Shown here: piece after piece, positions 1 through 32,000 of the stretch | Position numbering within the stretch: position 1 is the first letter of the stretch | Layout of the letters: every line of letters begins with the position of its first letter | Program-made: the position numbers and the translations under genes | The notes under the pieces: model-generated | The model's database searches: none | What the model was told of the DNA's origin: nothing | The model's input: only the letters and a program-made list of their open reading frames with translations | Origin: Wigglesworthia glossinidia endosymbiont of Glossina morsitans morsitans (Yale colony) | GTDB taxonomy: Bacteria > Pseudomonadota > Gammaproteobacteria > Enterobacterales > Enterobacteriaceae | Length of the DNA: 32,000 nt | Assembly (NCBI RefSeq): GCF_000247565.1 | Contig: NC_016893.1 | Coordinates: forward strand, 30,001-62,000 | Direction: 5' to 3'

Positions 1-340
1 TAACATTAAATTTTTTTAAAATTCCTTTATGGCTTAATTTGACTGCACAATTTAGTGCAATCTGACCTCCCATAGTTGGCAAAATTGCATCAGGACGTTC
101 TTTTTGAATAATTTTTTCTATAATATTTATTTCGATAGGCTCTACATAAGTTGCATCTGCTATGTTTGGGTCTGTCATAATAGTTGCAGGATTAGAATTA
201 ATTAAAATTACTCGATACCCTTCAGATTTTAATGCTCTACATGCTTGAGTGCCAGAATAATCAAATTCACATGCTTGTCCGATAATAATAGGACCTGAAC
301 CTATAATTAAAATGCTTTTTATATCTTTACGTTTTGGCAT
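1..340 (-). CDS. carB: Carbamoyl-phosphate synthase large subunit, N-terminal part (the gene continues beyond the window start)
   Basis: The reverse-strand ATG at 340-338 opens [58 protein letters not shown]..., nearly identical to the E. coli CarB N-terminus. It starts 1 nt after the carA stop, matching dapB-carA-carB synteny. It is not in the ORF track because it runs off the window. Confidence 0.93.
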
Positions 341-341
341 T

Positions 342-1478
342 TTAATTTCCTATTTTTGCATGTAAATTTTTTTCGATTAAATCAATAAATTTTTTAAATA
401 AAAATAATGCATCTTGTGGTCCAGGGCCAGATTCTGGATGTCCTTGAAAGCTGAACACTGGTTTATTAATAAACTGAATGCCTTGCAATGTTCCATCAAA
501 CATAGAAATATGAGTAATCATCATATTTTTCGATAATGTTTTCGGATCAACAGCAAAATCATGATTTTGAGAAGTAATAATAATTTTATTTTTTTTTAGA
601 TCCTTTACAGGATGATTAGTGCCATGATGTCCAAATTTCATTTTAAATATTTTTGCTCCTTCAGAAAGAGCTAATAATTGATGTCCTAAACATATTCCTA
701 ATATTGGAATATTACTTTTAAGTAATTTTTGAATATTATTGATAATATACTTATATTCTTCTGGATTTCCGGGACCATTAGATAATAAAATCCCGTCTGG
801 ATGCAAAGAAAAAACATCTTTAGCTTTAGTATATGCAGGAACTACCGTAATACGGCAATTTAAATTATCTAATTGTTTTAAAATACTATTTTTAATACCA
901 AAATCGTATGCTACGATATGATAAAAAAATTTTTGTGTAAATTTTTTATTTTTGATATATTTTGTTTTATTTTTCCAGACATATTTTTTTTTTGTAGTAA
1001 CTTGATTTGCCAAATCGAAAGTTTGATTTTTTAAAAAATTTTTTATTTTTATTTTAACAGATTGTACGGTAATATTTTCTTGCGATGAAATGCAACCAAC
1101 AAACTGCTTGCCCGTCGTTCTAATCAACCTAGTAAGCTTTCTTGTATCGATACCGCTAATACCAACAACGTTGTGCGCTGTAAGAAATTGAGATAATGTT
1201 AATTTATTACGTAAATTACTAATAATAGACGAATCTTGACATATAATAATTGCTTTTACTTGAATACACGAAGACTCGTTATCATCTCGAGTGATTCCGA
1301 CATTTCCAATATGCGGATAAGTAAATGTCACAATTTGATTAAAATAAGATGGATCTGTTATAACTTCTTGATAACCCATCATAGATGTATTAAAAATAAT
1401 TTCTCCAATAGCTATTTTATCTGATCCAATACTTTTACCATAAAATTGCATACCATTTTCTAATGTTAATAAGGCCAT
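342..1478 (-). CDS. carA: Carbamoyl-phosphate synthase small (glutamine amidotransferase) subunit
   Basis: The 378-aa ORF is collinear with E. coli CarA (FNTSMxGYQExx[15 protein letters not shown] catalytic Cys, FQGHPE). It sits immediately upstream of carB. Confidence 0.96.
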
Positions 1479-1525
1479 TTATAAACATTTTCTCCATAAT
1501 TTATAATAAAAATTGTTAAAATATA

Positions 1526-2314
1526 TTATTTCAATTTACTTTTTGTTAAAATATGATTCATGTTAAATAAACCAGATTTTTTTTGATATAACCATATTGC
1601 AGATTGAATTGCTCCTAAAGAAAAAATGTTTCTATCATACGCATGATGTGTAATTTCTATACTTTCCCCTAGAAAAGATAGAATAATTTTATGTTCTCCA
1701 ACTATATTTCCAGATCTAATAGAAGAAACTTTAATTTTACTACTTTGATAATTTCGAAAATTTCTTTTAATGCAATTACATATTTCAATAGCAGTTGACG
1801 ATGGAATATCAGATTTTTTTCTATGATGCATTTCTATAACATCAATATCAAAATTGTTAATATGAATAACATGAAAAATTTTTTTCAATAAGTTTAATAC
1901 AATATTCATTCCATAACTAAAATTAGAAGAAAAAAATATTGCTATTTTTTTCGACATTTCTTTAATAATTTTTTTTTGTTTTTTATTAAATCCTGTAGTA
2001 CCAATAACTATGTTTTTTTTATTTTTGTAGCAAAAATCTAAATATTCTAAACTAGATTGAGGAGATGTAAAATCAATTAGTATGTCAAATTTGTTTTCTA
2101 TTTTTTCAATGTTATCTTGGGTTAAAATTCCGATTGGATGAATGTTTGCTAATAATCCTATATCTTGATGTACCAATGGTGATTGTTTTCTTACTAATGC
2201 AGCAGTATGTATAATTTGCGGAAAATTTAATGCTGTTCGTGTTATTTGTGATCCCATTTTTCCGTTTGCACCAGTAGTAGCAATACGAATACAAGAGATT
2301 TTGCTAGTTTGCAT
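1526..2314 (-). CDS. dapB: 4-hydroxy-tetrahydrodipicolinate reductase
   Basis: The 262-aa ORF has the N-terminal Rossmann motif GANGKMG, the E(M)HHRxKxDxPSGTA-like EMHHRKKSDIPSSTA and a C-terminal HHAYDR. Synteny with carAB matches E. coli. Confidence 0.94.
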   Translation of the reverse strand: MQTSKISCIRIATTGANGKMGSQITRTALNFPQIIHTAALVRKQSPLVHQDIGLLANIHPIGILTQDNIEKIENKFDILIDFTSPQSSLEYLDFCYKNKKNIVIGTTGFNKKQKKIIKEMSKKIAIFFSSNFSYGMNIVLNLLKKIFHVIHINNFDIDVIEMHHRKKSDIPSSTAIEICNCIKRNFRNYQSSKIKVSSIRSGNIVGEHKIILSFLGESIEITHHAYDRNIFSLGAIQSAIWLYQKKSGLFNMNHILTKSKLK

Positions 2315-2680
2315 ATAAATAGATATTAATTTTCATATAGAATATAAATTTAATATTTTTTTGTATCACAAAAATTGTTTAAATTAAATTTAAATCTATT
2401 AGCTATAAGTTGATAATTTATATTTTAACAAAAAATTCAAAAAATTTACCTAAAATAATTTATTATATATTTTCAATATATTCCATGTTATTTTGATTAT
2501 ATTTTATATGTATTATTTTTTAAAAAAAATACTTATATAATATAATTTCTTATTTTCAGAATTTAATATTAATCGTTTTAAAAAAATATATATAAAAAAC
2601 ATATTAATTCTACTATAAAAGTGATGCTTTAGATATTTTGTTCATTTAAAAATTTAAAATTTTTATTTTAAGAGTACATT

Positions 2681-3757
2681 ATGAATTTTCGTATACTTTT
2701 TAATTCTTCCATAAAGATATCGTTGAATATAATATTTATTGTATTAATATTATTTGGATGCTTATTTATTTTAAAACCTTTTATTTTAAGTTTCTTATGG
2801 GCTTCCATGATTGTAATTTCTACTTGGCCTATTTTTATTAAGTTAAAAAAAATTTTATGGAACTCGTATTTTTTATCGGTTTTATCAATGATATTTTTTT
2901 TATTATTTTTTTTTATTTTGCCTGTTTTTATCGTAATTATTGCAGTATTTAATAATTTTCCAAAAATAATTTCTTGGATTTCTAATGCAGATATTTATAT
3001 GCTTTCAAATTTATTTTGGATGAAAAATATTCCAATAGTTGGTGAAAAATTGTTTATTTTCAGTAAAGAATTTTTCTCCGAAAAAAATTTTTTTTTAACT
3101 ACTAAATTGCAACCATATGTAGGGGAATTGACTAAATGGATATTTCATCATATCATGAGTCTAGGAAATTTATTAATCAATAGTATTTTAACTATTGTAT
3201 TTAGTACATTTTTATATATACGCGGAAATCATATTAAAAAAGCTATTAAAATTTTTGGAAAATATGTTGATGCTAAAAAAAGCGAAAAAATAATTCTTTT
3301 GACCGTAAAATCTATAAGAGCCGTTGCAATTAGTATTGTACTTGCTTCTGTTATACAAACATTTTTAAGTGCCGTGGGATTAATTCTTATTAATGCTCCT
3401 GTTATGTCAATTTTAATAATTTTGATATTTATTTTTTCTATTGCTCAATTAGGAGCCCTTCCAGTATTAATTCCAATAGTAATTTGGTTATATCTTGTGG
3501 AAGATAATATTACAGGAACAATTTTGCTGGTTTGGTCTATTTTAGTGTCTGTTTTGGATAATATTTTACGTCCTATTTTTATCCAAATTATTGGAATGAA
3601 AATTCCTATTTTATTAGTTTTATGTGGTGTATTTGGTGGATTATTATCATTTGGAATAATTGGAATTTTTCTTGGACCAGTAATATTAATAATTTCTTGG
3701 CATTTATTTTTTAATTTAATACCTATCTTTTATATTACGAAAAAACGTATTAATTAA
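2681..3757 (+). CDS. ydiK: AI-2E family (UPF0118, PerM/YdiK-like) inner-membrane transporter
   Basis: The 358-aa polytopic membrane ORF is collinear with my recollection of E. coli YdiK (PFILSFLWASMIVISTWP, LDNILRPIFIQ, GGLLSFGIIGIFLGPVIL). The family assignment is solid. The exact paralogue assignment is less certain. Confidence 0.8.
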   Translation: MNFRILFNSSIKISLNIIFIVLILFGCLFILKPFILSFLWASMIVISTWPIFIKLKKILWNSYFLSVLSMIFFLLFFFILPVFIVIIAVFNNFPKIISWISNADIYMLSNLFWMKNIPIVGEKLFIFSKEFFSEKNFFLTTKLQPYVGELTKWIFHHIMSLGNLLINSILTIVFSTFLYIRGNHIKKAIKIFGKYVDAKKSEKIILLTVKSIRAVAISIVLASVIQTFLSAVGLILINAPVMSILIILIFIFSIAQLGALPVLIPIVIWLYLVEDNITGTILLVWSILVSVLDNILRPIFIQIIGMKIPILLVLCGVFGGLLSFGIIGIFLGPVILIISWHLFFNLIPIFYITKKRIN

Positions 3758-3817
3758 AGTGCTAAATATAATTATTTATTAAACTTTTTAAAAAAATTAA
3801 ATGAACTTTATTAAGTT

Positions 3818-4405
3818 ATGCAAAAACTATTAATTATTGATAATTACGATTCTTTTACATGGAATTTATATCAATATTTTTCTGCAATGCGCACACACGT
3901 AATAGTTAAAAAAAATGATGAAATCAGTATTTTAGAAATTGAAAAAATGTCGCCAGATAAAATTATTATTTCTCCCGGACCAGGTACTCCAGAGAACTCA
4001 GGAATATCATTGTCTTTAATACTAAATTTTTACAAAAAAATTCCAATATTTGGAGTATGTCTCGGACATCAAGCAATTGCATTAGCTTTTGGCGCAAAAA
4101 TTATTCGTGCAAATAAAATTATGCATGGTAAAAAATCATTAATTATTCATAATAACAAAAACTTATTTCACAATTTAAAAAATCCATTATATGTCGTACG
4201 TTACCATTCTTTAATCATTCAAAGTAATACTTTACCTGATCATTTTATAATAAATGCAAAAAATTATTTATCTCATAAAAATGATCAATATGAAATAATG
4301 GCTATTAAACATAAACAGTTTCCTTTGTATGGAGTACAATTTCATCCAGAAAGTATTTTAAGTGATATGGGTTTTGAATTACTTTATAATTTTGTGAAAA
4401 ATTAA
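3818..4405 (+). CDS. pabA: Aminodeoxychorismate/anthranilate synthase glutamine amidotransferase component II
   Basis: The 195-aa ORF has IDNYDSFTWNLYQYF, GPGTP, the GVCLGHQA catalytic Cys and a QFHPES triad, typical of PabA/TrpG. It is stand-alone with no trpE/trpD fusion, which favours pabA. Confidence 0.88.
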   Translation: MQKLLIIDNYDSFTWNLYQYFSAMRTHVIVKKNDEISILEIEKMSPDKIIISPGPGTPENSGISLSLILNFYKKIPIFGVCLGHQAIALAFGAKIIRANKIMHGKKSLIIHNNKNLFHNLKNPLYVVRYHSLIIQSNTLPDHFIINAKNYLSHKNDQYEIMAIKHKQFPLYGVQFHPESILSDMGFELLYNFVKN

Positions 4406-5099
4406 AAATAAATAATTTTTCAAAAAAATATCAGAAATGTTAATAAAAAAATATATAAGATTGTTCAAAATTATCATTCTATTAAAAATTGAAAATAAAA
4501 TTATATTTTACATAAAAAATATATTTTTCATATAAAATATTGTTATTTTTTTTAAGTAAAAAAAATTTATATTTATAAAATTTTTTTAATTTAATTCAAA
4601 AAAAAAAATTAATATATATTTAATATATTATGATTATAAACAAAAAATTAATAATTTTAGTATATTAAAAAAATAAATTTTAATTTTTTTTAAAAGTTTT
4701 TTAATATTTTCATTTTTTAAATCAAAAAAAATTTTAATTTTTTAAAATTTAATTAATTTAAATAAGAATATTTTATTTTTTTAAATATTTATAATTTTTT
4801 TTATTTTAAATTAATGAATTATATTTAATATAATAATTTTAATAAAATTTATATTTATAACAATTTTTTTAACATAATGAATATTATGTATTAATTTTTA
4901 TTAAATTAGTTTTTATAGATTTTAATTTTATATTAAAATATGTTTAAAATTAAATTAAAAAACATTATAAATTTTTCAATAAAAAAGAATATAAATTATA
5001 ATTAAAAAAACAAACTTAATAAAATTTTAAGAAAAACTAAAAAATTACGCTTATTTTTAGAGTATAAAAAATATTTTGGTTAAATATTTTTGTTATCAC

Positions 5100-5128
5100 T
5101 TGACACTTGAATATATCACACATAATAT
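5100..5128 (+). promoter_or_regulatory. Candidate sigma70 promoter of the str operon (TTGACA-N17-TAATAT)
   Basis: A perfect -35 TTGACA lies at 5100-5105, followed by an exact 17-nt spacer and a -10 TAATAT at 5123-5128. It is about 118 nt upstream of the rpsL ATG. G/C-containing -35 hexamers are rare in this A/T desert. Confidence 0.55.
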
Positions 5129-5245
5129 AAAATTATATTTGTTTTTAAATGTTTAAAAAAGTCGATATTTAGCTAAAAACATTGATAAAAATTAAAAATT
5201 ATATTTGATAATGTATAAAAATTATTGATAAGGAACAATACAAAT

Positions 5246-5620
5246 ATGGTAACAATTAACCAACTAGTGCGTAAGTCTCGTGCTATAAAAGTTTCAAAAA
5301 CTAATGTGCCAGCTTTAGGAGGTTGTCCTCAAAAAAGAGGAGTATGCACTAGAGTATATACTACAACTCCAAAAAAACCAAATTCGGCATTACGTAAGGT
5401 ATGTCGTGTAAGATTAACCAATGGTTTTGAAGTCACTGCTTACGTCGGAGGCGAAGGACATAATTTGCAAGAACATTCTGTCGTATTAATTCGAGGCGGC
5501 CGAGTAAAAGATCTTCCAGGAGTACGATATCATACAATTCGTGGTGCTTTAGATTGTGCCGGAGTAAAAGATCGCAAGACAAGTCGTTCTAAATATGGAA
5601 TGAAAAAAAATAAAACATAA
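5246..5620 (+). CDS. rpsL: 30S ribosomal protein S12
   Basis: From the ATG at 5246 the product [16 protein letters not shown]...[20 protein letters not shown] is 124 aa and collinear with E. coli S12. AAGGAA lies about 10 nt upstream. The ORF-track start at 5225 is a TTG that adds 7 non-homologous residues. Confidence 0.96.
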
Positions 5621-5691
5621 AAAAACATATATAAATTTTAATTAACATATATAACTATATAAATTTTCAATATATTAAAATCGGAGTCGAA

Positions 5692-6162
5692 ATGTCTCGA
5701 CGTCGCGTTAAAAACTACAAACAAATTCTTCTAGATTCTAAATTAAAACCAGAATTATTATCAAAATTTATTAATATTTTAATGATGAATGGTAAAAAAT
5801 CGATTGCAGAAAAAATTACTTATTCTGCGCTAATTTCTTTAGAAAAAAAATTAAATAAGGATTACTTAACAATATTTGATTTAGCTCTGGAAAAAGTACG
5901 TCCTATCATTGAAGTAAAATCCAGAAGAGTAGGAGGATCTACTTATCAAGTACCTATTGAAGTAAGATCTGCTCGTAGAAATACATTAGCAATGAGATGG
6001 ATTATAGAAGCTGCTCGTAAAAGAAAAGATCATTCTATGTCTATACGTTTAAAAAATGAATTATCAGATGCTTTAGAAAATAAAGGAGCCGCGGTGAAAA
6101 AAAAAGAAGAAGTGCATCGTATGGCTGAAGCAAATAAAGCTTTCGCGCATTATCGATGGTAA
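5692..6162 (+). CDS. rpsG: 30S ribosomal protein S7
   Basis: The 156-aa ORF MSRRRV...GKKSIAEKI...[15 protein letters not shown]...[11 protein letters not shown] is a full-length S7. It has the str operon position. Confidence 0.96.
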
Positions 6163-6203
6163 TAAAATATTTTAATGATATATTTTATAGTATGAAGGAA
6201 AAC

Positions 6204-8327
6204 ATGAACCATTTAACACCAATAGAAAATTATAGAAACATCGGAATCAGCGCACATATAGACGCTGGAAAAACTACTACTACAGAACGCATACTATTTT
6301 ATACTGGAGTCAATCATAAAATAGGAGAAGTACATCATGGATCCGCTACTATGGACTGGATGATACAAGAACAAGAACGTGGAATTACTATTACTTCGGC
6401 AGCAACAACTTGTTTTTGGTCAGGAATGAAAAATCAATTCAACTTACATCGTATTAATATTATCGATACTCCAGGTCATGTTGACTTTACTATAGAAGTA
6501 GAACGTTCAATGCGCGTTTTAGATGGAGCAATCATGGTATACTGCGCAGTAGGAGGGGTACAGCCTCAGTCTGAAACAGTATGGAGACAAGCTAATAAAT
6601 ATAATGTGCCAAGAATTGCATTTATTAATAAAATGGATCGTGTTGGAGCAAATTATTTCAATGTTATTCATCAACTAAAATATAAATTATCTGCTAATCC
6701 TATACCAATTCATTTACCAATTGGAAATGAACAAAATTTTTCTGGAATAATAGACTTAATTAAAATGCAAGCAATTTATTGGAATACCTTAGATCAAGGT
6801 GTAACCTGTTTTTATAAAGATATTCCAAGTGAATTAAATGCACTATCAAAAAAATGGCATCAAAACTTGATCGAAGCTGCTGTAGAAAATTCAGAAACTT
6901 TAACAGAAAAATATTTAAATGATCATTTAACAAAAAAAGACATAAAAAAAGGATTAAGATCACGTGTTTTAAAAAATGAAATTGTACTCGTTACATGCGG
7001 ATCAGCTTTTAAGAATAAAGGGATACAATCAATGTTAGATGCGGTAATTGAATATTTGCCATCACCACTTGATATAAGCTTTAATAAAATAAATAATAAT
7101 ATTGAAAACATAAATCAAAAAAAAACAGAAAAGACTAGTGCACCATTTTCTGCATTAGCATTTAAAATTGCCAACGATCCATTTGTAGGAAATTTAACGT
7201 TTTTTCGAGTTTATTCAGGAAAAATAGAATCTGGAGATACAGTATACAATTCCGTAAAAAATAAATATGAAAGATTTGGACGTATTGTACAGATGCATGC
7301 TAATAAAAGAGAAGAAATTAAAGAAGTTAGATCAGGCGATATTGCTGCAGCTATTGGCTTAAAAGATGTTACTACAGGAGATACGTTATGTCATCCAGAT
7401 CATCCTGTTATTTTAGAAAAAATGGAATTTCCAGATCCCGTAATTTCTATTGCTGTTGAACCAAAAACTAAATCAGATCAAGAAAAAATGAGTATAGCAT
7501 TAAGTAGATTAGCAAAAGAAGATCCATCATTTCATGTACATAGCGATAACGAATCTGGTCAGACTATTATTTCTGGAATGGGTGAATTACATCTCGAAAT
7601 TCTTATAGATCGCATGTATCGAGAATTTAATGTGAAAGCAAATATCGGTAAACCTCAAGTAGCTTATAGAGAAACTATTCAAGAAATTATTGAAGAAGAA
7701 GGCAAATTTATTCGACAATCTGGAGGTAGAGGACAATTTGGACATGTTTGGTTACGTATAGAACCAAAAAATAAAAATTTAAAAAACGAAAAAAATAAAA
7801 ATAATTATACTTTTATTAATAAAATTGCAGGAGGAGTAATTCCAAAAGAATATATTCCGGCAATTGACAAAGGAATTCAAGAACAATTAAATAACGGAGT
7901 TTTAGCAGGATATCCAATTGTAAACATTTGTGTAACTGTATTTGATGGGTCATATCATGAAGTTGATTCTTCAGAAATAGCATTTAAAATTGCAGCTTCT
8001 ATAGCTTTTAAAAATGCCTTTATGCAAGCAAAACCAATTTTGCTCGAACCTATTATGAAAGTAGAAGTAGAGACTCCACATGAATACATGGGAGATGTAA
8101 TTGGAGATTTAAGTCGTAGAAGAGGAATAATAGAAGGCATGCAAGACATAAGTAATTTAATCAAAATAATTACCGCACAAGTTCCATTATCTGAAATGTT
8201 CGGATATGCTACAGATTTACGTTCAAAAACTCAGGGTCGAGCTTCATATTCAATGGAATTTTTAAAATATAAAAAAATTCCTCAACATATTACAGAAAAA
8301 ATTGTTAATTCAAAAATTATAAAATAA
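6204..8327 (+). CDS. fusA: Elongation factor G
   Basis: [35 protein letters not shown]... aligns residue for residue with the E. coli EF-G N-terminus. AAGGAA lies 3 nt upstream of the ATG at 6204. The ORF-track start at 6156 adds a non-homologous extension that overlaps rpsG. Confidence 0.96.
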
Positions 8328-8534
8328 TCATACAATTTTTGATTTTATATTAAATTTTATTAAGAATATAAATTAATTAATAAAAATTAAATTTTATTTT
8401 TATTATAAAATTTATTTTTTTTATTTTTATTAAAATAGATTTTTTTATGTCTATAAAATATAGTTTATATTTTAAATATAAAATTATCTTATTAAGATTA
8501 ATAAAAATTTTTTATTTTTTTGAATAAAAAAATA

Positions 8535-8563
8535 TTGACGTATTTAAATTAAAACAGTAATAT
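8535..8563 (+). promoter_or_regulatory. Candidate distal sigma70 promoter in the fusA-flhD spacer (TTGACG-N17-TAATAT)
   Basis: The -35 TTGACG is at 8535-8540, followed by a 17-nt spacer and a -10 TAATAT at 8558-8563. It would give a leader of roughly 560 nt to flhD. Chance matches are plausible in A/T-rich DNA. Confidence 0.3.
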
Positions 8564-8949
8564 TTCCCACCATTCATTTAAAAAAAATAAATACAAAAAA
8601 TTTTGTTACAAATAAACTATAGACAAAAGTATCATTTTTAAATTAGAATCATTAAAATTGTGATTTTCAAATAACTTTTAAAAAAATTAATTTTGTTATA
8701 TATTTAAAATAAAATATCAATTAAAAAATAATAAAAAATAAAGAATCATTAATTTTAGATAAATTAAAATAACTATTTATCAATACGATTTAAAATTTAA
8801 AAAAAATTAGAAATTAAAAATTTATTAGAGATAAAATTAAAGATATAAAAAGAATTTATATTCAATTAAAAAAAGAACATTTTTTATTTTATTTAAAATA
8901 AAATAAATCTCAATTTATTCCAATGAACATGAAATAATAGATTAATATT

Positions 8950-8978
8950 TTGATATTCAGGAACGAGAACATTATATT
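8950..8978 (+). promoter_or_regulatory. Candidate proximal sigma70 promoter for flhDC (TTGATA-N17-TATATT)
   Basis: The -35 TTGATA is at 8950-8955, followed by a 17-nt relatively G/C-containing spacer (ttcaggaacgagaacat) and a -10 TATATT at 8973-8978. The leader would be about 145 nt, comparable to the long E. coli flhDC leader. Confidence 0.35.
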
Positions 8979-9129
8979 TTTAAAAAAATAGTTTTTAATA
9001 TTGAAAACAAAAACTTAACTTCTTAAGTTTATAAAATGAGCTCAATTATCAAAATTTTAATTTAGTAAATTAATTAATTAAGAGTTTATTTAAAATCTTT
9101 CTTCGCTAGAAAAACAAGGATGCATACAA

Positions 9130-9474
9130 ATGAGTAATGATAATATTCTAAAGAATATACACGAAATAAATTTATCTTATCTTTTGCTTGCTCAAGAAAT
9201 AATCAAACAAGATAAAAAAATAGCAAGCTTTCGCCTTGGTGTATGTGAAGAAACACTAGATAAGATATCAGAACTTTCTTTATCTGAATTAATTAAATTA
9301 GGCGCAACTAATCAATTAATCTGTTTACTAAGATTAGATGATAAAAAAGTGATTAATTGCTTAACACGTGAATCTAGAGTAGACGAATTACAGCAAGTAC
9401 ACACCGGTATTATGTTATCCACGCAATTGCTAAAATCATATCATGCGCGTTCTATTCCTTTACTCAAGGAGTAA
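9130..9474 (+). CDS. flhD: Flagellar master regulator subunit FlhD
   Basis: The 114-aa ORF is collinear from residue 1 with E. coli FlhD ([15 protein letters not shown]->[19 protein letters not shown]). The AAGGA SD lies 9 nt upstream. Confidence 0.95.
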
Positions 9475-9479
9475 TTATT

Positions 9480-10034
9480 ATGTATAGAAAAAGTATTATG
9501 CAAGAATCAAAAGACATACAATTAGCTACAGAACTTATTTCGTTAGGAGCACGACTACCTATACTTGAAAATGAAACATGTTTAAGTCGCAGTAGATTGC
9601 TTAAATTATATAAAGAAGTACAAGGATCTCCTGCTCCAAAAGGCTTGCTTCCATTTTCTGCAGACTGGTTTTTATCCTGGGAACAAAACATTCATTCCTC
9701 AGCTTTTTATAATGCTTATTTATGCTTGATACGTACAGGAAACATTTCAAATATAGAAGCAATGGTAAAAGCTTATCGTTTATATTTAGAATTGTGTCCA
9801 AGATCCCAAAACGGGAAACCAGTGCTGGGATTAACTAGAGCTTGGATATTATTACGTTTTATTGATAGTCAATTATTAGGGCAAACTAAGTGTACTAAAT
9901 GTAGCGGCGCATTTATTACATATGCATTTCATCCAAAAAAAATTTTTATTTGCAGTTTTTGTCATCCACCATCAAGAGCGGTAAAAAAACGTAAACTTTC
10001 TAATGTTACAGCCGATAATCGCGTATGCCTTTAA
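9480..10034 (+). CDS. flhC: Flagellar master regulator subunit FlhC
   Basis: The 184-aa ORF contains [30 protein letters not shown] and LTRAW. The zinc-site cysteines are conserved as CTKC...CSFC, followed by [11 protein letters not shown]. The AGGAG SD lies in the flhD 3' end. Confidence 0.95.
9992..10018 (+). promoter_or_regulatory. Sigma28 (FliA) class 3 promoter for motAB, embedded in the flhC 3' end
   Basis: TAAACTTT (9992-9999), N11, then GCCGATAA (10011-10018) matches the consensus TAAAGTTT-N11-GCCGATAA at 15/16 positions. GCCGATAA is expected well under once per window at this base composition. It lies 136 nt upstream of the motA start, where enterobacteria place the mot operon class 3 promoter. 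Confidence 0.7.
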
Positions 10035-10153
10035 AACAAATTAAAATATAAAATGTTTAAAAAGTTCAGTGTTTTAATATTGTTTAAATAAATTTTCAAA
10101 ATTTATTCTAAAACTCACAAATTTTAATATTCATTATTTTTTAAGGGATCATT

Positions 10154-11053
10154 GTGTTAATTATAATCGGTTACTGCGTTGTATTCGTTTCTGTGTTTGG
10201 CGGTTTTTTATTAGCAGAAGGCCAAATTGGCGCATTATTTCAACCAGTAGAATTATTAATTATATTAGGGGCTGGATTAGGTGCTTTTATTGTTGGAAAT
10301 AACGGCAAATCTATTTTTGCAACTATCAAAGCATTTCCAAAATTATTTCACTCATCACGTTATAATAAAGATATGTACATGGATGTCATGTCCCTTATAT
10401 ATCGATTACTTTCAAAAAGTAGACAATCAGGACTAATCAGTTTAGAAAAAGACATCGATAATCCTGAAACAAGCAAAATTTTTTCAAATTATCCATTAAT
10501 GCTAAAAGATAAACTCATTATAGATTTTCTTGTAGATTATTTAAGGCTTATGATTAGCGGAAATTTGAATGCTTATGAAATTGAGGCCTTAATGAATGAA
10601 GAAATTGAAACTTGCGAGCAAGAACATGAAGTTCCAATTACCAGTTTGTTACAAGTTGGTGATGCACTACCTGCTTTTGGAATAGTAGCTGCTGTAATGG
10701 GCGTAGTTAATGCGTTAGCCGCTGCAGATAGACCGGCAGCTGAATTAGGAGAGTTAATTGCTCACGCTATGGTAGGAACATTTTTAGGAATTTTATTAGC
10801 TTACGGCTGTGTGATGCCGCTAGGAGCTTTATTAAAACAAAAAAGTGACGAACACATTAAAATGCTACAATGTATTAAAATTACTCTGTTATCCAGTATT
10901 AATGGATACGCACCTCAAATAGCAATCGAATTTGGTCGAAAAATTCTTTACTCATCTGAACGTCCTTCATTTACTGAACTTGAAGAACATTTACGTCAAG
11001 TTAAAAAATCAGGATTAGAATCTCGTAACGATAATGCAACAGTGAATTCATGA
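10154..11053 (+). CDS. motA: Flagellar motor stator protein MotA
   Basis: The 299-aa ORF has a GTG start, as in E. coli. It is collinear with MotA (YRLLSKSRQSG...LEKDI keeps the R90/E98 equivalents; GDALPAFGIVAAVMGV; PAAELGELIAHAMVGTFLGILLAYG). Confidence 0.95.
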   Translation: MLIIIGYCVVFVSVFGGFLLAEGQIGALFQPVELLIILGAGLGAFIVGNNGKSIFATIKAFPKLFHSSRYNKDMYMDVMSLIYRLLSKSRQSGLISLEKDIDNPETSKIFSNYPLMLKDKLIIDFLVDYLRLMISGNLNAYEIEALMNEEIETCEQEHEVPITSLLQVGDALPAFGIVAAVMGVVNALAAADRPAAELGELIAHAMVGTFLGILLAYGCVMPLGALLKQKSDEHIKMLQCIKITLLSSINGYAPQIAIEFGRKILYSSERPSFTELEEHLRQVKKSGLESRNDNATVNS

Positions 11054-12018
11054 AAAAAAACTCACCAACAACAATATTAATTAAATGGAGAAAAGCTCAA
11101 AATTCTAGTCATCACGGTGGCTCTTGGAAAATTGCATATGCTGATTTTATGACAGCAATGATGGCTTTTTTTTTAGTTATGTGGCTACTTAGCACAAGCA
11201 CTCCGCAGCAACGCGAACAAATTGCTGATTACTTTCGTATGCCAATAAAAGATAATTTAAACAAAAATCAAAAAACTAACATTCACTCTATACCTATGCC
11301 AGAAAATGGTGGAAGCACTATTCAAACAGAACATGCAAATCAAAGAAAAGAACAAGAACTAGCGCATCAAAAAGATATAAGAAGATTAAACAAAACACGT
11401 TATCATTTGCAACAAATATTAAAAAATGATCCAAGATTGCGTGATTTTCAACGAAATATGCATATTACTTTAGTACATGAAGGATTAAGAATTGAAATCG
11501 TTGACAGTAAAAAAAGACCAATGTTTACAACCGGAGGAAAAGAAATCGCACCATATATGAGATATATTATGCGTATAATAGCTCCGGTATTAAACGAATT
11601 ACCTAATCGTATTAGTTTGGCAGGTCATACTGATAATCAACCATACATTAACGGAGAACGTGGATATGGAAATTGGGAATTGTCTGCAGATCGTGCAAAT
11701 GCATCACGTCGTGAACTTGTAGAAGGTGGATTAATGAGCGATAAAATACTAAGGGTGATTGGTATGGCTAATACGATGGCAACAAAGCACAAACATTCTC
11801 ATTATGCATCACAAAGAAGAATTAGCATAGTTATTTTAACTCAAAAACAAGAGGCAGCCATCAAAAAAGAAAACAGTGAAAGTCATAGCGAATTTATTGA
11901 AACTAATGATGATCCAGCATCTCAATTATGGAAATTAGCTGCTCCTCAAGCATTTACTGGAAAAAATGAATTTCAACTGAAATCTAATTTGAATAATTTT
12001 ACAAAAAAAAATGAATAA
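11050..12018 (+). CDS. motB: Flagellar motor stator protein MotB (OmpA-like peptidoglycan-binding C-terminus)
   Basis: The 322-aa ORF overlaps motA by ATGA. GSWKIAYADFMTAMMAFFLVMWL carries the conserved proton-binding Asp. NWELSADRANASRREL is the PG-binding motif. Confidence 0.95.
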   Translation: MKKNSPTTILIKWRKAQNSSHHGGSWKIAYADFMTAMMAFFLVMWLLSTSTPQQREQIADYFRMPIKDNLNKNQKTNIHSIPMPENGGSTIQTEHANQRKEQELAHQKDIRRLNKTRYHLQQILKNDPRLRDFQRNMHITLVHEGLRIEIVDSKKRPMFTTGGKEIAPYMRYIMRIIAPVLNELPNRISLAGHTDNQPYINGERGYGNWELSADRANASRRELVEGGLMSDKILRVIGMANTMATKHKHSHYASQRRISIVILTQKQEAAIKKENSESHSEFIETNDDPASQLWKLAAPQAFTGKNEFQLKSNLNNFTKKNE

Positions 12019-12082
12019 TAATTTTTTAACTTAGTTTATTAAAAATAAATGTATTTATTATATATATAAAAAATAAATAAGA

Positions 12083-12107
12083 AATCATAATGAATCATAA
12101 TGAATCA
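12083..12107 (+). repeat. 2.5 tandem copies of a 10-bp unit AATCATAATG spanning the flhB start codon
   Basis: A direct read gives aatcataatg at 12083-12092 and again at 12093-12102, then aatca at 12103-12107. The ATGs at 12090 (in frame with flhB) and 12100 (out of frame) belong to successive copies. Confidence 0.9.
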
Positions 12108-13241
12108 GAAAAACACGAAGACCCCACTCCGCATCGTTTAAAAAAAGCTAGATTTGAAGGAAATATACCACGTTCAAGAGATCTCTCTTCTTTAGTTACA
12201 TTATTTTTTGGGTGGCTTATCTTTGTTTTTTTAGGAAATCATTTAATCAAATATATAAAAATTTTTATTACAAAAAACTTAAACTTTGGGTTTCTTCAAG
12301 AAGAAGAAAACAATTTTATTCTATTTAATTTTTATTCATCAATAAAAGATATTTTTTTTATTTTAATGATAATTTTTATTTCTATCATCATAGTATCTAT
12401 CGGAACCTCCGGTTTGTTAGGAGGATGGGTATTAATTAAGAAACCTTTACGTATTGATTTTTCTAGAATAAATCCATATAGAGGAATTAAAAAAATATTT
12501 GAAAATAATATTTTTTTTGAAATGATTAAAACAGTTTTTAAATTTATTTTAACATTTACGTTTTGTATTTTATACCTATGGTTTATGCAATTCAAAATTG
12601 CAGATTTATCTAGCAACTACTATTTATTTGCGATAGAAAAAAGCGTATTAATAATTAAAAAATGTGTTTTTTTAATACTTTTAAGTCTTGTTCCTATTGT
12701 AGGATTCGATATATTATTTCAATTATTTAACTTCAAAAAAAAGTTAAAAATGTCACGTCTTGAAATTCAAGATGAAAATAAAGAAAATGAAGGCAATCCA
12801 CAATTAAAAAATTTTATACGTCAAAAACAACGTAAATTAGCATATCATCGTATGATGAATAATATTAAAAAAGCAGATGTAATTATATTAAATCCAATTC
12901 ATTATGCAGTTGCTTTAAAATATGAACAAAAAAAAATGCATGCTCCTGTTCTTTTAGCGAAAGGATCAGGAAATATTGCAAAAAAAATTAAAGAAAAAGC
13001 ACAAAAATATTTTGTTCCTATCATACAAATACCTAGTTTAGCTCAAATATTATATAAATATTGTCGTATTGGAGAATATATCCCATCAGAATTGTATGAA
13101 TCTGTTGCTAAAGTTTTAACATGGGTGTACAACTTAAAAAGTTGGAGAAATTTAGGTGGCATTCCTCCTGAAAAACCAACTAATATCAACGTTCCTAATA
13201 TACTAAAATTTTCAAAAAATCGGAAAATTTCGAATGAATAA
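12090..13241 (+). CDS. flhB: Flagellar type III export gate/switch protein FlhB
   Basis: The 383-aa ORF contains EDPTPHRLKKARFEGNIPRSRDL, KMSRLEIQDENKENEGNPQLK and ADVIILNPIHYAVAL (NPIH in place of NPTH). It is collinear with E. coli FlhB. Confidence 0.94.
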   Translation: MNHNESEKHEDPTPHRLKKARFEGNIPRSRDLSSLVTLFFGWLIFVFLGNHLIKYIKIFITKNLNFGFLQEEENNFILFNFYSSIKDIFFILMIIFISIIIVSIGTSGLLGGWVLIKKPLRIDFSRINPYRGIKKIFENNIFFEMIKTVFKFILTFTFCILYLWFMQFKIADLSSNYYLFAIEKSVLIIKKCVFLILLSLVPIVGFDILFQLFNFKKKLKMSRLEIQDENKENEGNPQLKNFIRQKQRKLAYHRMMNNIKKADVIILNPIHYAVALKYEQKKMHAPVLLAKGSGNIAKKIKEKAQKYFVPIIQIPSLAQILYKYCRIGEYIPSELYESVAKVLTWVYNLKSWRNLGGIPPEKPTNINVPNILKFSKNRKISNE

Positions 13242-15339
13242 TACAGGCGATAATTTAATTTTTTTAAAAAAATTTTTTAATCAAATTAAATATAAAATGC
13301 TTGCAGGACCAATAATCATATTTATGATTTTGTTTATGATGATTTTGCCTTTACCTGCATTTATTTTAGACGTTATGTTCACTTTTAATATTGTATTTTC
13401 AATTATCATTCTTCTGTTAACTATGTTCACTCGTAGTATTTTGGACTTTTTAATTTTTCCTACTATACTTTTGTTTTCAACGCTTTTAAGGCTTGCATTA
13501 AATATTGCATCTTCTCGTATAATTTTATTAAATGGTCAATATGGAAATTCCGCTGCAGGAAAAATTATAGATGCTTTTGGAAATTTTTTAGTTGGTGGAA
13601 ATTTTGCAGTAGGTATTATAGTTTTTTCCATGTTAGTAATTATCAATTTTATGGTAGTTACAAAAGGTTCAGTACGCATTGCCGAAGTAGGTGCTAGATT
13701 TATTTTAGATGGAATGCCAGGCAAACAAATGGCTATTGATGCCGATTTAAATTCCGGATTAATTGGAGAAGAAGAAGCAAAAAAAAGACGAGCAGAAATT
13801 ACGCAAGAATCAGATTTTTATGGATCAATGGATGGAGCCAGTAAGTTTGTTCGTGGAGATGCAGTAGCAGGAATACTGATTATGATGATTAATTTAATTG
13901 GAGGTTTGTTAATCGGAACAATGCAGCATAATATGGACATATTAAGTGCAGGCAAAACATATACTATTTTAACTGTAGGAGATGGATTAATTGCACAAAT
14001 TCCAGCATTAATTATTTCTACAGCTGCAGGAGTAATTGTTACTAGAGTAACTACACAACAAAATGTTAGTGAGCAAATTTTGTCTCAATTATTTAATAAT
14101 CCAAAAGTAATTTTTTTATCAGCATTAATTATAGGGGTTTTTGGCTTAATCCCGGGTATGCCAAACACAATATTTTTGTTTTTTACTTGTTTATTACTTT
14201 TTATAACATGGAAATTATCAAAACAATTAGATACAAACAGCATAAAAATCACCAAAACACCAAATTCTAATTTGCAAAAAAATAATAAAATTTTTAATGA
14301 AGCTACATGGAATGATGTGCATCAAGAAGATGCACTTGGATTAGAAGTAGGTTATAAACTTATCAATATGGTAGACAATAACAAAAATAATGGGATATTA
14401 CTAAAAAGAATAAAAGGTATTAGAAAACAATTTGCTCGAGAAATGGGTTTTTTGCCTCCTGTGATACATATTCGTGATAATTTAGAAATTACACCGATCT
14501 GTTATCGTATTTTATTAAATGGAGTTGAAATTGGATCAAACGAAGTATATCCTGAAAAAATCATGGCAATTAATCCAGGTTTTATTAAAAAAGATCTGAT
14601 CGGAAAAACATGTTATGAACCGGCATTTGGATTACCAGCAGTATGGATTAGCAAAGATATGCAAGAAGAAGCAAATTCAATTGGTTATACAATAGTTGAT
14701 GCAAGCACAGTAATTGCTACACATTTTCATTCTATTTTAATGCAATATGCAGGAGAATTATTTGGAAGACAAGAAGCTCAAAATTTACTGGAACATCTTA
14801 AAAAAACTACACCAAAATTAGTAGATGGACTTATTCCTGAAATAATTTCTATTACAACATTTAATAAAATATTAAAAAACTTACTTACAGAACAAATTTC
14901 CATCAGAGATATGCGATCAATCATCGATTGTCTTGCAGAAAATTGTCCACAACAAAATGATATTGAAATTTTAACAAGTTTAGTGCGTCAAAAATTAGGA
15001 AGATTTATTACACAAAATTGGTTTCCAAAAAATCAATATAAAAATGAAATTCAAGCAATTGGATTAGATTCGAAATTAGAAAAATTATTAATAGATACTG
15101 TAAAAAGCGGAAGCGCTTTAGAGCCAAAGATCGTCGAAAATCTTATAAAAAATGTTTCTTATGCTTTAAAAAATCAAAAAAAATTAAAAGCACCTTACGT
15201 ATTGTTAGTTAATCCTGTTATACGTAACGTATTATCGCGTCTATTAAGAAATTCATTTCCAAAAATTACTGTGCTATCTACTCTAGAAATTATTGATACA
15301 AGACCGATTAAATTTACTTCAATTATTGATTTTAAATAA
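13234..15339 (+). CDS. flhA: Flagellar type III export gate protein FlhA
   Basis: The 701-aa ORF overlaps flhB by 8 nt. Identity to E. coli FlhA is very high (RIAEVGARFILDGMPGKQMAIDADLN, FYGSMDGASKFVRGDA, GDGLIAQIPALIISTAAGVIVTRV, FGRQEAQNLLE). Confidence 0.96.
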   Translation: MNNTGDNLIFLKKFFNQIKYKMLAGPIIIFMILFMMILPLPAFILDVMFTFNIVFSIIILLLTMFTRSILDFLIFPTILLFSTLLRLALNIASSRIILLNGQYGNSAAGKIIDAFGNFLVGGNFAVGIIVFSMLVIINFMVVTKGSVRIAEVGARFILDGMPGKQMAIDADLNSGLIGEEEAKKRRAEITQESDFYGSMDGASKFVRGDAVAGILIMMINLIGGLLIGTMQHNMDILSAGKTYTILTVGDGLIAQIPALIISTAAGVIVTRVTTQQNVSEQILSQLFNNPKVIFLSALIIGVFGLIPGMPNTIFLFFTCLLLFITWKLSKQLDTNSIKITKTPNSNLQKNNKIFNEATWNDVHQEDALGLEVGYKLINMVDNNKNNGILLKRIKGIRKQFAREMGFLPPVIHIRDNLEITPICYRILLNGVEIGSNEVYPEKIMAINPGFIKKDLIGKTCYEPAFGLPAVWISKDMQEEANSIGYTIVDASTVIATHFHSILMQYAGELFGRQEAQNLLEHLKKTTPKLVDGLIPEIISITTFNKILKNLLTEQISIRDMRSIIDCLAENCPQQNDIEILTSLVRQKLGRFITQNWFPKNQYKNEIQAIGLDSKLEKLLIDTVKSGSALEPKIVENLIKNVSYALKNQKKLKAPYVLLVNPVIRNVLSRLLRNSFPKITVLSTLEIIDTRPIKFTSIIDFK

Positions 15340-15351
15340 GCTTTAAAGAGT

Positions 15352-15822
15352 TTAAGCTTTACTCTGAAAATTTTTTGTAAGTAATTTATACGAATTTCCG
15401 TCGGAACGGTAAAATGTTGCTTCTGGAATAACTTGTGTAAATTTTTTTTGTAACGTGTTCACAAAATTCATTTGAGTACTAATTTTTTGATTATTTTTTT
15501 CATTTCTTTCATAAACTTCATGCGTGATGCTTTGTATTTTTTTCCATAAATTTTGGGATTTAGGATGTTTTAAATCATTAGATCGAATATTCAAAGTTTT
15601 TTCTAGAGAAATTCGTTTTTTGTCTAATTCATTTAATTTATTAACTATCTTTTGTTTTTTTTCGATAATAAATTGAATTTTTAAATAATTTACAGGTGTA
15701 GTAGACAAAAAATTTGCTTCTAAATTTAATATAAACTTGAATTTTTTTAAATTGTAAAAGATGTGATTTAAAGTTTTATGCAGTTCTTCAAAAGAACATA
15801 AATTAATTGTATTATTTTTCAT
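15352..15822 (-). CDS. flgN: Flagellar export chaperone FlgN (for FlgK/FlgL)
   Basis: The 156-aa helical ORF sits in the conserved position downstream of flgA. Similarity to E. coli FlgN is weak but collinear, including the C-terminal ATFYRSDGNS versus PTLYGADGQTS. Sequence divergence is high. Confidence 0.78.
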   Translation of the reverse strand: MKNNTINLCSFEELHKTLNHIFYNLKKFKFILNLEANFLSTTPVNYLKIQFIIEKKQKIVNKLNELDKKRISLEKTLNIRSNDLKHPKSQNLWKKIQSITHEVYERNEKNNQKISTQMNFVNTLQKKFTQVIPEATFYRSDGNSYKLLTKNFQSKA

Positions 15823-15922
15823 ATTCTAATCAGTACGAAATTTAAAGTTTCTTAAAAAATTAATAATTTTCTTTAATATCTGTATTTAAAAAAAATTTTT
15901 TGGAAATAAATAACACAGTATT

Positions 15923-15949
15923 TTATCGACAAAATATAATTTTTCTTAA
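15923..15949 (-). promoter_or_regulatory. Possible residual sigma28 promoter (the position of the enterobacterial flgM class 3 promoter), now driving flgN
   Basis: The minus strand reads TTAAGAAA-N11-GTCGATAA. The -10 matches GCCGATAA at 7/8 and the -35 matches TAAAGTTT at only 4/8. It lies directly after the flgA stop and about 100 nt upstream of flgN. Confidence 0.35.
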
Positions 15950-15951
15950 AA

Positions 15952-16638
15952 TTATTTTATATTGAAAACTAACATGTTATCTGAATTTAAAATTCCTTGA
16001 ATAAATTTTCCAGATGGTAATTTTACTTTTAATATGTCTCCTATAACAGCGTTTTTCATGGCAATTCCATAATAGCGGATTCGGAATCCATTTCCAATAA
16101 GTTCAATAAAGATCTTATCGCCTTGATGTACATTCCAAGGGTCGCGTATCATACTAAAAGTAACAGGTTGTCCAACCCCGATCAATCTTGTAGAAATTGT
16201 TCCTATTATAGGATAATTAGATAAAACAAGATCATTAGGTAAATTAGTAATTTCACCATATGTTTGATGAATATGAGTTTTTTTAATAGTTGTTTTAGGT
16301 TTGATAAGAACAGATGATTTATAATATTTTGAATAACTTTTTATATTAATTTTGAAAATATATTTTTTATTTGTACATTGTATATTGACAATTGAAATAT
16401 TATTGATATTTATATAATTAGTCATATAAAGTTTTGGTTTTATGCAATTATCTTCAATAAATTTAGGAGAAAGAATAAAAATTTTATATTCCACTAATTT
16501 GCTATTATTTCGTTCATATAATAATTTTTCTATTTCTGGAATTAAAAAGTCTGAATTTTTTGCCAATATCTTAAATTCAAAAAAAAGTGTAAATAAAATA
16601 AAAACTAAAAAATTTTTTAAATTTTTTTTCATATGCAA
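15952..16638 (-). CDS. flgA: Flagellar P-ring assembly chaperone FlgA
   Basis: The 228-aa ORF has an N-terminal signal peptide. Its C-terminal half resembles E. coli FlgA (GDKIFIELIGNGFRIRYYGIAMKNAVIGDILKVKLPSGKFIQGIL versus GQRVNVIASGDGFSANAEGQALNNAAVAQNARVRMVSGQVVSGVV). It is divergent from flgB as in enterobacteria. An alternative start lies at 16632. Confidence 0.88.
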   Translation of the reverse strand: MHMKKNLKNFLVFILFTLFFEFKILAKNSDFLIPEIEKLLYERNNSKLVEYKIFILSPKFIEDNCIKPKLYMTNYININNISIVNIQCTNKKYIFKINIKSYSKYYKSSVLIKPKTTIKKTHIHQTYGEITNLPNDLVLSNYPIIGTISTRLIGVGQPVTFSMIRDPWNVHQGDKIFIELIGNGFRIRYYGIAMKNAVIGDILKVKLPSGKFIQGILNSDNMLVFNIK

Positions 16639-16688
16639 TTTTTCTTAAAAAATGTTGAAGTAAATCCATTAAAATTTTAAATTATGAT

Positions 16689-16729
16689 AACCGTAAATAA
16701 GCAAAAAACATTGTGTTATTTTCTCCATT
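16689..16729. promoter_or_regulatory. Candidate FlhD4C2 binding box in the divergent flgA/flgB promoter region
   Basis: The sequence is AACCG-t-AAATAAGC-N11-TGTTATTT-tct-CCATT. The remembered consensus is AAYGS-N2-3-AAATARCG-N10-12-CGYTATTT-N2-3-SCRTT. The right arm matches 12/13, the left arm is weaker, and the spacer length is correct. The location is that of the class 2 flgB/flgA promoters. Confidence 0.45.
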
Positions 16730-16787
16730 AAAAATGTCTAATAACTATTAGCATATTGTTCGGACAAATTTTATTAAAATATACCGT

Positions 16788-17204
16788 ATGTTAGATAAAC
16801 TAGAACGATATTTAAATTTTCAAAAAATTGCCATGAATACTTTTCGCGTCAGACAAGAAATATTAGCGGCAAATATAGCTAACGCAGATACTCCAAAATA
16901 TCAATCACGTGATATCAATTTTGAAAAAATACTGCGTGAAGCTTCAAATTCAGAAGAAAAAGAAAAAAATTCCATAATAAATTTAAATTTAACATCAAAA
17001 AATCATCTTAATAGAAAAAATATACAATATTTTTTTAAAAACTTACTTTATCGAACACCTGATCAGCCTTCAGCCGATCAAAATACAGTAGACATGAATC
17101 GAGAAAGAATAAATTTTCTTGAAAATAGTATTAAATATTATGCAAGCATTACAATTACAAACGGATATATTAAAAATATGATGTCTGTATTATATAAAGG
17201 ATAA
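16788..17204 (+). CDS. flgB: Flagellar proximal rod protein FlgB
   Basis: The 138-aa ORF is collinear with E. coli FlgB (RQEILAANIANADTPKYQSRDI, YRTPDQPSADQNTVDMNRER). Confidence 0.95.
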   Translation: MLDKLERYLNFQKIAMNTFRVRQEILAANIANADTPKYQSRDINFEKILREASNSEEKEKNSIINLNLTSKNHLNRKNIQYFFKNLLYRTPDQPSADQNTVDMNRERINFLENSIKYYASITITNGYIKNMMSVLYKG

Positions 17205-17207
17205 ATT

Positions 17208-17606
17208 ATGCTAAATATTTTAAAAATTTCTGGATCAGCTTTATTTGCGCAATCTTGCCGAATTAATATAAGCGCGAGTAATATAGCAAATTCAGAAAGT
17301 GTTGATAAAAATGGAGATCCATATCAATCTAAACAAGTAATTTTTCAATTAGATAATAATAATCATAAAAATCAAATAGGTGGAGTTAAAATAAAAAAAA
17401 TTATTAATGATAAAAAACCATTAAAATTAATATATGATCCTCATCATCCAAAAGCTAACGAATATGGATATGTAAAAATGTCAAATGTAAATATAATTGA
17501 AGAAATGGTGAATACAATTTCTGCATCTAGAAGTTATCAAGCAAACATTGAAGTCATCAATACAGCGCGTTCAATGATATTAAAAACATTATCTTTAGGA
17601 CAATAA
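17208..17606 (+). CDS. flgC: Flagellar proximal rod protein FlgC
   Basis: The 132-aa ORF contains ISGSAL.AQS.R.N..ASNIAN, GYVKMSNVN and ISASRSYQANIEV.NTARSM.LKTLSLGQ, matching FlgC end to end. Confidence 0.95.
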   Translation: MLNILKISGSALFAQSCRINISASNIANSESVDKNGDPYQSKQVIFQLDNNNHKNQIGGVKIKKIINDKKPLKLIYDPHHPKANEYGYVKMSNVNIIEEMVNTISASRSYQANIEVINTARSMILKTLSLGQ

Positions 17607-17638
17607 ATACTAAATCAAATTTTCAAAAAAAATGAAAA

Positions 17639-18469
17639 ATGAATATTCCAACAAAACAAATCAATATACAAAAAATATTAGACGAAAATAATATTTATTT
17701 AGATACAATTCATCATAATCGCATAAAAAAGCGTAGCATTTTCCCAGAAAAATTTTCTGAAAGTATAAAAAATAATTTTCAAGATGATCGAAATTTTTCC
17801 GAAATATACAGTATAGAGAATCAAAAAAATTTTGATAAAAATTCTCAAATAAATAACAGTAATCTTGAATCATTAACAAATAATTTTTTAAAAATGATCT
17901 TAGTGCAAATAAAAAATCAAGATCCCACACATCCTATAGATAATAATCATTTAACATCACAAATGACACAAATGCACACCGCATTGGGAATAGAAAAATT
18001 AAGCAAAATTATGCAAGAAATAAAAAATACAAACAATAATACTCAAGCAATTAATTTATCCAATTGGATTGGACATACAATTATGATTTCCGGGAATCCA
18101 GTAGTATCATTCGAAGGTAAAAAAAATTACGGATTTAAACTCGCTTCGAAAGCCGATCACGTGATCTTGAATTTAACAGATACATCAGGAAATTCATATG
18201 TAGAAAATTATTACAATTTAAAACCTGGGATTTATAAATTAAATATTAATAACAATCGTACTGTTCCAGAAATACATTCCAGTAGTAATGAAAAAAATAA
18301 TATATTTAGAGTCAGTTTTGAAGCATTTAATAACAATGGAGATCGTCCGGAAATTTATGCGTTAAAATCCGAAAAAATTAATAACATCATTTTTAAAAAT
18401 GGTCAGTCTAAATTAGCTTTAGAAAAAGGAAATTTAATCGACGTTAAAGATGTCATTTCTATTGAATAA
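17639..18469 (+). CDS. flgD: Flagellar hook cap (hook assembly scaffold) protein FlgD
   Basis: The 276-aa ORF contains FLKMILVQIKNQDPTHPIDNNHLTSQMTQMHTALGIEKL, matching the FlgD core FLTLLVAQLKNQDPTNPLQNNELTTQLAQIS. It has an N/K-rich N-terminal extension relative to E. coli. Confidence 0.9.
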   Translation: MNIPTKQINIQKILDENNIYLDTIHHNRIKKRSIFPEKFSESIKNNFQDDRNFSEIYSIENQKNFDKNSQINNSNLESLTNNFLKMILVQIKNQDPTHPIDNNHLTSQMTQMHTALGIEKLSKIMQEIKNTNNNTQAINLSNWIGHTIMISGNPVVSFEGKKNYGFKLASKADHVILNLTDTSGNSYVENYYNLKPGIYKLNINNNRTVPEIHSSSNEKNNIFRVSFEAFNNNGDRPEIYALKSEKINNIIFKNGQSKLALEKGNLIDVKDVISIE

Positions 18470-18519
18470 AAATTTTCATAATAAAAATTAAAAAAATATA
18501 AATAACTAGGAAATAAAAT

Positions 18520-19746
18520 ATGAGTTTTTCTCAAGGTATCAACGGAATTAATTCAGCATCACAAGCTCTAGATGTTATTGGAAATAATATTGCAAATTCT
18601 CAAACAGTAGGTTTCAAGTCTTCCGCTATATCATTTTCTGATATATTTTCAGGCGCAATTGGATTAGGTTCACAAACATCTGGTATAACACAAAATTTCG
18701 AGAATGGATCAATGTTATCCAGTGCAAAAAATTTAGATCTTGCGATTTCTGGAAATGGATTTTTTCGATTATCAGATAATGGAGGTCAAGTTTATTTTAC
18801 TAGAAATGGAGAATTTAAATTAAATTCTAACAAACAAATTGTTAATTTTCAAAATAAGTTTCTTACAGGATATCAAGCAACAGGTAATCCTCCCTCCATT
18901 AGCACGGGATCTCCTATAGAAAATATTTTTTTACCAGACGATTCAATGTATCCTATGGCTTCTACAAAAGGCAGCATTCAAGGAAACTTAAAATCAAATG
19001 ATGTACCTCCAAAAATAGAACAATTTCAATTTAATAATCCAGACAGCTACAACTTCACTAGTCAGTTAGAAGCTTATGATAGTCTAGGAAAAAAACATAT
19101 TATTAAGATTTTTTATGTAAAAAATAAAGAAGACGGTAATTGGACAGTGAACGGATACGACGAAACAGCGCCAATTATGAACGGACAAAACATTGACATT
19201 AAATCTGTTTCAATTTCATTTGATGAAAATGGAAATTTAAAAAAATCTGGAGAAATTTATCCACAACTTACCATACCAAGTTCGAGTATTAATGGATCTA
19301 AAGCATTCGAAGTAACAATATCCATGAATCAGTTAATTCAGCAAGAATCCGAAAATAAAATTTATAATCAAAAAATTGACGGATACGGAGTAGGAAAATT
19401 TATTGACTATACAATAAGTAATTCCGGTAAAATAATTGCTAATTATAGTAATGGACAAACTCAACTAATTGCACAAATAGTAATGGCAAACTTTACTAAT
19501 CCATCTGGATTAAAATCAACTGGGGAAAATTGCTGGATAGAGACCGAAGAATCAGGAGCTGCAACACTTGGAACTTCTGAATCTGGAGGCTTTGGTCAAA
19601 TTTTAGGAAAAAAATTAGAATCTTCAAATGTAGATATAAGTAATGAATTAGTAAAGATGATGATACAGCAAAGCAATTATCAATCTAATGCTCAAACAAT
19701 AAAAACACAAGATCAACTATTACAAGTTTTAGTAAATATGAGGTAA
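18520..19746 (+). CDS. flgE: Flagellar hook protein FlgE
   Basis: The 408-aa ORF has MSFSQGINGINSASQALDVIGNNIANSQTVGFKSS at the N-terminus and LESSNVDISNELVKMMIQQSNYQSNAQTIKTQDQLLQVLVNMR at the C-terminus. These are the conserved hook/rod terminal domains. Confidence 0.95.
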   Translation: MSFSQGINGINSASQALDVIGNNIANSQTVGFKSSAISFSDIFSGAIGLGSQTSGITQNFENGSMLSSAKNLDLAISGNGFFRLSDNGGQVYFTRNGEFKLNSNKQIVNFQNKFLTGYQATGNPPSISTGSPIENIFLPDDSMYPMASTKGSIQGNLKSNDVPPKIEQFQFNNPDSYNFTSQLEAYDSLGKKHIIKIFYVKNKEDGNWTVNGYDETAPIMNGQNIDIKSVSISFDENGNLKKSGEIYPQLTIPSSSINGSKAFEVTISMNQLIQQESENKIYNQKIDGYGVGKFIDYTISNSGKIIANYSNGQTQLIAQIVMANFTNPSGLKSTGENCWIETEESGAATLGTSESGGFGQILGKKLESSNVDISNELVKMMIQQSNYQSNAQTIKTQDQLLQVLVNMR

Positions 19747-19751
19747 TTACT

Positions 19752-20498
19752 ATGGATCGTGCAATTTATACAATGATGAATGCGGCTATTTCAGAGTCTG
19801 AACGTCATAGTATTACAGCAAATAATTTATCTAATGCTTCGACATCCGGATTTCGTGCACAAATTCCAACTGCAAAATCAATTCCTATACAAGGTCCTAC
19901 GCTATCCACAAGGACCTTATCAATCGCCACTACACCAATGCACAGTAGTGCACCAGGACCTATATATTATAGCGGTAATAATTTAGACGTAGCAATTATG
20001 AATGATGGATGGTTAACAGTACAATTAAAAAATGGAACTGAAGGATATACTAAAAATGGAAACATTACAATCAACGAAGAAGGAAAATTAAAAGTCAAAA
20101 ATTATCCACTACTCAGTTCTGAAGGTAGCGAAATAGAAATACCGCCGGGTGCTTCATTAACAATTAGTAATGATGGCGTTATTTCTGTACTTGGTGCAGG
20201 AGATTCACCAAAATCAATAGTATCTATTGGAAAATTGAAATTAGTAAAAGCAAAACCAAATGAATTTTATTTAAATAATAATGGAATATTTATGACTTAT
20301 AAAAATAAAAAACTTACCGAAGATACATCAGTAAAATTAATTTCGGGTGCTTTTGAAGAGAGCAATGTTCAAACAATAGATGCTATAATAAAAATAATAA
20401 ATAATGCTAGAAATTTTGAAATTAATATGAAAATTATAAATGATATTAATGAAAATTCTCGTTTATCTAATCAAATATTATCGTTTAATCAAGCATAA
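19752..20498 (+). CDS. flgF: Flagellar proximal rod protein FlgF
   Basis: The 248-aa ORF contains MDRAIYTMMNAA...ITANNLSNASTSGFRAQ, GALEESNV-like GAFEESNVQ, and a rod-family C-terminus. It has the operon position between flgE and flgG. Confidence 0.93.
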   Translation: MDRAIYTMMNAAISESERHSITANNLSNASTSGFRAQIPTAKSIPIQGPTLSTRTLSIATTPMHSSAPGPIYYSGNNLDVAIMNDGWLTVQLKNGTEGYTKNGNITINEEGKLKVKNYPLLSSEGSEIEIPPGASLTISNDGVISVLGAGDSPKSIVSIGKLKLVKAKPNEFYLNNNGIFMTYKNKKLTEDTSVKLISGAFEESNVQTIDAIIKIINNARNFEINMKIINDINENSRLSNQILSFNQA

Positions 20499-20507
20499 GG
20501 AAATAAA

Positions 20508-21290
20508 ATGATTCGTTCTTTAACAATTGCTAAAACTGGATTAGAAGCACAGCAAACAAATATCGATATAATTTCAAATAACATTGCTAATGTTTCTACA
20601 AACGGTTTTAAAAGACATAGAGCAATATTTGAAGATTTATTATATCAAACAATCAGACAACCAGGATCAAAATCTTCCGAACAGACAGTATTACCTTCAG
20701 GTTTACAAATAGGTACAGGAGTACGTCCGTCCGCTGCTCTTCGAATACATTTGCAAGGTGGATTAACTAATACAGGAAATGAAACAGATCTCGCTATAGA
20801 AGGTCAAGGATTTTTCCAAATATTAATGTCAGATGGAACCAATATGTACACCCGAGATGGATCATTTCAATTAGATCAATACGGCCAGTTAGTAACTTCT
20901 AACGGATATCCTATTCAACCATCTATTACAATACCTAGTGGAGCATCTAATGTATCTATTAGTAGAGACGGCATAGTAAGTGTTACCGTACCAGGTCAAA
21001 CACAACCTCAAGAAGTAGGACAAATTACACTTTCTACTTTTGCTAATATATCTGGATTAGAAAACGTAGGAGAAAATCTTTATCGAGAAACTCAATCTTC
21101 TGGATCACCTATAGATAATGCTCCTGGAATTAATGGAGCAGGATCTTTAAAACAAAAATTTGTAGAAAATTCTAATGTTAACATTGCAGAAGAATTAATT
21201 ACTATGATTCAAGCACAGCGTGCTTACGAATTAAATAGTAAAGTAATCTCCACATCTGACCAAATGTTGCAACGTTTATCTCAAATATAA
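20508..21290 (+). CDS. flgG: Flagellar distal rod protein FlgG
   Basis: The 260-aa [39 protein letters not shown]...[39 protein letters not shown] is nearly identical in pattern to E. coli FlgG. Confidence 0.96.
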
Positions 21291-21353
21291 TTTGTATAAA
21301 AATTTTTTAATTTTTTTTTAGTTTTTAATTTTTTTTAAGTTTAAAGGCATATA

Positions 21354-22040
21354 ATGCACGAATCACGCTATTTTACAATAGCTCTCCTAATCCTCCTAGG
21401 AGGATGTTCTACACCGCGCAATCAATCTTTAATAGAAGGATCTACAACTATCACTCCTAATCCACCATTACCTAATTTTGTGAATGGAACAATTTTTCAG
21501 CCAGAAAATAATATCAATTATGGATACCAGCCTCTTTTTGAAGATAGACGACCTCGTAATATTGGAGATATTCTGACTGTATTATTGCAGGAAAATGTCA
21601 GTGCAAGCAAAAGTACTTCAACAAATGCTAGCCGAAAAGGAAACACAAATTTAGATATTAGCGCTTTACCAAATATACTTAATGGCATTATGGGAAATAA
21701 TCGATTGACTACAGACGTTAACGGAAATAATGTTTTTAATGGAAAAGGTGGAGCTGAAGCTAACAATACATTTCATGGCACTATTACAGTAACAGTCATG
21801 GAAATTTTAACAAATGGAAATCTACGTGTTGCTGGAGAAAAAAAAATTGCAATTAATCAAGGAACAGAATCTATCCGATTTTCTGGAATTGTTAATCCAA
21901 AAACAATTGATCATAATAATCAAGTTATATCTACTTTAATTTCTGATTCTAAAATAGAATACATCGGCGATGGATACATTCATGAAGCGCAAAAAATGGG
22001 ATGGTTACAAAGATTGTTTTTAAAATATTTGCCATTTTAA
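21354..22040 (+). CDS. flgH: Flagellar L-ring lipoprotein FlgH
   Basis: The 228-aa ORF has the lipobox LLGGCS. It contains LFEDRRPRNIGDILTVLLQENVSASKS and ITVTVMEILTNGNLRVAGEKKIAINQGTE.IRFSGIVNP, as in FlgH. Confidence 0.95.
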   Translation: MHESRYFTIALLILLGGCSTPRNQSLIEGSTTITPNPPLPNFVNGTIFQPENNINYGYQPLFEDRRPRNIGDILTVLLQENVSASKSTSTNASRKGNTNLDISALPNILNGIMGNNRLTTDVNGNNVFNGKGGAEANNTFHGTITVTVMEILTNGNLRVAGEKKIAINQGTESIRFSGIVNPKTIDHNNQVISTLISDSKIEYIGDGYIHEAQKMGWLQRLFLKYLPF

Positions 22041-22049
22041 GGAAAAAAT

Positions 22050-23162
22050 ATGAAACCTTTTTTAATTAAGATAACAATCTTAATTGCATATATAACTTAT
22101 ATTAATAGTAGTTATGCAGAACGTATTAGGGATCTTACTACTGTTGTAGGGATTAGAGATAATGTATTAATTGGATATGGACTTGTTGTTGGTTTAGATG
22201 GTACTGGTGATCAAACTACACAAACTCCATTTACAGTTCAAAGTCTAAGAAATATGTTATCTCAATTAGGAGTCACTGTTCCATCGGGAATTAACATGCA
22301 ACTTAAGAATATAGCTGCAGTTATGGTAACTGCAAAACTACCTCCTTTTGCAAATATTGGTCAAAAAATAGACGTCATAGTATCATCATTAGGAAGTGCG
22401 AAAAGCTTAAGAGGCGGAACACTATTGATGACTCCTTTAAAAGGAGTAGACAATCAAGTATATGCTTTTGCACAGGGAAATATTTTAATATCTGGTTTTG
22501 GAGCGCAATCAGGAGGAAATAATACACAAGTGAATCAATTAAATGGTGGTAGAATTCACGAAGGAGCAATTATAGAAAAATCAATAAAAATAGATTTTAA
22601 CAATAAAGAAACAATTACATTACAATTAAATAATAATGATTTTTCTTTAGCACAACAAATTAGTGATGCAATTAACACTTATTTTGGGAAAAAAAGTGCG
22701 TATCCGATAGATAGTAAAACTATTCAAGTTTTACTATCTCGCAACAATAAGATGGAAAAAATAGAATTTCTTGCACGTTTACAAAATATTCCAATTATGC
22801 TTGGACCTGCAGATGCTATTATAGTGATTAATTCGCGAACTGGATCTGTAGTTATTAATCGTGAAGTCGTATTAAATAACTGCGCTGTAGCTCATGGCGA
22901 ATTAACAGTAGAAATTAAAAAAACTAATAAAGTCAATCAACCTAATACAATTTTAGGTGGCGGCAATACTGTTATAACTCCAGAAACAGAAATTTTAATT
23001 AAAAATCAAGGCGATTCTTTACAAGAAATTTCTTCCAGCACAAGTTTAAATGCTGTAATTGCATCTCTTAATAGCATTGGTGCTAAGCCCAATGATTTAA
23101 TGGCTATTTTAGAATCTATGAAATCTGCTGGATGTTTAAATGCTAAAATTGAGGTAAATTAA
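22050..23162 (+). CDS. flgI: Flagellar P-ring protein FlgI
   Basis: The 370-aa ORF has a signal peptide ending [10 protein letters not shown]. It contains [34 protein letters not shown] and [20 protein letters not shown], and ends [13 protein letters not shown]. Confidence 0.96.
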
Positions 23163-23164
23163 AA

Positions 23165-23461
23165 ATGAATCATCTTCTATCTGTAGAAAACACTAACTGT
23201 AATTTTTTGAATCAATCCGATTTAATTTATCAAAAAAATTTAAATAAACTAGAAAGCGCTTCTTCTGAACAAATGGAAAGCTTATTTGTAAATTTGATGA
23301 TAAAAAGTATGCGTTCTACACATTTAGAAAAAAATCTATTAAATAACGAACAAATTATGTTATATCAATCGATATACGATCAGATGCTATCTGATAAAAT
23401 TAGTCAAAAAAGCATAGGATTAAAAAATTTTTTTAACAAATACTTTTTCCAAAAATTATAA
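23165..23461 (+). CDS. flgJ: Flagellar rod-cap protein FlgJ, N-terminal (rod-capping) domain only; no muramidase domain
   Basis: The 98-aa ORF contains MESLFVNLMIKSMRSTH...LYQSIYDQMLSDKISQK, which aligns to E. coli FlgJ residues about 40-100 (VEGMFVQMMLKSMRDAL...LYTSMYDQQIAQQMT). The ORF then stops. Only 122 nt of A/T-rich non-coding DNA remain before flgK. Confidence 0.88.
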   Translation: MNHLLSVENTNCNFLNQSDLIYQKNLNKLESASSEQMESLFVNLMIKSMRSTHLEKNLLNNEQIMLYQSIYDQMLSDKISQKSIGLKNFFNKYFFQKL

Positions 23462-23509
23462 ATATTTTTTGTATAAGAATTTTTTAAAATTATAAATATT
23501 AATAAATAT

Positions 23510-23536
23510 CAAATTTTTTATTAATTAATCCGATAA
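23510..23536 (+). promoter_or_regulatory. Candidate sigma28 class 3 promoter for flgKL
   Basis: CAAATTTT (23510-23517), N11, then TCCGATAA (23529-23536) matches at 6/8 and 7/8. It lies in the flgJ-flgK spacer, 48 nt upstream of the flgK ATG, where Salmonella/E. coli have the flgK class 3 promoter. Confidence 0.5.
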
Positions 23537-23583
23537 TAATCATTACTATTTTATTTTAAATAAATCAAACAAAGGCTGTATAC

Positions 23584-25233
23584 ATGTTTAATCTATACCA
23601 CATCGCTGGAAATTCATTGAAATACGGCGAACTAGCATTAAGTGTTGCTGAAAACAACATATCTAATGCTAATAATACTCAATATCATCGAGAACAGTTG
23701 ATAAATACAGCTATGGAAGGCAAAAACGTTGCAAAAGGATTCATTGGAAACGGAATAGAAATTACAAATATTTCTAGAATATACGACGAAGCAAGTAACG
23801 AAAAAATTCGACATACTAACAGTGCTTTATATGCACTTTATGCTAAAAGCAATAAACTAAAAAATTTGGACAATTTTTTTAGCAATAATATCGAAAATTT
23901 TTCAAAACAGTTAGATAACGTTTTTAGTTCATTAGAATCTATTGCTCAACAACCCGACAATAATATTTATCGTACTAATATAGTGTTAGAATTTGAATCT
24001 CTTGTAAACCAATTTAATAATATAGGAAATCAATTAAATAAAATTCAATCTAATACATCCGAAGAGATTTATTCTGTTATTAATACAATTAACAATTTAT
24101 CTAGTGAATTAAAAAATATTAACTACTTAATTGCTAATTCAAATCATAATCAAGTATCTTTAAATTTATTAGATAAAAGAGATTCTCTTCTCGAAGAACT
24201 TAGTAAAAAGATAGGAATTATAGTTCATTTAAATGAAAAAGGATCAACTCATATTACTTTAGAAAATGGATTTACTTTATTAGATAATACTCAATCTTAC
24301 CCTTTAATATATGAAAAAGATAACAATCAAAATATAATTATTTCATATTTAAATGATGCAAAAACTCAGAAAGAAAAAGTACAAATTAATTTTAATACTA
24401 TTAGTTCAGGAGAAATTGGAGGTTTAATATCATTTTACAATTATAATATACCTATATTAAAAGAAAAAATTAATCAAAATATCTTTTATTTGTCTCAGGA
24501 ATTCAATAAAATAAATCGAGAAGGATATGATTTAAATCGAAATAAAGGAAAAGATATATTTTCATATCAACAATTGAATTCAGTACAAAGCAAATTTAAT
24601 ACTGGAAATGCGAAAATTTCTAACCTAGATATAAAAGACTCTAATATTTCTGCTTTAAGATACAACTTACTATATCAATCTGATCACTGGGTTATATTTA
24701 AACTCGTTAACGGAAAAGAAACGAAGGTTAATTATGAAACAGATCAAAAAAATCTTAAAAATGAAATTCTTTTTGACAATATTTCTGTACATTTAGATGG
24801 CATTCCAAACAATGGCGATCAATTTCAAATTAGTTCTCTTATGAATATTTCAGATAGTATTAAATTAAATTTAAATGATGGAAATTTATTATCTGCTTCA
24901 GATAATAATCTCAGTTACAATAATAATGTTAATGCTTTAAAACTTTTAGAAATTCAAAATATAAAATTATTTAATAATTCAACTTTTACAGAAAACTACG
25001 CTGATTTTATGTCTTATATAGGCCAAATCACTAAAAAAATACAAAATGTAAAAGATTCTCAAGAAAAAATTAACAATCAATTACATTTGGAACACGAAAA
25101 TAAGATTGGAATTAACTTGCAAGAAGAATATATTTATATAGAATTATATCGCCAATATTATTACGCTAATATTCAATTAATTAAAATCGCTTCTTCTCTA
25201 TTCGAATCTTTATTAGGAATAGTAAGTAAATAG
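23584..25233 (+). CDS. flgK: Flagellar hook-filament junction protein 1 (HAP1) FlgK
   Basis: The 549-aa ORF has the N-terminal GNSLKYGELALSVAENNISNANNTQYHRE and the C-terminal GINLQEEYIYIELYRQYYYANIQLIKIASSLFESLLGI (compare GVNLDEEYGNLQRFQQYYLANAQVLQTA). Confidence 0.93.
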   Translation: MFNLYHIAGNSLKYGELALSVAENNISNANNTQYHREQLINTAMEGKNVAKGFIGNGIEITNISRIYDEASNEKIRHTNSALYALYAKSNKLKNLDNFFSNNIENFSKQLDNVFSSLESIAQQPDNNIYRTNIVLEFESLVNQFNNIGNQLNKIQSNTSEEIYSVINTINNLSSELKNINYLIANSNHNQVSLNLLDKRDSLLEELSKKIGIIVHLNEKGSTHITLENGFTLLDNTQSYPLIYEKDNNQNIIISYLNDAKTQKEKVQINFNTISSGEIGGLISFYNYNIPILKEKINQNIFYLSQEFNKINREGYDLNRNKGKDIFSYQQLNSVQSKFNTGNAKISNLDIKDSNISALRYNLLYQSDHWVIFKLVNGKETKVNYETDQKNLKNEILFDNISVHLDGIPNNGDQFQISSLMNISDSIKLNLNDGNLLSASDNNLSYNNNVNALKLLEIQNIKLFNNSTFTENYADFMSYIGQITKKIQNVKDSQEKINNQLHLEHENKIGINLQEEYIYIELYRQYYYANIQLIKIASSLFESLLGIVSK

Positions 25234-25279
25234 TTAATTGATTTAAGTTCTTTAAAGTATTAATTTAGAGGAAAATTCA

Positions 25280-26221
25280 ATGACTTTAAGCACGTATTCT
25301 TTATATAAAAATTGCTCAAATAACATTACATATTCTACATCTCAGTTTCATAGACTGACATCTTATTTTAATTCGGGAAAACGCGTATGCAATGCTTCAG
25401 ATAATCCTAGTGCTATATCAAAAAATATAATAAATCAAAATAGATTATATAAATTAAATAGATTTAATCAAACTCGAAACTACATAAAATCTTTCTTATC
25501 TAAAGAATGTAGTATATTACAAGATATTAGTAATACTTTAAGCGTTATAGGAGTAAAAGTTGTTAGTATTCAAAAAACTTTAGGAGATCCTACAATTTTA
25601 ATTGAAGAATTAAAAAGCTTAAAAAATGAACTTATTATGCTTGCCAATAGCACAGATGAAAATCAAAATTATATTTTTTCTGGAGATCAATGTAATCAAG
25701 CACCTTTTAATAGTAATAATCAAGAAAATTATCAAGGCGGAGAAAAATGCTTACAATTAAAAATTTCTGAAAATTGGCAAATAGATATAGGACATATAGG
25801 CAGCGAAATATTCATAAAAAATGAAAAAGAAAATTTATTTCAAAAATTAGATGCTTTAATCAATGAATTATCACAATATGCATTAAAAAAAATAAAAAAT
25901 GAAAAATCTCAAGAAATTAATATAGAATTACCGTATGATTTGATAAATCAAACAAAAATATTAATTCAAAAAACTGAAAATCAGGTATTTTCTGCTCAAG
26001 TAAAATCTGGTAATTATTTAACAAAATTAGATGACTTAGAAAAGTCTGCAACATCAGATATAGAAAAAATAAATGAATATACGCAAAATATTCTAGGTCA
26101 AACACATAACGAACTAATTCGTATGGCTTCCGAATTACAATTTTCTAAAGTAATTGTAGAATCTTCTATGCAAGTTTTTCAAATTATGAAAAATATGTCT
26201 TTGTTTAATGGAGTGATATAA
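25280..26221 (+). CDS. flgL: Flagellar hook-filament junction protein 3 (HAP3) FlgL
   Basis: The 313-aa ORF contains SGKRVCNASDNPSAIS, LANSTDENQNYIFSGDQCNQAPF and YQGGEKCLQLKI, and ends MKNMSLFN. It is collinear with E. coli FlgL. Confidence 0.92.
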   Translation: MTLSTYSLYKNCSNNITYSTSQFHRLTSYFNSGKRVCNASDNPSAISKNIINQNRLYKLNRFNQTRNYIKSFLSKECSILQDISNTLSVIGVKVVSIQKTLGDPTILIEELKSLKNELIMLANSTDENQNYIFSGDQCNQAPFNSNNQENYQGGEKCLQLKISENWQIDIGHIGSEIFIKNEKENLFQKLDALINELSQYALKKIKNEKSQEINIELPYDLINQTKILIQKTENQVFSAQVKSGNYLTKLDDLEKSATSDIEKINEYTQNILGQTHNELIRMASELQFSKVIVESSMQVFQIMKNMSLFNGVI

Positions 26222-26238
26222 ATTAAAAATTTATTTAA

Positions 26239-27015
26239 TTAATAAATCAAGTTTTCAGTGATATATCGGAAAACATCTTCAATGACTTTTTTAGAAAAAT
26301 TTTCAAAATTAGACAAAATAAAATTTAAAGATAATAATCCGAGCACTAAAGTAAAAGAAAAACCAATAACAAAAATTGAAAATTGAGGGTTAAATCTATT
26401 TAAAACTCCAAGCAATATATTTAAAATTAATAAAGCAGTAATTGAAGGTATTGCAAGTAGCAAGCCATAATTAAATATTATACCGGAATAATTAATAATA
26501 GAAAAAAATATTTCGTTTCCGAAATTAAAATGCATATTGATTGGAATCAACTTAAAACTTATAAAAATAATATGAAATATTATCAAATGAGCATTAAATG
26601 ACAAAAAAATTAATGCCAACATAATATACAAGAATCTTGAAATTATTGGAGTATTTGGACCACTTATTTGATCAAAAAATACAGCAAAAGATAAACTCAT
26701 CTGTAATCCAATTAGTTCTCCAGCAAATTTAACACTACAAAAAGAAAATTGCAGAATTAATCCTATTAAAAATCCAATAATAATTTGTACAATTAAAAGA
26801 TATATTCCTTCAAAAGAAAAAAATTTAATATTAATTAATGGAAATTGATAAGCAAAAACTAAAGATAATAAAATTGAAATTCCAATTTTAATTTTTTTCT
26901 GTATGATATTTTCACTAAACAATGGAGCGCTGATAAATAACCCATTTATACGTGCTACATACCAAATAACTTGATGAATTAAATCAAAAAAGAAATTTGT
27001 TGAAATATCAATCAT
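26239..27015 (-). CDS. fliR: Flagellar type III export gate protein FliR
   Basis: The 258-aa polytopic ORF contains FAGELIGLQMSLSFAVFFD and LGVLNRFNPQFSIFVIGFSFTLVLG, matching the FliR conserved blocks. Confidence 0.93.
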   Translation of the reverse strand: MIDISTNFFFDLIHQVIWYVARINGLFISAPLFSENIIQKKIKIGISILLSLVFAYQFPLINIKFFSFEGIYLLIVQIIIGFLIGLILQFSFCSVKFAGELIGLQMSLSFAVFFDQISGPNTPIISRFLYIMLALIFLSFNAHLIIFHIIFISFKLIPINMHFNFGNEIFFSIINYSGIIFNYGLLLAIPSITALLILNILLGVLNRFNPQFSIFVIGFSFTLVLGLLSLNFILSNFENFSKKVIEDVFRYITENLIY

Positions 27016-27019
27016 ACAT

Positions 27020-27289
27020 TCATCCCGATAAATACGGCAATTGATTAAATAAGTTAATCATGTACTCTAAGAATGTGCGTAGCATCCAAGATCCAAAAAT
27101 TAGAATTATTACTAAAACTGCTAATATTTTAGGGATAAATGATAATGTCATTTCATTAATTTGCGTAGAAGCTTGAAATATACTGATAATTAATCCAGTA
27201 ATCATTGCAGCAAATAAAGGTAAAAAAGAAATTTTTAATGCAATTTTAATTGCATTTAATCCGATTAATACTACCGATTCTGATGTCAT
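27020..27289 (-). CDS. fliQ: Flagellar type III export gate protein FliQ
   Basis: The 89-aa ORF contains GLIISIFQASTQINEMTLSFIPKILAV, nearly identical to E. coli FliQ. Confidence 0.95.
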   Translation of the reverse strand: MTSESVVLIGLNAIKIALKISFLPLFAAMITGLIISIFQASTQINEMTLSFIPKILAVLVIILIFGSWMLRTFLEYMINLFNQLPYLSG

Positions 27290-27299
27290 AATATATGTT

Positions 27300-28109
27300 T
27301 CAATTTAACTGAAAGCTTTTTACTAAAGAACCTAATAATATTTGCCATCCATCTGCCATAACAAACAGCATTAATTTAAATGGAAGTGATATTGTTGTTG
27401 GTGGCAACATCATCATACCTAATGCCATTAGAATGCTTGCAACAACAATATCAATAATTAAAAAAGGAACAAACAACGTAAATCCAATTTGAAAAGCAGT
27501 TTTTAATTCGCTAGTAACAAAAGCAGGTAATAAAATTTTCATAGGAACTTGATTAGCATCTTGTATCTCAATCGTACTAATTTTAGAATAAAATGCTAAG
27601 TCTGTTTCTCTAGTCTGAGATAACATAAATTTTTTAATAGGTTTTTCTGCATAAGATATTGCATCTGGAAATGTAATCTTATTTTGTAAGAATGGCTGAT
27701 ATGCGCTACTGTAAATCTGTTCTATTATCGGAGACATAATAAAAAAAGTTAAACATAACGATAATCCTATAAGAATTTGATTCGGCGGTACAGTAGGTGT
27801 ACCAAGAGCATTTCTAAGAATGCTAAGTACAATAATAATTCGAGTAAATCCTGACATTAACAATATTAAAGCAGGAATAAAAGTTAAAAAAGTTAAAAAA
27901 ATTAGTGTTTGAACTGGTAAAGATAGTTTAAGATTTTCTAAATTTTTTACAGAATCATTTACGTTATCTAAATTTGCAGCATAAGTTGTACTTGATAAAC
28001 AAAAAAATACAAGCACTGAAATAAAAACAATTTTTTTTAGAAAAATTTTTATATAAAATATGGATTTTTCGAAAACTATAATATGCATATTTTTATTTCT
28101 TTTTTGCAT
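27300..28109 (-). CDS. fliP: Flagellar type III export gate protein FliP
   Basis: It is collinear with E. coli FliP ([72 protein letters not shown]). I place the start at the ATG at 28109 because TAAGGA lies 5 nt upstream. An alternative ATG is at 28088. The ORF-track start at 28217 adds 36 residues that lie inside fliO. Confidence 0.93.
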
Positions 28110-28434
28110 TACAATCCTTAAAAAAATTTTTAGATTTATTATTAAATTGATGATTATTTTTGTTAGAAATAGTATATAAATAATTAATACAATTTGGTGT
28201 AACCCCAAGAACAACACAATCTTTTTCTATTTGTAGAACAATAACTTTTTCTCGATTTCCTAAAGATATGCTATTTTTTATTTTAATAAGTGGTATTTTT
28301 TTATTGTATATTTTTGCCCATTGTAAATAGACTAATAATTTAAATATTGAAAATATTAGCAATATAATAAAAATTAGTACAATAGCAATTTTTAAAAATT
28401 CAGGAAAACTTGATAAAAAAATATGTTTTATCAT
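28093..28434 (-). CDS. fliO: Flagellar export apparatus protein FliO
   Basis: The 113-aa ORF has a single N-terminal TM helix followed by [32 protein letters not shown] (compare ALGPRERVVVVEV...LVLGVT..QINLLHT). It has the operon position between fliN and fliP and an ATGA overlap with fliN. Confidence 0.85.
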
Positions 28435-28850
28435 CTATTTAACCGACGTATACGTTCCTCTGGAGTGATAATATCCGAAATACGAATGCCGTATTTTTCT
28501 TGCATAACTACTACTTCTCCTCGAGCAATCAAATAATTATTGATCAAAATATCTAAAGGTTCTCCGACGACTCCATCTAAAGTAACAATAGCATCTTTTT
28601 TCAAATATAGCAGATCTCTAATAGTCATGCGTTTTCTACCGAGTTCAATAGTCATTTTTATCGGAATATCTAAAATTAAATTAAGATTATTTTCTTCTAC
28701 ATCATAATTTTCAAAAATATTTTCAGATGCTACAATTTTATTATCACTCGGATTTTCTGACGTTTCTTTTTGATTTAAAACGCTATCTGTTGATTTCTTT
28801 TCATTTATTTTTGTATCATCTGATTTTAGTTCTTTATTTATGTTATTCAT
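28431..28850 (-). CDS. fliN: Flagellar C-ring/switch protein FliN
   Basis: The 139-aa ORF contains ILDIPIKMTIELGRKRMTIRDLLYLKKDAIVTLDGVVGEPLDILINNYLIARGEVVVMQEKYGIRISDIITPEERIRRL, very close to the E. coli FliN C-terminal domain. Confidence 0.95.
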   Translation of the reverse strand: MNNINKELKSDDTKINEKKSTDSVLNQKETSENPSDNKIVASENIFENYDVEENNLNLILDIPIKMTIELGRKRMTIRDLLYLKKDAIVTLDGVVGEPLDILINNYLIARGEVVVMQEKYGIRISDIITPEERIRRLNR

Positions 28851-29815
28851 TATTCGGTACTTCCTTGTTTTTTTAACTCATTAATAGATGAGTGAATGGT
28901 ATTATCAATCTTTAATGCATAATATCCATTTAAACTTCCATAATAGCCAGAAAAAACAGGTACACAGTCAACATATGCTGTAAGTTTTTCTGAGCAAGAA
29001 AAAGGAATAATTTCGCCTTTTTTTAATTTTATTAGATTAGCAATAGATATTGCAACTTCTGAAAAACGTACTTGAATATTTAATTCGCTAGATTGTATTT
29101 CATTTGATAATTTTTTTTTCCACTTAATTTCTGAATTTTTTGATATTTTTGATAATTTTTTATTATTAAAATTATCAGATATCTCTAATGCATATGAAGA
29201 AAAAATAATAAAAAAATTATTTTCTATATTCTTATATGTAAATTTAAATGAGGAAATTAACATATCTTCTTCGTTTTCAAATTCAATAATTTTTATGCAT
29301 GTATCTGAACTGATAAAATTTATATCTATAGAATAATGACTAGTCTCCCAAGATTTTTGGTATGATTTTATCATTAAATTGATTAAAGTTTGAATTATTC
29401 GATTTTCTGATATAGTAAATTTTTTAATTTCTTTTACAGATATATTATTTCCGGATCCTCCAAAAAAAATCTCTAAAACAATAGAAATAAATATAGGATC
29501 TAAAATTAATATAATATTTGCTTTTAATGCATTACTATATGTTATATTTAAACTAATTAGTTTTTTAAATTGTTTTATAAAACTGCAATATTTTTGTATG
29601 TCTGTTTTATTTAGAGTGATTTCTACTGACTTTTTTATATAATTTGACAGCATGCTTTTAAAATATCCTGAAAATTTTTGATTAATTTTTTGTAAAATTT
29701 CTACTTTTAATTGATTTTTTTTATCTAATTTATTTATATTAAGAGAAAAATTTTTATGTAAATTTAAAAAGCTATCATTTTTTTTGTTATCAATATTAAA
29801 CTGTTGATCGGACAT
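28850..29815 (-). CDS. fliM: Flagellar C-ring/switch protein FliM (N-terminal CheY-P binding motif not recognisable)
   Basis: The 321-aa ORF contains FGGSG (compare LFGGDG), RIIQTLINLM and IKLKKGEIIPF...AYVDCVPVFSGYYGSLNGYYALKI (compare LKLKPGDVLPI...AHVDGVPVLTSQYGTVNGQYALRV). There is a 1-nt TAATG overlap with fliN. Confidence 0.92.
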   Translation of the reverse strand: MSDQQFNIDNKKNDSFLNLHKNFSLNINKLDKKNQLKVEILQKINQKFSGYFKSMLSNYIKKSVEITLNKTDIQKYCSFIKQFKKLISLNITYSNALKANIILILDPIFISIVLEIFFGGSGNNISVKEIKKFTISENRIIQTLINLMIKSYQKSWETSHYSIDINFISSDTCIKIIEFENEEDMLISSFKFTYKNIENNFFIIFSSYALEISDNFNNKKLSKISKNSEIKWKKKLSNEIQSSELNIQVRFSEVAISIANLIKLKKGEIIPFSCSEKLTAYVDCVPVFSGYYGSLNGYYALKIDNTIHSSINELKKQGSTE

Positions 29816-29822
29816 AATTATA

Positions 29823-30314
29823 TTACCTTATAATGAACGAATTAAAAAAAACGTCGTTAACTATTGGAATTTGATTGTCAGAAGATTGCTTGTTAAGTTC
29901 TTTTTTAATTTCTTTTAATAAGTTGTTTTTTCCATCTGAAGAAGATAAAGATGAAGGGGTTTGTTGAGATAATAACAAAATTAATTGATTGCGTAATTCT
30001 GGAAGTTTACTTTCTAATAGTTCTTTTACAGATTCGTTTTTCAATTTTAATGTTAATCCGATATATAACATACTTCCGTATTCGCCGTCTTCTGGTTGTA
30101 AACTTACAGTAAATGCATCTAAAGGGAAGTATATTTGAGCAGAAGAACTTTCTACAGGAACATTTTCTGCAGCTTGAGATAAAAGAGGTATATCATTTTT
30201 GTTTTTTATCCAAGGTTGAAAGTATATAACTCCTAAAATAATTGAAATGATTGCTCCAATAAGCATTGCAATAACTATTGGACGTTTAAAAAAATTAAAT
30301 TTCATAATTGCCAC
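29823..30314 (-). CDS. fliL: Flagellar basal-body-associated protein FliL
   Basis: The 163-aa ORF has a single TM helix and contains YFPLDAFTVSLQPEDGEYGSMLYIGLTLKLKNE...LPELRNQLILLLSQQ...GKNNLLKEIK...V.DVFFNSFIIR, collinear with E. coli FliL. The start is a GTG at 30314 with AGGAAA 6 nt upstream. An in-frame ATG lies at 30305. Confidence 0.9.
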   Translation of the reverse strand: MAIMKFNFFKRPIVIAMLIGAIISIILGVIYFQPWIKNKNDIPLLSQAAENVPVESSSAQIYFPLDAFTVSLQPEDGEYGSMLYIGLTLKLKNESVKELLESKLPELRNQLILLLSQQTPSSLSSSDGKNNLLKEIKKELNKQSSDNQIPIVNDVFFNSFIIR

Positions 30315-30368
30315 TTTTAATTTCCTGTATTTATTTAATACGATATTATATTTTGAATCATACTGAAA

Positions 30369-31631
30369 TTAAGCATACATATCTATTCTTGTATGATCTT
30401 GATTAAAGATATACTGTATTTTATTTTTATAGATATTATCGTTTTCAATTTTATTCAAATTTAGCTGTTCTTTTTTATTTTTTTTTCTATCTTTATTAAA
30501 TTCATTATTTTTTTCATTTAATCTATATTGATTTTGATTTTCTATGTTATTAAAAATGTTATCTGACTTGTAATGTAAAAAATCTTTTATAAAATGATTA
30601 CTAATCATTGCACTATCTAATAATATACCGTTATCTAATAAAGATTTACGTAATTCTTCTAAAGAACTTTTTAAAACCCCTCTTACTTCTGAATGTTCAG
30701 AAAATACATGTAATTTTAATTTACTTTTGTAAGATTTTAAAATAACGTTAATAGATCCCAGATTTTTCGGATGTATTTTAAATTCTAAGTGAAATACGCC
30801 ATCTTTTTTAAAAAATGCAATTTTTTCTTTTACTAAATTCATCCAAGATTTTAAATCATCAAAATTTTTTATATATAATGTTTGAACAAAATTTTTCGAT
30901 TCTGTAATGGAAGAAAATTCATTGGTATTCATATAATAAATATCTTGTAAATCAGATAAATTGTTAAATTTTTGATTTATATTTTTCTGTCGATTATCCT
31001 GATTAAAGTTTTCAAAAATCAATTCCAAATTTTTTTTAATTTCTATATTTTGATATGATTTTTCTATATTTTCATTTTTTAAATTAGAAATACATTTCTC
31101 AAATATGTTTTTATTTACTAAAAAAATTTTTTTGTTCTGTTTTAATTGAATATAATCATTTTGATCAATAGATAAAAAACAGCTTTTTGGTGATTGGTTT
31201 GCTGAGTTCAAATGATCTAAATCAAAATCTTTCGAAAAAATCAAATTTTGATTATTGTTGAAAATATAATTTTCTGAAAAATAATTTTCTAATATATCTT
31301 TTTTTATTTTTTTATTAAAATTTTTGTTTAACGTATTATCAATTTTAGAATTAAACAAGTTTTGAATGTCATTTTTAGACATACTAAAATTATATAATGT
31401 ATTATTTTCCTCGTTAAAATTTGATTTCTCAGTTTTTAAAATTTCTGAATCATTAAAATATTTTTGAACATTTTTTTCATCAAAAATTGAAGTATTAAAT
31501 TGATTAAAAAATGATTTTTCAAAAATATTTTTTAATATCTTTTTGAATTCTAATTTGTCTGTTATTTCTGGAATAACATTAATTACGTCTTGTATATTAT
31601 GTAGAATATTATCTTCATTCAAACATATCAA
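30369..31631 (-). CDS. fliK: Flagellar hook-length control protein FliK
   Basis: The 420-aa ORF is extremely N/K-rich. Its C-terminal region LEFKIHPKNLGSINVILKS...LKLHVFSEHSEVRGVLKSSLEELRKSLLDNGI resembles the FliK C-terminal switch domain (L.L.P.ELG...V......v.l.f.......vr..le..l..Lr..L...G). It has the operon position between fliJ and fliL. The start is a TTG at 31631 with AAAGGAG 8 nt upstream. Confidence 0.82.
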   Translation of the reverse strand: MICLNEDNILHNIQDVINVIPEITDKLEFKKILKNIFEKSFFNQFNTSIFDEKNVQKYFNDSEILKTEKSNFNEENNTLYNFSMSKNDIQNLFNSKIDNTLNKNFNKKIKKDILENYFSENYIFNNNQNLIFSKDFDLDHLNSANQSPKSCFLSIDQNDYIQLKQNKKIFLVNKNIFEKCISNLKNENIEKSYQNIEIKKNLELIFENFNQDNRQKNINQKFNNLSDLQDIYYMNTNEFSSITESKNFVQTLYIKNFDDLKSWMNLVKEKIAFFKKDGVFHLEFKIHPKNLGSINVILKSYKSKLKLHVFSEHSEVRGVLKSSLEELRKSLLDNGILLDSAMISNHFIKDFLHYKSDNIFNNIENQNQYRLNEKNNEFNKDRKKNKKEQLNLNKIENDNIYKNKIQYIFNQDHTRIDMYA

Positions 31632-31635
31632 AATA

Positions 31636-32000
31636 TTATACTCCTTTGGTATATTTTCTTAAATATAATTCGTCTATTTGCTTTTGTAAATTTTTATCTT
31701 GGAGAACTTTATGTGTTAAAATGCAACGTTTTTTTAAAATTGTGAACGCGTTTAGTTTATTTTTTTTTTTTTCCAATAATTTTTTGCTTTATTAAGTTGT
31801 AATTTATAATTATTTACTTCTTTATTATAATCAAAAATTAAATTATTTAAACATATAAGAAAAACTTGATAATTATGCCAAACATTTATTTCCAAACCGT
31901 ACTTTATCATATTTTCTTGTAAACTAAGTCGATATTCTTTTTCATATAAAATAAGCATATTTAATTTTTTAACTGATTCTTGATATAAATTGCAAGCTTG
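31636..32000 (-). pseudogene. fliJ: Flagellar export stalk/chaperone-escort protein FliJ, 5'-truncated by the window edge and split by a frameshift in an A13 tract (a pseudogene, or rescued by slippage)
   Basis: The upstream frame is open from 32000. It reads QACNLYQESVKKLNMLILYEKEYRLSLQ...NYWKKKKIN* with a stop at 31752-31754, and aligns to E. coli FliJ residues about 30-105. The frame shifted by one continues from 31761 to the stop at 31636-31638 as NKLNAFTILKKRCILTHKVLQDKNLQKQIDELYLRKYTKGV*. That aligns to the FliJ C-terminus (RLQAWQTLQERQ...ENRLDQKKMDEFAQR). Confidence 0.85.
31760..31772 (-). repeat. 13-nt homopolymer (poly(A) on the fliJ coding strand) at the fliJ frameshift
   Basis: A direct count gives t at 31760, ten t at 31761-31770 and two t at 31771-31772 on the + strand. 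The run is flanked by cca (Trp codon) and a. Confidence 0.97.

Follow-up and report, generated by a model that had tools for sequence, protein, structure and literature searches.

Genes broken by a single indel inside a run of ten or more A residues, and otherwise intact, are known from the AT-rich obligate insect endosymbionts Buchnera aphidicola and Blochmannia, for which rescue by transcriptional slippage has been described (Tamas et al. 2008; Wernegreen et al. 2010; PMC5009743, PMC3017870). Long poly(A) runs in these bacteria give 12-50% corrected transcripts (PMC5009743; PMC3017870), the frameshift is found in related species and the downstream frame remains open under purifying selection. 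Cell-wall, histidine or replication genes are affected. In Blochmannia pennsylvanicus, a lineage in which dnaX is not frameshifted, the run is interrupted (PMC3017870). The slippage rate climbs exponentially with run length (PMC5574713).

A second parallel is spa13 of Shigella flexneri, described as expressed through transcriptional slippage and as affecting the downstream spa32 (Penno et al. 2006, in PMC5009743). Spa13 is the SctO stalk, the injectisome counterpart of FliJ (PMC7762205). Slippage occurs after codon 58 and adds a 112-aa extension, the slippage-dependent functional full-length product being the minority one (25-30%; PMC5009743). The end of the extended spa13 frame abuts or overlaps the length-control gene (spa32/SctP). 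By type III nomenclature, we take Spa32 to be the equivalent of FliK. FliJ forms the stalk of the export ATPase, FliI6. Homopolymer phase variation has been reported for Helicobacter pylori fliP and for Campylobacter jejuni flhA and flgR/flgS. Homopolymer switches in coding regions are a general regulatory device of prokaryotes (PMC2831843).

The window analysed here is a stretch of 32,000 nt from Wigglesworthia glossinidia of Glossina morsitans (WGM). On its minus strand fliJ reads ...AAT TAT TGG, then A13 (31772..31760), then T AAA CTA AAC GCG... Frame 0 leaves the run as ATA AAC TAA and is translated as ...NYWKKKKIN before the TAA at 31754..31752 (-), while the -1 frame (offset +2) reads KKKNKLNAFTILKKRCILTHKVLQDKNLQKQIDELYLRKYTKGV for 41 codons to a TAA at 31638..31636. 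One added A therefore joins the two frames, as the initial annotation had claimed; either A14 or A11 would put the gene in frame. The upstream segment in frame 0 (31752..32000, minus strand) spans codons 27-108, counted on the 108-aa product as annotated, together with the TAA, and is identical to the database entry 'flagellar FliJ family protein [Wigglesworthia glossinidia]' (P0001). The window stops inside the gene, whose start lies 78 nt past the window end, and the first 26 codons are taken from P0001 only. The downstream segment in the -1 frame (31636..31761, minus strand; 41 codons, NKLNAF...TKGV, plus TAA) corresponds to the C-terminal portion of helix 2 of FliJ. The homopolymer itself, read directly (31760..31772, minus strand; T13 on the plus strand), is the longest within the window and is no rarer than chance at the window's composition (1.03 expected per window; present in 48 of 100 shuffles). 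Shorter runs include an in-frame run of 10 in carA (984-993) and an A11 between genes (4598-4608).

The gene is a genuine FliJ, split by a single frameshift in the A run. Against Pfam PF02050 (cut-off 28.4 bits) the upstream part by itself matched profile positions 9-87 with 41.8 bits, the 41-aa tail by itself matched positions 88-123 with 16 bits, and the repaired 121 aa scored 64.9 bits over positions 9-123 of 123. As the upstream match ends at 87 and that of the tail begins at 88, the two parts abut exactly. The NCBIfam model TIGR02473 gave 48.1 bits against a cut-off of 50.45, scored on the 121 aa that lack the 26 N-terminal residues. The A14-repaired protein aligns with Salmonella FliJ (PDB 3AJW) ungapped across the junction and over both helices, the tail motif LQKQIDELYLR pairing with Salmonella QKKMDEFAQR. 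FliJ is a two-stranded antiparallel coiled coil whose helix-loop-helix sticks out of the FliI ring (PMC9114704). Equivalents of Salmonella L42, Y45, Y49, F72 and L76, which touch the FlhA linker (PMC9114704), are kept in the window FliJ, and Q38 is replaced by K. Gene order also fits FliJ: fliK directly follows fliJ in the window and fliI precedes it in three relatives (L001, L002 and L005), the window genome's own fliI lying past coordinate 32000. The other flagellar genes of the block are intact, as had been stated, their full-length ORFs matching those of related Wigglesworthia.

Comparison of the tract among relatives, which the initial annotation had suggested, revealed a different run in every lineage. 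In the symbiont of G. brevipalpis (L002), an outgroup, FliJ is intact at 150 aa and the run is broken up as A6-GAG-A9 (TGG AAAAAA GAG AAAAAAAAA), resembling the interrupted run of B. pennsylvanicus dnaX. L001 has A12 (10307-10318), in frame only with A11 or A14, and L005 has A10 (7692-7701), in frame only with A9 or A12. Thus three lineages (A13, A12, A10) are out of frame at one and the same run. WGM and L001 are a close pair, yet their run lengths differ. The FliI of L001 shares 97.8% identity with its counterpart in the G. morsitans symbiont and 96.8% with a fragment derived from G. pallidipes. For L005, the 109-aa product of the allele turns up in identical form in both an NCBI MAG and Logan. 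The frameshift in morsitans- and palpalis-group symbionts would appear to be long-standing or recurrent, arising from one ancestral event or several. A degenerate DNA pattern made from the fliJ tail gave 43 mostly chance matches, which included a single Wigglesworthia MAG as well as the genome from G. brevipalpis. The locus of this MAG (L039) ends a few bases before the run; its run length was deduced from the identical 109-aa product.

The locus has the features by which poly(A) frameshifts are recognized in Buchnera and Blochmannia: an AT-rich obligate insect endosymbiont as host, an A/T run of at least about 9-10 nt carrying one indel in an otherwise intact gene, a frameshift conserved across related lineages, and purifying selection downstream of the shift (here over 40 codons). 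The likeness drawn in the initial annotation is apt in this respect (PMC5009743, PMC3017870). There are also differences, since fliJ is a flagellar export gene in another genus, and the Wigglesworthia run differs in length in every lineage and leads into two different wrong frames. With spa13 it shares the type of component (an equivalent type III export protein, the stalk inside the ATPase hexamer) and the abutment of the extended frame on a length-control gene, here fliK. A minority full-length product is likewise proposed for fliJ. Slippage would occur later in fliJ (after codon ~106, with a 41-aa extension), and the setting is an endosymbiont flagellum rather than the virulence injectisome of a free-living pathogen. 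Heterogeneous transcripts are the defining experimental result in Buchnera and Blochmannia, and the Shigella case has been shown experimentally, whereas rescue in Wigglesworthia is inferred from evolutionary conservation.

The downstream frame has been conserved as a coding sequence. No stop or indel was found in its 40 codons in four lineages, and maximum-likelihood codon models gave an omega of 0.09-0.24 (likelihood-ratio test against omega = 1, p = 0.005-0.04), with p = 0.002-0.02 in Fisher tests, although the region is short, the p values are modest and the pairwise comparisons share branches. Upstream of the run the corresponding omega was 0.10-0.26, revealing purifying selection there too; by the Nei-Gojobori method omega was 0.08-0.35 downstream and 0.35-0.375 upstream. 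The proposal that both halves are under selection rather than decaying is thus borne out, and the neutral evolution of the downstream frame that would have counted against it was not seen. When random substitution was simulated at the divergence of WGM and L005, the frame stayed open in only 17-21% of cases. Within LQKQIDELYLR the lineages differ by synonymous changes only, plus one K to R, and such near-solely synonymous change argues for protein-level constraint.

Other causes of tail conservation were considered. The tail might be a separate gene with its own start, but no ATG, GTG or TTG occurs in frame in L001 or L005; the downstream frame is therefore not separately translated. A promoter or terminator was another candidate cause; no terminators were found in the fliJ tail, and the promoter-like matches there (12 versus 7.1 +/- 2.6 in shuffles) are uninformative in DNA so AT-rich. 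No Rfam families or tRNAs were found anywhere in the window.

The tail does carry one further signal. As the initial annotation had noted, it includes the AAAGGAG Shine-Dalgarno for fliK (31641..31647, minus strand), which falls within the final codons of this frame and precedes the TTG start of fliK (31631..31629) by 9 nt. The same site reads AAGGGAG in L001 and AAAGGAG in L005. The gene it serves (30369..31631, minus strand) encodes a hook-length control protein of 420 aa with a TTG start (Pfam Flg_hook PF02120, 48.3 bits), 100% identical to P0126; a protein search with FliK, swamped by low-complexity candidates, gave two proteins. Only 4 nt separate the stop of the full-length fliJ frame from the fliK start, so translation of fliK could be coupled to that frame. 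The two genes overlap in the G. brevipalpis symbiont, where GTGA combines the GTG start of fliK with the stop of fliJ.

In an alternative to rescue, the truncated FliJ of 106-109 aa is the sole product, either functional alone or lost, and the downstream frame looks conserved because the frameshifts are recent and independent in each lineage and because its 3' end carries the fliK ribosome-binding site. RefSeq assigns the 108-aa ORF to the FliJ family, the truncated protein has been proposed to remain functional (PMC8166097), and the upstream part is both under purifying selection and in possession of its FlhA-linker contact residues. The run is also hypermutable, its length differing even between WGM and L001, which makes independent frameshift events plausible; if they were recent and independent, the conservation of the tail would date from the era of an intact gene. 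This alternative is nevertheless rather unlikely. It requires that frameshifts arose recently and independently two or three times, affecting all sampled lineages other than that of G. brevipalpis. The constraint is codon-periodic (5 synonymous and 2 non-synonymous changes between the WGM and L001 tails), reaches about 100 nt upstream of the Shine-Dalgarno, and involves a motif conserved as protein as far as Salmonella. Between L001 and L005 the tail is 77% identical without an internal indel over 120 nt, while five of five intergenic spacers differ in length and are 45-74% identical. Furthermore, the lost tail is the half of helix 2 whose partner, in the two-stranded antiparallel coiled coil of FliJ (PMC9114704), is the N-terminal portion of helix 1.

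A trivial explanation would be a homopolymer miscount, the true run in the G. morsitans symbiont being A14 (or A11) and the gene intact. The genome was Sanger-sequenced to 9.4x; the DNA had undergone multiple-displacement amplification, and the templates were clone inserts amplified with Taq (PMC3280448). Under such conditions polymerase slippage on a run of 13-14 nt is plausible, and exact look-ups of the window FliM and of P0001 found no independent assembly of the strain on record. However, this run is also out of frame in two other lineages, known from independent data, and one of these alleles comes from two sources. A Phrap quality of 40 or better is reported for the finished sequence, whose low-quality regions were resequenced, and the original authors and RefSeq both take the gene as truncated (PMC8166097). 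Miscounting is accordingly very unlikely.

The run may also vary within the symbiont population. Replication slippage would then produce an in-frame subpopulation making full-length FliJ (phase variation or heteroplasmy), with assemblies showing the majority length. The run lengths of 10, 12 and 13 among lineages show that the run mutates at the DNA level, and a divided population would suit a symbiont whose flagella are present in the milk-gland population and absent from the bacteriome population (PMC3280448). As in flagellar homopolymer phase variation (class: PMC2831843), run length decides whether the full-length protein is encoded and varies between lineages. Phase-variable genes are seen in both ON and OFF states, but no ON allele has been observed for Wigglesworthia fliJ: only OFF lengths occur in the three lineages (at least four assemblies), and none of eight products of alternative length, of which six are in frame, was present on exact look-up among ~15 billion proteins. 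An in-frame sequence that is favoured and easily reached should dominate in at least one of the three lineages, although none of three has a probability of 0.30 under random phase, so this argument is weak. The organism is, moreover, a vertically transmitted and strongly bottlenecked symbiont, not an immune-evading pathogen. Heterogeneity of the DNA is thus an unlikely explanation by itself; it is compatible with slippage rescue and does not exclude it.

The initial annotation had also pointed to a classic -1 ribosomal slip. Programmed -1 frameshifting of the dnaX type would use the perfect X XXY YYZ heptamer A AAA AAA that lies in frame 0 of the window allele (TGG AAA AAA AAA AAA ATA), and in the window a -1 shift does enter the correct frame. 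In L001 and L005, by contrast, a -1 shift meets a stop and +1/-2 is needed. The 20 nt that precede the run show no Shine-Dalgarno-like stimulator, and the 70 nt 3' of it fold at only -1.4, -4.4 and -1.2 kcal/mol (z = +1.1, -0.9 and +1.7 versus shuffles). A dedicated -1 frameshift is unsupported, given the opposite shift required in the sister lineages and the lack of a stimulatory RNA structure. Of the features of dnaX-type sites, only the slippery A-rich heptamer is therefore present; stimulatory elements and a conserved shift direction are lacking. This claim is not supported, and such a mechanism is very improbable.

On balance, the frameshift is probably retained under selection, with slippage during transcription, ribosome sliding along the A run, or both supplying full-length FliJ. 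Full FliJ is probably still made, at a low level, because relatives share the break with other run lengths and keep the downstream piece intact. The run probably stems from an ancestral W-K-K-E-K-K-K motif under AT mutational pressure. What the DNA encodes is the truncated FliJ of 106-109 aa (~12.5 kDa), which keeps the helix-loop-helix that contacts the FlhA linker and lacks the last ~40 residues of helix 2. RNA polymerase would realign on A10-A13, runs longer than the ~9-bp RNA:DNA hybrid, and ribosomes, which slide on poly(A) (PMC4363877), may do so here as well. Mixed run lengths or frames would result, some of which would join the halves into a FliJ of ~147 aa (~17 kDa), and the downstream frame is likely kept by selection because a minority of products is full length. 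From the conserved frames we infer that slippage takes place in Wigglesworthia fliJ, that full-length FliJ is made, and that a reduced dose may be sufficient or advantageous. The gene is transcribed and differentially expressed in the window genome (PMC8166097).

Several published observations stand against slippage rescue. In W. glossinidia, A/T runs are no less frequent in coding than in non-coding DNA but occur equally often in both, a survey result without a signature of slippage avoidance from which it was suggested that transcriptional slippage is absent there (Baranov et al. 2005, PMC1088944), and Buchnera was reported to lack frame-restoring transcription errors (Traverse and Ochman 2017, PMC5574713). 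Homopolymer deletions, which are what L001 and L005 would need, are rarer than insertions (PMC5574713). In addition, truncated FliJ is argued to retain the FlgN- and FliT-binding regions and may work alone (Medina Munoz et al. 2021, PMC8166097).

A stronger proposal is that the out-of-frame state is itself selected, the poly(A) run acting as a slippage-gated dose limiter for FliJ and possibly for FliK too, in convergence with spa13-spa32, so that export is kept low or confined to a subpopulation. Termination-reinitiation 4 nt before the fliK start might pass the limit on to FliK, and export might be confined, for example, to the extracellular milk-gland form that serves transmission from mother to offspring. 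This is a speculative idea and quite unlikely to be correct.

The truncation of fliJ is itself already published and is not new. According to Medina Munoz et al. 2021 (PMC8166097), who reconsidered its status, the gene was called a pseudogene by Rio et al. 2012, and rescue of homopolymer-tract frameshifts had been raised for the pseudogenes of the genome in general (Rio et al. 2012, PMC3280448). What is new here is the intact FliJ of the G. brevipalpis symbiont, two further frameshifted lineages, selection on the downstream frame and the ungapped alignment with Salmonella FliJ.

Wigglesworthia is essential to tsetse flies. If slippage does allow fliJ to be expressed, the G. morsitans symbiont would have a complete flagellar export apparatus, and fliJ should not be scored as lost in comparisons of tsetse species. 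Homopolymer frameshifts maintained by selection would then reach a third endosymbiont genus and a component of a secretion machine. The parallel with spa13, a homologous stalk gene with a length-control gene behind it, is a hint that type III systems may tolerate slippage-limited expression at this position, or benefit from it.

In the window, fliJ lies on the minus strand and reads AAT TAT TGG, an A13 run (31772..31760) and then T AAA CTA AAC GCG TTC. Frame 0 ends as NYWKKKKIN at a TAA (31754..31752), and the -1 frame continues as NKLNAFTILKKRCILTHKVLQDKNLQKQIDELYLRKYTKGV to a second TAA (31638..31636). The initial annotation placed a frameshift of fliJ in this run, which was confirmed by reading both frames; the AAAGGAG Shine-Dalgarno (31647..31641) and TTG start (31631) it assigned to fliK, both on the minus strand, also agree with the sequence. 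Among the window's homopolymers, A13 is the longest. At 25.6% G+C, 1.03 such runs are expected there by chance (at least one in 48 of 100 shuffles), and what counts is its position, the length alone not being unexpected.

The truncated FliJ matches WP_041944093.1 at 100% identity; that entry is the 'flagellar FliJ family protein [Wigglesworthia glossinidia]' of the G. morsitans symbiont genome. Pfam PF02050 matches the upstream part over profile positions 9-87 (41.8 bits), the 41-residue tail by itself over positions 88-123 (16 bits) and the joined halves over positions 9-123 (64.9 bits); NCBIfam TIGR02473 gives the same pattern. FliJ repaired by translation with A14 aligns without gaps over the junction to Salmonella FliJ (PDB 3AJW; ywkkkknklnaftilkkr against swrekkqrlqawqtlqdr). 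From these matches, the break is a one-nucleotide frameshift in a gene that is otherwise collinear. The genome was obtained by Sanger sequencing of amplified DNA (9.4x) and its authors listed 11 pseudogenes, with a general remark that homopolymer frameshifts might be rescued (PMC3280448). In a literature search, no paper connected fliJ in particular with slippage or with the A run.

Orthologous loci of other Wigglesworthia were compared. The G. brevipalpis symbiont (L002, from an NCBI genome) has an interrupted run (A6-GAG-A9; TGG AAA AAA GAG AAA AAA AAA TTA, encoding W KKEKKK L) and an intact FliJ (150 aa) that is already in frame. The A13 of the G. morsitans symbiont reference genome gives a FliJ of 108 aa and needs A14 or A11. 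L001, a locus on a 155,548-bp contig of Logan run SRR14633898, has A12 (frame 0 TGG AAA AAA AAA AAA TAA; FliJ 106 aa) and needs A11 or A14, and L005, from Logan run SRR21669497, has A10 followed by GAC (FliJ 109 aa) and needs A9 or A12. These in-frame lengths were found by re-translating each lineage's fliJ with runs of 8-16, which showed the gene to be out of frame in three of three lineages (window, L001 and L005), in two different wrong phases. None of eight alternative-length FliJ products (six in frame) was present in the protein collection. The L005 FliJ product has identical copies in NCBI (MDQ1237257.1) and Logan, and L005 shares one FliI protein with an NCBI MAG and a G. palpalis gambiensis UniRef entry. 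L001 is a Wigglesworthia lineage separate from the two published genomes, with 97.8%, 82% and 90% identity to the window in FliI, FliK and FliM, respectively; a FliI fragment derived from G. pallidipes also differs from it (96.8% identity).

A miscount in the Sanger reference might have altered the exact run length in the window, but does not account for the other two out-of-frame lineages. The chief addition made here is that the frameshift persists in three lineages with a tail that, judged by its sequence, is intact and constrained. From KLNAF to the stop (40 codons), there is no indel or stop in any of the four aligned lineages. Nei-Gojobori omega downstream and upstream of the run was 0.08 and 0.35 for window versus L001, 0.24 and 0.375 for window versus L005, and 0.35 in both parts for L001 versus L005. 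Pairwise Goldman-Yang maximum likelihood, which takes AT bias into account, gave omega of 0.10-0.26 upstream and 0.09-0.24 downstream (omega = 1 rejected, p = 0.005-0.04), and Fisher tests of synonymous versus non-synonymous counts in the tail gave p = 0.003, 0.002 and 0.02, all tail tests being on a short stretch of 40 codons, with non-independent pairs and an undated frameshift. When the observed substitutions were scattered at random, the tail frame stayed open in just 17-21% of trials at the divergence between window and L005, and in 7-9% when starting from the G. brevipalpis sequence. Between L001 and L005, five of five shared intergenic spacers vary in length (45-74% identity), whereas the tail has 77% identity and no internal indel. 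Its most conserved block, LQKQIDELYLR (QKKMDEFAQR in Salmonella), differs among lineages by synonymous changes only, plus one K to R, a pattern that fits constraint on the protein better than constraint by fliK expression signals.

Transcription of fliJ, at a higher level in female bacteriomes, was reported by Medina Munoz et al., who proposed that some function may remain in truncated FliJ (PMC8166097). In FliJ, two helices form an antiparallel coiled coil, whose hairpin (residues 38-83) reaches from the FliI6 ring to the FlhA linker (PMC9114704). By the 3AJW alignment, the truncated form retains this hairpin, including the equivalents of L42, Y45, Y49, F72 and L76, but lacks the stretch of helix 2 expected to pair with the N-terminal portion of helix 1. 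We infer that a proper stalk requires the tail; this requirement would account for the tail's conservation. If truncated FliJ were the sole product, repeated recent frameshifts would be needed and the codon-periodic conservation of the tail would stay unexplained.

The tail was rejected as a separate gene since its frame has no ATG, GTG or TTG in L001 or L005, and the only candidate in the window, one TTG, is without a Shine-Dalgarno. The -1 ribosomal slip of the initial annotation is not supported: a dedicated shift of this kind would suit the window allele only, as L001 and L005 need +1/-2, and there is no stable RNA structure 3' of the run in any of the three lineages (z-scores +1.1, -0.9 and +1.7). 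A process giving a spread of lengths or frames accommodates all three alleles. RNA polymerase realigns on A/T runs longer than its ~9-bp hybrid, with indel rates climbing exponentially with length (PMC5574713), and ribosomes slide on iterated AAA codons (PMC4363877). Realignment on the A run could give transcripts of varied length, some joining the two halves of fliJ, and ribosome sliding is a second documented process that might join the frames. Alternatively, at the DNA level, in-frame alleles could come from genome copies that differ in run length; between lineages, the run clearly mutates, and finding none of three in frame is not unusual (probability 0.30 under random phase).

Corrected transcripts make up 12-50% (PMC5009743) or about 30% (PMC3017870) in Buchnera and Blochmannia. 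However, Traverse and Ochman found zero frame-restoring events in Buchnera (PMC5574713), and run statistics led Baranov et al. (2005) to the view that W. glossinidia may lack slippage (PMC1088944). At the sequence level, fliJ shares with the Buchnera/Blochmannia class an indel in a long run, a gene otherwise intact, a break common to several species and downstream purifying selection; the experimental mark of that class is mixed transcripts and full-length protein. Rescue by slippage and selection on both halves, as proposed in the initial annotation, are plausible, and that reading is partly supported; the tunable valve on export that it suggested is hypothetical.

Shigella spa13 is a close functional parallel. 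Spa13 (SctO) forms the stalk within the injectisome ATPase (PMC7762205) and is therefore the counterpart of FliJ. Transcriptional slippage yields the functional full-length Spa13 (25-30% of product), and the full-length end overlaps the needle-length gene spa32, affecting spa32 expression (PMC5009743). In Wigglesworthia, the full-length fliJ frame stops 4 nt short of the TTG of the hook-length gene fliK (window 31629-31638), with the strong Shine-Dalgarno upstream of it. L001 and L005 have a similar short spacer, and the G. brevipalpis symbiont has no spacer, its fliJ stop and fliK GTG start overlapping as GTGA (L002 7831-7834).

The window carries carA, dapB, a permease, a PabA-like amidotransferase, rpsL, rpsG and fusA, followed by the flagellar genes flhDC, motAB, flhBA, flgN, flgA, flgB-L and fliR-J. 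The ORFs of the block have the same lengths as in L001 and nearly the same as in the G. brevipalpis symbiont; fliJ is therefore the only broken gene seen in it. The gap between flgN (15352-15822) and flgA (15952-16638), both on the minus strand, is only 129 nt (15823-15951) and has no minus-strand ORF of at least 20 aa. In E. coli and Salmonella, flgM (anti-sigma-28 factor) lies between these genes, and it is therefore missing from its usual place. FlgJ has 98 aa in the window (23165-23461) and likewise in L001, where it contains the Rod-binding domain PF10135 only; both seem to lack the muramidase domain that enterobacterial FlgJ has at its C-terminus. Directly after motB (11050-12018; gap 12019-12089) comes flhB (12090-13241), without the chemotaxis gene cluster found between the two in E. 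coli. There is no tufA after fusA, no tRNA or Rfam match in the whole window and no ORF of at least 80 aa in two stretches of ~800 nt each, 4406-5224 upstream of rpsL (with A11 at 4598-4608) and 8328-9129 between fusA and flhD.

Long A/T runs also occur in frame in intact genes, as in L002 fliJ (A10, 7544-7553), L001 fliH (A11, 8074-8084) and carA of the window (10 nt, 984-993). If slippage is frequent, intact genes with such in-frame runs must tolerate some frameshifted product.
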